From Longimicrobiales bacterium (lineage in GTDB: Bacteria; Gemmatimonadota; Gemmatimonadetes; Longimicrobiales; Gaopeijiaceae): a stretch of 64,000 nt of DNA. Below the pieces are notes generated by a model. It searched no databases. It worked only from the letters and a program-made list of their open reading frames with translations, and was not told the DNA's origin. Positions 1 through 64,000 of the stretch are shown piece by piece (positions within the stretch are counted from its first letter, which is position 1; every line of letters starts with the position of its first letter). The stretch is taken from assembly GCA_965238005.1 (NCBI GenBank), contig OZ250165.1, positions 2,080,001 to 2,144,000 on the forward strand, in the 5' to 3' direction. The position numbers and the translations under genes are program-made.

Positions 1-95
1 AAGGCGACGACCTCATGGGGACTGTCCTCCGTCAGGTAGACGTCCGCCACCTGTGCGAAGTCGCCGGTGCCGAATATGACGACCTTCTTGCTCAT
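1..95 (-). CDS. Sugar O-acetyltransferase (NeuD/PglD-like), N-terminus only; runs off the window edge
   Basis: Manual translation MSKKVVIFGTGDFAQVADVYLTEDSPHEVVAF has a Rossmann-like GxG start. Its ATG overlaps the upstream stop (ATGA). Confidence 0.65.
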   Translation of the reverse strand, partial: MSKKVVIFGTGDFAQVADVYLTEDSPHEVVA

Positions 96-724
96 TCCAG
101 ATTCTTTCTCACCAAGATGGTGAACTCGTAAAGTCCATAGTCGTGCAGCAGGGCGACCTGCCCCGAATACGTTCGCTTGCAGTGATCGAAGAGCCAGCTC
201 GGGTCGGCGTAGAATAAATCATCACGCATATGCTCCGGATCGGAGTAGCTCGTGAGCGCGTTGAAGGCGAAGCCTTTCAGCGAGAGCATATGGAGCTCGT
301 CCAGCGTCTCGAGAACGTACCCCTTCCACTCGGCCTCCGAGGTCTCGAGTTTGACATTGAGCACACCGCTGGCGACGACGTAGTCGGAGGGCCTCAGCTC
401 GGCCTCGTTCGTGGTGAACTCCCATGGATCCCCCGGGTTGAGCCGCCTCGCCCGTAGGATCATCTCTTCCGACACGTCGTATCCCATGTACCGAAACGGC
501 TGACCTCGCTGGGTGAGCACGTCGATCATCGCCCCGTACCCGCACCCGTAGTCCAGAAGAGAGTACTCCGTCGTCCCGAACGGCACGATCCCAAGGAGCT
601 GATCGAAGCGCGTCTCTTGCGACTCGGTCGAGTTCCAGTCGACGCCGTGGGCCGTCTCACCGTGTTGGCGGACCTTCTCACTGTAGTAGTCGGCAACTCG
701 CTCGCGAATCGAGGCGTCTACCAT
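92..724 (-). CDS. Class I SAM-dependent methyltransferase
   Basis: LLDYGCGYG motif I. Start chosen at MVDASIRE. Confidence 0.85.
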   Translation of the reverse strand: MVDASIRERVADYYSEKVRQHGETAHGVDWNSTESQETRFDQLLGIVPFGTTEYSLLDYGCGYGAMIDVLTQRGQPFRYMGYDVSEEMILRARRLNPGDPWEFTTNEAELRPSDYVVASGVLNVKLETSEAEWKGYVLETLDELHMLSLKGFAFNALTSYSDPEHMRDDLFYADPSWLFDHCKRTYSGQVALLHDYGLYEFTILVRKNLE

Positions 725-782
725 CGGCAGTGTCCCGTTGCCGAAGTAAGCGAGCCACCAAGAGGGTCGGGGCGCCGTGGGT

Positions 783-1733
783 TCAAGATCCGTCCCTCTC
801 CCCGCCAACCTCCTCCAGGCGATCGTAGGACTGCCGGATAATCGTGTATGGCCGATCCTTGGTCTCGACGAAAACCTTCGAGAGGTACATGCCGATGACG
901 CCGAGAAACGAGAAGGTGAGCCCACCGAGGAACCAGATGGATATGATCAGCGACGGCCAGCCGAGCCCGAAGTCGATGAAGAACAACTTGGCCAAAAGAG
1001 TGATTAGTGCCGCGGACACGGAGACCGCCGTCACGATCATACCGAGGTAGAAGACGAGAACCAGGGGTACGTTGCTGAACGCGGTGATCGACGTCACGGC
1101 GAAGTTGAGTTTCATCCGAAGGCTGTACGTGGACGAACCCTTGTGGCCCTTGTCCACGGGCACCGAGACCTGTTCGTAGCCCGTGATGGCCCACAGCCCA
1201 GCCAGGAACACCTCGTGGTCCCGATGCTCGATCAGGCTCTCCACGTACCGGCGCGTCATCAAGCGCGCGGACACCTGGTTCGCCGGCACCGGATAGCTGG
1301 TGAGCAGCCGGAAGATGGCGTAGTGTACGGCCCCGCTGACACGCTCGAACCACCTCCCCTTCCGTTTTCGCTGGACGCCGTAGACCACGTCGGCTCCCGT
1401 CTCCTGCATCCGCTCGTAAAACGGGCCGAGCCAGCTCGGATCTTCCTCAAGATCGCTGTCCAGTGAGAAGACAAGGTCACCCCGGGCGTGCGCGAGTCCG
1501 GTGAGGATCGCCTTGTGCTGACCGAAGTTGCGAGAGAGGTCGATGACCCGGACGCGCCGGTCCCTCTCGTAGAGCTCCAGCGCGATGTCCAGCGATTCGT
1601 CAGGAGAGCCGTCGTTGACCAGGACGATCTCGAAATCATCCGTGATTCCCTGGGCCGCCGCGCAGCAACGATCGTAGAAGTCCGGCAGGTACGGTGCGCT
1701 TCGGTAGAGCGTGGTGACGATGGAGAGCTTCAT
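783..1733 (-). CDS. GT2 glycosyltransferase, GtrB/ArnC-like polyprenyl-phosphate sugar synthase
   Basis: MKLSIVTTLY, VNDGSPD, SRNFGQ and DSDLE motifs, two C-terminal TM helices and a RPYTII tail. Confidence 0.9.
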   Translation of the reverse strand: MKLSIVTTLYRSAPYLPDFYDRCCAAAQGITDDFEIVLVNDGSPDESLDIALELYERDRRVRVIDLSRNFGQHKAILTGLAHARGDLVFSLDSDLEEDPSWLGPFYERMQETGADVVYGVQRKRKGRWFERVSGAVHYAIFRLLTSYPVPANQVSARLMTRRYVESLIEHRDHEVFLAGLWAITGYEQVSVPVDKGHKGSSTYSLRMKLNFAVTSITAFSNVPLVLVFYLGMIVTAVSVSAALITLLAKLFFIDFGLGWPSLIISIWFLGGLTFSFLGVIGMYLSKVFVETKDRPYTIIRQSYDRLEEVGGERDGS

Positions 1734-2485
1734 CGACTTGACCCACTCAGCATGTGATCGGGCGCCCCCGTTCCGGTGTGGAAGATGAGATCGAGGATCG
1801 TGACCCGGTGAGCGAACGGCGGATAGAGCTGATCGTACTCGGGATACCCGTCGTATTCCATCCAGATGACGTCGACTCCGGCCTCCTCGAAGAGCGATTC
1901 GTCCAGATATGCCCGTGCCGAAGGCCCAGAAAGGTACTCGGTCGCGCCGGCGCCCCCGCAGAGGTCTATCAGGCGCTCCGACTTTTGGCCCGTCACCCCG
2001 TAGTCCATGGACCACGTGATCTTGGTGTCGATTCCGAGGATGCCGCAAATGGCGGTCAGGAATCGCTGGTTGATCTGGCTCAGATGCTCGTCCGATGCGT
2101 CTTGATAGACTTCCTCGATCCGCGCGGCGAACTGGGAAAAGCACGGGGCCTTCGAGTAGGCATGATAAAGGCTCTTCCAGTGCTTCTCACGCCAAGAGGG
2201 GTCGCTGATGCGCGTATCCTTGACGGCCTGACCGTACTTGCCTTTCGTCACGACCGGAACGGTGAGCCACTTGAGCCCGTCCGCGGTCTTGATGCGGTTC
2301 CGATTTCGCCAATCCCGGCGGGTGAACTGCGCATCGTCGAAGAGCACGAACTCGTCGACGCTCCCGATGAGGTCGAAGTATCCCTTCCACGGGATGTAGT
2401 TGGACTGTACGACGGCGATGCGCTTGGGCGCCGGGCGCACCTTGGCGCCGGCCGCCGGGGTCTCGGCCCCCGAGGCGTCAGCCAC
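1730..2485 (-). CDS. WbqC-family protein (putative glycyltransferase)
   Basis: VVQSNYIPWKGYFD, DDAQFTRRDWRNRNRIK and YLSGPSA motifs. Confidence 0.88.
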   Translation of the reverse strand: MADASGAETPAAGAKVRPAPKRIAVVQSNYIPWKGYFDLIGSVDEFVLFDDAQFTRRDWRNRNRIKTADGLKWLTVPVVTKGKYGQAVKDTRISDPSWREKHWKSLYHAYSKAPCFSQFAARIEEVYQDASDEHLSQINQRFLTAICGILGIDTKITWSMDYGVTGQKSERLIDLCGGAGATEYLSGPSARAYLDESLFEEAGVDVIWMEYDGYPEYDQLYPPFAHRVTILDLIFHTGTGAPDHMLSGSSR

Positions 2486-3662
2486 AGCGGTACTCCCTGA
2501 CCGTGCGGATGACGACCTCTTGATTCGCCTCATCCAGTCCCGTAAAGAAAGGAAGCCGCACGAGACGAATGCTCACATCCTCGGCCACGGGGCAGTCGCC
2601 CGGCCGGGAACCCAGACTCTCTCCCATGGGCGACAGGTTAAGCGGCACATAGTGGAAGACCGAACTGACGCCGTTTTCCTCGAGAAAGGCGATGAACCGG
2701 CTCCGATGCTCGGCAGTCGGGAGCAGCAAATAGTACATGTGGAAGGTCTGCTCGACATGTTTGGGCACGACCGGCAGTTGTACGCCCTCTGCGTCCGCCC
2801 AGTCCGCCAGTCCTCCGTGGTACCGTTGCCAGAGCTCCTTCCGCTTCTGTTGAATGAGAGCTCTCGCCTCGAGCTGGCAGAGGAGGAAGGCGGACAGGAG
2901 ATCGGAGGGCTGATAGCTCGAGCCCAGGTCGACCCAGGTGTACTTGTCCACCAGACCCTCCAGGAACTGCGCGCGATTCGTACCCTTGTTCCGGATGACC
3001 TTCGCCCTGTCCAGCAGGTCGGCATCGTTCAGGAGGAGTGCCCCGCCCTTCCCACACGTCAGGTTTTTTGTCTCGTGGAAGCTCTGCGTGGCCATGACCC
3101 CGAACGTCCCCAGCGGCTTTCCTTTGTAGCTCCCCAAAAGACCGTGGGCGTTGTCTTCGATGATGGAGAGTCCGGCCTCGTCGGCGACGGTCTGGATCGC
3201 ATCCATCTCGCAACCCACGCCCGCGTAGTGGACCACTACGACCGCCCGCGTTCGTGGGGTGATCTTGGATTCAAGCAAGCGCTCGTCGAGGTTGAGGGTA
3301 TCGGACCGGACGTCGACGAAGACGGGCCTGGCTCCTCTGAGCGCGAACGCGTTGGCCGTGCTGACGAAGGTGAAGGAGGGCATGACGACCTCGTCCCCTT
3401 CTTCGAGGTCCAGCAGTAGGGCGGCCATCTCCAGAGCGTGGGTGCACGAGGACGTGAGCAGAGCCGCCTCGGCTCCGGTCATGTCTACGAGGAGCTCCTC
3501 GCACTGGTCTGTGAAAGGCCCACCCTCCGAGATCACAAGGCCCTCTACGGCCTCTCGCATCCGCCCGAACTCGGTCCCCACCAGGTAGGGCCGATTGAAG
3601 GGGATCCTCCCGTCGACGCGGATGTCCTCGGGTCCGGAGACCTCAGGTCCGTTCGTGCGCAT
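2478..3662 (-). CDS. rffA: dTDP-4-amino-4,6-dideoxygalactose transaminase (DegT/DnrJ family)
   Basis: IPFNRP, SCTHALEMAALLL, PSFTFVSTANAF and SFHETKN (PLP Lys); KGTNR..F..G.VDKYTW is characteristic of WecE/RffA. Confidence 0.9.
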   Translation of the reverse strand: MRTNGPEVSGPEDIRVDGRIPFNRPYLVGTEFGRMREAVEGLVISEGGPFTDQCEELLVDMTGAEAALLTSSCTHALEMAALLLDLEEGDEVVMPSFTFVSTANAFALRGARPVFVDVRSDTLNLDERLLESKITPRTRAVVVVHYAGVGCEMDAIQTVADEAGLSIIEDNAHGLLGSYKGKPLGTFGVMATQSFHETKNLTCGKGGALLLNDADLLDRAKVIRNKGTNRAQFLEGLVDKYTWVDLGSSYQPSDLLSAFLLCQLEARALIQQKRKELWQRYHGGLADWADAEGVQLPVVPKHVEQTFHMYYLLLPTAEHRSRFIAFLEENGVSSVFHYVPLNLSPMGESLGSRPGDCPVAEDVSIRLVRLPFFTGLDEANQEVVIRTVREYRCG

Positions 3663-5275
3663 ACCGGACAATCTGCATCTCCGCTTCGAATTTGGGCCAG
3701 GATTATCACGTACCGTCCGTCCCGGAACTCCCGAACCACCTCGGCCGACAGCCCCGCAGTCATCTCGGCGAAGCGGATCAGGCCGAGGATCTTCTCCCCA
3801 CCGAGCCATGGGTAGTTGAAGAGAGCATAGACACATGGCGGCATCGGCTCTCCCCTGATGAGCTCGGCAAGGGACTCCACCGAGAAGTTGTGCCCGTTGG
3901 AGAGGGGACCGCTGGAGTATCCGAGTCCCGGATATTCCAGGAGATAGTGCTCGTAGTGTCCATAGTAGACCGGCACCTCCGCCGGGAGCTCCCCCAGGGC
4001 CCGGATGGCGGCCACCTCGAGGGCCTGGAGGCGACGATAGGCATTGGAGCGCTCCGTGAGCGGAGGGTCGTTCCCGGGGCCTTCCGTGTCGATGTCCAGG
4101 GGATAGAGAGCGCCGCTCGTGTTCAGAGCGAAGAAGGCCGAGAGGAGCACGAAGCAGACCGCCGCGGGCGATGTGAGGCGACGGCCCAGGAGTCGTTTCA
4201 CACCGTAGCCCACCCAGAGCAGGAGAAACGGCAGGATGATTACGTAGTAGCGGGGGAGCACCACGGTGTACCTGGTCGCCACCGGAAGGGCCACCATGAA
4301 GAGCAGCATGAAGAAGACGATGAGCACCCCGCTGTAACCCAGAACGAGGAGCTCCTGATGCTCCTGGGTCCGGGCCGGCGGGTCCAGGGGCTCGCTGCGG
4401 AGTGCTCCAAAGATCGGAATGGCGCACACGATGGCCGTCACGAAAAAAGCGGCGATGAAGACCAGCAGATCGGGAACGTTGAGGAGGAAGCGAGCCAGGT
4501 ACTGTCCGATTCCCCCGAAGACGGCATCGAAGGACGGCAGGAATGCGAAGTCCTCGGATCTACTGACCGCGATTCGGCCCAGGAGGGCGACGGCAGCCGT
4601 CCACAGCACCGGGAATACGACGATCTGCGCCACGCGTCTCGCCTTGTCGGACAGGCCGTGCCGCTCAACTAGTGTCGCTAGAGCGAGGGTGGCCGGGACG
4701 ATGATCCCGGTCTGCTTCGTCGCATAGGCCAGCGTGGCCCAGAGCACCGCCGGCCAGAACCTCCGCTCCGTCCAGGCGAGAAGGGCCAGGACCGTGAAGA
4801 GGAAGAGAGGCATCTCCATGTAGAGGTAGCCGACTTGGGTCGAAAAGATCGGATGGAGCAGCACGCTCACGCACAGAAGCACCGTTGCGACGCTGCCGAA
4901 AACGGGCCGGGCGAGGCGGAACAGCGTCAAGAGGGCCAGGGCCGCAACGGCGAAGTGGAGTAGGTGGAGAATCAGGAAGGCCCTGGTGCCCCCTCCGGAG
5001 GTCCACAGGACCACGGCCGTGGCAAGGGTGACCAGCGACGTGCTGGCGACGTTGGGTCCCCCCTCTTCGTAGCCCGGCATCCCCAACAGCTCGAGCAGAT
5101 CGAAGCCGTTCTCGGCCAAGGTGAGGGCAGGCGGGAACAGCCCCATGGCGGTGTCCCACACCGGCGGCTGGAGCAGCGTGTCCCACTTCAGGACGAGGAT
5201 AAGCAGAAACACGAGAGAAAACCGAGCCCAGGCGCTTTGGCCGAGGAAGTGAGTGACGGACGTCAGCCGTGGCAT
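3545..5275 (-). CDS. Polytopic membrane protein, probable GT-C (ArnT/PMT-like) glycosyltransferase
   Basis: About 11 TM segments, acidic WD in the first loop, ATKQTG and PRYY motifs; located in a sugar-modification operon. Confidence 0.65.
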   Translation of the reverse strand: MPRLTSVTHFLGQSAWARFSLVFLLILVLKWDTLLQPPVWDTAMGLFPPALTLAENGFDLLELLGMPGYEEGGPNVASTSLVTLATAVVLWTSGGGTRAFLILHLLHFAVAALALLTLFRLARPVFGSVATVLLCVSVLLHPIFSTQVGYLYMEMPLFLFTVLALLAWTERRFWPAVLWATLAYATKQTGIIVPATLALATLVERHGLSDKARRVAQIVVFPVLWTAAVALLGRIAVSRSEDFAFLPSFDAVFGGIGQYLARFLLNVPDLLVFIAAFFVTAIVCAIPIFGALRSEPLDPPARTQEHQELLVLGYSGVLIVFFMLLFMVALPVATRYTVVLPRYYVIILPFLLLWVGYGVKRLLGRRLTSPAAVCFVLLSAFFALNTSGALYPLDIDTEGPGNDPPLTERSNAYRRLQALEVAAIRALGELPAEVPVYYGHYEHYLLEYPGLGYSSGPLSNGHNFSVESLAELIRGEPMPPCVYALFNYPWLGGEKILGLIRFAEMTAGLSAEVVREFRDGRYVIILAQIRSGDADCPVCARTDLRSPDPRTSASTGGSPSIGPTWWGPSSGGCERP

Positions 5276-5439
5276 GCGCGCTCGGGTGCGGATTCAGAGG
5301 TTGGATCCATGGTCAATAATTCACGCACGACTGATCGAGCACCAGCGTGCTCGGGCCTCGACGGGCTCACTGTAGCGCGGACGAGCCTCACGATCCGTCC
5401 CCGGCTCGGCCGAAGCCACCGTCCGGGTAGACGCAGGAC

Positions 5440-6675
5440 CTAGTGCCCTATAACCGATGATCGATCGGTATTCGAGCGGCGCTGCATCCTCCGAATCGAG
5501 GCGATGCCGAAGACCGGACCCAGCACCAGGATCGGGAACGCCCATGGCCAGCCCAGGGAATCGGTGAGGAGCGGCACCCCCTGAATGGTCACCATGGTCA
5601 GGAGGAAGCCGACCGAGGTCTGGAGCGTGAGGGCCGTACCCACTGCTTCCTGGGGCGCCACCTCCGTGACGAGCGCGCTGAATTGGGCCGAGTCGGCCAC
5701 CACGAAGAAACCCCAGACCAGGACCACGGGGACGAGGAGCCAGTAGCTCTGACCGAAGAGGAAGCCCACGACGAGACAGCACACACCGCTCACCCCCATG
5801 GAGAAGTTCACGAGCCGCTCCCGGCCGATCCTGTCGGCGGCCATACCACCCCACACGCACCCGAGGCCGCCGGCAGCGATGGCACCGAAGCCAACCAGGT
5901 CTACCACGGCCGGGGAAGGCGAAACTCCGAGACCTGCTCCTCGGGCAGCCGCGCTGGCCGCCAGGAAGGCCGGCACCCAGGTCCACATGGCGTACAACTC
6001 CCACATATGGCCCAGGTATCCGCCGGTCGCGAGTCGCGTCGGCCGGTCCCGAACCACCTTGGCTACGAGGGACCAAGAGAAGGGCGCGCGTCGGAACGGG
6101 TAGGGTCCCTCCCGGTACGCCGCAGCCACCAGCAGGCCTCCCACCGCCCCTCCTGCCGACGCGCCTAGGACCACCACGGAAAGCGGTGCGCTCCCCATGA
6201 GCTTCAGCAGATACGGCGTGGCCTTCCCCACCGTGAGGGCACCCACCACCGTCCCGATGGCCATGCCCCGGGCGCTCTGGAACCAGGTGGCGATCATCTT
6301 CATGGCCGGTGGATAGACGCCTGCCAGGAAGAAGCCCGTGAAGAACCGGAAAACCAGGGCGATCGCATAGCCGGGCGCGACCACCAACGCGGCGTTGGCC
6401 AGGGCGGCCAGGAGAGCCGACAAGGCGAAGTACCAGCGGGATGAGACGACATCCGCCAGGTTCAACACGGCGGCCGCCGCCGTTCCGGCAACGAACCCGA
6501 GCTGCACGAGCGTGGTGAGCCAACCGACCTGGCTGGAGCTCAGTCCCCAGCGCTCCTGCAGCACTGGGGAAACGGCACTGGCCGTGAACCAGGCGGACAT
6601 CCCCAGGAGCACAGCCACCGAGACCAGGGCCAGCATGCCCCAGCGGCGCCCATCGGTATCGCCCGTCAGCGCCAC
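5440..6675 (-). CDS. MFS transporter
   Basis: 12 hydrophobic segments; GGMAADRIGR MFS motif; GYLGHMWELYAMW. Confidence 0.9.
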   Translation of the reverse strand: MALTGDTDGRRWGMLALVSVAVLLGMSAWFTASAVSPVLQERWGLSSSQVGWLTTLVQLGFVAGTAAAAVLNLADVVSSRWYFALSALLAALANAALVVAPGYAIALVFRFFTGFFLAGVYPPAMKMIATWFQSARGMAIGTVVGALTVGKATPYLLKLMGSAPLSVVVLGASAGGAVGGLLVAAAYREGPYPFRRAPFSWSLVAKVVRDRPTRLATGGYLGHMWELYAMWTWVPAFLAASAAARGAGLGVSPSPAVVDLVGFGAIAAGGLGCVWGGMAADRIGRERLVNFSMGVSGVCCLVVGFLFGQSYWLLVPVVLVWGFFVVADSAQFSALVTEVAPQEAVGTALTLQTSVGFLLTMVTIQGVPLLTDSLGWPWAFPILVLGPVFGIASIRRMQRRSNTDRSSVIGH

Positions 6676-7589
6676 ACCACCGTTTGGACCACGAACCAGA
6701 GATTTGCCGGCCGCTCGGCCAGGCGCCTCATGTACCAGGGGAACCAGGCGGATCCGTAGGCGATCAGCGCCTCCACCTTGTAGCCCTCGCCGGCTAGCCG
6801 CTCCTGCTCCGAAGGGTTGATTCCGTAGAGCATCTGGAACTCCACCTCACCCCGGGGAATCCCCCGGGCCGCCGCTTCCTGCTGGATCTTCTCGACGAGA
6901 GTCCTGTCGTGAGTGGCGAAGGCCGCACGAACGCCACCGTTCGCCACCACGTCGAGGAGACGGCGCGAAAGCTCGAGGTAGTTCTTGTCCACGTCCCTCT
7001 TCCTGGGGAACGCGACGTCGGCCGGCTCGGCATAGGCGCCCTTCACCAGGCGGATGGCCGGCTGGAGAGGCAGGAGCTCTTCCAGGTCCTCGGCAGTGCG
7101 GTAGAGATAGGCCTGGAGGCAGAGGCCCGTGTTCTCGTAGCGGGCCCGGGCGCCTTTGTAGATGTCCAGAGTGACGTCCACATAACGGCTCGCCTCGATG
7201 TCGATCCACACGAAGCGGTTCAGCTCTTCGGCCAGCGAAAGGATGGCCTCCAGGTTGGCGGCCGCAAAATCGCGACCCAGGTCGACGCCGAGCTGGGTGA
7301 GCTTCAACGAGATCTCCACGTCCAAGTCACGGCGGTCGAGCTCATTGAGCACTTCCTGGTAGTGCTCCACCACCTCCAGCGCCTCCCGAGGCTCGGCGAT
7401 GTTCTCACCCAGGAACGTGAACAGCGTGCTCATGCGCGACTTCTGGAGGCGGAGGGCCTCCGTCATCGCGGCCTCCGGGGTTTCCCCCGGCATGAATCGT
7501 CGAACCGCACGCTGCACGAAGCGGAACCGGGGGAGACGCTCGGCCAGGAAGCGGTTCTTGGAGCCCCACAGCAGCAGTCCGCGTAGCAC
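6666..7589 (-). CDS. Monofunctional proline dehydrogenase
   Basis: SLKLTQLG, LQAYLYR, IRLVKGAY, FATHD, EFQMLYG and YMRRLAERPAN motifs. Confidence 0.93.
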   Translation of the reverse strand: MLRGLLLWGSKNRFLAERLPRFRFVQRAVRRFMPGETPEAAMTEALRLQKSRMSTLFTFLGENIAEPREALEVVEHYQEVLNELDRRDLDVEISLKLTQLGVDLGRDFAAANLEAILSLAEELNRFVWIDIEASRYVDVTLDIYKGARARYENTGLCLQAYLYRTAEDLEELLPLQPAIRLVKGAYAEPADVAFPRKRDVDKNYLELSRRLLDVVANGGVRAAFATHDRTLVEKIQQEAAARGIPRGEVEFQMLYGINPSEQERLAGEGYKVEALIAYGSAWFPWYMRRLAERPANLWFVVQTVVWR

Positions 7590-7610
7590 GGTCAGCGTTG
7601 CTCCATATGG

Positions 7611-10600
7611 TCAGCGCTGTTCCATGCGGATCCTGAGGAGATCGGCCTCGGGGAAGGGTGAGTATCCGGCCTCTTGAAGGCGCTGGCTATAGGCCGAAAC
7701 CGCGCCGTCGAAGATGGCGTTCACCTCGTCGATGATGCCCTGGAGCGCCTCTTCCGCCTGTGCGAGCATGAGGCGCTCGTTGGCCGTCGGTGCATCAGGC
7801 GAGCTCCCCAGAAAGCGGAGGGGTCGCCGCACCGCGTTGGACGTCAGCCTGCTTCGTCCGCATATGCCCTGGCACGGCGGGCCCGCGAAGAGGCGCTCTC
7901 GCATCTCCTCGAGGGATTCCTCGAGCTCCGCACCCTCCTCCCGGAGATCCTCTCCCCCATCTCGCCCGCGAAGAGACTCCTGCACGGTCTCGGCGATCCG
8001 GATCGCACGCTCCAGGCGTTCCTGAGCGTCGCTGAGGGCGGTGGTCATGGTCTGGGCGCGCTCCACGGCCTGGAGCTTGGCGATCCGCCGCGTCAGGGAG
8101 ATGTCCTCACGGCTATCCTCCAGCACGGTGACTTCTCCCGTCGACACCGAATCACCCAACGTAACACGTACCGTATACATACCCCCCAGCACCTCCGAAC
8201 CCTCCTCGTCAGGCTCGCTCTCACCGCTGCGGCGCAGGTTCCAGACGACCCGATTGACCCCCAACTCGGCGGATCCGCTCAGCGTCCGTATCGAGCTTCC
8301 GTCTACGTCGAGAATGTCGATGGTGGCTTCCTTGCCGCCTTCCACTCCCACCCAGTAGTTGATGAGGGCCCCGTAGGGGCGCATCGCGCCGAGCATCATG
8401 GCGTGCCCAACCGAGCGATAGCCGATGGTTTCCGCCGTGGCGTGCTTCTGGGCGGGCGCCATGGGGAGCACCCTCAGCACGTCACCGGCCAGGCCCAGGT
8501 CCCGGGCGGCTTCCCGAAGCGGCCGGATGTCGTCGATGACGTAGGCTCCCCGGCCGTGCGTTCCCACAACCAGATCGTGATCCCGGGGATGGATGCGCAG
8601 ATCGCGCACCGGAGCCGGCGGGACGCCATGATTCCAATGGATCCAGGAATCACCCCCGTCGAGGCTCACGCGAAGCCCGAACTCGGTGCCCAAGAACAGC
8701 AGATTGGGCTCTTCCGTATCCTCACGTATCACATGAATAAAGCCGTCTATTCCATTGGTGTTCAACGTATTCCAGCTCTGCCCAAGGTCTTCGGTCTTGT
8801 AGACATACGGTTCCCAGTTCCCCCGGCGGTGATCCTCCAGAACCACGTACGCCGTCTGCGGATCATGGTGTGAGGGCTCGACGTGGGGGACCCACGTCCC
8901 TCTCGGAACGCCGCGGATGCGGACGCCCGTGTTCCTCCACGTCCCCCCGTCGTCTTCGGTGACCTGCACGTTGCCGTCGTCGGTGGACGCCCAGATGAGC
9001 CCCGGCTGAAGCGGACTCGGCGAGATCGACAGGATCGTGGTGTGGTTCTCCGCTCCGGTAGCATCGAGGGTGAGCCCGCCGCTCTGGTGCTGCCGCTGCT
9101 TCTCGGCGTCATTCGTGGTCAGGTCCGGAGAGATGATTTCCCAGCTGTTGCCATGGTCCCTTGTCCGATGGACGAACTGGCTGCCGAGGTACAGGACGCT
9201 GGGGTCATGGGGATCGACGTTGAGCGCCGCATTCCAGTTGAAGCGCAGGTAATCGCCTTGGGGATGGACGGGCTGGATCTCCACGCGCCGACCGGTTTCC
9301 TTGTCGAAACGTATCAGGTTTCCCCGTTGCGACATGGAATAGCCGTAGCGCGAGTCCGTCGGATCGTTGAACACGGCGAAGCCGTCTCCGCTGCCCACCC
9401 GGCGCCAGTGGGCGTTCATGATGCCACGGTTCTCCCACACGGTGCTCGGGCCGTACCAGCTCCCATTGTCCTGCAGCCCCCCGTACACGTTGAAGGGCGC
9501 TTCGTTATCGAGGCTGATGTGGTAGAACTGAGCCAGCGTGAGGTTCTCCACAAAGCGCCAGCGCTTCCCGCGATCGTAGGTGAAGGCGATCCCGCCATCG
9601 TTCCCGATGATCATGTGGCGACCGTTTTCGGGGTCGATCCAGAGCTCGTGTACGTCGCCGTGGATCGTGGAGCTCGGCACCACGGTTTCGAAGTTGCGTC
9701 CCTGGTCCTCACTGACCTGGATGCTCCCGTGTAGGGAGTAGATGCGATTCTCGTTCTGGGGATCCACCCGGAGATCAGCGTAATAGAAGGGCCGGGGAAC
9801 GACGCCGGAGTGATCGTTGATGGTCTCCCAGCTCCGGCCTCCGTCCTCGGAGCGGATCAGCTCGCTCTTCTCGGCCTCCACAAGGGCGTAGACGACGTCG
9901 GGATTGGAGGGCGCGACGGCGAGTCCGATGCGGCCCAGGTTGCCCGGCGGTAGCCCGTCGTCTTCGGTGTAGCGGACCCAGGAGTCGCCTCCGTCATACG
10001 TAACGTATAGGCCGCTGCCGGGGCCTCCCGACTCGAAGAACCACGGCCAGCGCCTGAATTCCCACATCGCCGCAAAAAGCTTGTTGGGGTTGCTGGGGTC
10101 CATGATCAGGTCCCCGGCACCCGTGCGCTCGTTCACGTACAGGATCCGGTCCCATGTCCGCCCGCCGTCCCTGGTGCGGAAGATTCCCCGGACTTCTCCA
10201 TCGCTCCAGGCCGGACCCATGGCCGCAACGTACGCCACCGCGGGATCTGTGGGGTGAGTGATGATCCGGTGGATCCGCTCAGAGCCCTCGAGGCCCACGT
10301 TGGTCCACGTGTCGCCGCCGTCGAGACTGCGGAACACACCGTTCCCGACTCCGGCGGAGTTACGTGGATTCCCCTCCCCCGTGCCCACCCAGACGACGTC
10401 GGGCGTCGCTTGCGAGACCGCCACGGCTCCGATTCCCAGAACAGGCTGGTCGTCGAAGATAGGCACCCACTCGATGCCGCCATCGACGGAGCGCCACACC
10501 CCCCCGGTTGCGGAACCCACGTAGATGATGTTGAGGTCGGAAATCACTACGTCTACGTCCGCCACCCGCCCGCTCATGCCTGCCGGTCCGATGGAGCGAC

Positions 10601-10724
10601 CTCGGATCTGAGCGAAGTGCTCCGTGGTGTACTGTGCCGCCGACGGAGAGGTGCCGAGAAACAACGCCCAGGCCGCAAGGACCGTTCCCAGGAGGTTATG
10701 GGTCTGTCGAGTCATTCGATTCAT
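7611..10724 (-). CDS. Secreted VPS10/sortilin-like BNR-repeat beta-propeller protein (glycosyl hydrolase-like)
   Basis: Signal peptide; RSIGPAGMSGR; many SxDGGxTW Asp-box repeats; GGLQDNGSW. Confidence 0.88.
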   Translation of the reverse strand: MNRMTRQTHNLLGTVLAAWALFLGTSPSAAQYTTEHFAQIRGRSIGPAGMSGRVADVDVVISDLNIIYVGSATGGVWRSVDGGIEWVPIFDDQPVLGIGAVAVSQATPDVVWVGTGEGNPRNSAGVGNGVFRSLDGGDTWTNVGLEGSERIHRIITHPTDPAVAYVAAMGPAWSDGEVRGIFRTRDGGRTWDRILYVNERTGAGDLIMDPSNPNKLFAAMWEFRRWPWFFESGGPGSGLYVTYDGGDSWVRYTEDDGLPPGNLGRIGLAVAPSNPDVVYALVEAEKSELIRSEDGGRSWETINDHSGVVPRPFYYADLRVDPQNENRIYSLHGSIQVSEDQGRNFETVVPSSTIHGDVHELWIDPENGRHMIIGNDGGIAFTYDRGKRWRFVENLTLAQFYHISLDNEAPFNVYGGLQDNGSWYGPSTVWENRGIMNAHWRRVGSGDGFAVFNDPTDSRYGYSMSQRGNLIRFDKETGRRVEIQPVHPQGDYLRFNWNAALNVDPHDPSVLYLGSQFVHRTRDHGNSWEIISPDLTTNDAEKQRQHQSGGLTLDATGAENHTTILSISPSPLQPGLIWASTDDGNVQVTEDDGGTWRNTGVRIRGVPRGTWVPHVEPSHHDPQTAYVVLEDHRRGNWEPYVYKTEDLGQSWNTLNTNGIDGFIHVIREDTEEPNLLFLGTEFGLRVSLDGGDSWIHWNHGVPPAPVRDLRIHPRDHDLVVGTHGRGAYVIDDIRPLREAARDLGLAGDVLRVLPMAPAQKHATAETIGYRSVGHAMMLGAMRPYGALINYWVGVEGGKEATIDILDVDGSSIRTLSGSAELGVNRVVWNLRRSGESEPDEEGSEVLGGMYTVRVTLGDSVSTGEVTVLEDSREDISLTRRIAKLQAVERAQTMTTALSDAQERLERAIRIAETVQESLRGRDGGEDLREEGAELEESLEEMRERLFAGPPCQGICGRSRLTSNAVRRPLRFLGSSPDAPTANERLMLAQAEEALQGIIDEVNAIFDGAVSAYSQRLQEAGYSPFPEADLLRIRMEQR

Positions 10725-10835
10725 TTCTACTCCGTCGCTTGTTGAAGCATGACATGTCGGCGCAGCGCACATCGCAGCACACAGCGGCAAGGGCCGACCG
10801 CCCTCGGCTTCTGATGATGGGCAGCTCGCCCCATC

Positions 10836-13800
10836 CTATCCGATCGGCCCCATGGACGGGAAAACGTCCAGATTGGCCGCCTCGACCTGGTTACGGAAGC
10901 GGGTCACGTCCAGCAACAGGAAATCGTTGATCCGCTCCGTCAGGATGTCCAGCGCCGCCTCCATCCGGATCAGGTCGACGCGCTGGCCTTCCGTCGGCGC
11001 ATCGTACGAGGACGACAGGCCGGACACACCTGAGCGATGCTGGTCGACGCCCTCGAAGTCGGCAACCTCCTCTAGACGTCGCTGAAGGCGTTGCCCGGAG
11101 GTTACCAGCTCCGCACCGACGGACCGGGCGTCGGACTCCAGGAGCATGAGAACCCGGTCGACGCCCTCCCTGACGCTGTTCGTGGCCCGCTGCAGCTCGG
11201 TCACGCGGACGTTGAGCTCCTGCGCTCTCTTCAGGGCCTGGTATTTTGTGATCCGGTCGGTCATCTCGATTTCGACCCTGGGATCGGGGAGAACGTCGAG
11301 GGTCTGCCGACTTTCGGCGCGCCCCCTGGTGATCCGCACCGTGTACGCACCAGGCAACACCTGGGGTGCCTGGGGCGCTCCCCCGGAGCCCACACCCCCG
11401 CCCCCCGTAGGCTGGAAGTCGAGGAGCACCTCGGGGAGGTCCTCCCGGAGATCCCAGGAAACCCGGTTGAGGCCCGGGCTTCGGGTGCCCTGCAGGGTCC
11501 GGACCACGTGATCCTCGAAGTCGAGGACCTCGATCGTCACAGGCCCGTCGTCGTTGTCCTCGCCCAACCAATAGGAAAAGAGGGCTCCCGGCTCGCGAGC
11601 ACGGCCCTGGTACATGGCATCGGCCAGGAAGTGGTAGCCATCCGCTTCTGCCGTGGTATGCACGTACGCCACGGGCGGCTCGAAGAAGAAGAGGGCCACG
11701 TCGGCGGCGCCGGGGTTGGTCGCGAGCTCCCTCAGCGGCCGGATGTCATCGAGGACGTAGATGGCCCTTCCGTGCGTTCCGATGACCAGATCGTGATCCC
11801 TGGGGTGGATCACCAGAGATCGCACCGGAACCGACGGCAACCCGTGGGTCCATTTGAACCAGTCGTCTCCCCCGCTCAGGGTGACGTACAGCCCGAACTC
11901 GGTGCCGGCGAAGAGAAGCTGTTCGGCCCGTGGATCCTGCTCCAGCGTATGAACGTAGCCGTCGATGTCGTCTTCGTCGGCGATGCGATCCCAGTCGTCT
12001 CCGTAGTCGTCCGTCCGGTAGATGTAGGGCTCCCAGTCGCCCCGGCGGTGATCGTCGAAGACGGCGAAAGCGCCCCCCGCCCGGAACTTGGACGCCTCGA
12101 TGTGGGCCACCCAGCTATTGTCCGGGACCCCGCCGATCCCGTCGGTGACGTCGCTCCACTGGCCCCCAGCGGAAGACGTGACCTGCACCTTCCCGTCGTC
12201 CGTGCCCACCCAGACCACATCCTGCGACAGGGCGCTGGGGGCGATGGTCAGGATGGTCGTGTGGTTCTCCGCACCGGTGGCGTCCTTCGTCAGCCCCCCG
12301 CTCTCCTCCTGCTTTTGCTTGTCCGGGTCGTTCGTGGTGAGGTCGGCGCTGATGATCTGCCAGGTGCCACCCCGATCCACGCTCTTGTGGACGAATTGGC
12401 TCCCGTAATAGATGCCCCCGGGGATGTACGGATCGGCCGCGATGGCCGCGTTCCAGTTGAAGCGCAGCCGGGTGGAGTCGGGCGCCCAGGGACGGATGCG
12501 CTTGCGCTCGCCGGTGCGGACGTCGAAGCGTATCAGGTCGCCGCCCTGAGACATGGCATAGCCATAGCTCGGATCCTCGGTGTCCACCAGGGTGCCGAAG
12601 CCGTTGCCAAATGCCACTTTCTTCCAGTGGTAGTTCCGGATCCCGCCGCTCTCCCAAACGTCCGAAGGCCCCTCCCAAGACCCGTTGTCCTGCATGCCTC
12701 CGTACACGTTGTACGGCACATCCATGTCCACCGAGACGTGGTAGAGCTGACCCACCGGCAGATTGTCGATCATCCGCCAGCTCGCGCCGCCGTCCCGCGA
12801 CACGTAGACGCCTCCGTCGGTGCCGGCATAGAGGTGCTGCGGATCCCGAGGGTCGATCCACAGGGCGTGGAAGTCGGGGTGGACCCCCTGCCCCATGTTC
12901 TCGAAGGTCCGGCCGCCGTCATCACTCCTCTCGAGACGGGAGTGGAGCTGGTAGAGCCGAAGCTCGTTTTCCGGGTCGACGAAGATGTCGCTGTAGTAGA
13001 ACGGCCGCGGACTGACCCCTGTGCCGCTCCTCACGGTCCTCCAGCTCCGCCCACCGTCCGACGAGCGGAGTAGCGCGCTTTCACGTGCTTCCACGAGGGC
13101 GTATACGATGCGCGGATCGGTGGGGTACACCGCCAGACCGATCCGGCCCAGCTCTCCCCCGGGAAGACCGTCCGCCTCGTCTGCCCGCCGCCAGCTCGCC
13201 CCTCCGTCGACGGTGACGTAGAGTCCGCTACCCGGGCCTCCCGACTCGAAGAACCAAGGGGAGCGCCGGAAGGACCACATGCCCACGATGAGCTTGTCGG
13301 GGTTCGTGGGATCCATAACCATGTCGGAGACGCCTGTCCGCTCGTCGACATAGAGGATCCGTTCCCAGCTCCGCCCGCCGTCCACCGTCTTGAAGACTCC
13401 CCGCTCCTGTCCGTCGCTCCACGAGGGCCCCATGGCTCCCACGTAGGCGATGTCGGCGTCGGTGGGGTGTAACAGGATCCGGTGGATCCGCTCCGACCTG
13501 TCGAGGCCCAAGAGCGTCCAGGTATCGCCGCCGTCGATGGACTTGTAGACCCCGCCCCCCACGCCTGCGCTGTTGCGAGGGTTGCCCTCTCCGGTTCCGA
13601 CCCAGACGACGTCGGGGTTGGACTGGTCGACGACTACGGCACCGATACCCAGGACACGCTGGTCGTCGAAGACGGCCTTCCAGGTCTGGCCTCCGTTCGT
13701 CGACTTCCAGACACCGCCTGTGGCCGCTCCCACGTAGACGACGTCGGGATCGGTCGCCAGGGCATCGATCGCGGCGATGCGACCACTCATGCCCGCAGGA

Positions 13801-13919
13801 CCGATGCTTCGGGCCTGCATGGCGGCCAGCTGGTGCTCCCTCACCTGGCCCTGCAGTGACGGCACGCCCAGGAGCAAGGGGAGGAGCAGGTGCAGTCCGG
13901 CCAAGAATCTTCCCGTCAT
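10836..13919 (-). CDS. Secreted VPS10/sortilin-like BNR-repeat beta-propeller protein (paralog)
   Basis: Same architecture and motifs as the neighbouring gene. Start at MTGRFLAG. Confidence 0.88.
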   Translation of the reverse strand: MTGRFLAGLHLLLPLLLGVPSLQGQVREHQLAAMQARSIGPAGMSGRIAAIDALATDPDVVYVGAATGGVWKSTNGGQTWKAVFDDQRVLGIGAVVVDQSNPDVVWVGTGEGNPRNSAGVGGGVYKSIDGGDTWTLLGLDRSERIHRILLHPTDADIAYVGAMGPSWSDGQERGVFKTVDGGRSWERILYVDERTGVSDMVMDPTNPDKLIVGMWSFRRSPWFFESGGPGSGLYVTVDGGASWRRADEADGLPGGELGRIGLAVYPTDPRIVYALVEARESALLRSSDGGRSWRTVRSGTGVSPRPFYYSDIFVDPENELRLYQLHSRLERSDDGGRTFENMGQGVHPDFHALWIDPRDPQHLYAGTDGGVYVSRDGGASWRMIDNLPVGQLYHVSVDMDVPYNVYGGMQDNGSWEGPSDVWESGGIRNYHWKKVAFGNGFGTLVDTEDPSYGYAMSQGGDLIRFDVRTGERKRIRPWAPDSTRLRFNWNAAIAADPYIPGGIYYGSQFVHKSVDRGGTWQIISADLTTNDPDKQKQEESGGLTKDATGAENHTTILTIAPSALSQDVVWVGTDDGKVQVTSSAGGQWSDVTDGIGGVPDNSWVAHIEASKFRAGGAFAVFDDHRRGDWEPYIYRTDDYGDDWDRIADEDDIDGYVHTLEQDPRAEQLLFAGTEFGLYVTLSGGDDWFKWTHGLPSVPVRSLVIHPRDHDLVIGTHGRAIYVLDDIRPLRELATNPGAADVALFFFEPPVAYVHTTAEADGYHFLADAMYQGRAREPGALFSYWLGEDNDDGPVTIEVLDFEDHVVRTLQGTRSPGLNRVSWDLREDLPEVLLDFQPTGGGGVGSGGAPQAPQVLPGAYTVRITRGRAESRQTLDVLPDPRVEIEMTDRITKYQALKRAQELNVRVTELQRATNSVREGVDRVLMLLESDARSVGAELVTSGQRLQRRLEEVADFEGVDQHRSGVSGLSSSYDAPTEGQRVDLIRMEAALDILTERINDFLLLDVTRFRNQVEAANLDVFPSMGPIG

Positions 13920-14129
13920 GCAGTAGCTTCCCAAGTCGGTCAGCGGGACACGGACCGGAAGAATCTCCTCGCCAGGGCACCGACTCGCAACCCCGACCGG
14001 AGTGGTTCTTGAATCGGCGGCCGGCGCCGTCGGGAACCGAATGGTGCCGAGGACCTGGAGATATGCACATATTAGAGGCCAGACCTGCTGAGCCCCCGAT
14101 ACCCTAGCCCCGGAAGCGATCCTTTGCTG

Positions 14130-16166
14130 ATGACAGCACCCGATGACGGGGTCCCGAAGGGCGTACCCACGCAAGCACTGTACATATCGCTCGGCGCCCT
14201 CGTGGTGCCGGCCGGAGCCGCGCTTCTGGTACCCGACGTCCTGGGGGAGCAGGGCGTCCTCATCTGGCTCTTGGCCCTTACCCCGGCCTTCCTCCTGGCC
14301 TACTACAAGGGCTGGAGGGGTGCGGCCCTGGCGCTCGCGGCCGGGATGGCGACGCTGTCCATCACCCAGGTCGTCGCCCTACTCATGGGGCTGACCATTC
14401 CCTACGGCCTCTTCGGGGTGGTGGTGGCGTACATCGTCATCACCCTCTGCATCGGTTGGTTGGCGGAGGTTCTCCTACGCGACAAGAAGCGAATGGAGGG
14501 GATGGCGTTCGAAGACGGCTTGACCCACCTCCCGAACCGGCGCCACGCCCGCGTGTTCCTGGAGAACGAGTTCGCCGCCGCTCAGCGTGGACGCCTCTTG
14601 TGCGTGGTCCTGTTCGACCTGGACAACTTCAAGGGGTACAACGACCGCTATGGCCACCCCGCGGGCGACGAAGCGCTGAAGGTCTTCGCCGATATCCTCG
14701 CCAAGACCACCCGTCGCATGAACCTCTCGGCCCGCTTCGGGGGGGAGGAGTTTCTCTCGATCCTAGCGGGGTCCGACCTGGACGGAGCCGTGGCGTTCGC
14801 CGAGCGTGTTCGGGCTACGCTCACAGCCCAAGAGCTGGGCAGTGGCCCTCTCACCGTGTGCGCCGGCGTGGCGCTGCACCATCTCAGCATGGGCACACCC
14901 GACGAGCTGTTGGCGGCCGCCGATCACGCGCTCTATCGAGCCAAACGTGAGGGGCGCAACACCGTGCGCCTCTTCGGCACGACCCTCCTCGATCCGGTCT
15001 CCGGTGAGGCCCCGATGCTCGAAGCGGAACGAGTGGAGCCAGTCGACAGCGGAGAGTACCCTCGGGCCCCGGAAGAAATGGGGAAGAGCCGGCCACCCAT
15101 CATGCTCCTCCCCCAACAGATCACGGTGTTCGGCTCGGGGCGAAAGGTCCTCCTCGTGGAGGACGAGGACCCGGTCAGAGCCCTGATCTCCACATACCTC
15201 AACGGTGAGGGCTTCTCGGTCACCGAGGTCACGGACGTGACGTCGGCACTCAGCAATCTCGGCACCGAGTTCGACGTGATCGTGACCTCCCAGCTCCTCA
15301 CCGAGGGGAGCAGCACCCAGCTCGTGACGGCGGTCAAGTCACGCTGGCCGGCGACGCAGGTCCTCGTCATGACGACTTCGAGCGAGGCGCACGCCGCCGC
15401 AGAGGCCCTTGCTTCGGGAGCCGACCGGCACATGGTGAAGCCCTTCGGCATGCCCGAGCTACGGGTTCAGCTCGTCGACTGCCTGGCGCGGCGGGATCGG
15501 TTCGTGGCGGACCGTGCCGAGCAGCGGTCTGCGGCGGCTGGACAGGGGAAAGACGACGTCCGGAGCCACGTCGAGGAGGGGGCGCTGGCTCTGGTCCGGG
15601 CGGCGGAGGCGAAAGACCCCTCGACGGTCGGCCATGGGGAGACGGTCGGCGCCATGGCCCTCGAGCTCGCCAAGGCCTTGGACCCGGAGGGTGCGATGCT
15701 GGACCCGCAGGCGGTGCGGCTGGGCGGTTGGGTGCACGACATCGGAAAGATCTCCTTGTCCGAGGCACTCCTGAACAAGGAGGACCCACTCGACGAGGGT
15801 GAGTGGGCAGACATGCGCACCCACACGACCGTAGGGCGGCAGCTCCTGGCTCCTCTCCTCCGGGACGCCACCGTGGACGCGGCCGTTACCTGGCATCACG
15901 AGAGATGGGATGGCGGCGGCTATCCCGACGGGCTCGCCGGCGACGCCATTCCACTCGCCGCGCGAATCATTGCCATCGCCGACGCCCTCGCCGCCATGAC
16001 AAGCTCTCGGGCCTTCAGGGATGCCTTCTCCTTCGATGCCGCCGTGGAGAAGGTCCGGGCGTGCTTCGGCACTCGCTACGACCCCGGTCTGAAAGATGTC
16101 TTCGAGGGCGCGCTCCCAGGACTGCGGAAGGTGAAGGCGCGCTCCGAGTCGGCGGACGACGCCTAG
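14130..16166 (+). CDS. Membrane-anchored diguanylate cyclase / HD-GYP phosphodiesterase (TM-GGDEF-REC-HD-GYP)
   Basis: 4 TM helices; DLDNFK..ND.YGH..GD and RFGGEEF; REC-like VLLVEDE...KPF; HDIGK and HHERWDGGGYP. Confidence 0.9.
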   Translation: MTAPDDGVPKGVPTQALYISLGALVVPAGAALLVPDVLGEQGVLIWLLALTPAFLLAYYKGWRGAALALAAGMATLSITQVVALLMGLTIPYGLFGVVVAYIVITLCIGWLAEVLLRDKKRMEGMAFEDGLTHLPNRRHARVFLENEFAAAQRGRLLCVVLFDLDNFKGYNDRYGHPAGDEALKVFADILAKTTRRMNLSARFGGEEFLSILAGSDLDGAVAFAERVRATLTAQELGSGPLTVCAGVALHHLSMGTPDELLAAADHALYRAKREGRNTVRLFGTTLLDPVSGEAPMLEAERVEPVDSGEYPRAPEEMGKSRPPIMLLPQQITVFGSGRKVLLVEDEDPVRALISTYLNGEGFSVTEVTDVTSALSNLGTEFDVIVTSQLLTEGSSTQLVTAVKSRWPATQVLVMTTSSEAHAAAEALASGADRHMVKPFGMPELRVQLVDCLARRDRFVADRAEQRSAAAGQGKDDVRSHVEEGALALVRAAEAKDPSTVGHGETVGAMALELAKALDPEGAMLDPQAVRLGGWVHDIGKISLSEALLNKEDPLDEGEWADMRTHTTVGRQLLAPLLRDATVDAAVTWHHERWDGGGYPDGLAGDAIPLAARIIAIADALAAMTSSRAFRDAFSFDAAVEKVRACFGTRYDPGLKDVFEGALPGLRKVKARSESADDA

Positions 16167-16262
16167 TGTCCCGTTACCAAAGTGTCTCGGCCAGTCGAGG
16201 GCACAGTGCATCCGTGGGCTCGGCCCTCTTGGTGGCTCGCGAACTTCGGAAACGGACACTAG
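16163..16262. mobile_element. ~100 bp MITE-like element with imperfect terminal IRs, flanked by CTAG
   Basis: ctagtgtcccgttaccaaagt ... acttcggaaacggacactag. Subterminal sequences are shared with the elements at 17083 and 27018. Confidence 0.7.
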
Positions 16263-16267
16263 GGCCA

Positions 16268-16912
16268 CTAAAAGCCCAGCACGAACCCGAGATCGACGAC
16301 CAGGTAGCGCTCCCGGAGCACTCCCCGGGAGGCCAGGTCCAGGTCGACCCTTCCGTAACGCACTCCCGGACTCAGTCCGAACCGGTCGGCCACCGGAATC
16401 AGGATGCCGGCTCCGGCCTCGAATCCCCAACGGCGATCCGATTCCTCGCGCACCGTTACAGCCGTCGCCCCCGTCGATCCGGCCGTTCCCAGATCGGCCT
16501 CCAGCAGGGCCGCGATGGTTCCCAGGCGGAGCCATGGCACCACGCCGGACGTTCGCAGGTTGATGCGCAGGCCGATGTCCCACGACGTCGAGACCAGGTC
16601 CGTCTCGGCACTGCATCCCGCCTCCGGACACTTGAAGCGATGCTCACTGAAGCCCACCAGGTAGGCGAGATGGCCGCGGGTCAACGCGAAGTGGACACCG
16701 AAGCTGGCGTCTGTGGAAGCCTCGCCTTCCCAACCCTCGAGGCCGGCGAATTCCGCCACGGGGATCGAGGCCCCTCCGTTCACCTCCATCTGCACCACGG
16801 AGAGCTGGGCATGTGACGCCGCGGGAGCGAGACCCCCTGCTACCGAGAGAACCCCCCACGCGATCAGTGGTGGGCCACGCGTTCGAGTTGAACTCGGGTT
16901 TCGTTCGCTCAT
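16268..16912 (-). CDS. Outer membrane beta-barrel protein (OmpA/OmpW-like)
   Basis: Signal peptide, alternating hydrophobic beta strands and a C-terminal Phe (LGFVLGF). Confidence 0.75.
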   Translation of the reverse strand: MSERNPSSTRTRGPPLIAWGVLSVAGGLAPAASHAQLSVVQMEVNGGASIPVAEFAGLEGWEGEASTDASFGVHFALTRGHLAYLVGFSEHRFKCPEAGCSAETDLVSTSWDIGLRINLRTSGVVPWLRLGTIAALLEADLGTAGSTGATAVTVREESDRRWGFEAGAGILIPVADRFGLSPGVRYGRVDLDLASRGVLRERYLVVDLGFVLGF

Positions 16913-17082
16913 CGAAGGATGGCTTGTCTGGAAGTGATCCACCCTCGAAGACTAGGCGGTCACCCCGCCAGCCGCCACGCCTCCCGGGTCGCCTCGCATA
17001 TCGCCGTCTCGAGTGTCGGACGCGTCCATCTGTTGCCCCCCGACGGGTCGCTGAGATACCCTTGGCCTTCCTCACAACGGAC

Positions 17083-17361
17083 CCAGTGTGGTGTTGCAGA
17101 AGTTCGCGAGCCACCGAGAGTGCCGAGGCGCCGGATCCGGGGTACCCGCGCCGGATGCGTGGGTCAGGCGCGACGACGAGGAATAGCAACGCGGGCACCG
17201 CGGCCGAAGGCCGTGGTCCGAGGAGGAGGAACGCCGCAGGGCCGGATGCATCGGTGCTCGAGCCGAGCGACCTTCATGCTCGTCGTGAGCGCCCAGTTGA
17301 CCGCGAGACGATCGAGCGCAGCGAGATCAATGGCCGAGACACTTCTGCAACACCACACTAG
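17083..17361. mobile_element. ~280 bp MITE-like element
   Basis: Perfect 18-bp IRs gtgtggtgttgcagaagt (17086-17103) / acttctgcaacaccacac (17341-17358); ccag/ctag flanks; internal hairpins. Confidence 0.8.
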
Positions 17362-17374
17362 ATCGCGAGCCCAT

Positions 17375-18547
17375 ATGACCCCACTGCGTACGGCACGGAG
17401 AACCCACGGCTTCACGGAGTCAGTCATCCGGGAGATGACTCGTGTAGCGCATGAGCACGACGCCATCAATCTCGCGCAGGGCTTTCCCGACTTCCCGGCC
17501 CCCCAAAGGCTGAAGGACGCTGCGTGCGAGGCAATCCAGGCCGACGTGAACCAATACGCCATCACGTGGGGATCGCCTCGCATGCGCGACGCCCTCGTGG
17601 CCAAATACGAGCGCTGGTACGGGATGGCCGTGGACGGCGAGCGGGAGATCACCGTCACGTGCGGTGCCACGGAGGCCATGGCCAACATCATGCTCGCGGT
17701 CATCGACCCAGGGGACGAGGTGATCGTGCTGGAGCCCTTCTACGAGAACTACGGCCCCGATGCCATCCTCTCGGAGGCAAGGCCGGTCTTTCTTCCTCTA
17801 GAGCCCCCCGACTTCCGGCTGGATCCTGATCGCCTGGCATCCCTTGTGACGGATCGCACCCGAGCCATCGTGATCAACACGCCCAACAATCCGACAGGCC
17901 GGGTCCTCGATCGAAGCGAGCTCGAAGCGCTCGCCGACATCTGCCGCAAGCACGATCTGCTGGCCATCACCGACGAGATCTACGAGCACATCTATTACGA
18001 GGGCGAGCACATCCCCATGGCCACCCTCGACGGGATGCGCGACCGGACCATCACGGTGAGCGGCCTCTCGAAGACCTTCAGCATCACGGGCTGGCGCATC
18101 GGTACCATCATCGCTCCGCCGGACCTCACCGACGCCATCCGGAAGGTCCACGACTTCCTTACCGTGGGCGCGCCGGCTCCCTTACAGGAGGCCTGCGCCG
18201 TGGGCATGGAGGAGCTGGGAGGGACCTATTACGAGACGATGATCGATGACTATCGGGTAAGACGCGAGGCCTTGTACCGGGGCCTGGCCGAGGCGGGCTT
18301 CCGGTGCGAGAAGCCTCAGGGTGCGTACTACATGCTGGCGGACTTCTCGGCTCTCAGCGACGAGCCCGACGACGTCTTCTCGCGACGGCTGACGAGAGAC
18401 GCAGGCGTGGCACCGGTCCCGGGCTCGAGCTTCTACTCGGACCCCGAGCTGGGTCGCTCTCTGGTCCGCTTCGCCTTCTGCAAGAGAGCGGAGACCCTGG
18501 AGGTAGCAGGCGAGCGGCTGCGGACCTTCGCCCGGGGCGGGGGCTGA
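17375..18547 (+). CDS. Class I/II PLP-dependent aminotransferase (YbdL/kynurenine aminotransferase-like)
   Basis: INLAQGFPDF, NTPNNPTG, TDEIYEH and SKTFSITGWRIG motifs. Confidence 0.92.
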   Translation: MTPLRTARRTHGFTESVIREMTRVAHEHDAINLAQGFPDFPAPQRLKDAACEAIQADVNQYAITWGSPRMRDALVAKYERWYGMAVDGEREITVTCGATEAMANIMLAVIDPGDEVIVLEPFYENYGPDAILSEARPVFLPLEPPDFRLDPDRLASLVTDRTRAIVINTPNNPTGRVLDRSELEALADICRKHDLLAITDEIYEHIYYEGEHIPMATLDGMRDRTITVSGLSKTFSITGWRIGTIIAPPDLTDAIRKVHDFLTVGAPAPLQEACAVGMEELGGTYYETMIDDYRVRREALYRGLAEAGFRCEKPQGAYYMLADFSALSDEPDDVFSRRLTRDAGVAPVPGSSFYSDPELGRSLVRFAFCKRAETLEVAGERLRTFARGGG

Positions 18548-18555
18548 GGGCTTCC

Positions 18556-19815
18556 CTACGAGTCGGTAGTGACCTCCGGATCACCGGCGGCCGGCCGGCC
18601 CGGCCCATCTTCATAGGTGGGCTCGACGGGCGCCCCGATGGGGAGAGCCTCATCCTCCTGGTGCACCACGGCGATCTGACCCTCCCACTGGCGCATCATG
18701 CGAACGAAGGACTGGGCCAGGTCGTAGTCGAACTCGGTTCCAGAGCCCTCGTCCAGAAGGCCTAGCACCCGCTCCGTTTCCCACGCACCTCGATACGGGC
18801 GATCCGTCCGCAATGCGTCGAAGACGTCGCAAACGTGCACCAGGTTGCTGGCCTGATGACAGGCCCGGGGGAAGCGCAACGAGGGATATCCGCCCCCGTC
18901 GATCTTGATGTGGTGCTCGTACGCCACGACGGCCGCCAGATCCAGTTGCTCTTGGGTCTCGATGATGATCCGCGCACCGGCGATGGTATGGTTGTTCATC
19001 ACGGTGCGCTCTTCGTCTGTGAGCTTCCCGGGCTTGTTGAGGATGTCCTCGGGTATGGTGACCTTGCCGAGATCGTGCATGAGGCCGCTGATGCCGAACG
19101 CCCTGATCTCCTGAGGCCCCAAACCGATGAACTCGGCCAACGCCATGGCCAACACGGAGACGTTCATGGCGTGGGTGGTGGTGTACTGATCGAATCGCTT
19201 CAGCTTGAGCAGCGGCACGAGGAACTGTTGATCGCCGTGCATGGCGACGGTGAGTGAGCGAACGATGGCCTCGGCCTCGAGTAGATGCAGGCCACCGTCC
19301 TTCTTGAGCTCGCCGTGGAGCCAATCCACCGCCTCCACCTCTTCCCTGAGCGTGTAGGTTACCTGGCTACCTGCACTGCGCTCTTCTCCATCCTCCAGCC
19401 TCCGTCCCTGGCCCTTGATCCCCACGATCCCGTATTGGATGACGGTAGGCCGCGTCTGTCGGGCCTCGGCCGAGCTGACGAAGACGCCGGTGAGGCGAGC
19501 CTGGACGTCGTAGAGGAAGACCTCCAGATCGTCCCGGGTCACCGGACCGGTGAACTCCAGCCTCTGGATTCCGACGGCACCCAGTCGAGCGCCCCAGCCC
19601 CACCGCTTGAGGGCGTGAAGGGGCCGGCCCTGGAATACGACTTCGTTGCCCACGAAGGTGAAGTCGGGAGTGGGAACCTCCTCCTGCAGCCTGAGTATGG
19701 CCTCGAGAGCCCCGTCGATGGCCCGTTCGCGAGCCGGATGGCCCTCCTCGTAGAGGGTCATCGTCGACACGGTCTGGGCCAGATTCGTGAGGAACTCGGG
19801 GGCGCTCGAGCTCAA
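18556..19815 (-). CDS. HD-GYP domain cyclic dinucleotide phosphodiesterase
   Basis: DQYTTTHAMNV, HDLGK, HH..DGGGYP and CDVFDALRTDRPYR motifs. Confidence 0.88.
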   Translation of the reverse strand: MSSSAPEFLTNLAQTVSTMTLYEEGHPARERAIDGALEAILRLQEEVPTPDFTFVGNEVVFQGRPLHALKRWGWGARLGAVGIQRLEFTGPVTRDDLEVFLYDVQARLTGVFVSSAEARQTRPTVIQYGIVGIKGQGRRLEDGEERSAGSQVTYTLREEVEAVDWLHGELKKDGGLHLLEAEAIVRSLTVAMHGDQQFLVPLLKLKRFDQYTTTHAMNVSVLAMALAEFIGLGPQEIRAFGISGLMHDLGKVTIPEDILNKPGKLTDEERTVMNNHTIAGARIIIETQEQLDLAAVVAYEHHIKIDGGGYPSLRFPRACHQASNLVHVCDVFDALRTDRPYRGAWETERVLGLLDEGSGTEFDYDLAQSFVRMMRQWEGQIAVVHQEDEALPIGAPVEPTYEDGPGRPAAGDPEVTTDS

Positions 19816-21956
19816 GATGTGTCTCCGGCCGCTTTGATCTCTGGATCCTTCGAACGTCTCACCACCTTGAGGACTTTGGCGACTCGGGCTTCGTCAGGCC
19901 AGAACCGCGCGAGAGTCCCAAGAGCGGCCAGAACCTCCATGGACTTGGGCGCCAGGAGCGGCCTGCCGAAGATCGTCTTTCCGTGCACCGTCATGGTCAG
20001 GAGGGTCTCGAGCACGAGTGGTGACTTCGACTGACCCGCCGCGCGGATCCCGAAGGAGCGGATCTCAGGGCTTCGCTCCCCCAGTACGACGCGGTTGACG
20101 AGGATGGGCACGACCGCCTCCGGCAGGGACTCCCCGAGCTCGAGCAACGCCATGCGGACGACGAACTCGTCGTCGTCTGCCAGGGCATTGGCGAGGGTCT
20201 TCTGGCGGAGTCCGCTCTTGATGGCCAGCGGAAACGCCTCGCGCCTCACCCTCCGGTCGGGGTGGCTCAGAAACTCGGTGACATCGAAGTCCTCGTGCGT
20301 CTCGTCGAGCGTCTGAACCAGCAGGAGCATATTCCGGATCACCCACCATTGGGGGTCCGCGAGGCGGCGGAGCACCCCGTCCCAAACCTGTGAGCCGAGC
20401 TCCCGCAGGGCATCGAGGACGATCTGACTCCGCTCTCGCGAGTCCGAGTCGGCCAAGGCGTCCAGGAGTGGCTCGATGGCCACCGCCCCCATCCACGTGA
20501 CGATGGCTCTCAGCGATGCGACTTCGACCTCGGCGGCGCAGAGAAGCCGCCGGAGCTGACGCGGATTGGCCAGATGCTCTTTGATTCGCACCGCCGCCTG
20601 ACTGTCCGAGGCTTCGTTTACCCCATCGATGAGGAACCGCGCCCGTCCCTCCTCCAGGAGATCGGCGATGGCCTTCTCCACTATGGGACCGAAGGCGCCC
20701 ACCTCGAGGGCCATCTCCACGATCCTCTCCGCTCCAGTGACGACACGTTCGTCACTCTCGTCCTCGAAGTCACCGGCCATGACCGGAGCGGCCCTAGACA
20801 TCTCGTCCAGAACGAGGGTGTAGTCGTCCGGGTTCGGATCGGTGAGCTGCCACTCGGCCATGAGCTCGTCGACGTTCTCCTGGAGCGCGTCGTCGGCACC
20901 CGCCTTGATGGAGCCGTCGCCTCCCTCGGAGTGTACGGCCAACTTCGTCAGGAGCCTCGTCATGGAGTGGGAGATGCTCTGCTGGGAGGTGGAGGCCGCC
21001 GACTGGATGATCTTCATCACGGCGTCGGCGGCCAGTCCCTGACTGGCGTCGAGCACGAAGCGTCTTCTCTGGCTGAAGTCACCGCCCATGTCGAGGAACC
21101 GCTCGAGGGTCGAGTCATCCAGATCCTGGATGAGGTCCGAGACGTTCTCGCGAATCTGTCGATCCTCACCTTCGCCGCCCTTGAGCTCCTCCGCCAACTG
21201 GAGCAGGTGTCCCACGATCACCTGATCGTACGCCTCCTCCTTCCGGTGCCGCTGGATGGATGCCGCGATGGCCTGGGGCGTGGGCGCTTCGTCTGCGTAG
21301 TCTGCGTCGTCGCCGGCCATGGCAGAGCGAGCGAGGCCGAACCAGAGCTCCGTGGCCCGGTCCACGGAGACGCCCTCCATACCCACGCCGGAGTCTTTGA
21401 TCTCGAGTCGGTCGTAGCCGAGGGGATAGAGATGGATGTGGTCCCAATCGGGAATCTCGTCCCTGGGCAGCAGTCCGATGGGATCCGCATCGCGCTCCGC
21501 GTCGGTGGCCAGGGTACTGCAGGCTTCTTCGACTTCGGAGACCGTAGCTTCCCTGTCCAAGGAGAGGGCCCCGAGCTGATGACCGTGGAGCCGCCTCGCC
21601 AGATCGCTGAGGATCGGGTGGCTGGCGTCCGTAGCGATGCCCTCAATGACGAGCTGGCCGGACGCGACCCCGATGGCCAAAGATTCGCGGTCGTCAACGA
21701 GTCTCTGCAGGAGATCCACGACCTCCTCGGCGGACGGCTCCAGGGACGGATGCCCCGGGGGGTACATGTTGAATCGGTGAACGGTGATGGACAGCTGAAC
21801 CAGAAACTCGGTGAGCTCCCCAGCCATGACCCCCTGCTCGATGTCTGAGCTGGTCTCTGAGCTGGTATCTGAGCTGGTCTCTGAGATGGTATCTGAGCTG
21901 GTCTCTGGACTGGTATCTGAGCTGGTCTCTGGACTGGTCTCTGAGCTGTCTGTCAC
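19812..21956 (-). CDS. HEAT-repeat protein
   Basis: LADPQWWVIRN, LSHPDRRVRREA and LADDDEFVVRMAL HEAT/PBS repeats; N-terminal MYPPGHP domain. Confidence 0.8.
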   Translation of the reverse strand: MTDSSETSPETSSDTSPETSSDTISETSSDTSSETSSDIEQGVMAGELTEFLVQLSITVHRFNMYPPGHPSLEPSAEEVVDLLQRLVDDRESLAIGVASGQLVIEGIATDASHPILSDLARRLHGHQLGALSLDREATVSEVEEACSTLATDAERDADPIGLLPRDEIPDWDHIHLYPLGYDRLEIKDSGVGMEGVSVDRATELWFGLARSAMAGDDADYADEAPTPQAIAASIQRHRKEEAYDQVIVGHLLQLAEELKGGEGEDRQIRENVSDLIQDLDDSTLERFLDMGGDFSQRRRFVLDASQGLAADAVMKIIQSAASTSQQSISHSMTRLLTKLAVHSEGGDGSIKAGADDALQENVDELMAEWQLTDPNPDDYTLVLDEMSRAAPVMAGDFEDESDERVVTGAERIVEMALEVGAFGPIVEKAIADLLEEGRARFLIDGVNEASDSQAAVRIKEHLANPRQLRRLLCAAEVEVASLRAIVTWMGAVAIEPLLDALADSDSRERSQIVLDALRELGSQVWDGVLRRLADPQWWVIRNMLLLVQTLDETHEDFDVTEFLSHPDRRVRREAFPLAIKSGLRQKTLANALADDDEFVVRMALLELGESLPEAVVPILVNRVVLGERSPEIRSFGIRAAGQSKSPLVLETLLTMTVHGKTIFGRPLLAPKSMEVLAALGTLARFWPDEARVAKVLKVVRRSKDPEIKAAGDTS
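21841..21950. repeat. 12-bp tandem repeat (~9 imperfect copies) encoding S-[SP]-[ED]-T
   Basis: Units such as tctgagctggtc, tctgagctggta and tctggactggta. Confidence 0.9.
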
Positions 21957-22116
21957 GGTCCGGATCCGCTCTCCCGATCCTCTTCGTACGCTCTCGTCAG
22001 CCCCTCTATGCCTGCACACACCCGCGCCGACGGAGACGTCGAGTGAGTTGGGGGGGATCAGCGACCAACATATATTCCTGCGTCCAAATACTCACCTTTT
22101 GAGCGTCGACGGCAAC

Positions 22117-22572
22117 GTGCAGGAACAAAGCACACGAGGCACTGCGCGTGGATCGTACGTCCCGGCGCGGATCACGCTCTTCGGATTCGATCCCGTCGAC
22201 GCCACGGCTCGCATTGAGCCCCGGAGCGTCCGCTGGCGACTCAGGCGTACTCTGACGGCCGTCGGGATCGCGCTCCCGGTGGGGCCGCTTCTGGCCCCGG
22301 TGCCGCCCCACGCACCCTGGGCCCTGGGCGCCCTCGGCGTGGGTGCGATCGTGGCACGCCGGAAGTGGCTGGAGCTCCATAGCCTCCAGGCCGTCGAGGG
22401 TATCTGCCCCCGTTGCAGAAGCGACGTGTCCCTGCCCCGGGCCACACGCCTTCGACACCCCCACCCGTTGTCGTGCGAGTCGTGCAACCACGAGCTGGCG
22501 CTGGAAGTGGATCCGGCGGCCCGCCCCGGCGTCAACCCGCCACGTCCCGGAGAGCCGCCAGAGGAGGTCTGA
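22117..22572 (+). CDS. Small membrane protein with C-terminal zinc ribbon
   Basis: Two TM segments, then CPRC...CESC. Start uncertain. Confidence 0.65.
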   Translation: MQEQSTRGTARGSYVPARITLFGFDPVDATARIEPRSVRWRLRRTLTAVGIALPVGPLLAPVPPHAPWALGALGVGAIVARRKWLELHSLQAVEGICPRCRSDVSLPRATRLRHPHPLSCESCNHELALEVDPAARPGVNPPRPGEPPEEV

Positions 22573-25072
22573 GAAGGACTCCCCGGCTCCCGGCGAGGCC
22601 CACCCCCAGAGTAACAGCGGTGATCACGAGCCACACACCTCCGATCCGCAGGGGGTCGAAGACGAACGGCACGGTGAAGACCTGGACCACGACCAACCAC
22701 CCGGCGGCCACAGCCAAGAGAAGCCCCGCCAGCGTGGCCAGAGACCCGATGGCCACGTACTCCACCATGAGAATCCGCAGGATGACCCCCTTCTGCGCGC
22801 CCAGGGTCTTGAGGACAGCGCTTTCCCGCATACGCTGGTAGCGCGAAGTGGCCAATGACCCCATGAGGACGAGGACGCCGGCAATGGTGCTGAAGATGCC
22901 GAGGAAGCGTACCGCCTGGTTCGCCCGGGCCAGGATGGCGTCGATGGCCTGCTGGAGCCGCGAAAGGTCCAACACCGATACGTTGGCGTGTATACCGACC
23001 AGGTCCCGTTGGAACTCGGCTCGCTCCCGCTCTCCTTCGACGCGGGCCATGATAACGGCGGTCTGCGGAGCCTCCTCTATCACTCCGGGCTCGAAGACCA
23101 CGAAGAAGTTCGTCTCGAATCGAGTCCAGTCGACGGTGCGTAGGCTCACCACCCGCGTCTCGAGCGGCACACCCGCGAAGTCCCACGTGATCCGGTCTCC
23201 GATGGAGACCCGCAGGCTCTCGGCCAGGTCGGCCTCCAGCGAGACGCGAGGCAAACCGTCTTCGGCGGGAGGTGCGTCCCACCAGTCCCCCTCCACGAGC
23301 TCCTCCGAGCCCGCGAGCTCCGCCCGATAGGTGTGCCGGAATTCCCGCCGAAGGGCCCACCCCTCGGGACGCTCTTCCCCGGAGGCATCGAGGAGCTCCT
23401 CCCGGGTCCGCCCGTTGATCCCGATGAGCCTCGAGGGTACCAGGGGAGTCACGTCCGGCGAGCCGGTGGCGCGTGACGCCACGAAGGCCTCGACGTCGGG
23501 ACGCTGATCCGACTGCACGTCGAAGAGGAGGAGGTTCGGTCGTCCTTCTCCCACCTCCAGGGTGAACTCCTGGGTCAGGCTGCCCTCCACCAGGCCGATG
23601 GTGCCGATGACGAACGCGCCGAAGCCGAGGGCCAGCGTCACCGAGACCGTCTGGTTTTGCGGCCGGAACAGGTTGCTCACGCCCTGGCGGATCGGGTACG
23701 ACATCCCCTGCGGGAAGAAGCGCTTGGTTGCGGCGATGAGGACCCGGGCCGAACCCCAGAGGACGAGGGCCACGACTCCGAGGCCAGCGGAGAACGCCAG
23801 TCCCTGTACGCGGGAAGGAGCCTCCACCACCGTAAGCCCCAGAATCGTGGCCACCAGAAGGGCGAACGCTCCCACCTTCCAGAGATCGGTCCGCCCCGCC
23901 GGCTCGAAGTCGTGCCTGAGAGCGAGGAGCGGCGGGACACCCCTTACCTCGAGAAGCGGTGCCAAAGCGAACATGAGGGCGACCCAGACTCCCAGGAAGA
24001 TTCCCGCGAGGGCCGCCAACCACGAGACGTCCGTCGTCACTCCCACGGGCAGAACCCCCGAGAGAGCCATAGGCAGCACCCGCTGGATGCCGATCCCCAG
24101 CACGACACCCACCAGGGAGCCCATGAAGGCGAGCACCGCCGCCTGGAGCAGGTATGCGGCGAAGAGGCTCTCCTGGCGAGCCCCCAGACAGCGGAGAACC
24201 GCCACCGTCACCACCTTCTCACGGACGTAGACGTAGATGGCACTGGCCACTCCGATGCCGCCGAGGAAGAGGGCCGCCAGGCCGATGAGCCCCAGGTAGC
24301 GCGCCAGATCGTCCAGGGCCGAGCTCATCTCTTGTGCGCGATAAGCGGCCGGCGTGTGCCGCAGCCGATGCCGCTGGAACAGCTCCCGTTGGCTGTTCCA
24401 GAGCTGGTCCCGGTCCTCCCGCTCCGGCATGAGGAAGTTCGCGTGATAGCGGGCGATGGAGCCGAAGGTCAGCAGCCCCGTCTCCTCCAGGCGGTCCCGG
24501 GCGATGTAGACCCTGGGTCCGATGGCCGTCTGAAAGCCCAGTTCCGTGGGAAGTCCGCTGACGGTTCCCCGGAGGACGAACCGGGCCAGTCCGATGGCCA
24601 GCGTATCACCGGGCCGGGCATCCAACTGGACCAGGACGGCCGGATCGGCCACCGCCCATGGCCCGTCATGGATCTGCGCCCAGGCCCCGGACGGCTCGGA
24701 TGCCACGTCACCGTAGAACGGGAAGCCCGGATCCACGGCGCGGATCTGGAAGAGCCGCACGCCCTCGCTCCGGGTATCGAGCACCATGGAGGCCAGCGTC
24801 GTCGTCCGAGCAATCTGTCTCCCCTCCCCCGCCATGGAGTCCAGAACCGCCTCGAACTCCTCGGGAAAGGCCCGGCTCGACGAGAGGCGCACGTCGGCTC
24901 CCAGGAGTACACGGGCCTGATCATCGAGGGAGCGCTCCACGTCGGCTCGGAACGAGTGGATCGCCACGAGTGCCGCCACCCCCAGGGCGATGGAGCCCAT
25001 GAAGACGGAGAGGCGACGGTAGCTGGCTCTGCCCTCTCGCCAGGCCATACGAACCGCGAACGACCTGATCAT
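22532..25072 (-). CDS. ybbP: ABC transporter permease, FtsX/MacB-like (YbbP family)
   Basis: AWREGR...IALGVAALVAI; duplicated FtsX domains; adjacent to ybbA and tesA. Confidence 0.85.
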   Translation of the reverse strand: MIRSFAVRMAWREGRASYRRLSVFMGSIALGVAALVAIHSFRADVERSLDDQARVLLGADVRLSSSRAFPEEFEAVLDSMAGEGRQIARTTTLASMVLDTRSEGVRLFQIRAVDPGFPFYGDVASEPSGAWAQIHDGPWAVADPAVLVQLDARPGDTLAIGLARFVLRGTVSGLPTELGFQTAIGPRVYIARDRLEETGLLTFGSIARYHANFLMPEREDRDQLWNSQRELFQRHRLRHTPAAYRAQEMSSALDDLARYLGLIGLAALFLGGIGVASAIYVYVREKVVTVAVLRCLGARQESLFAAYLLQAAVLAFMGSLVGVVLGIGIQRVLPMALSGVLPVGVTTDVSWLAALAGIFLGVWVALMFALAPLLEVRGVPPLLALRHDFEPAGRTDLWKVGAFALLVATILGLTVVEAPSRVQGLAFSAGLGVVALVLWGSARVLIAATKRFFPQGMSYPIRQGVSNLFRPQNQTVSVTLALGFGAFVIGTIGLVEGSLTQEFTLEVGEGRPNLLLFDVQSDQRPDVEAFVASRATGSPDVTPLVPSRLIGINGRTREELLDASGEERPEGWALRREFRHTYRAELAGSEELVEGDWWDAPPAEDGLPRVSLEADLAESLRVSIGDRITWDFAGVPLETRVVSLRTVDWTRFETNFFVVFEPGVIEEAPQTAVIMARVEGERERAEFQRDLVGIHANVSVLDLSRLQQAIDAILARANQAVRFLGIFSTIAGVLVLMGSLATSRYQRMRESAVLKTLGAQKGVILRILMVEYVAIGSLATLAGLLLAVAAGWLVVVQVFTVPFVFDPLRIGGVWLVITAVTLGVGLAGSRGVLLRPPLAALRDVAG

Positions 25073-25767
25073 CCGGACGAGCCGCTCGCGTCGGACACGA
25101 TACGGCCGTCGGCGAGCGAGACAGTGCGGTGGGCCCGTGACGCGAGGTCCAGGTCGTGGGTGACCAGGATCAGCGTGGTCTGGGACTCGTGGTTCAGCTC
25201 CTCGAGGAGCTCGACCACGTGAAGGCCGGTCTTGCGGTCGAGATTTCCGGTGGGCTCGTCGGCGAACAGGATGCGCGGCTCGTTGGCGAAGGCCCGGGCC
25301 AGAGCGACCCGCTGCTGCTCACCCCCCGAAAGCTGGGCCGGATAGTGTTCTGTCCGGTCGCCGAGCCCTACGCGAGTCAACAGCTCACGACTCCGCTCCC
25401 GGATGGACCGCCCATTGCGGCCCTGGTCGCCCCCGAGGAGCTCAAGAGGCACCATCACGTTTTCCATGGCCGTGAGCGCAGGGAGCAGGTGGAACATCTG
25501 GAATACGAAGCCCACGTTCTCGGCGCGAAACCTGGCGCGACCATCTTCGGTAAGACTGAAGAGATCTTCACCGGCAACGGTTACCTTACCTTCGGTGGGC
25601 TGATCGAGCCCGGCCAGGAGCCCGAGGAGCGTGGTCTTCCCGCTTCCGGACGGTCCGGTGATGGCCACGAAGCTCTCCGGTTCCACATCGAGATCAACAC
25701 GGTCCAACACGCGAAGGGGTCGCCCTCCGCTCATGTATTCTTTCGACAGACCCACAGCTCGGATCAT
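25069..25767 (-). CDS. ybbA: ABC transporter ATP-binding protein (YbbA/LolD-like)
   Basis: [17 protein letters not shown] and [12 protein letters not shown]. Start could be as far upstream as 25914. Confidence 0.88.
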
Positions 25768-26506
25768 GGCTGCCGTCGCTCTTGTGGCACTGTGGCTCCC
25801 CTCGGCCGGGTGCGGCCCAGGTGCCGACTCGGACGTGGTACGCTCCGGGCGGCAGGAAGGTTCAACGTCGGAGGGCCTGGGCACTTCAGCGGCGGCCGTC
25901 GCGCCGGCCGACACCGGCGCTCCGGGACGGGTCGTCTTCCTGGGAACGAGCCTGACCGCCGGGTATGGGCTCGGTGATCACACGGTCCGCTTCACGGACC
26001 GGATCCGGGCAAAGATCGACTCCGCGGGTCTCCCATTCGAGATCGTGAACGCCGGCGTCAGCGGTGACACCAGCGCCGGTGGGCTCCGGCGGATCAGCTG
26101 GTTGCTACGGGCCCCTGTAAGCGTGCTCGTGATCGAGCTCGGAGCCAACGACGGGATTCGCGGGCTGTCCATCGAGGCCATGCGCGGGAATCTCCAGGCG
26201 GTCATGGACAGCGCGCGGACGCGCTATCCCGACGTTCGGTTCGTGGTGGCCGGGATGGAGGCTCCCCCCAACCTGGGCCCGCGGTACGGGTCGGAGTTCC
26301 GGTCCGTGTTCACCGAGCTGGCCCGGGAGAACGACGCCGTGTTGATCCCCTTCCTCCTGGACGGCGTGGCGGGTGAGCCCGAGCTCAACCAGGTGGACGG
26401 CATCCACCCGACGGTCGAGGGACACCGCCGGGTGTCCGAGACGGTCTGGGGTTTTCTGGAACCGGTGCTTCGAGAGGTCGCGACGAGCGGGGCGGCTCAG
26501 CCATGA
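25766..26506 (+). CDS. tesA: Arylesterase / acyl-CoA thioesterase I (SGNH hydrolase), probable lipoprotein
   Basis: FLGTSLTAGYG, NAGVSGDTSAGG, ELGANDG and DGIHP; lipobox-like SAGC. Confidence 0.88.
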   Translation: MAAVALVALWLPSAGCGPGADSDVVRSGRQEGSTSEGLGTSAAAVAPADTGAPGRVVFLGTSLTAGYGLGDHTVRFTDRIRAKIDSAGLPFEIVNAGVSGDTSAGGLRRISWLLRAPVSVLVIELGANDGIRGLSIEAMRGNLQAVMDSARTRYPDVRFVVAGMEAPPNLGPRYGSEFRSVFTELARENDAVLIPFLLDGVAGEPELNQVDGIHPTVEGHRRVSETVWGFLEPVLREVATSGAAQP

Positions 26507-27021
26507 TGGGGCGCCTCGCCAAGATCTTCGGCCTCATCGCCGGGCTCCTGCTTGCCTTCTTGGCCGTGGGCTTCTTGCTGCCGGGCACCTGGTCGACGGA
26601 AGTGTCCATCGAGGTCCCGGCCCCCCCGGAAACGGTCTTTCCCCTCCTGGTCGACCTGGGCCGCTGGGACGAGTGGACCCAATGGGGCGACGTCGTGTCC
26701 ACGCTCAGCGATCCGTCCTTCGGTCCGGGGGCGGTGCGCAGCTGGGACGATGACCAGTACGGATCCGGCTTTGTGACCATCACGGTGAGTCGCCCGGTCG
26801 AGCTGGTTCGCTATCGAGTCAGGATCGGTGAGGGAGTCGAGGTCATCGGAGAGCTGGAGCTCGAGGCATCGACGGGTGGAAGTCTCGTCACCTGGCGTGA
26901 AGAGGGTGATTTCGGACGCAACCCGCTGATGGGGTACGTTGCGAGGAGCATGTCCGACTCCCAAGGAAGGCAGCTCTCCGAGAGTCTGGGCAGGCTGAAG
27001 GAAGCGGTCGCTATTCGCTAG
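26503..27021 (+). CDS. SRPBCC (polyketide cyclase/START-like) family protein
   Basis: N-terminal TM, then SIEVPAPPETVF...W.EW..W. Confidence 0.8.
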   Translation: MMGRLAKIFGLIAGLLLAFLAVGFLLPGTWSTEVSIEVPAPPETVFPLLVDLGRWDEWTQWGDVVSTLSDPSFGPGAVRSWDDDQYGSGFVTITVSRPVELVRYRVRIGEGVEVIGELELEASTGGSLVTWREEGDFGRNPLMGYVARSMSDSQGRQLSESLGRLKEAVAIR

Positions 27022-27052
27022 TGGCTCGCGAACTTCGGAAACGGAACCCTAG
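27018..27052. repeat. Truncated copy of the 16163 MITE family, between convergent stop codons
   Basis: The 25 bp gtggctcgcgaacttcggaaacgga is identical to 16232-16256. CTAG at both ends supplies the SRPBCC and rho stop codons. Confidence 0.75.
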
Positions 27053-28359
27053 ATTTTCTGGCTGGCCAGGGCCACAAGCCCTTCGTTCGTGCGGGTTCTC
27101 CGCATGACCCCCAACAACTCGGTCATGGCGTCCGCCGGTGACACGTCGGACAGTTGTCGACGCATGGCTCGAGAGACGGACAGGCTATCCGGATCGAGGA
27201 GCAGCTCCTCTTTCCGGGTCGCCGACCCGATCAGATCGATGGCCGGATAGATTCTCTTGTCGGCCAGCTCACGGCTCAGCAGCAGCTCGCTGTTCCCCGT
27301 GCCCTTGAACTCCTCGAAGATGACCTGATCCATCCGGGATCCCGTATCGACCAGGGCGGTGGCCACGATGGTGAGCGATCCTCCCCCCTGCCTCGGGTCG
27401 ATCTTTCTTGCGCTGCCGATGAACCGCTTCGGCTTCTCCAGCGAGTTGGCGTCGAGACCGCCCGACAGGGTGCGGCCGCTTCCTTCTTCGACCGTGTTGT
27501 AGGCCCGGGCGAGTCGCGTGATGGAGTCCAGAATGATCACCACGTCCTGTCCTCCCTCCACCATGCGGCGGGCCCGCTCGAGGGTCATCTCGGCGACCTG
27601 GCAGTGGCGCTCGGCCGGCCGATCGAAGCTCGACGCGATCACCTCGCCGAAGCCGCACATCTCCATGTCGGTGATCTCCTCGGGCCGCTCGTCGGCCAGG
27701 AGGATCATGAGGCGGCACTCCGGATGGTTCGTCACGATCCCTTCGGCCACCGCCTGTAGGACCGTGGTCTTACCGGCCTTAGACGGAGAGACGATCATGG
27801 CTCGCTGCCCCTTGCCGAAAGGGCAGAACAGGTCGATGACCCGGTTCGTGTAGTCGGGCTCTCCACCCACCATCCGGTCACAGGACAGGACGAGCTGCTC
27901 GTTGGGGTGCACAGCGCTCAGCCGGTTGAAGTCGGGGCGCCGCTTGGCGTCCTCGGGAGGGCCACCATTGACCAAGGCCAGATGCGTGAGCGGTGGACTC
28001 TTTCCGTTCTTGGGACGCCGCCCCACGACGCCGTTGAGCTCGTCTCCCGTGCGCAGGCCGAATTTGTGAATGACCTTTGCGCCGACGTAGATGTCTTCCT
28101 TGCTGGCCGTATAACCGGCGTCACGGCGACGGATGAAACCGGAGCCGCTGCCCAGGACATCCAAGACACCGAGGGGCTCACTCGGCTCACGCCGCTCATG
28201 CTGATCGCGTTGACCCTGATGCTCTTGTCGATCCTGCCGCTCAGGACGATCCTGTTGCCCAGGGCGATCTTCCTGCGCAGGGCGATCCTGTTCCTCGGGC
28301 TCCAGCTGATCTTGCCGAGCCTCGGAGTCGAGCCGATCGATGGGTGTGTTACCGTCCAC
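27049..28359 (-). CDS. rho: Transcription termination factor Rho with low-complexity N-terminus
   Basis: GVLDV..GSGFIR, GKGQR..IVSPSKAGKT, DERPEE, LDSITRLARAYN and FEEFKGTGN. Start is GTG 28359 or 28410. Confidence 0.93.
   Translation of the reverse strand: MDGNTPIDRLDSEARQDQLEPEEQDRPAQEDRPGQQDRPERQDRQEHQGQRDQHERREPSEPLGVLDVLGSGSGFIRRRDAGYTASKEDIYVGAKVIHKFGLRTGDELNGVVGRRPKNGKSPPLTHLALVNGGPPEDAKRRPDFNRLSAVHPNEQLVLSCDRMVGGEPDYTNRVIDLFCPFGKGQRAMIVSPSKAGKTTVLQAVAEGIVTNHPECRLMILLADERPEEITDMEMCGFGEVIASSFDRPAERHCQVAEMTLERARRMVEGGQDVVIILDSITRLARAYNTVEEGSGRTLSGGLDANSLEKPKRFIGSARKIDPRQGGGSLTIVATALVDTGSRMDQVIFEEFKGTGNSELLLSRELADKRIYPAIDLIGSATRKEELLLDPDSLSVSRAMRRQLSDVSPADAMTELLGVMRRTRTNEGLVALASQKI
28229..28300. 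repeat. 18-bp period repeat in the rho 5' region (xQDRPx units)
   Basis: cgatc recurs at 28229, 28247, 28265 and 28283. Confidence 0.75.
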
Positions 28360-28753
28360 TGTTCTGGTTTTCCTTGATATGGGCTCACGCAGTCGCGAGC
28401 CGAACTGCACTTCTCGAGGAACGAGCGAAAACGAATCTCATCGCTTCTGCCTACACGTTCCCGCCGTCCCGATGGCGAAGCAAGCTACCGAGATATTCAG
28501 GCTCGAAAGGGTTCCGCGCCCTGGCGGTGTCGGGGCGCTCCGTCCAACTTGCCAGTCCGTGTTCGCTACGAAGGCGCACGGGCGATTCCGATGGTCTAAA
28601 CCACCAGGGACGGTATGTCCGAGATTGGAACGACTCGAGTTCGGCCTGAAGAATCGGAAATCTGCGTTCCAGGCACCCGAATGGGTGGATTCTAATCTTC
28701 CTCGTTTCCTGCTCCATGGCAAGGGACGCGGTGACATTCACAGAGGCCGGGTC

Positions 28754-29406
28754 ATGTTGTCGGTCCGTCACGAACGTCGTGATTTCCTCAAATCGCTAGC
28801 GGCGCCGGCTCTGCCGGGCCTGCCGTCGCGCGGCTCCAACGCCTCGAAGAGGCCTTCGGGGCCGAGCTCGATACCGTCGCTCACCGGCCTCGTTCTTCCC
28901 TGGCCTGGGAGGCGCTCAGGGACCGGTACATGCTCGGCCCGGACGTCGTCTATCTGAATCACGCCTCTATCGGGACCATCATGTGGGTCACGTGGGGACA
29001 ACGCCGCTGGGCGGGGAGCGGACGGATGTTCGAGGACTACGGCACCAGAAACCTCCCGGAGGTCCTGGCCATGGGAGACGCTCTCGACTTCCAGGGCACC
29101 CTCGGTACCGACGACAAGGTCGCTCGTTACCGGGAGATCAGAGCCAGCCTCAGGGCTTGGGTGGACGCCGACCCGTCCCTTTCATGGCGGTCTTCCGAGA
29201 GCTGGGAGCTCGGAGCCTCGCTCATCGGAATCGGCTTCGAGACGCCCCAGGCCAACACGGTTTCGGTCGGCATGTATGAAGAGCGGGGGATCGTCCTTCG
29301 TCCATTTCAGACCCAGGGCCTCAACGCCCTGCGAATCTCCCCCAACACCATCACGTCGGCGGCGGAGATCGAGTCCCTCTTCGCGGCCCTCGACGCCCGG
29401 TACTGA
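28754..29406 (+). pseudogene. Tat-exported class V aminotransferase (isopenicillin N epimerase-like), frameshifted and internally deleted
   Basis: RRDFLKSL Tat motif in one frame. In another frame WEALRDRYMLGPDVVYLNHASIGT joins directly to the C-terminal FEDYGTRN...LRISP, so the PLP-binding core is absent. Confidence 0.75.
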
Positions 29407-29590
29407 GCTGACCATAGGTCGCTCAGCCTGTCCTACACCGGGTTTCCACTTGTCCTCCGCCGGGGACATCCGGCGCCGGCCTTTGCGGCGCTACCGGCCG
29501 GACCTAGTTTATATACAGGGATTTCAGGGGATCTCGTCCGTGGCACGGCCCGTGCACGGTATGGAAACGAGATCTTCCAAGGAGGCACAC

Positions 29591-29836
29591 GTGCGCAGGC
29601 TGATCGGAACGGCTCTGACACTCGGCTTCGCCCTCGTTTGGCGTCCCGACGCGGCCGCTGGACAGTATTCCTGGAGCAATTTCTCCTTCTCGCTAGGCGT
29701 CGGCACCCACGGTGTGGGCTTGGGAGTGGGGCTGTCCTATTCGAGCGTGGGTTCCTGGTACGATATCGAGTACCACGATCCGTGCTGGGACTACACCTAC
29801 TACGACTGGTACTCCTTCTACGCACTGTCCATCTAG
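29591..29836 (+). pseudogene. 5' part of a secreted Tyr/Trp/Gly-rich protein, truncated at the island boundary
   Basis: aaggagg RBS, GTG start, signal peptide (..DAAAGQ) and YHDPCWDYTYYDWY. Stops where the AT-rich island begins. Confidence 0.6.
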
Positions 29837-29930
29837 GTTCCAGGAAGTCCCATAAGACAAGTGAAGTTGTTGTAGGGGATATACTTATGTTATATTGCCA
29901 TCTCAGGAAGGCCGCTATATTCCAAGACCT

Positions 29931-29967
29931 AAAGGGTGATCCACGGGGTGATCGCAAAAGGGTGACC
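29931..29967 (+). promoter_or_regulatory. Putative integrase arm-type binding sites (three GGGTGA(T/C)C direct repeats)
   Basis: aaagggtgatc, ggggtgatc and aaagggtgacc lie immediately upstream of the integrase ATG. Confidence 0.5.
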
Positions 29968-29969
29968 AG

Positions 29970-31130
29970 ATGGGCAGACACGCCAAGAAACTCACTGCCG
30001 CCTTCGTGCGGAGCGTCCGGGAACCGGGGCTGTATTGGGACGAGCACGGCCTCGTGCTACGGGTCAAGCCGTCTGGCTACAAGCAGTGGATCCAGCGGCT
30101 GTTCATTCACGGCAAGCGCAGGGAGTTGGGGCTCGGTTCGGTCCGCCTCGTGACGCTGGCCGAGGCGCGGGACACGGCGCTGGCCAACCGCAAGGTGGCC
30201 CGCGCGGGCGGCGATCCGAGGACGAAGCGGCACAGTTCAGTGCCGACGTTCGAGCGGGCGGCGGCCAAGGTCTTCGCCATGCACCGTCCGACCTGGACCG
30301 ACAGGCACGCGGGCCAGTGGATGGCGACGCTGCGCACCTATGCGTTTCCCGGGATCGGGGGGAAGCGGGTGGACCGGATCGCGTCCGCCGACGTCATGGG
30401 GGTGCTGCTTCCGGTCTGGAACGGGAAGCACCAGACGGCCAAGCGGGTCCGTCAGCGGATTTCGACGGTGATGCGGTGGGCGATCGCGCAGGGCTACCGC
30501 GTGGACAACCCCGCGGGCGATGCGATCGGCGCCGCGCTGCCGAGGCCTCCGCGCGTCCAGAAGCACTACAAGGCGCTGCCCTACGGGGAAGTGGCCGGGG
30601 CGATTGACGCGATCCAGCGATCCGAGGCAAGGGTGACGGTGAAGCTGGGCTTCGAGTTTCTGGTGCTGACGGCCTGCCGGTCGGGCGAGGTGCGTGGGGC
30701 TCGCTGGGAGGAGGTCGACCTGGAGGGCGGAGTGTGGACGATCCCGGCGGAGCGGATGAAGAGCCGGCGGGAGCACCGGGTGCCGCTGTCGGCGCGGGCG
30801 AGGGAGATCCTGGCCGAGGCGAAGGCGCACGCGCCTCGTTCGGAGTGGGTGTTCCCGTCCGCGAGGCGGCTGGTGCTGCCGAGTTTCGAGTTCGCGGGCC
30901 TGCTCAAGGCGCTCGGGATCGCGGCCGTGCCGCACGGCTTCCGCTCCAGCTTCCGGGACTGGACGGCGGAGCGCACCGACGCGCCGCACGCGGTCATGGA
31001 GGCGGCGCTGGCGCACGCGGTCCGCAACAGGGTGGAGGCCGCCTACGCCCGCTCGGACCTGTTCGAGCGCCGCCGCGTCCTGATGGAGCAGTGGGCGGGC
31101 TACCTGGCTGGCGAGCGTCGACACGCGTAG
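29970..31130 (+). CDS. P4-like tyrosine integrase with arm-DNA-binding domain
   Basis: GLVLRVKPSG.K.W..R...GKRRELGLG; catalytic TACRSGE, HGFRSSFRDW, ALAH and AYAR. Confidence 0.95.
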   Translation: MGRHAKKLTAAFVRSVREPGLYWDEHGLVLRVKPSGYKQWIQRLFIHGKRRELGLGSVRLVTLAEARDTALANRKVARAGGDPRTKRHSSVPTFERAAAKVFAMHRPTWTDRHAGQWMATLRTYAFPGIGGKRVDRIASADVMGVLLPVWNGKHQTAKRVRQRISTVMRWAIAQGYRVDNPAGDAIGAALPRPPRVQKHYKALPYGEVAGAIDAIQRSEARVTVKLGFEFLVLTACRSGEVRGARWEEVDLEGGVWTIPAERMKSRREHRVPLSARAREILAEAKAHAPRSEWVFPSARRLVLPSFEFAGLLKALGIAAVPHGFRSSFRDWTAERTDAPHAVMEAALAHAVRNRVEAAYARSDLFERRRVLMEQWAGYLAGERRHA

Positions 31131-31200
31131 GCCGGTGCCCAGCCGCCGAGGGGCGATCCGTTGAGGCCCGATCCGAGGCCGATCCACGGCTGGCTCATGA

Positions 31201-31640
31201 CCCCTTAAGGGTCAAGAGCCAGCATACCCTTTGTACCCACAAAGGGGCTGGCGAGGGGCTCCGCCCCTTCGATCCCGAAGGACGCCCGCGCTCCGCTGCG
31301 GGGTGCGTGCTCGCCCAGCGTGCGAGCCGTGTCCGGTCGCGCCCGATGGAGCCTGGTCAGGCGGCTCCGCTCGCGCTCAATGGCGCGTGCAGGCGCGGTC
31401 CACGTTCGCCTCCGCGCCATCGTCGGTCGCCGCGACCTCGCAGGCGGCGTGCGGGCGACCGCCATGACGGTGAGGCGGTCTGCGGGGAGCGCACCGGCGA
31501 CGCGGTTCGCGACGGCGGCACCCACCGCTCGCTGCCCCGGCAGCGGCGCGGGAAGTTGGGGGTTCAAGGGGGGCGCAGCGTCCCCTTGGCCAGCCCCTTT
31601 GTGGGTACAAAGGGTAGGCTGGCTTACGCTCCTTAAGGGG
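31201..31640. repeat. 440-bp module bounded by ~75-bp imperfect inverted repeats, each containing a bulged hairpin
   Basis: Left arm ccccttaaggg..gccagcataccctttgtacccacaaaggggctggc. Right arm gccagcccctttgtgggtacaaagggtaggctggc..ccttaagggg. Confidence 0.85.
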
Positions 31641-31691
31641 CGTGAGCCAGCGCTTCCACCCGCGGCCAGCGACGCGGTCGTGGCGGGCGGG

Positions 31692-32024
31692 CTACGGCTT
31701 GCCGACGGCCTCCAAGGGCTCCCCCGTGACGGACGAGCCGTGGCCTCGGTCCACCCGGCGGAGGAGGTGCCTCAAGGGTCCGAAGACCGGCACATCGCGG
31801 GGCGGAACCTCGACCGGCTCTCCGATCTTGAGGTTGCGGCCCGTGCGGGCCTTGCGGTGCCGCAGCTTGAAGGTGCCGAAGCCCCGGAGCTCGATGTGGT
31901 CGCCGCGCGCCAGCGCGTCTTTCACAGCGTCGAGGAAGGCGTCGACCACCAGCCCGCAGTCCCTCTTGGTGGCTCGCGGTCCGGCCGCATCGGCGGCCTG
32001 TTCAACGAGGTCGGCTTTGGTCAT
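31692..32024 (-). CDS. HU/IHF family DNA-binding protein
   Basis: MTKADLVEQ...IELRGFGTFK.R.RKARTGRN..GEPVEVP. Confidence 0.9.
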   Translation of the reverse strand: MTKADLVEQAADAAGPRATKRDCGLVVDAFLDAVKDALARGDHIELRGFGTFKLRHRKARTGRNLKIGEPVEVPPRDVPVFGPLRHLLRRVDRGHGSSVTGEPLEAVGKP

Positions 32025-32168
32025 CCTCTTCTCCTCGCCGGAAGTGTGGCCTTGTTCGGCGTCCATCGAACCCCCAGACTTCCCCCCGGAAACCATTGTC
32101 TGTGGGGACCCCGCTGAGTCGGATTGCCCGCTCAATGCGAATCTGCATCAACTGTAAAGAGGTATAAG

Positions 32169-33206
32169 ATGCGCCCACTGACCGTTGTACTGACCGCCCT
32201 GCTCATCTTGGCTGTCGGCTGCGAGGGGCCTGTGGGGCCAGCGGGGCCGCAGGGTCTTCCAGGGGCTGATGGAACCGATGGAGCTACGGGCCCCGAGGGG
32301 CCACAAGGCCCACAAGGCGAGACCCTGGACTGGTCGGACGTCATCACGGAATCGCGCGTGGACGAAGCCGTGTACCGCGTGGTGGGCACTGGATTCGCAG
32401 CACACTACTCGGATGCGATCTGGACGAATGCCCACGTTATTGAGAGGCTGCAAGAGAGCCTTGCTTTTCTGGAGGAGCTGGGCGCGATGAACCCGGAGCC
32501 CGTTGTCGTGCGATCAGGCACCGTCGTGGGTGAAAGCGGAACCTTCGAGATCTCCGAGACCCTCGACGACAGTTGGTTCCATCCCGACTACGATAGTGAA
32601 ACGCTCACGTCCTCGGACATAGGACTCTTGTACATCGACGGGGAAATGCCTGTTGGGCTGAACCTCCTGCCCCGGGAGATGGTCAACGACATCAGCATCG
32701 GACAGCCCGTAGGCACGTTGGGCTTCCCCGGATCGCTGGAGTTCACGGGTATTGATGATGAGGTGGTCAGTGGCATAGTTACCCCCACATTCAAGGACGG
32801 AGCGGTCAGTGCGCTCCGGGCGGTCGATTCGGGAGGGTCCCAATTCGTGGAGGTTCAGTACAACTTCGATACCACAGGAGGAACGAGCGGCAGTCCGGTC
32901 TTCGATCACGACGGTTGGGTCATCGCCGTGAACTATGCGAGTATTGTCGCCCCTGTGGTGGGTGGGGATGGTGACATTGTACGTGTCCCGGTTGGAAGCC
33001 TGGATTTCGGCATCCGTGTGGATGAGATCTGGGAAGCCATCGACATACGGGCGGCCGGTTGTCAGTGTCGGCGAGCGTCGACCGAACAACCTTCCGGGCG
33101 TTTCGGGCGGCGGGAGGCCGATCAATCCGAACCGTCGGCGATGTTCCCGCGACAGGTCTATCCGGCCGACCTCTACCAGCCATTCCCTGACAGCTGGGAA
33201 CGGTGA
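32169..33206 (+). CDS. Lipoprotein with collagen-like Gly-X-Y repeat and trypsin-like serine protease domain
   Basis: Lipobox LAVGC; GPVGPAGPQG...; catalytic triad motifs TNAHV, SDIGLL and GTSGSP. Confidence 0.85.
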   Translation: MRPLTVVLTALLILAVGCEGPVGPAGPQGLPGADGTDGATGPEGPQGPQGETLDWSDVITESRVDEAVYRVVGTGFAAHYSDAIWTNAHVIERLQESLAFLEELGAMNPEPVVVRSGTVVGESGTFEISETLDDSWFHPDYDSETLTSSDIGLLYIDGEMPVGLNLLPREMVNDISIGQPVGTLGFPGSLEFTGIDDEVVSGIVTPTFKDGAVSALRAVDSGGSQFVEVQYNFDTTGGTSGSPVFDHDGWVIAVNYASIVAPVVGGDGDIVRVPVGSLDFGIRVDEIWEAIDIRAAGCQCRRASTEQPSGRFGRREADQSEPSAMFPRQVYPADLYQPFPDSWER

Positions 33207-33335
33207 ACGGTGAGACGGCGCGTCCATGACTGACCCGGGGCACTCCTAGCGCTCCGCGAGGCTTCCCCGGCCGGTTCCCTGCGGTCCTGCTTGTAAGGAG
33301 GGGGCAGCGCGGATCAGGGCGCGCTCCCTCCAGGG

Positions 33336-34424
33336 GTGCACCCAATCGCGTCTGCCCACCCCACCCCTTACCCGGCCTATTGGGGATACGGCTGGGGGTA
33401 CGGCCACTGGGGTGGGGGCATCCACCTGAGCTTCGGAAGTCTCTACCCGTACAACTGGTTCGACTATGGGTATGGGAGCAGCTACTACGGCCCCTACTAC
33501 AGAGGTCGCGTCCTGCCGACCTACGTGGGTGTTCGGCCAAGGGTCGTGCCCGGACGGTACGCACGCGGCGGGTCGGCCCTCTATGGCTCGGGGCTGGGCT
33601 ACAAGGAGTCGCCACGGGCTACTCCGGCTAGACGGGTGGCCGACAATCGGGCGGTGACCCCGGCGCCCAGCGCGAGGACCGCAGCGCGGCGTGCAGTGAC
33701 CACTACCGCCGCCCGCACGCCCCAGCGGAGGGCGACGGCCGGTCGGGTGCAGGCACCGACGACTCGTGCCTCCGCGACCCGGGCTGCCGGGGCTCAGAGA
33801 ACGGCGCCCAGGGCTCGTCCCCCGGACGCCCTGCAAGGGCGGACCAACACGCGCTCGAGCGCAGCGTCGCGCGCTCGTGCGCCCAGCCGTGCGCGCTCGG
33901 GCTCCACGGATACGCGGACGCGGACGCCCACGGCTCGTTCGGCACCTTCCAGAGCCGCTACGCCTTGGGCCCGTACCGCGCCCTCCAGGCGGCGCTCGGG
34001 TGCTAGCCGTCCGTCGCCGACCACGCGCTCGAACCTGCAGCGCTCGAGACCGTCGGCGCGCACGGCCCCGCCTGCCCGCTCCGCGCCGGCGACGCGGGCC
34101 GCACCTTCACGGGGTAGCACGCGGTCCGTGACTCCTCGCCGCGCTCCGAGCCGGGCTCGGTTGGCTCCCCGGATCGCTCCGAGCCGTGCAAGGAGCGCAC
34201 CCCCGAGCTCGGCCCGGCGAGCGCCGTCCCGTCTGGCACCGAGTCGGAGTGTGGCGCCCAGTCGGCGTCCGCCGACCCGGTCGGCGGCACCGAGCCGGAG
34301 CTCTGGCAGGCGCTCTGCCCCCCGGGCGGCGCCCTCTCGCTCGTCGTCCGCCCGTAGCGCTCCCGCAAGGAGCGGCTCCTCGGGCCGGTCCCGAAGCGCG
34401 GTGCGGCGTCCCAGGGGCGGCTGA
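33336..34424 (+). pseudogene. 3' part of the interrupted Tyr/Gly-rich protein with a long Arg/Ser/Ala/Pro-rich tail
   Basis: Starts without a signal peptide in YWGYGWGY-rich sequence, followed by many R(S/T)APSR repeats. Confidence 0.55.
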
Positions 34425-34425
34425 T

Positions 34426-35652
34426 CTACGGCCCGACCACGACTCCCTCTTTGATCACGGACCGGCACGGGTTCGTGCCTATCCAGTAGGCCAGCTCTCG
34501 CGGGTGGCTCACGTCCCAAAGAGCCAGATCTGCACGCTTTCCCGGCTCCAAGGTGCCGATGTCTGCCCCCAGGTCCAAAGCCAATGCAGCATTCCTCGTC
34601 ACACCCGCCAGGGCCTCCTCCGGAGTCAGCCGGTAGAGAGTGCAGCCCATGTTGAGGATGGTGAGGAGTGAGAGGATGGGAGACGAGCCGGGGTTGGCGT
34701 CGGTCGCCAGGGCCATGGGCACGCCGTGCTCCCTGAGCGAGCTCACCGGAGGCGTGCGGGTCTCACTCAGATAGTAGAACGCCCCGGGAAGCAACACGGC
34801 CACGGTCTCCGCTCCGGCCATCGCCCGGACGCCATCCTCGGACGCGTACTCGAGGTGATCGGCCGAGAGGGCCGAGAAGCGGGCTGCCAGGGCCGCGCCC
34901 CCCGTATCCGACAGCTGGTCAGCGTGGAGCCTGATCGGAAGCCCCAGGTCGCTGGCCGCCTGGAAGAACGAGGCGCACTCGTCGGGTGTGAATGCGATCC
35001 CCTCGCAGAAGGCATCGACCATGTCCACCAGACCGTCCTCCACGGCCGACGGCAGCAGCTCCCCCACCACGAGAGCCACGAAGTCGTCGCGCCGTCCGTC
35101 GAACTCGGGAGGGAGGGCGTGGAGAGCGAGAAGCGTCGTTCTGACGGTGAGCGGGAGTCTCTCACCGACGCTTCGTGCCGTCTGCAGCATGCGTAGCTCG
35201 GTGGCGACATCCATACCGTAGCCGGACTTGATCTCGAGGGTGGTGACACCCTGGCGAAGCAGCTCGCCGGCCCTCGCCACGGCTCCGGCTTCCAGCTCCT
35301 CGGACGTGGCCTCCCGGGTCGCCCGCACGGTGGAGCGGATGCCCCCCCCGGCGCTGGCGATCTCGACATAGGTGGCGCCCTGCAGGCGAGCCTCGAACTC
35401 GTCGGCCCTGTCCCCTCCGAAAACGAGATGGGTATGGCAGTCGATGAGCCCGGGGGTCAGCCAGGCGCCCCCGGCATCGTGTACCTCGGTTTCGGGGCCC
35501 ATACCACTCGCGGGTAGCTGCGACCTCGGCCCCACCCACTCGATCTTCCCGCTGGTCGCGGCCACGGCACCGTCAGGCACCTCTCCGTAGGCGGCGCCGC
35601 CGCTCCGCATGGTGGCGACCTGGCTATTCAGCCAAACGCTGTCGAATGCCAA
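34426..35652 (-). CDS. hutI: Imidazolonepropionase
   Basis: PGLIDCHTHLVF, EIKSGYG, DAFCE, HADQL and ATDANPGSSP motifs. Confidence 0.95.
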   Translation of the reverse strand: MAFDSVWLNSQVATMRSGGAAYGEVPDGAVAATSGKIEWVGPRSQLPASGMGPETEVHDAGGAWLTPGLIDCHTHLVFGGDRADEFEARLQGATYVEIASAGGGIRSTVRATREATSEELEAGAVARAGELLRQGVTTLEIKSGYGMDVATELRMLQTARSVGERLPLTVRTTLLALHALPPEFDGRRDDFVALVVGELLPSAVEDGLVDMVDAFCEGIAFTPDECASFFQAASDLGLPIRLHADQLSDTGGAALAARFSALSADHLEYASEDGVRAMAGAETVAVLLPGAFYYLSETRTPPVSSLREHGVPMALATDANPGSSPILSLLTILNMGCTLYRLTPEEALAGVTRNAALALDLGADIGTLEPGKRADLALWDVSHPRELAYWIGTNPCRSVIKEGVVVGP

Positions 35653-35660
35653 AGAGAGTC

Positions 35661-37508
35661 CTATCCGTTGGTGATTCCTGGCCGCCCTAGCGCCGCCTCC
35701 ACGCACTTCTCCACCACCCGCGCAGCTTCGTCGGCTTCCTGCAGAATGCCATCCAGCTTGCCTCGAACGTCCTTGTCGAACGCTTCGTCCGAGATGTTCG
35801 GGAGGTTGATGCGCACGTTGTAGATCGCGGCCTTGAGGCCCGCATGGGCCATGAGCGCCCCCGATCCCACGTCGCTGATCATCTCGGGCGTGGCCATGGC
35901 CGCCATCTCCTCACAGAGCTTCATGGCCTCCAGGCATCCCTCGGCTGTCCCGAGCGGAACGAGCGTGGCCGTTTTGTAGCCCTCCTGGATGGCGGCGGAA
36001 CGAAGAGTCCGCTCTTCTTCGGTGTCCGGTGGCATGCGCATGCCCGTGAGGACGGAGTCGAAGGCCTGTGTGTCCTCGTCCACCATTCTGACGAGGAGGT
36101 CCTTTACGGCTTGAGCCCTTTCCGCGATGGAGCACAGCTGCTCGTAGCGATCGTCGAACTCGCCCTTCCCCACCGACAGGTTCACCACCATCGAGACCAG
36201 CGCCCCACCGAGAGCGCCGGCCAGAGCGGCTACCGATCCCCCGCCCGGGGCGGGTGTCTCCCGCGAAACCTCGTCGATGAAGTCGAACGTGGGACGCAGG
36301 ACCAAGGGCCCCTCCACGGTGGGCGCCGCCAAGACCTTCTCCCGAACGTCGAAGGGCGCGACGTCTCTCAACCCCATGGACTGGATGGCCGTCTCCAGAA
36401 GATCAGCGACCGGAACGCCCGTGGACTTCATGGCCCGTCTGCGATAGAAGACTCCGGCCTGCCGCAAGGCTTCGAAGGGGATGAGGCCGATCAGCTCGGA
36501 GCCAGTGATGACCACACCCCTCTTGCGCGCCTCTTCCCGAGCCGCCTCCAGCACCTCATGAGGAGGGCTCACCTTGAAGTTCGTGAAGTTGATGCTGATC
36601 TGAGCCCGGTTGTACTCTTCGATCACCCAGCCGATGGCCTTTACGTCCGTAAACAGGCCGTCGTCGAAGACGGGGCCGGACGGGGCCTCGGGATCGATGT
36701 CCAGGGCCTGGTAGCGCGCCCGAAGATCCCCCCCGTGAACGTCCCGGTAGTGGGTCTCCAGCTCCCCGAAGCTCCCGCCCACGAAGTCGCAGGGACCGCA
36801 GGGGTAGGTACCATCCTCGGGGAAGCGCACGACCTCGCCCTTGTAGTAGAACGGATCAGTGTTGCCCACCCGCTTCCACCGCCCCCGTTCCCGGAGCGCG
36901 TAGGCAATGTCGTTGGCGTAGCGCCGGTCGGTGGAGCTCAGGTTGATGTTGTACGCGATCAGGAATTCCCGGGCGCCCACACAGGTGGCTCCCGCCCCCG
37001 GATTGAGGACCTGTGGCCCGAAGTCCGGATGCCAGTCCGGATCCTTGAGCTTCTCGGCCATACTCTCGTACTCGCCGGACCGCACCTGTGCGAGGTTTTC
37101 CCGCTCCGGACGGGTAGCCGCCTGCTCGTAGAGGAAGACCGGAATGTCAAGCTCCTCGCCGATGCGCTTTCCGACACGTTGAGCCATGGCGACGCACTCT
37201 TCCATGGTCACACCGGACACCGGCACGAAGGGCACGACGTCGGTGGCCCCCATCCTGGGATGCTCTCCCTGGTGCTCCCGCATGTCGATGAGCTGGGCAG
37301 CCCTGGCCACGCACTGGAAGGCGGCGTCTTCGACTGCATCGGGGGCACCGACGAAGGTGACCACGGTTCTGTTGGTATTGGCCCCCGGATCCACGTCGAG
37401 AAGGCGGACGCCGGCGACGGCCTCGATGGCGTTGGTGATCTCCTTCAGGACGGCGGGGTTCCTTCCTTCGGAGAAGTTGGGGACACACTCGACGATCGGT
37501 TGAGACAT
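35661..37508 (-). CDS. ftcD: Glutamate formimidoyltransferase / formimino-THF cyclodeaminase (bifunctional)
   Basis: VECVPNFSEGR, GEHPRMGATDVVPF and PAPGGGSVAAL motifs. Confidence 0.95.
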   Translation of the reverse strand: MSQPIVECVPNFSEGRNPAVLKEITNAIEAVAGVRLLDVDPGANTNRTVVTFVGAPDAVEDAAFQCVARAAQLIDMREHQGEHPRMGATDVVPFVPVSGVTMEECVAMAQRVGKRIGEELDIPVFLYEQAATRPERENLAQVRSGEYESMAEKLKDPDWHPDFGPQVLNPGAGATCVGAREFLIAYNINLSSTDRRYANDIAYALRERGRWKRVGNTDPFYYKGEVVRFPEDGTYPCGPCDFVGGSFGELETHYRDVHGGDLRARYQALDIDPEAPSGPVFDDGLFTDVKAIGWVIEEYNRAQISINFTNFKVSPPHEVLEAAREEARKRGVVITGSELIGLIPFEALRQAGVFYRRRAMKSTGVPVADLLETAIQSMGLRDVAPFDVREKVLAAPTVEGPLVLRPTFDFIDEVSRETPAPGGGSVAALAGALGGALVSMVVNLSVGKGEFDDRYEQLCSIAERAQAVKDLLVRMVDEDTQAFDSVLTGMRMPPDTEEERTLRSAAIQEGYKTATLVPLGTAEGCLEAMKLCEEMAAMATPEMISDVGSGALMAHAGLKAAIYNVRINLPNISDEAFDKDVRGKLDGILQEADEAARVVEKCVEAALGRPGITNG

Positions 37509-37514
37509 GAGTTG

Positions 37515-39182
37515 TCAGCTCTCCCGCATTGGAATAAGAAGCCCCTCTCGCTCGGCGGTCTCCACCGCCTTCTGGTAGCCCGCATCGGCGTGTCGTACGA
37601 CGCCGATACCGGGATCGTTGGTGAGTACCCGACGGATCCGCTCAGACATCTCGGCCGAGCCGTCGGCCACCAGGACCTGGCCGGCATGGAGTGAGTTGCC
37701 GATGCCGACGCCGCCGCCGTGATGGAACGACACCCAGCTCGCTCCCGACGCCGTGTTCAGGAGGGCGTTCAGAATGGGCCAGTCGGCAACCGCGTCGCTT
37801 CCGTCGAGCATGGCCTCGGTCTCGCGGTAGGGCGAAGCCACCGACCCGGTATCCAGATGGTCGCGCCCGATGACGATAGGAGCCGAGACCTCGTCGCTGG
37901 CCACGAGCTCGTTCATGGCCACTCCGAAGCGGGCCCGCTCTCCCTGTCCCAACCAGCAGATCCTGGCCGGCAGCCCTTGGAAGTGGACTTTCTCCCGCGC
38001 CATGCCGATCCAGCGCACCAGATGCTCGTCGTCGGGGAACATCTCCAGCACCAGATCGTCGGTCCGGTGGATGTCGGTCGGGTCACCCGAGAGCGCCACC
38101 CATCGGAAGGGCCCCTTCCCCTCGCAGAACAGAGGACGCACGTAGGCGGGCACGAACCCGGGGAACGCGAAGGCGTCTTCGAAGCCGGCGTCCAGGGCCT
38201 GGGTCCGGAGGTTGTTTCCATAGTCGGTCGTATGGGCGCCTGCCCGCATGAGGTTCACCATGGCCTCACAGTGGATGCGCATGGACTCCATGGATCGCCG
38301 GATGTACTCGTCGGGATCGGAAGCCCGCAGGGACGCGGCGGCTTCCAGGGACAAGCCTGCCGGAACGTAGCCGTGCAGCGGGTCGTGAGCCGACGTCTGG
38401 TCGGTGAGCAGGTCGGGGACGACCCCACGGCGGGAGATCTCCGGGATCACTTCCGCACAGTTGCCCACCAGGCCCACGCTGAGCGCCTCACCCCGGTCGG
38501 CGGCCCCCCGAGTCCACTCGAGCGCCTCGTCGAGATCGTCGGTCATTCGGTCGCAGTACCCGGTGTCCAGCCGCCGCTGGATCCGTGCCGGGTCCACCTC
38601 CACGACCAGAATGGCGCCATTATTCATGGTAGCAGCCAGCGGCTGAGCGCCACCCATGCCCCCCATCCCGCCGGTCAGGACCCAGCGGCCCTTGAGGCTG
38701 GAGCCGAAGTGCTTCCGAGCCATGGCCCCGAAGGTCTCGTACGTGCCCTGCAAGATGCCCTGGGTCCCGATGTAGATCCACGAACCGGCCGTCATCTGGC
38801 CATACATCATGAGCCCCTTCCGCTCCAGCTCGTTGAAGTGGTCCCAGTCGGCCCAACGGCCCACGAGGTTGGAGTTGGCGATGAGGACGCGGGGGGCATC
38901 GGTGTGGGTGGTGAAGACTCCGACCGGCTTGCCGGACTGGACGAGGAGCGTCTCGTCGTCCTCAAGTGCGCGTAGGGAAGCCACGATGCGGTCGAACGCC
39001 TCCCAGCTTCGGGCGGCCTTGCCGGTTCCACCGTGGACGACCAGGTCGTTGGGTCGCTCGGCGACCTCCGGATCCAGGTTGTTCATCAGCATCCGGAGGG
39101 CGGCCTCCTGGGTCCACCCCTTGCAGGAAAGCTCGTTGCCGCGGGGCGCGCGGATCGTTCGCGGCCCGACTGTGGTGCTCAA
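37515..39182 (-). CDS. hutU: Urocanate hydratase
   Basis: [25 protein letters not shown] and GRDHLD motifs; TTG start with gaaggaga RBS. Confidence 0.97.
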
Positions 39183-39195
39183 AGCTCTATCTCCT

Positions 39196-40701
39196 TCACT
39201 CGACAAGGCTCGCCAGTGTACCGTCACGTATCAGGTCTCTCACAGCCTCGAAGTCGCCTGACAGAGAGCGGTCGCCGTCGAGGCGCGCGACATGCTCACG
39301 GATCAAAGCGTGTGCCCTTTCTACTCCGTCCCCCGCCTTCAAGGGCCGGTGGTATTCGATCGCCTCGGCCGCCGCCACCAGCTCGATGGCCAGGACGTAC
39401 TCCAGACAGTCCACGATCCGTCGTGCTTTGCGGGCCGCGGCCAATCCCATCGAAACGTGGTCCTCCTGGCTAGCGCTGGTGGGCACCGAGTCCACACTGG
39501 CGGGATGAGAGAGCACTCGCATCTCGGCCAGCAGATCCACGGCCGTCACCTGGGCGATCATGAACCCGGACTGGAGGCCCGGCTCCCGTGCCAGGAAAGC
39601 CGGTAGACCCGAGAGATCCGGGTTGAGAAGCCGCTCGGTTCGTCGCTCACTGATGGCCGCCAGGTCCGTCACAGCCATGCACAGGAGATCGAGAGCCTGG
39701 GAGACGATCTGCGCATGGAAGTTACCGGCGCTCACCACGGCCCGGGCCTCGGGGAAAACCAACGGGTTGTCGGTGGCGCTGTTGGCCTCGGTGGTCAGAA
39801 TCTCCCGCACGTAGCCGAGGGAGCTCCGGGCGGCCCCATGGACCTGCGGCATGCAGCGCAGGCAGTAGGCGTCCTGAACCCGGGGATCACCGTGCCGATG
39901 CGACTCGCGGATCTCCGAGTCGGCAAGCAGCGCCCGGAGGCGGCGGGCCGACTCGATCTGGCCCGGATGGGGCCGGGCCTCCTGCACCTCGGCTCGAAAC
40001 GCCTCGGGAGTCCCCTTCAGCCCCTCGAGGCTCATGCAGCCGGCGACTTCAGCCACGTTCAGGGCCCGCTGCGCCGTGAGCAGGGCCAGAATCCCGAGGC
40101 CCGTGGTGGCCTGGGTCCCGTTGATGAGGGCCAGGCCCTCCTTTTCGCACAGCTCGACGGCGTCGAGGCCGAGCTCGGCCAGCACCTCTCCGGTGTCCCG
40201 AATCCGGTCCCGGTACTCGACCTTGCCCTCTCCGATCAGGGCCAGGGCGATGTGGGCCAGGGGTGCCAGATCCCCGCTGGCGCCCACCGATCCGAACCGT
40301 GGCACCACGGGGTGGACGGCCCGGTTCAGAAGCTCCAACAGCAGGTCGATGACCTCCTCGCGGCAACCCGAGTTGCCGCGGGCAAGGGCGTTGGCCCTGA
40401 GGATGATGATTGCACGCACCTCTTCGGTGGCCATCGTCTCGCCCACCCCGGACGAGTGGCTACGCACCAGATTCCGCTGGAGCTGCCCCTGCTGATCGGG
40501 TGAGATGACGACCTCGGCCAGACGCCCGAATCCAGTCGTAACCCCGTAGATGCGCTCTCCGCTCTCGAGGAGCTCCTCGACGAAGTCCCGGGCTTGGCGC
40601 ACCCGGGATCGGGCCGCCTCCGCCAGGGATACCGGCACCCGCCCGACAGCTGCTTCCTCCACGGTCTCCAATGGGAGGCCGTGGCCCGTGAGCTCGATCA
40701 T
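39196..40701 (-). CDS. hutH: Histidine ammonia-lyase
   Basis: [20 protein letters not shown] (MIO), VQDAYCLRC and QEDHVSMG motifs. Confidence 0.97.
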
Positions 40702-40774
40702 CGCACTCCTCGCACACTCGCGGGCCTCCGGACCATCCCTCCCCGGCGCAGCGGGGCGGGTCCCCACCTCCGGA

Positions 40775-41374
40775 TCATTCGCTGGCCCTTCGCTGCTCTT
40801 CGAATTCGGCCCTGGTGAGGGTGTAGTCTTCTTCCCGCCAATTGGCCTCCAGTTCGACGCCCAGTCCGTCGGCCAGGCGGTTGACGTAGTTGTAGTAGCA
40901 GACCACCTGACAGATATCGAGAATGGCGGCTTCGTCGAATCCCACCTCGCGGAGGCGTTCGACATCCCCTTCGCCCACCTTCCACGGCGTCAGGGTCAAC
41001 TTCATCGCGTAGTCGAGCATCGCCCGGTCCTCGACTTCCAGATCGGCCTCCCGATGGTCGCGAGCGAGAGCCCTCGACAGCTCGGGGTCTTTCGTGAGCC
41101 TACGGAGTCCCGCTCCGTGATGGTTGATTCAGTAGAAGCACTCGTTCACCGCCGAGACCGTCACGGCGATCATCTCCCGCTGCGCCCGGCTCAGCGGCGA
41201 CGGTCCCCGCATGAGGTTGTCATAGAGCCGTACGTGGTGCTCCATGGAGGGCGGATTCAGGGAGTGGATCCGGATGATATTGTCTACGTTCATCTCCGGG
41301 CCACCGTATCGCCGATACAGCTCGGCGAGGGAGCCCTGCGCCTCTTCGTACGGCACGTAGGGGATGTGCGCCAA
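40775..41374 (-). CDS. AhpD/CMD-like peroxidase-related enzyme, probable selenoprotein (UGA at 41129-41131 read as Sec)
   Basis: ORFs 41129-41440 and 40775-41020 are in the same frame, separated only by the TGA in N-E-C-F-Y-U-I-N-H-H. A SECIS-like hairpin follows. Confidence 0.85.
41102..41118 (-). promoter_or_regulatory. Putative bacterial SECIS hairpin
   Basis: mRNA reads UGA-AUCAACCAUC-ACGGAG-CGGGA-CUCCGU: a 6-bp stem with a G-containing loop starting 16 nt after the UGA. Confidence 0.7.
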
Positions 41375-41390
41375 TGCTCGGTGCCTTGCT

Positions 41391-41749
41391 CTAGAGGCCT
41401 GTTGAAGAAGTGGGGCGAGCCGCGTTAGGAGCGCCGACAAGCGCTAGGGCGCTTGTTACCGGCCAGATCCTAGGCGGTGCCCCGAAGGCATAGCAATAGC
41501 TACGTCGAGGGGCGCCAACAACGGAGATGGCCCCGTGCCGCCCTAACCCGAAGGGCGAAGGGGGGTTGCGGGCCCATAGCGCGTCTCTCTTCCTCGCCGT
41601 AGCCATGCTACGCCTCGTCATCGTTCGTTCTTCGCCTTCGGCTCAGGTGTCGCGGGTCCGCGACGTTCTCTGGTCACCGCAAGACCGGGGTACCCGCGCC
41701 GAAGGCGTGGGTCGCGCGGCCGCACCCCACTTCTTCAACAGGCCTCGAG
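41391..41749. mobile_element. ~355 bp MITE-like element
   Basis: Perfect 22-bp IRs gaggcctgttgaagaagtgggg (41394-41415) / ccccacttcttcaacaggcctc (41725-41746); ctag/cgag flanks; multiple internal hairpins. Confidence 0.85.
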
Positions 41750-41763
41750 CGTCTGCTCGTGAT

Positions 41764-41802
41764 CTGGTGTTCCGTTACCAAAGTCTCGGCAACGGAACAC
41801 TC
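41764..41802. repeat. Minimal (ends-only) copy of the 16163 MITE family
   Basis: gtgttccgttaccaaagtctcggcaacggaacac hairpin, matching the 16166 end. Confidence 0.65.
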
Positions 41803-41961
41803 GAAGTGCGGAAACATGCCCCGGTCATCGCGGAGGGGCAATGAAACCCCGGCGCATGACCTACACGCAGCGAACGTCCTTGCTTTTCGGCGGATCCGGG
41901 GGGCAGATTTACGCGGCACTGACCAGGATCGCCCCGCCCGTCCCCCTGCTCCCACGAGATC

Positions 41962-43053
41962 TTGAACGTATACGACGTCTCGCCCATCGAACTGGATGAG
42001 GATCTGCGACAGCTGAGGCTCCGCCTGGGCTCCGCCGCACTGTTCATCCTCGCCGTCATGCTCGTGGGGATCGTCGGATATCGCGTCATCGACCCGGGCG
42101 TCGGCTGGGTGGATGCCTTCTACATGACGGCCATCACCCTCACCACGGTGGGGTTCGGTGAGATCGTGGACATGACGGCCCGTCCCGGCGGGCGGATCTT
42201 CACGGTCTTGCTCATTCTCGTGGGGATGGGCGGCGTGCTCTATCTTGTCACAACCGCGACGGCCCTCATTGTCGAGGGACAGATCGGGCACGTCTTCAGG
42301 AGACGGAAGTTGGAGAAGACCATCGGCAACATGTCGGGGCACTTGATCGTGTGCGGCGCAGGAGGTACGGCTGCCTACACAACCAGAGAGCTCCTGTCGG
42401 TCCGGAGACAGGTCGTGCTGATCTGCGAGAAGCGCGACCAGGTCGACTACCTGCGAGGCGAGATCGGAGACACCCCGCTCATCGTCGGTGATCCCGCTTC
42501 AGACGAAGTGCTGCTCGCGGCCGGAGTGGAGAGGGCCGCGGGGATCGTGGCGTGCACCGACAACGACAAGGAAAACGTCGTGATCACCCTGAGCGCCCGC
42601 CAGCTGAACCCGACGATCCGCATCGTCTCGCGCATCACCGACATCCACTCCGAGGACAAGATCCGACGGGTTGGAGCGGACGCGGTGGTATCGCCCACCT
42701 ACATCGGAGGCCTGCGCCTGGCTTCGGAGCTCATTCGGCCCACGGTGGTGAACTTGCTGGACGTCATGCTCCGTGATCGTGACGCCAACCTGCGCATCGA
42801 CGAGATCACGATTCCGGAGTCGTCTCCGGCTGCGGGCAAGCGGGTTCGTGAGCTGGGGCTCGACAAGATGTCCAATGCACTGCTCATGGCCGTGCGGAGC
42901 CCCTCGGGCCAATGGCACTACAACCCGGGCGAGGACCAGGAGGTGACCGCCGGGACCGTGCTCATCTTCCTCGGGTCGCCAGAGGACATGAGGGGTCTGT
43001 GCGATCAGCTTGGCGGTGTGGTCGTCTCCAAGCCCGCGGCGGCAGGAGCGTAG
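41962..43053 (+). CDS. 2-TM potassium channel with RCK (TrkA-N/TrkA-C) domains
   Basis: TLTTVGFGE selectivity filter; HLIVCGAG; GADAVVSP. Confidence 0.92.
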   Translation: MNVYDVSPIELDEDLRQLRLRLGSAALFILAVMLVGIVGYRVIDPGVGWVDAFYMTAITLTTVGFGEIVDMTARPGGRIFTVLLILVGMGGVLYLVTTATALIVEGQIGHVFRRRKLEKTIGNMSGHLIVCGAGGTAAYTTRELLSVRRQVVLICEKRDQVDYLRGEIGDTPLIVGDPASDEVLLAAGVERAAGIVACTDNDKENVVITLSARQLNPTIRIVSRITDIHSEDKIRRVGADAVVSPTYIGGLRLASELIRPTVVNLLDVMLRDRDANLRIDEITIPESSPAAGKRVRELGLDKMSNALLMAVRSPSGQWHYNPGEDQEVTAGTVLIFLGSPEDMRGLCDQLGGVVVSKPAAAGA

Positions 43054-43054
43054 C

Positions 43055-45598
43055 GTGGAGGAATCCGGCCATCACGTAATCGAAATCGTCGGCGCCACCG
43101 TCGGTCTCCTGCTCGTCGCGGCCGGCGTGATGGCGATCTCGAAGCGCCTCAAAGTCCCGTTCACGGTGGCGCTGGTGGTCACGGGGATCGCTTTGGCCCA
43201 GCTCGCCCACTTCGGTGGGGCGGTTCTCGAGCCCATCGCCAACCTGCGGATCGCCCCGGAGATCGCGTTTTTCGTCTTCTTGCCCACGCTGATCTTCGAA
43301 TCGGCCTTCAACCTCGAGGCGCGGGCGCTCCGTGAGAACCTCACGGCGGTCCTGACCCTAGCCGTTCCCGGCCTCCTCATCTCCACCGGTCTCATCGCGG
43401 CCATCGTGGTGGCGGCCACGCCATTCGGCTGGCTCGAGGCGCTACTCCTGGGGTCGATCCTGAGCGCCACCGATCCCGTGTCGGTGATCTCGCTCTTCCG
43501 CCAGCTCGGGGCACCCAAGAGGCTCACGATCCTCGTGGAGGGCGAAAGCCTCTTCAACGACGCCACGGCCATCGTGCTATCGAGAATTCTGACGGGCATC
43601 CTGCTCGCCGGCGTGATCACCAAGGAGGCCGTGGTCTTCGGGGGCGTCCAGTTCCTGTTCGTGTTCTTCGGTGGCCTGATGGTCGGGTGGGCAGCCGCTC
43701 TCCTGGTGGGGATGATCCTGGGCCGCGTGGAAGCAGACACCTTCATCGAGGTGACGCTCACCACCGTCTTGGCCTACGTGTCCTTCCTCCTGGCGGAGGA
43801 GGTGCTCCACCTGAGCGGGGTGATGGCGACCGTCATGGCCGGCATGCTCATCGGAGGATGGGGGAAGGCCAAGATCTCGCCGTCCGTGGTGGGCTACCTG
43901 GAGCGCTTCTGGGAATACATGGCCATGGTGGCCAACGCCCTCATCTTCCTCATGGTCGGCCTCGCCGTCGACCTGGGGGCTCTGGCGAATAGCGCCCCGC
44001 TCCTGATCGTCGTCGTCCTGGCCATGCTCGTCTCCAGGTCGATCGTGATCTTCGGGCTGGTCCCGGGTATCGGCCGCCTCCCGGGCTCGGACCCCATCGA
44101 TCGCGGTTATCAAACCGTCATGTTCTGGGGCGGCCTGCGTGGCGCCGTGGCCCTGGCCATCGCGCTGAGCCTTCCGGATCTGGGGAGAGAGGTGCCGGGC
44201 TTCGGAGACCTGAATGAGGTCATCGTGGCGCTGGTTATGGGAGCCGTGCTCTTCACGCTCCTCGCCCAGGGGCTCACCGTCGAAGCCCTCGTCCGCAGGT
44301 TCGGGCTGCACGTCCCGCCGCTGTCGGACCGCGTCGCCAGGATCGAGGGCCTGCTCTCCGCGAAGCAGCGGACCCTGGAGCAGATCCCGGACCTCAAGAC
44401 GGGAGGGCTGTTCCCTCCCCGCATCACAGAGGGGGTCCGCTCCCGCTGTGAGGCGGGCATCGAGGAGATGAAGTCGGACCTGGACGAGCTCCGCCGGGAG
44501 GAACTCGACGTCGAGCAGGAGCGCAAGCTCCTCTACCTGCGCTCCTTCGGCGAAGAGAATACGATCTACTACTCGATGTTCTCCCGCGGACATCTCACGG
44601 AGCGGACCTACCGCAACCTCGCCCACTCCATCGAGCTGCAGACCGAGGGGATCCGCCACCAGGGACGCCTTCCCGAGTACACGCTCCACCCACCCACGGG
44701 TGAGACGATCGAGAACGTGGTCTACCGCTTCATGGACCACATCCCGGGCCTGGGGGCTTGGGCAGAGAGCATGAGGGCGGAGCGCACCGCCCGCGACTAC
44801 GAGATCGCATGGGCCCGGTCACGCGGCAGCCTCCAGGTGCTGGAAGAACTGGAGGCCCTCGGTGAGGCCGAGTCGGCCCGGCCCGAGATCGTGGATGACA
44901 TTCGGGCCTCGTACGAGTACTGGCGAGAAAACGCCCGTGGTCGACTCGATCAAAACGCCGAGCAGTTTCCGGAGTTCGTGCACTCCACCCAGGAGCGCCT
45001 GGCGGAGCGCATGGTGCTCCACGCCGAGCGAGAGGCCATCGAGGCGAAGGCTCACGCCGGGATCATCCCCGAGGGTGTGGCCGAGGTCATGCTGGAGGAG
45101 ATGGCCGTAGAGCTGCGCGAACTCCGGGCGAGCAAGGCCGGGAAGCTGGCCGTGGATCCGGAGGAGCTCCTGAAGAAGGTCCCCTTCTTCAGGGACACGC
45201 CGGAAGAGGAGTTCGCCATCGTGGCGTCGAAGCTGAGGCGCAGGACCGCGCCGGCGGGCGAAGTCATCGTCAAGCAGGGGGCGTCGGGTTCGTCCCTCTA
45301 TCTGGTGGCTCGGGGTGTCATCCGGGTATCCCGGCAGGACGGTGGCGTCACCAGGGACATGGCGACGCTGATGGCGGGCGACTTCTTTGGGGAGATGGCC
45401 CTTCTGCACGGCACTCCACGAACCGCAACATGCCGCGCCGTGACCCCGTGTGCTCTTTACGAGCTGCGACGGGATCACATGGACGCGGTTAGGGAGGCGT
45501 GTCCTCGCATCCAGCAGACGTTGGAGGAGGCCGACGAGCGTCGGCGCGCGGAGCTGAGGACGCCAAGCGACCCGGGGGAGTCGGACTCCGAGCACTGA
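43055..45598 (+). CDS. CPA1 Na+(K+)/H+ antiporter with C-terminal cyclic-nucleotide-binding domain
   Basis: FLPTLIFESA, SATDPVSV, EGESLFNDA and GGLRGAV motifs; CNBD motif GDFFGEMALL..PRTAT. Confidence 0.92.
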   Translation: MEESGHHVIEIVGATVGLLLVAAGVMAISKRLKVPFTVALVVTGIALAQLAHFGGAVLEPIANLRIAPEIAFFVFLPTLIFESAFNLEARALRENLTAVLTLAVPGLLISTGLIAAIVVAATPFGWLEALLLGSILSATDPVSVISLFRQLGAPKRLTILVEGESLFNDATAIVLSRILTGILLAGVITKEAVVFGGVQFLFVFFGGLMVGWAAALLVGMILGRVEADTFIEVTLTTVLAYVSFLLAEEVLHLSGVMATVMAGMLIGGWGKAKISPSVVGYLERFWEYMAMVANALIFLMVGLAVDLGALANSAPLLIVVVLAMLVSRSIVIFGLVPGIGRLPGSDPIDRGYQTVMFWGGLRGAVALAIALSLPDLGREVPGFGDLNEVIVALVMGAVLFTLLAQGLTVEALVRRFGLHVPPLSDRVARIEGLLSAKQRTLEQIPDLKTGGLFPPRITEGVRSRCEAGIEEMKSDLDELRREELDVEQERKLLYLRSFGEENTIYYSMFSRGHLTERTYRNLAHSIELQTEGIRHQGRLPEYTLHPPTGETIENVVYRFMDHIPGLGAWAESMRAERTARDYEIAWARSRGSLQVLEELEALGEAESARPEIVDDIRASYEYWRENARGRLDQNAEQFPEFVHSTQERLAERMVLHAEREAIEAKAHAGIIPEGVAEVMLEEMAVELRELRASKAGKLAVDPEELLKKVPFFRDTPEEEFAIVASKLRRRTAPAGEVIVKQGASGSSLYLVARGVIRVSRQDGGVTRDMATLMAGDFFGEMALLHGTPRTATCRAVTPCALYELRRDHMDAVREACPRIQQTLEEADERRRAELRTPSDPGESDSEH

Positions 45599-45766
45599 GA
45601 GAACCACTTGCGACGAGGGTGACCACCACGGATATTGCCCCGCTGATGACATGCCAGAATTTGCTGGACAGAACGCACAGACCCTGCCCATCTTTAATAC
45701 AGGAACGGTTTCGTGGCCTGGCGAAGGCCGTGGGTTCGTCGTCCCCCCAAGACAGGAACGAGATGG

Positions 45767-45994
45767 ATGGAAGTTCAGCAAGAGCGTCGGAAAACTAAAC
45801 GCCGAGGACCCGACCAGCGCAGCAGCGAACAGAGACGCATCGGCAAGGGGCGCCGCATCTGGAACCGTCGCATCGACGAGATTCCTGTTGAGGGCGACCA
45901 GCGTAAGGCCCTCCGCCGTATGGGCTCCGCCCGGCGCAACGGCGCGCTGCGCCGTTCGCACGCACGCCGAGACGGCGAACGGCGAATCGCGTAA
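45767..45994 (+). CDS. Small arginine-rich repeat protein
   Basis: 75-aa ORF with repeated ERR/xRR motifs, followed by a hairpin. Confidence 0.5.
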   Translation: MEVQQERRKTKRRGPDQRSSEQRRIGKGRRIWNRRIDEIPVEGDQRKALRRMGSARRNGALRRSHARRDGERRIA

Positions 45995-46019
45995 CGGCTC
46001 CGCTCGAAGCGCTTTTCGA

Positions 46020-46051
46020 AAGGCCTCCCGGTTAGCTCCCCGGGGGGCCTT
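46020..46051. terminator. Stem-loop between convergent genes
   Basis: aaggcctcccgg-N8-ccggggggcctt. Confidence 0.5.
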
Positions 46052-46102
46052 CTCGTATCCGGGAACCGCGGGTCGGCCTTCCCCGTTAGGCCCCTCCCGG
46101 GA

Positions 46103-47731
46103 TCAGGGTGTCCTCGGGATCAGAACCTTGCCGTCGAGATCGTCCGGCGTCGGGATTCCCGCCAGGGCAGCCAGAGTGGGCGCCACATCCACGGTGGCAA
46201 CCGGCCTGTCGGACCAGCCGGCCTCGACGCCGGCCCCATAGAAGATCAGCGGCACCCATCGGTCGAAGTAGTACGGGGAGCGATGACTGGAGCCGACGCG
46301 GCGTGTCAGCCAGGCGGGAGAGACCAACGAGTGCGGCTCCCACTGGATGTAGGCACCGAATCGGGCGAGCTCGTTCACGGGGCGGTCCCGCACATGGGAG
46401 TTGGCGAAGAACCGGGCGAACGAGTCGGCTGGCTGATCCACCTCGAGCTCACTGAGGGTGAACACCCGGCGAATCTCCGGAAGCGGCTCGAGCGCTTCCG
46501 CGATCCGTGCAGAGACATCGCCGGAATTCCCTGAAGCACCCAGCGCTTGCTGGGCGATCCGCAGGACCTCGCGGACGTCCGCGACGCCGAGGCGGGTCAC
46601 CGGCTCGTCGAGGAGCTCGGGAATGTCGGACGCGCCATGGTCGCCGGAGAGGGCCATGACCCAACCGCCCTCCCCCACCTCCTCGTCCAGGAAGCTCATG
46701 AGCTCGTCGAGTATCCCGTCGAGCCGAATCAGGTTGTCCAGCTGCTCCCGGCTGCGCGGGCCATAGGCGTGACCCACAGCGTCGGCCTGCGAGAACGACA
46801 GGGCCAGAAAGTCCACCTCACGGCGCTGGCCAAGGCGGCGCTCATCGATGGCCTCCATGGCCATATGGAGGACGGCCTTGTCGGGCAGGGGTGTCCCGTA
46901 GCGCCAACTGTTCAGACCCCGTTCATCCGCCCTCCTCACCTCCCCTCGGGCGATGTGCGGAAAGAAGCTGTGGCCGGCGGCACCCTCGAATTCCGAGGTG
47001 TCGGGTCGTGAGAGATGGAGGAACTCTTCGGGAATCCGGCTTTCCCAGATCGTGTCCGAGTAGATCTCGGGGAGGACCCTTTCGTTGAAGCGCACGACCC
47101 ACCTCGGATAACGGTCCGCGTAGAACTTCGAGGTGGCGAACTTTCCGAACTCCTGGAGAAGCCAGTAGACCTCCGCTTTCGTCTTGCCGGCCAGGTTGAT
47201 GGCCGACACGGCCTTCCGCGAGATCGACACGATGCGAGCATCATCGTCGACCTCTTCGATCCAGTCGGCTAGTCCCCCACGGCCCAGGTTGGCCGAAGAT
47301 CGCCCCCCGTAGCCGTTGTACCCGAGGATCGGCGCTAGGGAATCCCCCACCGAGAAGACAGGATCCAGCGTGCCGTTGTCGATCGCATACCACTCGTTCG
47401 CAACGACACCGTGACGCGACGGGTGAACGCCCGTCGCCAGGGTCGCGTGACCCGGCGCGGTGGAGGTCACCGCATGGTCATGAGTCGCCCGTGTGAACCG
47501 GAATCCCTCGTCGAGAAGCTTCCGTAGTCCGCCGCTGAACGCTTCCGAGTACCTCGGGAGCAGGTCGCCACGGAGCTGATCCACGACCACCAGGACCACC
47601 AGCTTGGGGGTCGCCTGGGGCTCCAGGGAGGGTTCGGCTCCTCGATGCGCGGCTCCCGTGGCGCCCCCCATGACGAGGGCAACCACCAACGCGAACGACG
47701 CTACGTATCTCTTGGACCCCGTTATTCTCAC
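46103..47731 (-). CDS. Alkaline phosphatase family protein (PafA/PhoK-like)
   Basis: VVVDQLRGD, TSTAPGHATLATG (Thr nucleophile), D.VGHAYGP.S.E and SGDHG motifs. Confidence 0.9.
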   Translation of the reverse strand: MRITGSKRYVASFALVVALVMGGATGAAHRGAEPSLEPQATPKLVVLVVVDQLRGDLLPRYSEAFSGGLRKLLDEGFRFTRATHDHAVTSTAPGHATLATGVHPSRHGVVANEWYAIDNGTLDPVFSVGDSLAPILGYNGYGGRSSANLGRGGLADWIEEVDDDARIVSISRKAVSAINLAGKTKAEVYWLLQEFGKFATSKFYADRYPRWVVRFNERVLPEIYSDTIWESRIPEEFLHLSRPDTSEFEGAAGHSFFPHIARGEVRRADERGLNSWRYGTPLPDKAVLHMAMEAIDERRLGQRREVDFLALSFSQADAVGHAYGPRSREQLDNLIRLDGILDELMSFLDEEVGEGGWVMALSGDHGASDIPELLDEPVTRLGVADVREVLRIAQQALGASGNSGDVSARIAEALEPLPEIRRVFTLSELEVDQPADSFARFFANSHVRDRPVNELARFGAYIQWEPHSLVSPAWLTRRVGSSHRSPYYFDRWVPLIFYGAGVEAGWSDRPVATVDVAPTLAALAGIPTPDDLDGKVLIPRTP

Positions 47732-47905
47732 GAACCCTCCGGACAGGTACCGCTATGGCAACTCATTTCCCGACGCCCCACCCAATACCCTGTGAACCCA
47801 TCAGTCATACCGGGGTTAGACTTCCTGGATCCACATACCTGGAAACGACCCACGCTTCTTCCGCATGAGCCCGGGCGCCGGGACGGGCCCGTCCGATGAT
47901 GCTCC

Positions 47906-50272
47906 ATGACCGAAGACAACGACCGATCCCTTCCCAGCCCCGGCCGGGATTTCATCCGCGCCATCATCGCCGAAGACGTGGAGTCGGGCAGGCACGGAGG
48001 CAAGGTGGTTACCCGCTTCCCTCCGGAGCCCAACGGGTTCCTGCACATCGGACACGCCAAGTCGATCTGCCTCAACTTCGGCGCCGCCGCCGAGCACGGG
48101 GGCATCACGCATCTTCGCTTCGACGACACGAACCCCGAGACCGAGGACGAGCTGTACGTTCGCTCCATCCAGGACGATGTCCACTGGTTGGGGTTCGACT
48201 GGGGTGAGCACCTCTACTTCGCGTCGGATTACTTCGAGCGCCTCTACGAATACGCGAGGGAGCTGATTCGGGCGGGTCAGGCGTATGTGGACAGCTCGAG
48301 CGAAGAAGAAATCCGGGAGCATCGGGGCACCGTGAGTGAGTCGGGAAGGGAGACCCCCTTCAGAGATCGATCGGTAGAGGAGAACCTGGATCTCTTCGAG
48401 CGCGTGCGTGCGGGAGAGTTCGAGGGCGGCGAGCACGTGCTCCGGGCCCGAATCGACATGGCATCGAACAACATGCTCATGCGTGATCCTGTCCTCTACC
48501 GAATCCGGCACGCGGACCATTATCGCACCGGTGACGACTGGTGCATCTATCCCCTCTACGATTTCACGCACTGTCTCTCCGATTCGATCGAGGGCGTCAC
48601 CCACTCGGTATGCACCCTGGAGTTCGAGAACAACCGGGAGCTCTACGACTGGGTTCTGGACAACGTGGACGTGCCCCGTCCCCAGCCCAGGCAGTACGAG
48701 TTCGCGCGGTTGAACCTGGAGTACACGGTGCTGAGCAAGCGGAAACTCCTCCGGCTGGTCAACGATGGACACGTGACGGGGTGGGACGATCCGCGGATGC
48801 CTACCCTCGCCGGAATGCGCCGGAGGGGGGTGCCCCCCAAGGCTCTTCGCACCTTCTGCGACATGATCGGGGTGGCGAAGACCGAGAACCGGGTGGACAT
48901 CGGGAAGCTCGAGTACGCCATTCGAGGCGAGCTCAACCACGAGGCACCTCGGGTCATGTGCGTACTGCGCCCCCTCAAGGTCGTCATCGTGAACTACCCG
49001 GAGGGGGAGGTCGAGGAGCTGGACGCCCCGTATTTCCCAAAGGACGTGGGCAAAGAAGGATCCCGCACGATTCCCTTCACTCGGGAGCTGTACATCGAGG
49101 AGAGCGACTTCGAGGAGGATCCGCCGACGGGATTCAAGCGATTGATTCCGGGCGAGGAAGTGCGCCTGCGCTACGGCTTCGTAGTCCGTTGCGTCGATTT
49201 CGTGAAGGACGCCGCCGGGAACGTCGTGGAGGTTCACTGCAAATACGATCCCGAGACCCGAGGCGGTACCACGCCTGACGCCCGCAAGGTGAAGGGGACG
49301 ATCCACTGGGTCTCGGCCACACAGTCGCTGCCCGTGGAGGTGCGGCTCTACGACCGCCTCTTCGTGAACCCCGACCCCGACGATGTGGACGAGGGCGAGG
49401 ACTTCACGGTGAACCTCAATCCCGACTCACTTGTCGTGCTCACCGAGAGCCGGATCGAGCCCAGTGTGGCCGCAGACCCTCCGGAACGCGCGTACCAGTT
49501 CGAGCGGACGGGCTACTTCGTGGGTGACCGGGTGGACTCGAAGCCGGAGAGGCTGGTCTTCAATCGCACCGTAACCCTCCGTGACAGTTGGGCGAAGGCC
49601 CGGGAAGCGTCGGCGATGGGCGCGGGGACGGAAGCTGAAACACGTACGGAATCCCGAGCCGAGTCCGGGCAGCCCCAGCGGACGGAGCCGTCGCCGGCAC
49701 CCCCACCCCGGCCCGCACGCCCTGAGGACCCCGAGGCCGAAGCGGTCTACTACAAGCTGGTAGCGGAATCAGGCCTGTCCGAGGCCGAGGCGTCCGTCGT
49801 GGCGCAGGACGCCGAGCTCCTGACCCTCTTCCGGACGGCGTCCGAGCACACCGGTGACTCCGTGGCTCTGGCCAAGTGGGTCGTCAACGAGGTGCCGCGC
49901 GTTCGGGAAGGTCGCCCGGTGGCCGACCTACCCTTCGGCGGGGCCGAGTTGGGCCGGCTGGTGGAGCTCGTCTCGAGCGGCGCCGTCTCCGGCCGAGCCG
50001 CCAAGGAGGTCCTGGCCGTCATCGCCACCGAGGGCGGTGATCCCGACTCGGTGATCGAAGAGAGGGGTCTGGCCCAGGTGAGCGACGCCTCGGCGCTGGA
50101 GCCGGTGGTTGCGGGCGTGGTGGAGCGGAATCCAGACAAGGTCGAGGCGTACCGGAACGGCAAAACCGGCCTCCTCGGGTTCTTCGTCGGGCAGGTGATG
50201 AGCGAGACGAAGGGCGCCGCCGACCCGGCGCTCACACAGCGCTTGCTGCGCGACACACTGGACAGGAGCTGA
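47906..50272 (+). CDS. glnS: Glutamine--tRNA ligase with C-terminal YqeY/GatB domain
   Basis: [29 protein letters not shown] and [10 protein letters not shown]-terminal [12 protein letters not shown]. Confidence 0.97.
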
Positions 50273-50292
50273 GCGGCGCGCGGGCTTCGACT

Positions 50293-50312
50293 CTAGAGGC
50301 TGTTGAAGAAGT
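50293..50312. repeat. Solo MITE/IS end related to the 41394 element
   Basis: ctagaggctgttgaagaagt here versus ctagaggcctgttgaagaagt at 41391. Confidence 0.6.
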
Positions 50313-50359
50313 ACAGTTCATACCAATTATTGTGTTGGGCACAGTTCGGTAGGCGGTCC

Positions 50360-51877
50360 TTAAGAGCTGTGAGACACCTCCAGGCCTTCTTCTCCCGTCC
50401 CGTACACGTAGTCCTCCAGGGCGCCGTGAATTCGACTTATCGTCTCGGCTGATGGTGGCGCGCTGAGCCGCGACACGACGATGCACACCGCCAAGTTCGC
50501 GGCCAAGGACCAGATGGCGCCGTGCACACCGAGTGGATGGGGCACGATTACCAGGGTCCAGTAGAGCGCGACCAGTCCGGCTCCGATGCCTGCCAGCACC
50601 CCCACCCTGCTGAATGGTCGACGAGTCGGGTAGCACACCCCCAGCGTCCCCGGCAGGAGCTGGAGCGCTCCCGCCCCTGACAGCGTCACCAGGGTCACGA
50701 GGAAGCCGAACGTATTCACGGAAAGCACGTAGCCTACCACCAGGAGCCCCAGCACAATCCCCCGCCCCACCCAGACGTAATGGCCCGCGTCACGGTCCGG
50801 AGCGATGTAGCGCTGGTAGACGTCTCGGGTCAGGACCGTCATGTTCGCGTGGAGTATGGAGTCCAGCGTGGACATGGCAGCCGCCGTGGCCCCGGCCAGG
50901 ATCAGCCCGGTGAGCCACGCCGGGGCGTAGCGGACCAGCAGCTCGGGGAAGATGCGGTCCGGAATGGCCAGATCCGGCAGGATGATGGCCCCGCCCAGAC
51001 CCACCAGGGCGGCCGGCATGTACATGGTCATGAGGAAGAGGGGTGTGGTGGCGCCCAACCACTTGATGACTCGCCCCGAGGTCGCCGTGTAGTAGCGGAT
51101 AAACATGTGGGGCTGGAGGACGATCCCGAAAGACAGGGCGACCGTCATGCCCACCCACATGCCCGGGGTGAAGAAGCCCTCGGGGCCAGGGAGCCTCAGA
51201 AGATCCGGACGCTCCTCCGCCACCCTGCGCCAAAGGGCCAGCGGACCACCGAACAGCCTCTCGGCCAGCACGAGAGCGCCGACCCACACGGCCACGTACA
51301 TCCACACGCCCTGGACCACGTCCGTCCAGTATACGGCCCGCAGCCCTCCGGCCATGAGGTATCCACCTGCGACGACGAGGAGAATGAGGGTCCCCATCTC
51401 GAAGGAGATCCGGTCGCCGGACGCCACGGAGATAATGTATCCCAGGCCCTGAGCCTGGACCTGGATGTACAACACGGTAAAAAGGACCGAGACGACCGCC
51501 ACGACCACACGGACGGCTTCGCTCTCATAGAAGTCGGCCAGCATGTCGGCGGGGGTGATGTAGCGGAAGCGCTTTCCCAACACCCAGATGCGGACGCCCA
51601 GCGTGTAGGTGATAGCCCCCATCAGGACCGTCCACGTCCCGGCCTCCCAGAAGCCGATCCCGTGCGTGTAGAAGAAGCCGCCGGAGCCCAGGAAGGCGAA
51701 CGCGGAGTGAATGCTGGCCACCACCGTGAGGTACAGGACCACGAACCCGGCTTGTCGGCCGTAGAGGAGAAAGTCCTCCAGGTCCACGGACAGGGCACGG
51801 TTCGCCAGGAATCCCAGGACGATGGTGACGAGGATGTAGGTGAAGATGAGGCCCGTTGCGACGACCCAGCTCTCCAC
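50360..51877 (-). CDS. Sodium:solute symporter family protein
   Basis: SAFAFLG, GGLRAVYWTDVVQG and AAAMSTLDS motifs. Confidence 0.92.
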   Translation of the reverse strand: MESWVVATGLIFTYILVTIVLGFLANRALSVDLEDFLLYGRQAGFVVLYLTVVASIHSAFAFLGSGGFFYTHGIGFWEAGTWTVLMGAITYTLGVRIWVLGKRFRYITPADMLADFYESEAVRVVVAVVSVLFTVLYIQVQAQGLGYIISVASGDRISFEMGTLILLVVAGGYLMAGGLRAVYWTDVVQGVWMYVAVWVGALVLAERLFGGPLALWRRVAEERPDLLRLPGPEGFFTPGMWVGMTVALSFGIVLQPHMFIRYYTATSGRVIKWLGATTPLFLMTMYMPAALVGLGGAIILPDLAIPDRIFPELLVRYAPAWLTGLILAGATAAAMSTLDSILHANMTVLTRDVYQRYIAPDRDAGHYVWVGRGIVLGLLVVGYVLSVNTFGFLVTLVTLSGAGALQLLPGTLGVCYPTRRPFSRVGVLAGIGAGLVALYWTLVIVPHPLGVHGAIWSLAANLAVCIVVSRLSAPPSAETISRIHGALEDYVYGTGEEGLEVSHSS

Positions 51878-51880
51878 GGA

Positions 51881-52105
51881 TCAGACCTTCTTCCGGAGCG
51901 TCCAGAGCAGAACGCCGATGAGCGCGAAATAGATGACGCCGAGGTACACGTAGAGGAAGGGCAGGCCGAGTACCGACGTGCCTTCGAAGTACCCGTCTAC
52001 CCAGAAGACGATGGGCGGCTGGGCCAGCGCCATGAGAGCCAGGAACGCGGTGACGCTGACCCACCCCGCCGAGGACCGGGGAACGTAATGGCTCGGGAAG
52101 CTCAT
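51881..52105 (-). CDS. Small 2-TM SSS accessory subunit (DUF3311-like)
   Basis: VLGLPFLY motif; directly upstream of the SSS gene. Confidence 0.75.
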   Translation of the reverse strand: MSFPSHYVPRSSAGWVSVTAFLALMALAQPPIVFWVDGYFEGTSVLGLPFLYVYLGVIYFALIGVLLWTLRKKV

Positions 52106-52113
52106 GACCTATC

Positions 52114-53526
52114 CTAGAAGAAGGCGACGTAGAGGGCCACGGCCAGAGCGGCACCCACTGCCGTGTTGGTGAGGTTGAGGAGCTCGTTGTCGGATCCCCT
52201 TCGCCCTCCCAGGACGGCACCGATGAAGGACTCTACCGTGGACCCGAAGAAGGCACCGAGGACCGCCGTCATCGCACCCGCGATCGTGACCAGGCCGACC
52301 GAGGAGGCGAGCATCGCCATGGCCAGCGCGGCCACAGCACCAGCCGCAGTCCCTTCGAGCGAAACGGCACCGGCCGTACCGGCCGGAACAGAATGAAGCG
52401 TCGTGATGAGGTGGTGTCGTCTCCCGTAGGCCTTACCGACCTCGGAGGCAGTGGTGTCGAAGATGGCCGTGGCGAAGGCCGCCACCATGGCCAGTGTGAA
52501 GAGCTCCGGGAAGAGCGTGGCCACCGCCAAGAAGCCGAAGGCCACGCCGGCGCCTGTGTTGGCGAAAGCGCTCCCCGCCCCTCTCCGTCCCTCCCTCTCC
52601 TGGGCGATGCCGAGGGCAGCCTTGCGTGAGTGGCCCAAGCGGGTCACGCCCACGCCTCCGACCACGAGCAGGATCAGCAGGGCGAAGCCCGGCCAGCCAG
52701 CGAACGCGTACAGAAGGGTGCCCACGACCGTGCCCGCGAAGGCTCCGTCCTGGTCCACCGACCGAGTGGCGTACGCCAGCACCGCGAACGGCGCCGTGAC
52801 GATAAGCCCCCATATCAGACCGAGCGCCAGCACTGGGATTCTCTCCACCACCTGGGACGGATCGACCAGCGTGGCCGCCAGGAGTACCGCACCCCCCACC
52901 ACCGGCACCAACACGTTGTCGTCTACGCTGGTCTCCATCGACTCTGCAAATGCGGCCGCTACTGCCGCCGCCACGCAGCCGAACAGCAGAAACGTCAAGC
53001 CCCCGGCCTCCATGAGCCGGCCCGGGAAGAACGACGCACCGACCCAGGTCACTTCGACCTCGGGCCACACGGCGGTAGCGCCCCGGGCACGCTGCGTCCA
53101 GCGGATCAGGAAAGCGCAGGCGGCCGCCCCGAACAGCACGAAGGCGCCGAGGCCAGACCACGTCTTCCTCTCGTTCCACGGAAACCGTGGACCGCCGACC
53201 GCCAGGCCTGAGAGGGTGGCCATGCCGTCCCCCACAGCCATGAGCGCCCAGATGCCTGCCGCCAGCTCGAGCCGTGACTGAAAGACGACGAACACGCCCA
53301 GCAGGACGGCGGGGTAGATCACGATGCCCGCCGAGAAGCCTCTTTCCCGCTCATCGGGCCGTAACAGCCTCCTCCCCGTCAGGCGGTGCAAGAAGAAGAG
53401 ATTCAGCACCAGAGCGGCCACCGCCATCAAGACAGCCTGCCATGGTGTCAGCCAGCGCAGAAGGAGGGCGAAGCCCCCCATGGAGATGTGCACGACCTTC
53501 CGGGGAAGCTCCGAGCGGAGCGTCAT
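52114..53526 (-). CDS. Polyprenol/phytol-kinase-like domain fused to DUF92 (TMEM19) domain
   Basis: N-terminal RKVVHI, GDGMA..G, KTWSG and DDN motifs; C-terminal R.AG..FAN, DT.ASEVG and GAVSLEG motifs. Confidence 0.8.
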   Translation of the reverse strand: MTLRSELPRKVVHISMGGFALLLRWLTPWQAVLMAVAALVLNLFFLHRLTGRRLLRPDERERGFSAGIVIYPAVLLGVFVVFQSRLELAAGIWALMAVGDGMATLSGLAVGGPRFPWNERKTWSGLGAFVLFGAAACAFLIRWTQRARGATAVWPEVEVTWVGASFFPGRLMEAGGLTFLLFGCVAAAVAAAFAESMETSVDDNVLVPVVGGAVLLAATLVDPSQVVERIPVLALGLIWGLIVTAPFAVLAYATRSVDQDGAFAGTVVGTLLYAFAGWPGFALLILLVVGGVGVTRLGHSRKAALGIAQEREGRRGAGSAFANTGAGVAFGFLAVATLFPELFTLAMVAAFATAIFDTTASEVGKAYGRRHHLITTLHSVPAGTAGAVSLEGTAAGAVAALAMAMLASSVGLVTIAGAMTAVLGAFFGSTVESFIGAVLGGRRGSDNELLNLTNTAVGAALAVALYVAFF

Positions 53527-53599
53527 GGCATCCAGCCTGGGCGGGTGGCTTCTCGGCCCACCTGTGTGGTCGGGACGGACGGCGGAGTGCGGCACGGGC

Positions 53600-55891
53600 T
53601 CAGCCGAACATTCGCTTGAAGACCGAGCGGACATGACCTTCGTACCGCTTCACCACCAGCACGGATGCCGGTGAATAGCGGGCCACCTTCTCGGGAATCT
53701 CACCGAAGAGGACTTGCCGGAAGAACGGCTCCCGCGCCGCGCCCAGGACCACGAGATCGAAGTCCTTGCTGGCCCGCGCAATCCCGCCGGCGATGGTCTT
53801 TGCTTCGATGAGGAATCGGTCGACCTGGACCTGCGGTCCCATTCGGGACAGGGTCTTGTCGATCCACCGCTCGGCCTCGGCCCGGTCCGCGGGCGACGCG
53901 TCCGGATCCACGATGTGGCACGCCGTTACCGTCATGTGGAAGGCAGGAGCGAGGACGTTCAGGAGCTCGGCGACCAAAAGAGCATGGGCTCCTCCCGCGG
54001 TCGGGAAGAGACAGCGGTTGGGCAACTGGGGGTCGGCTATCTTGAGGAGGGCCAGGTCACAGGGGGCGTTGCGGATCACCTGGTCGGCCACCTCCCCGAA
54101 GATCCGGTCGCCTGTGTCCGTGTACCCCTTCCAGCCCATGACCAGCATATCGGCGCCGCTTCGGCGGGCGCCCGCCAAGATGCCGTCATGGGCGTGGTGG
54201 GCCACGATCACGTCGGTCTCCAACTCCACACCTCGGAACGCGGCGTGCTCCAGACCGTTCTTGAGCAGGGCTTCCCTGTGATGAGCGAATCGGAGCCCCT
54301 CATGAATGGGAAGCTGGCGGGGCACCTGGACCACCGAGATGGCGGTCGTCTTGAGACCGCGTGCCTCGGCGATGGGTTGAGCGTAGTCCAGGAGGACGTG
54401 CACGTGGTCGGGGTTGTGGAGCGGTACCACGACGGTTTCGTGGACCGCCGGCTCAGCCGGTCGACGTGGCTCGAGGATCTGCGGACGGACCTCCGCTGCC
54501 TGCCTGGCGAAGTACGCGTAGTAGAGCACCAGCCCGGCGAGGATCCACCCACCAGTCACGTACCAGGCCAACGGCTGGAACCTGAACTGGTAGACGGCCA
54601 GATACACGTTCAGGACAATCCCGAGGACGGGTACGACCGGGTACAGCGGGACCTTGTAGCGCCGCGGTAGGTCTGGCGCCTTCCTTCGCAGCGTGATCAC
54701 CGAGAGGTTCACCATGGCGAAGGTGAGGAGGAAGATGAGGCTCGCAGCCGAGCCCACCGCCTCGATCGGCAGCGTCAGCGCCATGGCCAGCAGGATCACC
54801 CCGGTGACGATGATGGCGATGTGGGGGGTGCGACGCTCCGGATGGATCGTGGCCATGGAGACGGGCAGCAGACGGTCCCGCCCCATGGAGAACGCGACCC
54901 GTGACGAGGCCATGACCGTGGCGTTCAAGGCCGACATCGTGGAGAGCAGGCCGCCGAAGACGATGACGGCCACGCCGAACGCCGGCATGAAGCCCTCGGC
55001 CGCGCGTACGATGGCCGTCTCCCCGTAGTCTCCCAGAAAGCGCCACGAGGGCCGGCCGTCGGGAGGCCGCACGGCCGCAAGCGACACGAAGAGGATCAGG
55101 AGATACATGATCATCGTGATGCCGAGGGAGATGAAGGTCGCCCTCGGGATGTTCTTCTCCGGCTCCTTGATCTCCTCGGCCACCGTGGCGATGAGGTCGT
55201 ATCCCTCGAAGGCGATGAACGTGAGGCCCATGGCGACGATCACGCCGCCCATCCCCTGCGGGAAGAAGGGGTTGAAGCTGGCGGCCGCCTGCCCCGGCTC
55301 CTCGAAGACCCGCCGGAGCCCGTAAACGATGAAGACGCCGAGCACGAGGAGCTTGGTGACCGTGAGGAAGTTCTCGGCCTTCCCCGTTACTTCCGCCCCC
55401 CGGACGTTCAGTCGGATGAAGAGGACGCCCACGACAAGAGTGACAAGCAGAATCGCGCCATGCTCGCCCACGACTCCGAATGCACCTCCTGCGAGGCTGG
55501 GTATGTACTTGAGGAAGAACTCCCAGAAGTAGCCGGCGAAGCCAAGGGCGTAGAGGCTGCACGCAACGGTGTAAGCGAACCACAGCATCCAGCCCGCCGT
55601 GAATCCCACCACCCCTGGGAAGGCACGGCGCACGTAGGCGTATCCACCTCCGGCCTCCGGAATGGCCGTGGCGAGCTCGGCGTAGGCGAAGGCCGTGAGC
55701 AGGGTCACCGCGCCATTCAGCGCGAAGGCGAGGATGGAGGCAGGCCCTGACTCGCCCGCGGCGATTCCGGTAAGGACGAAGATGCCGGCGCCGATCATGG
55801 CGCCGACCCCGATCATGGTGGCATCGAAGAGCCCGAGGTCTCGGGCGAAGGCGGGCGCGCCGGGTGTGGAGCCTTCGGCGTTCGAGCTCAC
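53600..55891 (-). CDS. APC amino acid permease with C-terminal universal stress protein domains
   Basis: GAMIGAGIF, FIAFEGYD and AEEIKEP motifs; two USP-like domains (FGEVADQVIRNAPC, FGEIPEKVARYSP). Confidence 0.92.
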   Translation of the reverse strand: MSSNAEGSTPGAPAFARDLGLFDATMIGVGAMIGAGIFVLTGIAAGESGPASILAFALNGAVTLLTAFAYAELATAIPEAGGGYAYVRRAFPGVVGFTAGWMLWFAYTVACSLYALGFAGYFWEFFLKYIPSLAGGAFGVVGEHGAILLVTLVVGVLFIRLNVRGAEVTGKAENFLTVTKLLVLGVFIVYGLRRVFEEPGQAAASFNPFFPQGMGGVIVAMGLTFIAFEGYDLIATVAEEIKEPEKNIPRATFISLGITMIMYLLILFVSLAAVRPPDGRPSWRFLGDYGETAIVRAAEGFMPAFGVAVIVFGGLLSTMSALNATVMASSRVAFSMGRDRLLPVSMATIHPERRTPHIAIIVTGVILLAMALTLPIEAVGSAASLIFLLTFAMVNLSVITLRRKAPDLPRRYKVPLYPVVPVLGIVLNVYLAVYQFRFQPLAWYVTGGWILAGLVLYYAYFARQAAEVRPQILEPRRPAEPAVHETVVVPLHNPDHVHVLLDYAQPIAEARGLKTTAISVVQVPRQLPIHEGLRFAHHREALLKNGLEHAAFRGVELETDVIVAHHAHDGILAGARRSGADMLVMGWKGYTDTGDRIFGEVADQVIRNAPCDLALLKIADPQLPNRCLFPTAGGAHALLVAELLNVLAPAFHMTVTACHIVDPDASPADRAEAERWIDKTLSRMGPQVQVDRFLIEAKTIAGGIARASKDFDLVVLGAAREPFFRQVLFGEIPEKVARYSPASVLVVKRYEGHVRSVFKRMFG

Positions 55892-56687
55892 GCCAAGGCG
55901 GGTTCCGCTGAGTTCGCTCTGTAGGGCATGGGCCTCCTTACGAATCCTCTTCCGTGTTCAGGCTCCCATGGTCGGGGGGGCGCTCCAAGCTAGTGGCTCG
56001 TTCAGGATTTGCCACCATCGTAGGCCGAATCCCAGGTCTTCTCGGAGGCCGCGAAGTCACACTTGCTCCGGGTGAGTCGATGAGGGACTATTGACCTCTC
56101 AATCCGCCCTGCGCGAGGGGCCACGATGCGTGCAGGACGCATTCGGGCACACCGAGGAATCCCTCCACATCTTCGAAACGTAAGGAAGGGACCTCCTCAT
56201 CCAGCGCACTTGATGATCAACGCGACCGTCATGGCGAGCTTTGCGTACCATGCGGCCATGCGGGACGAGAGGATTCCTCGGAAGCCCTGACGAGATACGC
56301 TCTGTCCTGCTGATGGTCCTCGCGGTCGCCGGCACGCCCTCGTACGTATACTCACGGTATAAAGATACGTATACTTCTTGGTTCCTCCGCTGCCGACCCG
56401 CTTGCCTGCACTGCGGTGCTCGGGCTTGGCGAGTCGACATTGGGAGTTGAAGCGCTGCACTGTGCAGGCGGGGTCAGCTACGGGAGGGCCTCCGCCCCAG
56501 GGAGGACGTCGCGAAGCCGGCGCTAAGTTCCCTCAGGGTAGCCGAGAATCGCCGCCACTCACGGACTCGCTGCGTTTCAGGGCTCTAGGCATACCTGCGG
56601 CTTGAACTTGTGGCGGGGCAGAGGATCTAGATCATATACGCCCGATTCGTCTGCATCGAGAGAGCGAGGGCGAGTGTTGGTTCGAGC

Positions 56688-57060
56688 CTACCCATCCGGC
56701 GGACCATCAGCAACTGCATTCGCGACGGCCTCGAGAAGCTCATCGCGGTCGATAGGCTTTTCGAACGAGGCGACGGCACCCATGGCCTCGGCCCGAGCAA
56801 GTAGTTCCGGCCACTTCCCAGAGACGGCGATTATCGCCGCCTCCGGATACAAACCCAGTAGCCCCTCGATCAGTTCGAGCCCATCGACGTTGGGCATGTG
56901 AAGGGTCCGCGACGACGACGTCAATGTCCTTCTGAAGGTAGGTCTCGAAGGCTTGCTCGCCATCCCAAGCGAAGTAGGTCTCGTGACCCGATCCCTCGAA
57001 GATCGCACGCAGGAGGAGGGCATCCCCAGATTCATCTTCGACGATCAGTATTCGAGCCAC
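56688..57060 (-). pseudogene. Single-domain response regulator, frameshifted
   Basis: MARILIVEDE...DVVVAD in one frame continues as LHMPNVDGLELI...FEKP in another. The shift is near 56905. Confidence 0.8.
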
Positions 57061-57097
57061 GATGGAACCTCCCCTGCCATTCTCGCGGTTGCCGGCT

Positions 57098-57304
57098 TCA
57101 CCCATCGGCTCCGCGCACCCTCTGGGCATGATCGAGCCGAATCTCGAGCTCCTTGTCGGTGAGGCTGTCTAGCTCGGCTAGGCGGTGCAGCAGCGCGGTA
57201 CGCCGGTCGCCGCCACGAATGAAGACGACCTCCATCCCTAGCCCACGAATCAGCACCCAGACCTTGCCGTCCCTCGGATCCGTCCAGTTCCGCGTGCGGT
57301 CCAT
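57098..57304 (-). CDS. Small hypothetical protein, WxDxRDGxxW family copy 3
   Basis: MDRTRNWTDPRDGKVW...LTDKELEIRLDHA; paralog of 58131-58325. Confidence 0.7.
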   Translation of the reverse strand: MDRTRNWTDPRDGKVWVLIRGLGMEVVFIRGGDRRTALLHRLAELDSLTDKELEIRLDHAQRVRGADG

Positions 57305-57308
57305 GCCT

Positions 57309-57531
57309 TCATCTCTTGGCCTCGTCGAGGAGGCCCTGCAGCTCTGCGTCGGAGCGATCCTCGAGTCCGACCTCGAAGTCCACCTCGATGCTGTAGTGCT
57401 CGCCCTCTTCGGCCGCGAACAACCAGCACGTCCCGATCTCCTCGATCGAACCAGAGCATCCAGTAACTGCCGTCGCGGCGATCGAACCACCCGCGCATCG
57501 GAGTTACCGTTTCGTCAGATGCTTCAGGCAT
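57309..57531 (-). pseudogene. Small hypothetical protein, WxDxRDGxxW family copy 2, frameshifted
   Basis: MRGWFDRRDGSYWMLWFDRGDRDVL, then after a 1-nt shift LFAAEEGEHYSIEV...SDAELQGLLDEAKR*. Confidence 0.7.
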
Positions 57532-57734
57532 CAGCCGAACGCCCGACGCGTCGGAGGCCCATGCTCATGGTGCACGATCACCACGCTGGGCTCGAATGCC
57601 TCAGCAAGGTGGAAGGCACCGCTGACCGCTTCCTCCTTGGACCGATATCGAAGTGCGTCCACAGCCGTGTCCCATCGACGAACTGCCCAGTAGTCGCCGA
57701 CCTGACGGACATGGAAGATGGAACGCTTAGCCAT
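57531..57734 (-). CDS. DUF2188-like small protein
   Basis: FHV....WAVRR........Y.SKEEAV..A..LA....S.V.VH...G pattern. Confidence 0.65.
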   Translation of the reverse strand: MAKRSIFHVRQVGDYWAVRRWDTAVDALRYRSKEEAVSGAFHLAEAFEPSVVIVHHEHGPPTRRAFG

Positions 57735-57809
57735 CGGTCCCGCGGCTTCGAGAATGTCACTAGGCTGGAAGTCGTCTGGCCCTGCCCTCGCTCGCCAGCC
57801 TCACCGCCC

Positions 57810-58094
57810 CTATTTGTTGTACTTGGGCTTGGACCTCTTGATGCTGCGCGCCTCCGCTTCCCGCGCGTCAGCGATCGAGCTTTTTGGGGTGATCTCAACC
57901 GTTTTGGCACCCGGAATCGCGTCGGGTCCTCCGGGCAGATGTTCCATGAGCCGCTCTGCGACACGTCCTTTCTTCGCCACCCCGGTGTATGTGTTGGTCC
58001 CAGATCGGTTGCGGATCTTGTAGACGACCGGTTTGTCCTGGGCCAGTGATTCGATGCCCGCCTTACTAAACCGGGCCTTCTTTTTTCCCGCCAT
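57810..58094 (-). CDS. Stand-alone minimal GIY-YIG nuclease family protein
   Basis: VVYKI...TYTG...RLMEH...AE...KPKYN; ggagg RBS. Confidence 0.75.
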   Translation of the reverse strand: MAGKKKARFSKAGIESLAQDKPVVYKIRNRSGTNTYTGVAKKGRVAERLMEHLPGGPDAIPGAKTVEITPKSSIADAREAEARSIKRSKPKYNK

Positions 58095-58130
58095 GATGTA
58101 CCTCCGAGGTAATAGTCATGATCGTCCCTC

Positions 58131-58325
58131 CTACCCCCTGGCCCGATCCAGCAGCGCTTCGAGCTCGTTGTCGGTCACGTCGGCAAGCGGCGTATCCGAT
58201 CGCACCTCCGCCGTGAACTGCTTGCCATCCGCCGCGAACGCCAGCACTCCGCGCCGCTCACCCCGTTCGAGCCAGAGCAGCCAGTGCTTGCCGTCCCTCG
58301 GGTCGGTCCAGTCGCGGTGGGTCAT
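58131..58325 (-). CDS. Small hypothetical protein, WxDxRDGxxW family copy 1
   Basis: MTHRDWTDPRDGKHWLLW...LAFAA...VTDNELEALLDRARG. Confidence 0.72.
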   Translation of the reverse strand: MTHRDWTDPRDGKHWLLWLERGERRGVLAFAADGKQFTAEVRSDTPLADVTDNELEALLDRARG

Positions 58326-58438
58326 ACCTCGGCCCCGACCACGGTTGCGAGTTCCGGCTTCAGAACCTTCGGCGCGACCTTCCGCTCGTGCTTGATGTCT
58401 TCAGCCAGGTAGACCGTAGCCATGCCGCCCTCACCTAG
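58322..58438 (-). pseudogene. Ser/Thr protein kinase fragment (subdomains I-II only)
   Basis: LGEGGMATVYLAEDIKHERKVAPKVLKPELATVVGAE, cut at the IS end. Confidence 0.8.
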
Positions 58439-60040
58439 GAGTCTGCGCCGCAGAAGCACAGCTGACTGAGCCGAATGGTCATCGAGCCGTCCGCGGCGAG
58501 GCGGATCCGGGTGATTGGGAGGTTGAGGACTTGTGTCTGCGACGGATCGGGAGAGCGGAATGGATGCGTTGGGGGGGGCAAGAGAGCTACGAGAGCCCTC
58601 GCGCCGGCAGATGCGGGTGAACCCTCGTGCAGTCATGCCGCCTGAAGGGTGTGCAGCCGCTTCACATTGAGTGCCAGGCACACGAGGGTCCACTCGGCCC
58701 GGACCTTCTCGAGGCCCCGGAAGCTGAATCGTCGAAAGCCCATCACTTCCTTGATCCAGCCGATGGGCGCCTCGGCCTGCGACTTTCGCCGTGCGTAGCG
58801 TCTGCGGCCATCTTCGCTCGCCAGCTTCTCCGCCATGCGGACTTTCGCCGGATATTCCTCCTTGTCAACCGTGGGGGCGGCCTTGCCCTCCCGGGCCAGC
58901 GCCACATACCCGTCGATGTCTCGCTCTTCCAGTTCCTCGAGATCCCGCTCGTTGCAATAGCCCGTGTCCGCCAGCACCTGCGCCGGCGTCTCGCCGTACG
59001 CTTGCGCCACCGCGTCGACCATGGGCACCAGCTGGCCCTGGTCGCTCGCGTTGTCCGTCACCTCGGCCCCGACCACCAGCTGGTTCTCCCCCTCCACGAC
59101 CGTCTGTGCGTTGTAGCACTGCTGGAACCCCTCCGAACTCGTCTTCATGATCCGGCTCTCAGGGTCCGTGAAGTTGCTCTGCGCCGCCTCGTCCGGCTCT
59201 CCGTACTCCCGCTTGTAGGGCCTGCCGCCCTTCGGGTTGCGCGTCTGCCCCGGCTTGCGGCCCCGTGCGTCGTCCGCCGCTCTCTGCTCGGCTTCCAGGC
59301 GCGCCTTCGCCTCCCGGATCGCCGCCAGCCGGTCCTCGCGCCGCTTGAGCTCCTCCGGCACCTCGTCTCCGCATGCTTCCTCGCCGTAGCGCTCGTCTTC
59401 CGCTTCGTCCACCGCCTCGGCCCTCTCCAACAGCCCCCGGATCTCCGCCTCCAGCCGAGGCTCCCCGGTCACCATCCGGCCGTAGCTCATCGCCTTGCGC
59501 TTGTTCGCGTTCGCCCGAACCTTCGTCCCGTCCACCGACACCCTGCCAAGCCCCGCCAGCCCCAAGGCCCGCGCGAGCATCACCACCTCCACAAACACCG
59601 CCCGGAAATCCCCGAGATGGCGCTTGCGGAACTCGCACAGCGTCCGGTGCTTCGGGAAGTTCTCCGCCGCCAGCATCCGAAACGCGACATCCTCCTCCAG
59701 CTTCCTCGCCATCTTCCGCGACGAGAAGGTGCCCGTCGCATACGCGTAGATCAGCACCTTGACCATCATCCGAGGGTCGTACGGCGAGTTGCGCCGCCCG
59801 TCCCCCCGGTACCGCCCGTAGAACGCGCTCAGCTCCACCGCGTCCACCAGGTCGCTCACATGGTGCGCCAAATGACCCTCCGACACCCACTCCCGAAGAT
59901 CCGGAGGCAGCAACAACATCTGCTCCGGATCGTACGGTCGAAATGTCGTTCCCATTCACCCCCCTCGGTGATCCGCAAGCCTTCCCAATGCCTTCGCTAC
60001 CACCAAAGATAGCCGCCGCAGGGTTCTGCGGCGCAGACTC
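58439..60040 (-). mobile_element. IS1182-family insertion sequence, 1602 bp
   Basis: Perfect 17-bp IRs gagtctgcgccgcagaa (58439-58455) / ttctgcggcgcagactc (60024-60040); CTAG on both flanks. Confidence 0.92.
58633..59955 (-). CDS. IS1182-family DDE transposase
   Basis: YDPRMMVKVLIYAY, SSRKM, VDGTKVRANA, TDPESRIMK, YNAQ, ADTGY and E..G.IK..GFRRF..RG motifs. Confidence 0.95.
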   Translation of the reverse strand: MGTTFRPYDPEQMLLLPPDLREWVSEGHLAHHVSDLVDAVELSAFYGRYRGDGRRNSPYDPRMMVKVLIYAYATGTFSSRKMARKLEEDVAFRMLAAENFPKHRTLCEFRKRHLGDFRAVFVEVVMLARALGLAGLGRVSVDGTKVRANANKRKAMSYGRMVTGEPRLEAEIRGLLERAEAVDEAEDERYGEEACGDEVPEELKRREDRLAAIREAKARLEAEQRAADDARGRKPGQTRNPKGGRPYKREYGEPDEAAQSNFTDPESRIMKTSSEGFQQCYNAQTVVEGENQLVVGAEVTDNASDQGQLVPMVDAVAQAYGETPAQVLADTGYCNERDLEELEERDIDGYVALAREGKAAPTVDKEEYPAKVRMAEKLASEDGRRRYARRKSQAEAPIGWIKEVMGFRRFSFRGLEKVRAEWTLVCLALNVKRLHTLQAA

Positions 60041-60595
60041 CTAGCCCAGCTCCAGAACCGTGACTTCCAGGTTCGTGTAGATGCAGATCTCCCCAGCGAT
60101 CTCCAGGGCCCTGCGCACCGTTTCAGCCGCCGATAGCTCGGAGTGAGCCATCAGCGCCCGCGCCGCGGCCAGGGCGTACGAGCCTCCCGACCCGATGGCC
60201 AAAAGTCCGTCGTCGGGCTCGATGACCTCTCCCTCCCCACTCACCAGGAAGAGGTGGCTCGAGTCTGCCACGAGGAGAAGCGCGTCTAGCCTCCGAAGGT
60301 AGCGATCCATCCGCCAATCCTTGGCGAGCTCCACTACCGCCCTCGTCAGGTTGGCCGGAAAGCGCTCCAGCTTCTCCTCGAGCTTCTCAAAGAGTGTGAA
60401 AGCATCGGCAACGGCGCCGGCAAACCCCACCAGGACCTGGCCTTCTCGCAGGGCCCTCACCTTTTCGGCCGTGTTCTTCACGACCGAATCGCCCATCGTG
60501 ACCTGGCCGTCACCACCGAGGGCGACCTTGCCGTCCCGGCGCACGGCCAGGATGGTCGTTGCGTGAATCGCGGGCCGGTCCGTACGACTCTTCAT
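60041..60595 (-). CDS. hslV: ATP-dependent protease peptidase subunit HslV
   Basis: [31 protein letters not shown] and ICIYTN motifs. Confidence 0.96.
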
Positions 60596-60778
60596 CTATC
60601 TCCTTCGGTTCGTCCTTCCCACCTAGAACGCGAGCGAGCTCCCCTCCGGCGAGCGCCCGCAGGGGCCCCGAGGCGGCTCGTCACCCCTTCCGGGCGGGCC
60701 TCTACGATACACCAACCGGGAGGGAGGACCAAGGCGCCAAGGGAGCGACCGAGGCGCTACGAAGGGTTCCCGGGGAGC

Positions 60779-61693
60779 TCAGGATCGCGGGTGGGCGTCG
60801 CGATACACCTGGCGGAGCCGCTCCTTGGAGGTGTGGGTGTATATCTGGGTCGTGGACAGAGACACGTGCCCAAGGAGCTCCTTGACGGCCATGAGATCCG
60901 CTCCGGCATCCATGAGGTGGGTAGCGAAGCTGTGACGGAGCGAGTGCACGCTCAAGCCCTCTCCAGCCGCGGCATCCTGCAGGAACTCCCTTACCACCTT
61001 CTGGACGGACCGCTGAGAGAGCCTCTGGCCCCGCGGGTTGAGGAGGAGAGCCCCCTCATCGGACGACCCGGATCGCCGGAGAACCTCCTTGCGTCGTGGC
61101 AAATACCGGCCCAGGGCCTTACCCGCTGCACCCGTGAGGGGGACGATGCGCTCCTTTCGTCCTTTGCCCAAGACCTTCAGCTGGCTCCGTGCGAGGTCGA
61201 GATCCGAGACGTCCAGGCCATGGATCTCGGCCAACCTGAGGCCGCTGCCGTAGAGGAGCTCGAGGATGACCAGGTTCCTCGTGCCACGGGGCGTATTCTC
61301 GGCGGCCCGGTTCTCCGCCACCGCGAAGACGGCCCTCAGATCGGCTTCGCTCGCGTGTCCAGGAAGTGGCTTCTCGAGCTTCGGCGAGCGAAGGGCCCGC
61401 GTGGGATCCGCCGGAAGCCGCTCTCCGACATTGAGGAAGCGATAGAACGTCCGGACGGCCGAGAGCTTTCTGGCCACCGTGCGCCGTCCCAGCCCCCTCC
61501 GCCCACACCATCCCATGAATCCGCGCAGATCGAGGCGTTCGATGCCCGACCAGTGCCAGCCCGTGCCACCCAGATGCTCGTCCAGAAACGTGGCGAGGTC
61601 TTTGAGGTCCTTCTGGTAGGACACCACTGTGCGGGACGACAGCCGGCGCTCGTGCTCGAGGTGGCGGAGGAAGCGAGCGACGTCGGCGTCCAT
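60779..61693 (-). CDS. xerC: Tyrosine recombinase XerC
   Basis: LLYGSGLR, GKGRKER, HSLRHSFATH and LLGH.SLSTTQIYTH; topA-trmFO-xerC-hslV synteny. Confidence 0.92.
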   Translation of the reverse strand: MDADVARFLRHLEHERRLSSRTVVSYQKDLKDLATFLDEHLGGTGWHWSGIERLDLRGFMGWCGRRGLGRRTVARKLSAVRTFYRFLNVGERLPADPTRALRSPKLEKPLPGHASEADLRAVFAVAENRAAENTPRGTRNLVILELLYGSGLRLAEIHGLDVSDLDLARSQLKVLGKGRKERIVPLTGAAGKALGRYLPRRKEVLRRSGSSDEGALLLNPRGQRLSQRSVQKVVREFLQDAAAGEGLSVHSLRHSFATHLMDAGADLMAVKELLGHVSLSTTQIYTHTSKERLRQVYRDAHPRS

Positions 61694-61715
61694 CGTGGGT
61701 GCCGCGCCTAGCGGG

Positions 61716-63062
61716 TCACCCGATGGAGACCCCGGCCACCCCAGCCGATCGGCCGACGATGCCGTTGGCCCCCATCCATTCCGCCAAGACGGAGGCGGCA
61801 CGCTCGGCGAGCAACTCCCGCTTCTTCTTCTTGTCCTTCACCCGCCTGTCCAGCGGATCCACCAGACCCCAGTTGGAGTTCATGGGCTGGAAGCGGGAGG
61901 GCCGGCTCTCCCTCAGGTATCGGTACAGGCCCCCCAGCATGGTCGTGGGCGGGGGAACGACCGGCTCCTCACCCGAGAGCAGCCTCGCCAGGTTGATGCC
62001 CGCCAGGATCCCGCTGGCCGCCGATTCCGTATACCCCTCGACTCCCGTGAGCTGCCCGGCGAAGATCAGATCCGGTCGGTCCTTCAGCGAGCCGTACGAC
62101 GTGAGACAGCCGGGGAAGTTGAGGTAGGAGTTGCGGTGGATGGATCCCCAGCGCAGGAACTCGCACTCGGCGAGCCCGGGGATGAGCTGGAAGACCCTGC
62201 GCTGCTCTCCGATCCGTAGCCGGGTCTGGAAGCCCACCAGGTTCCACATCTGTCCCGCCCGGTCCTCGCGTCGCAACTGGACCACGGCGTAGGGGCGCTC
62301 CCCGGTACGGGGATCGGTGAGCCCGATGGGCTTCATGGGTCCGAAGCGAGGGGTGTCCTCGCCCCGGGACGCCATCACCTCGATGGGCAGGCAGCCCTCG
62401 AAGTAGGGGACCGCATCCCAGTCGTGCCCCTCGTGCACATCCCCTTCGATGAGAGCCTGCAGGAACTCCAGATACTCCTCTTTCGACATAGGACAGTTGA
62501 GGTAGTCGCTGTCCTCCTCGAAGCGGCCCCCCTCGAAGACCACACTCTCGTCCAGGGAGTCACGATGGACAATGGGTGCGATGGCGTCATAGAAGGCGAG
62601 CCCTTCGTCCCCGAGGACCTCCCGGATGGAGTCGCCCAGGGCGTCGGAGGTCAGGGGGCCGGTAGCGACCACGGCGGGCCCTTCGGGCAGCGTGGTGCAC
62701 TCCTCCCGTACGACCTCGATGTCGGGGTGTGAGGTGACGGCCCGGGTCATGGCCTGCGCAAAGAGAACCCGATCCACGGCCAGAGCCGAGCCGGCCGGGA
62801 CGCTGGTCCCGTCCGCCGATTCGAGGAGCACCGAACCCAAGGCGCGCATCTCCCTCTTGAGCTGCCCGTGGGCGTTCGCCGGGCTCTCGCTCTTGAACGA
62901 GTTCGTGCAGACCAGCTCACCGAGGTGATCGCTCCGGTGCGCCTCGGTCTTCCGGACCGGCCTCATCTCGCACAGGGTTACGGCATGCCCCCGGCTCGCC
63001 AGCTGTAGGGCGGCCTCACAGCCCGCAAGGCCACCTCCCACGACGACGACTGGTTCTCTCAC
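61716..63062 (-). CDS. trmFO: Folate/FAD-dependent tRNA m5U54 methyltransferase
   Basis: VVGGGLAGCEAA, ELVCTNSF, FEGCLPIE and AGQLTGVEGY motifs. Confidence 0.95.
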   Translation of the reverse strand: MREPVVVVGGGLAGCEAALQLASRGHAVTLCEMRPVRKTEAHRSDHLGELVCTNSFKSESPANAHGQLKREMRALGSVLLESADGTSVPAGSALAVDRVLFAQAMTRAVTSHPDIEVVREECTTLPEGPAVVATGPLTSDALGDSIREVLGDEGLAFYDAIAPIVHRDSLDESVVFEGGRFEEDSDYLNCPMSKEEYLEFLQALIEGDVHEGHDWDAVPYFEGCLPIEVMASRGEDTPRFGPMKPIGLTDPRTGERPYAVVQLRREDRAGQMWNLVGFQTRLRIGEQRRVFQLIPGLAECEFLRWGSIHRNSYLNFPGCLTSYGSLKDRPDLIFAGQLTGVEGYTESAASGILAGINLARLLSGEEPVVPPPTTMLGGLYRYLRESRPSRFQPMNSNWGLVDPLDRRVKDKKKKRELLAERAASVLAEWMGANGIVGRSAGVAGVSIG

Positions 63063-63094
63063 AGCTCCGATCCGCTCAAACGGCTTTAGGCGAG

Positions 63095-64000
63095 CTATTT
63101 CTTGTGACGGCCGCGTCCGCGGCCGCCGGTCTTCTTCCTGGTGGCCGCCTGAGCGAGAAGTTCGACGGCCTCATCCATGGTCAGATCCTCTGGCTCCGTG
63201 CCCTTCCCGAGGCTCGCATTGACCTTTCCGTCGGTCACGTACGGGCCATAACGACCGGAAAGGACCTGCAGGTCGGCGCCTGACTCGGGATGTGCGCCGA
63301 GCTCACTGAGCACGGACCGGCCGGCCTTCTTCTGGTCGAGGAGCCGGACGGCCTCCTCGATTCCTACCGTAAACAGCTGGTCCTCACTGGTCAGGCTCGC
63401 GAAGGTCTTTCCTCGGCGCACGAAGGGTCCGTATCGGCCGAGGCCGGCCACCACCTCCTCACCCGTGTCGGGGTCGACGCCCACGGGCCGTGGCAGTGAC
63501 AGCAGGCGAAGGGCTTCACCGAGGTCCACGTCCTCGATCTTCTTGTCCTTGGGAAGGCTCGCACGCTTCGGTTTCTGGCCGTCTTCGCCCTCGCCCAGCT
63601 GAACGTACGGCCCGTAGGGACCCACCTTCGCGTATACGGCCAGACCCGTCGCCTCGTCGTTGCCCAGCACGAGCTCCTCAGCGGACCCGTCCAACGGACG
63701 GGTGCCCTTGCAGTCCGGAAATCCCGAGCATCCGAGGAAGCGGCCGAAGCGGTTCCAGCGAACCTGCATGGTGCGCCCGCACACTTCGCACGTCTCTCCC
63801 TCCGCTGCGAGGATCTCCTTGATGATCCCCTCGGAGCGAGCCTCACCGTGCTCGAGCTGGTCCTGGAAGGGCGGGTAGAACTCCCCGAGCAGGGCCTGCC
63901 ACTGGAGCTCCCCTTCCTCGACCCGGTCCAGCTCGTTCTCCATCCGGCTCGTGAAGTCCACGTCGAAGATGTTGGGAAACACCCGGACGAGGAGCTTCGA
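63095..64000 (-). CDS. topA: DNA topoisomerase I, C-terminal part (5' end outside the window)
   Basis: FTSRMENELD; zinc ribbon C..C...GRFLGCSGFPDC; GPYGPYV/GRYGPY Toprim_C repeats. Confidence 0.93.
   Translation of the reverse strand, partial: SKLLVRVFPNIFDVDFTSRMENELDRVEEGELQWQALLGEFYPPFQDQLEHGEARSEGIIKEILAAEGETCEVCGRTMQVRWNRFGRFLGCSGFPDCKGTRPLDGSAEELVLGNDEATGLAVYAKVGPYGPYVQLGEGEDGQKPKRASLPKDKKIEDVDLGEALRLLSLPRPVGVDPDTGEEVVAGLGRYGPFVRRGKTFASLTSEDQLFTVGIEEAVRLLDQKKAGRSVLSELGAHPESGADLQVLSGRYGPYVTDGKVNASLGKGTEPEDLTMDEAVELLAQAATRKKTGGRGRGRHKK

Follow-up and report, generated by a model that had tools for sequence, protein, structure and literature searches.

The window, a stretch of 64,000 nucleotides from a Longimicrobiales genome (contig OZ250165.1), carries on its minus strand a gene for an AhpD-like protein with one in-frame TGA, followed on the same strand by a series of histidine utilisation (hut) genes (Table 1). 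The gene runs from a TTG start (41374-41372) to a TGA stop (40777-40775), and a plain list of open reading frames breaks it in two (41129..41440, 103 amino acids; 40775..41020, 81 amino acids). An earlier note on this DNA, which named no strand, had proposed that these two short frames join over a single TGA into a protein of 199 residues. Translation of the minus strand confirms this, as the sequence across codon 82 reads ...REMIAVTVSAVNECFY-U-INHHGAGL...AMLDYAMKLT...YYNYVNRLADGLG. The N-terminus (MAHIPYVPYEE) agrees with that of homologues, the in-frame TGA lies in the motif C79-F-Y-U82, of which C79 is nearly invariant among homologues, and the Pfam CMD domain (PF02627) is found in the joined protein. 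The region very probably represents a single unbroken gene whose product, an AhpD-like thiol/selenol oxidoreductase of 199 residues, is decoded with selenocysteine (Sec); the gene is the first cistron before hutH-hutU-ftcD-hutI.

Table 1. Genes and sequence features at the locus (positions within the window; scores are given as observed versus curated cut-off)
Feature	Position	Strand	Details
hutI, imidazolonepropionase	34426..35706 (ORF; family match from residue 45)	minus	TIGR01224, 453 vs 298 bits
ftcD-type glutamate formimidoyltransferase + cyclodeaminase-like domain fusion	35661..37508	minus	TIGR02024, 365 vs 221 bits
hutU, urocanate hydratase	37515..39227 (ORF; family match from residue 23)	minus	TIGR01228, 959 vs 375 bits
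hutH, histidine ammonia-lyase	39196..40701	minus	TIGR01225, 668 vs 539 bits
AhpD-like (TIGR01926, 'peroxidase-related enzyme') selenoprotein gene	40775..41374	minus	199 codons, TTG start, TGA stop
SECIS-like hairpin	41102..41118	minus	6-bp stem ACGGAG/CUCCGU, loop CGGGA; encodes H-G-A-G-L-R within the CDS
UGA codon 82, putative Sec	41129..41131	minus	second position of the C79-x-x-U82 redox motif, followed by His85/His86
MITE-like repeat	41390..41749	.	~360 bp, ~26-nt terminal inverted repeats; further copies in the genome

The gene order bears out the earlier claim as far as the position of the selenoprotein gene at the head of the histidine utilisation genes is concerned, with all five genes on the same strand and the second domain of the ftcD-type fusion protein matched by NF045657 (residues 409-605). 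Position and strand relative to hutH had likewise been given correctly, but the gap between the selenoprotein stop codon and the ATG of hutH (40701) is 73 nt rather than 74. The minus strand of the locus holds no terminator-like site, the only such site being on the plus strand, and the promoter scan returned 0 sites. Judged from this sequence arrangement, co-transcription of the selenoprotein gene with the hut genes is likely. None of the sequencing runs recorded as RNA contains the locus. Upstream, 16 nt from the start codon, comes the MITE-like repeat, which separates the gene from a conserved upstream block (about 41800-41909). The same genome contains three further full copies (95-99.7% identity) and many partial ones. 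At this site, the repeat is absent in a close relative (L131), and L016 matches only its terminal ~45 nt. Its presence may have separated the selenoprotein gene from its native promoter.

Comparison with homologous loci supports recoding of codon 82. In an alignment of 189 loci the column pairs Sec with Cys, a pairing that the earlier note had suggested looking for: TGA occurs in 172 loci from many phyla and Cys in the other 17. Genome loci account for all Cys forms (63 TGA and 17 TGC or TGT, n = 80), and TGA is present in each of the 29 same-family loci and each of the 80 metagenome loci. Across the phylum, a homologue is found in 153 of 401 genomes, with TGA in all but eight of the matches listed. 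The metagenome scan targeted the Cys-form orthologues P0003 and P0005-P0009 but did not recover their contigs (best match 58% identical); all 80 loci that it yielded are Sec forms. The machinery for Sec incorporation is encoded in the same genome. Profile searches identified selB above its cut-off (327.6 bits, or 354.9 bits with a C-terminal piece), selA (555.9 bits) and selD (370.9 bits), the latter with one in-frame TGA of its own (motif GAG-U-ASK), and a tRNA-SeC(tca) is present as well. The search for selA, selB, selC and selD suggested in the earlier note thus found every component. Elsewhere in the genome, outside the window, lies a second Sec paralogue of the AhpD-like gene.

Directly downstream of the UGA, the transcript can form the hairpin described earlier, composed of ACGGAG (41118-41113), CGGGA (41112-41108) and CUCCGU (41107-41102). 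The spacer is 10 nt and the loop begins 16 nt after the UGA, exactly as had been noted. Bacterial SECIS elements are described as a stem-loop that closely follows the UGA and carries a guanosine in its small apical loop (PMC1088965, passage on SECIS features), and the hairpin has both this position and an apical-loop guanosine. Its conservation follows the Sec codon, as all six pairs are kept in 44 of 63 Sec forms versus one of 17 Cys forms. Pairing is found in 87.8% of the cells, compared to at most 52.4% when the partner strand is slid, and the loop guanosine G22 is at least 90% conserved. Double-sided changes occur at three pairs (7 cells), a count reached by none of 500 shuffles; this amount of covariation is modest, since conserved sequence makes up most of the helix and encodes a conserved peptide, HGAGLR. 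Synonymous codon choice points to selection on the RNA as well. For the helix-closing Arg, 77 of 101 genes use CGT, which accounts for 227 of 1625 Arg CGN codons in the rest of these genes. The hairpin Leu is encoded by CTC or CTT in 116 of 132 cases (989 of 2027 elsewhere) and the hairpin Gly by GGA or GGG in 109 of 111 (588 of 1476 elsewhere), although the p-value of this bias is overstated since the compared sequences are kin. The folding energy is unremarkable (z-score 0.10; 101 of 200 shuffles fold as well or better), so that support for the hairpin comes from conservation and not from thermodynamics. An Rfam scan of 40600-42100 matched no SECIS model. Its single match in this interval, gabT (E 0.32, under the gathering score), is taken as chance. 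Considering the Sec machinery, the Sec/Cys pairing at the column and the RNA-level conservation of the hairpin together, Sec is almost certainly incorporated at UGA-82, in line with the insertion that the earlier note had proposed from the letters of the window.

With 152.4 bits against a curated cut-off of 81.8, the protein belongs to TIGR01926, which is listed as 'AhpD-like protein, CxxU' in a table of selenoproteins in a 2026 review (PMC13188914). It is therefore a further member of an already known family, and the AhpD-like CxxU assignment made earlier is upheld, as the CxxC of solved homologues also aligns over the motif. The family was first described in 2005, with 27 CxxU sequences from the Sargasso Sea according to the relevant passage of PMC1088965. 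For AhpD-like 1, a passage of PMC2398784 gives 299 Sec and 902 Cys sequences, and the corresponding passages of all three publications place the family among the commonest known bacterial selenoproteins. The protein shares with the TIGR01926/COG2128 CxxU family the CxxU motif, the Sec/Cys pair at a single column and a hairpin whose small apical loop contains guanosines. It differs in being encoded by the first gene of a histidine utilisation cluster. Members of its Gemmatimonadota clade additionally carry a C-terminal extension of about 20 residues, which is present in 31 of the 33 hutH-linked clade members.

The AlphaFold model (pLDDT 96.2) is all-helical, as is the AhpD/CMD fold, and places the motif at a helix N-terminus, with helix 80-94 beginning after C79. 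Foldseek returns 3c1l, 2prr, 2pfx and 6k40 as the nearest solved folds (E ~1e-11, TM 0.78-0.83). CFYU aligns with the CFYC/CYYC of the PDB homologues 2pfx (E 3e-32) and 3c1l, which confirms that the TGA falls on the second Cys of the CxxC motif. The Cys proteins 2pfx, 3c1l (Mlr4105), 2prr, 2oyo and 6k40 are 29-34% identical to the selenoprotein and have the same all-helical fold, with their CxxC aligned to C79/U82, but lack the C-terminal extension. All five have Cys at the position of Sec, and one of them, 6k40, is an alkyl hydroperoxide reductase of D. radiodurans; judged by their entry titles only, these solved homologues are mostly structural-genomics entries with no defined physiological role. 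Two related families were considered and rejected. AhpD proper (Mycobacterium tuberculosis-type, TIGR00777) scores 18.3 bits against a cut-off of 191.95, with a local match of residues 61-98 onto model positions 112-149, in which C79, U82 and H86 fall on the CxxC...H positions that we take to be those of the active site. NF041238 (AhpD_rel_CFYUT) scores 68.3 bits against a cut-off of 175; it has the CFYU-type motif in common, but the family is about 357 residues long versus 199 here, and the match is limited to model positions 151-343 of 357, its C-terminal half.

Based on these features, a course of synthesis and catalysis can be proposed. SelB with Sec-tRNA(Sec) would recode UGA-82 during translation, with the 6-bp hairpin 10 nt downstream binding SelB, so that Sec would be inserted and translation would proceed to the regular stop codon. 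In the predicted structure, helix 80-94 would carry Sec82 in its first turn, with Cys79 three residues before it and the nearly invariant His86 four residues after it. The presumed role of Sec82 is that of the attacking nucleophile in the CxxU centre, by which either a peroxide or an oxidised thiol would be reduced. Cys79 would then resolve Sec82 to form a selenenylsulfide, which a cellular reductant would recycle. Most likely, the selenoprotein would be an optional redox accessory produced alongside the enzymes of histidine degradation.

How widely the hut linkage recurs can be judged from the neighbourhoods of relatives, a check that the earlier note had called for and that gives a divided outcome. 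On the one hand, linkage to hut genes recurs. The next gene is a hut gene in 21 of the 28 assessable same-family orthologues (20 hutH and one hutU; 29 loci, one not assessable), in six of the 80 genome loci and in seven close metagenome loci. Outside the close clade, a family member precedes a true hutH in L166 (649 bits) and a true hutI in L142 and L172 (455 and 433 bits). Two or three of the members located before hutH or hutI belong to a separate, well-supported part of the tree, and a single clade for all hut-linked members is rejected (dlnL 265.6, p-AU 7e-50) in an AU test that relied on a quick LG+G4 search and on a group named after the first tree had been seen. On the other hand, viewed from hutH, the gene lies upstream in only nine of 27 assessable loci (one per genus, same family). 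The hut link is thus real but partial. In the 18 hutH loci without the AhpD-like gene, no recurring replacement redox gene was found upstream, and many of the longest frames at that place have no family match. Three hutH matches were flagged with one TGA; in the two that were checked (L218 and L226) the flagged codon is the gene's own stop codon and gives no sign of Sec in HutH. A hut context for the CxxU family is not mentioned in the family passages of PMC1088965, PMC2398784 and PMC13188914 or in the results of literature searches.

It is quite possible, at somewhat below an even chance, that the function of the selenoprotein is tied to histidine catabolism. The narrower idea of a dedicated accessory of this pathway is rather unlikely in our estimate, and two forms of it can be envisaged. 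In the first, the selenoprotein would keep an oxidation-sensitive Hut enzyme or intermediate reduced. Searches for literature on the oxidation sensitivity of histidase or imidazolone gave nothing usable. In the second, a modified imidazole compound would be reductively turned into a Hut substrate by Bmp8- or deiodinase-like chemistry on the AhpD fold. If a dedicated role holds true, a selenoprotein family described in 2005 and left an orphan ever since would gain its first physiological context. The position before hut genes is a first hint of what this AhpD-like CxxU family does, and the recurrent, tightly spaced placement before hutH, hutU or hutI offers a concrete and cheaply testable functional hypothesis.

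An explanation with nearly even prospects is that the protein is a general-purpose antioxidant, whose adjacency to hut genes reflects gene order inherited within one Gemmatimonadota family, with the other two or three cases being coincidence. The 18 hutH loci that do without the gene fit this explanation. So do the seven same-family orthologues with no hut gene within 1.5 kb and the second Sec paralogue elsewhere in the genome. In L235, hutH even adjoins a divergent TrkA-type gene like that of the window with no AhpD-like gene in between. Across the family, downstream partners are heterogeneous (103 of 117 neighbours), including peptidases, permeases, hydratases, a chaperonin and others. Yet, mere inheritance of gene order has to account for an adjacency that held in three quarters of the orthologues (21 of 28) despite protein divergence to 58-69% identity, for the short gaps to hutH, for L104, in which hutU is the direct partner, and for the cases in a separate part of the tree where the partner is hutI or a hutH that is only distantly similar (46% identity). 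As hut genes make up roughly 0.1-0.15% of genes by a rough estimate, two or three extra cases among about 100 other loci would exceed expectation. Should the hut link nevertheless prove to be gene-order inheritance, the locus would amount to an ordinary annotation fix.

The protein might instead be a small-molecule reductase that converts an altered histidine or imidazole, whether oxidised, thiolated, selenylated or halogenated, into a form suited to the Hut enzymes, with chemistry resembling that of the AhpD-fold debrominase Bmp8. We regard this as improbable. Bmp8 is among the fold matches (6ohi, 6ohj; TM 0.70-0.72), but at 18% identity the likeness is at the level of the fold only. Separate lineages have the gene in front of hutH, hutU or hutI, and a gene for an ABC-transporter substrate-binding protein lies just upstream of it in L166 and L142; still, no analysis points to such a substrate. 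Both HutH and HutU score as canonical enzymes, whereas the thiourocanate hydratase models remain below cut-off, leaving the role in thio- or seleno-histidine breakdown put forward in the earlier note without support. FGE-sulfatase neighbours of the gene in L077 and L042 were considered as EgtB, SenA or OvoA and rejected, with 96-100 bits against the EgtB cut-off of 360 and scores below the SenA and OvoA cut-offs.

Readings in which codon 82 does not specify Sec can practically be dismissed. A simple nonsense mutation or sequencing error would explain why frame calling breaks the gene and why public databases contain split fragments, but it is at odds with a TGA retained at one column across many phyla, the in-frame conservation of both halves, the hairpin and Sec machinery, and the lack of any variant at 41129-41131 among 40 of 98 differences listed for contigs from four runs. 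That TGA stands for Trp or Gly here, as it does under genetic code 4 or 25, is equally far-fetched: a number of database homologues show W in this column, yet TGA is the stop codon of the selenoprotein gene itself and of hutH genes in relatives, matches with a single TGA have it nowhere but in the redox column, and tRNA-Sec, selA, selB and selD are present. Other database entries are broken at codon 82, just as the frame list for the window is, which agrees with the earlier remark that standard pipelines split such genes and adds another example of selenoprotein genes divided by routine gene calling.

The earlier note had joined two short ORFs across a single TGA into a protein of 199 amino acids, and this reading holds, with the feature lying on the minus strand. 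A mechanical ORF list splits the gene into 41129..41440 and 40775..41020; what extends the first ORF from the TTG up to 41440 is non-coding sequence, the terminal part of a repeat element. Translated across the TGA, the protein reads ...REMIAVTVSAVNEC79-F-Y-U82-INHHGAGL... around the Sec position. The hairpin described after the TGA is likewise present.

Coordinates of the features discussed; positions are those of the window except where G000:C1, the contig of the window's own genome, is given
Feature	Position	Strand	Remarks
Focal selenoprotein gene	TTG 41374-41372 to TGA stop 40777-40775	-	199 residues on read-through
In-frame TGA, codon 82	41131-41129	-	sole internal TGA of the frame
SECIS-like hairpin	ACGGAG 41118-41113, loop CGGGA, CUCCGU 41107-41102	-	10-nt spacer directly after the UGA
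MITE-like repeat, ~360 bp	41390-41749		terminal inverted repeats of ~26 nt; 16 nt upstream of the start codon
hutH	starts at ATG 40701	-	TIGR01225, 668 bits
hutU	downstream of hutH	-	TIGR01228, 959 bits
ftcD-type glutamate formimidoyltransferase gene, fused with a cyclodeaminase-like domain	35661-37508	-	between hutU and hutI
hutI	downstream of the ftcD-type gene	-	last of the four hut-cluster genes
selD	G000:C1:578521-579441 (outside the window)	+	370.9 bits; in-frame TGA in motif GAG-U-ASK
Second AhpD-like Sec paralogue	G000:C1:2419967-2420518 (outside the window)	-	in-frame TGA, motif CHYU, 44% identity

Sec is almost certainly inserted at codon 82, as had been proposed: decoding machinery, the pattern of the redox column and RNA-level conservation of the hairpin all point to it. 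The own genome, a single contig of 4.84 Mb, holds selA (555.9 bits), selB (profile score above cut-off), selD and a tRNA-SeC(tca). Since its gene carries an in-frame TGA, the selenophosphate synthetase SelD of this genome is also a selenoprotein. At the DNA level, the best 80 species-representative loci have TGA (n = 63), TGC (n = 14) or TGT (n = 3) at the redox column, while TGA occurs in all 29 same-family genome loci and in all 80 metagenome loci. Pooled, 172 Sec and 17 Cys forms (n = 189) pair at exactly this position, which by its sequence pattern is a classic Sec/Cys pair. According to record titles, the Sec forms belong to Gemmatimonadota, Chloroflexota, Acidobacteriota, Planctomycetota, Bacillus-like isolates and others. 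Among the 26 database protein homologues inspected at this column, ten carry Cys, six W (P0002, P0010, P0011, P0012, P0081, P0103) and one R (P0020, on a 1-Mb contig); the others are fragments that begin just past the codon (n = 7), stop just short of it (n = 1) or begin further downstream (n = 1). The W probably stems from a gene caller that translated TGA under another code, and the R may reflect a true CGA variant. Reassignment of TGA in this organism is rejected, as TGA is the stop codon of the focal gene and also of hutH in relatives, and a nonsense mutation is effectively excluded.

Judged from the alignments, the hairpin is under RNA-level selection, and synonymous-codon choice is the clearest sign of it. 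In 136 distinct Sec genes, the helix site was compared with the rest of the same genes. The Arg codon whose third base pairs with hairpin position A14 is CGT in 77 of 101 cases, against 227 of 1625 Arg CGN codons elsewhere; the Leu codon pairing with G17 is CTC or CTT in 116 of 132 (elsewhere 989 of 2027), and the Gly codon pairing with U26 is GGA or GGG in 109 of 111 (elsewhere 588 of 1476). The direction and size of this effect are plain, the nominal p-value being overstated because the sequences are related. All six pairs are kept in 44 of 63 Sec forms versus one of 17 Cys forms. In a 64-row alignment, 87.8% of the cells are paired versus 29-52% with the 3' partner shifted along, and double-sided changes occur at three pairs (seven cells, a count matched by none of 500 shuffles). 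The loop guanosines are conserved (G22 at least 90%). The folding energy is ordinary for GC-rich sequence (z = 0.10), and an Rfam scan gave no SECIS model match at the hairpin. The hairpin of the second AhpD-like paralogue, GACCUC-CGGGAA-GAGGUC, sits further from its UGA than that of the focal gene.

The focal gene belongs to an already known selenoprotein family, as the family was reported from two marine datasets and a review table: "AhpD-like protein" (COG2128, CxxU) as a new family with 27 sequences in Sargasso Sea data (PMC1088965), AhpD-like 1 among the most abundant families in GOS data with 299 Sec and 902 Cys sequences (PMC2398784), and "AhpD-like protein, TIGR01926, CxxU" in the table of a 2026 review (PMC13188914). 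The focal protein scores 152.4 bits against NCBIfam TIGR01926 "peroxidase-related enzyme" (cut-off 81.8), falls far under the cut-offs of NF041238 (AhpD_rel_CFYUT) and TIGR00777 (AhpD proper), and has a Pfam CMD (PF02627) match plus a weak sestrin match. The CxxC of the solved relatives 2pfx, 3c1l, 2oyo, 6k40 and 2prr (E 3e-32 to 2e-23) aligns with C79/U82. An AlphaFold model (53-row alignment, pLDDT 96.2) is all-helical, with a helix 80-94 that starts just past C79 and would therefore place U82 in its first turn. Foldseek with this model returns the same AhpD-like entries (TM 0.78-0.83) and, more distantly, S. pneumoniae AhpD, PA0269, sestrin-2 and the debrominase Bmp8. The weak TIGR00777 match aligns focal residues 61-98 with model positions 112-149, so that C79, U82 and H86 presumably fall on Cys130, Cys133 and His137 of M. 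tuberculosis AhpD; by this analogy, Sec82 would act as the attacking nucleophile, with Cys79 as the resolving residue. The focal protein would be a CxxU oxidoreductase produced by SelB/SECIS recoding.

The position directly upstream of hutH stands as the earlier note had it, with a gap of 73 nt from stop codon to ATG instead of 74 bp. No terminator-like site was found on the minus strand between the focal gene and the hut genes, and their co-transcription is likely. A search of sequencing runs registered as RNA returned none that contains this stretch. The cluster, with its ftcD-type gene, represents the folate-dependent route; neither hutG nor hutF was seen in it. The focal protein would be made alongside the Hut enzymes and would be an optional redox accessory. 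The earlier note knew of no description of such a link, and our literature search indeed found none between an AhpD-like selenoprotein and histidine utilisation, hutH or urocanate hydratase.

Conservation of the linkage is mixed. It recurs in 21 of 29 same-family orthologues (58-68% identity), where the next gene is hutH in 20 and hutU directly in one (L104); the other eight, including L116 at a contig end, lack any hut gene inside 1.5 kb. Among the best 80 species-representative loci, hutH-hutU lies directly downstream only in the six closest (L016-L021, Gemmatimonadota/Longimicrobiales by title), and hutH linkage is seen in seven close relatives among the 80 metagenome loci. Outside the Gemmatimonadota clade, locus L166 precedes a bona fide hutH (TIGR01225, 649 bits; 46% identical to that of the window), and L142 and L172 precede a bona fide hutI (TIGR01224, 455 and 433 bits); an ABC-transporter substrate-binding protein gene lies just upstream in L166 and L142. 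A FastTree phylogeny of 190 rows places the Gemmatimonadota hut-linked genes in two neighbouring groups (35 of 44 rows linked) and these three loci in its other half, within a well-supported 25-row clade. In an 81-row IQ-TREE (LG+G4, quick), the three fall in a single 15-row clade (SH-aLRT 97) together with 12 unlinked rows, of which one is titled Anaerolineae; constraining the 22 linked rows to form one clade, a group named after the first tree had been seen, costs 265.6 log-likelihood units (p-AU 7e-50).

On the other side, a one-genome-per-genus sample of the same family has hutH (E <= 1e-100) in 57 of 80 other genomes, and an AhpD-like gene lies upstream in only nine of the 27 hutH loci with upstream room (29 fetched), which counts against a tight functional tie. 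No substitute gene recurs upstream of hutH in the loci without it. In a relative's hutH locus (L235, G412:C2:66190-70686), hutH abuts a divergent TrkA-N/TrkA-C gene resembling the window's K+ channel gene at 41962-43053, with no AhpD-like gene between; the latter was thus gained or lost within an otherwise similar neighbourhood. Across the family, aromatic lyases (HutH) make up 14 of 117 downstream ORFs, the remainder being heterogeneous (peptidases, amino-acid permeases, arginase-family and C-N hydrolases, enoyl-CoA hydratases, glyoxalase-like proteins, a chaperonin and others). A C-terminal extension of ~20 residues occurs in 31 of 33 hutH-linked Gemmatimonadota-clade members; as L166, L142 and L172 lack it, it marks this clade and not hut linkage as such. 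The main rival reading, in which the protein is a general antioxidant and its gene order was simply inherited, has close to an even chance, and a putative function tied to histidine catabolism is a tentative proposal. Oxidation may harm Hut enzymes or imidazolone propionate; a literature search on this sensitivity gave nothing citable. A bolder alternative, a small-molecule reductase with a modified imidazole as its substrate, is suggested only by the fold-level likeness to Bmp8 and is very improbable. The earlier suggestion of a thio-/seleno-histidine role found no support, both thiourocanate hydratase models scoring below cut-off for the window HutU. The hut context of the selenoprotein is a modest, testable lead, not a discovery in kind.

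The MITE-like repeat has three more full copies in its own genome (C1:3906028-3906387, 2380080-2380441 and 1852625-1852981; 95-99.7% identity) and many partial ones. In contigs of four runs, it explains a spike in depth at 41375-41436, where the flanks are many and varied. Its terminal ~45 nt (41391-41435) rise to word depths of 530-3200 in the contigs from three metagenome runs, again with many flanks, and recur as solo copies in the own genome and L016; this short motif seems to be very abundant in these communities. At this site, the homologous locus L131 lacks the element and L016 matches only the final ~45 nt of it; ~20 nt from the gene, both carry a conserved upstream block (window ~41800-41909). 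The repeat may part the hut cluster from this block, its putative native promoter, and, being inserted so close to the start codon, may alter expression of the whole cluster. Further upstream, the plus strand (43010-45598) encodes an 862-residue Na+/H+ antiporter-like protein with a C-terminal cyclic-nucleotide-binding-like region, where residues 710-847 weakly match CRP and related models.
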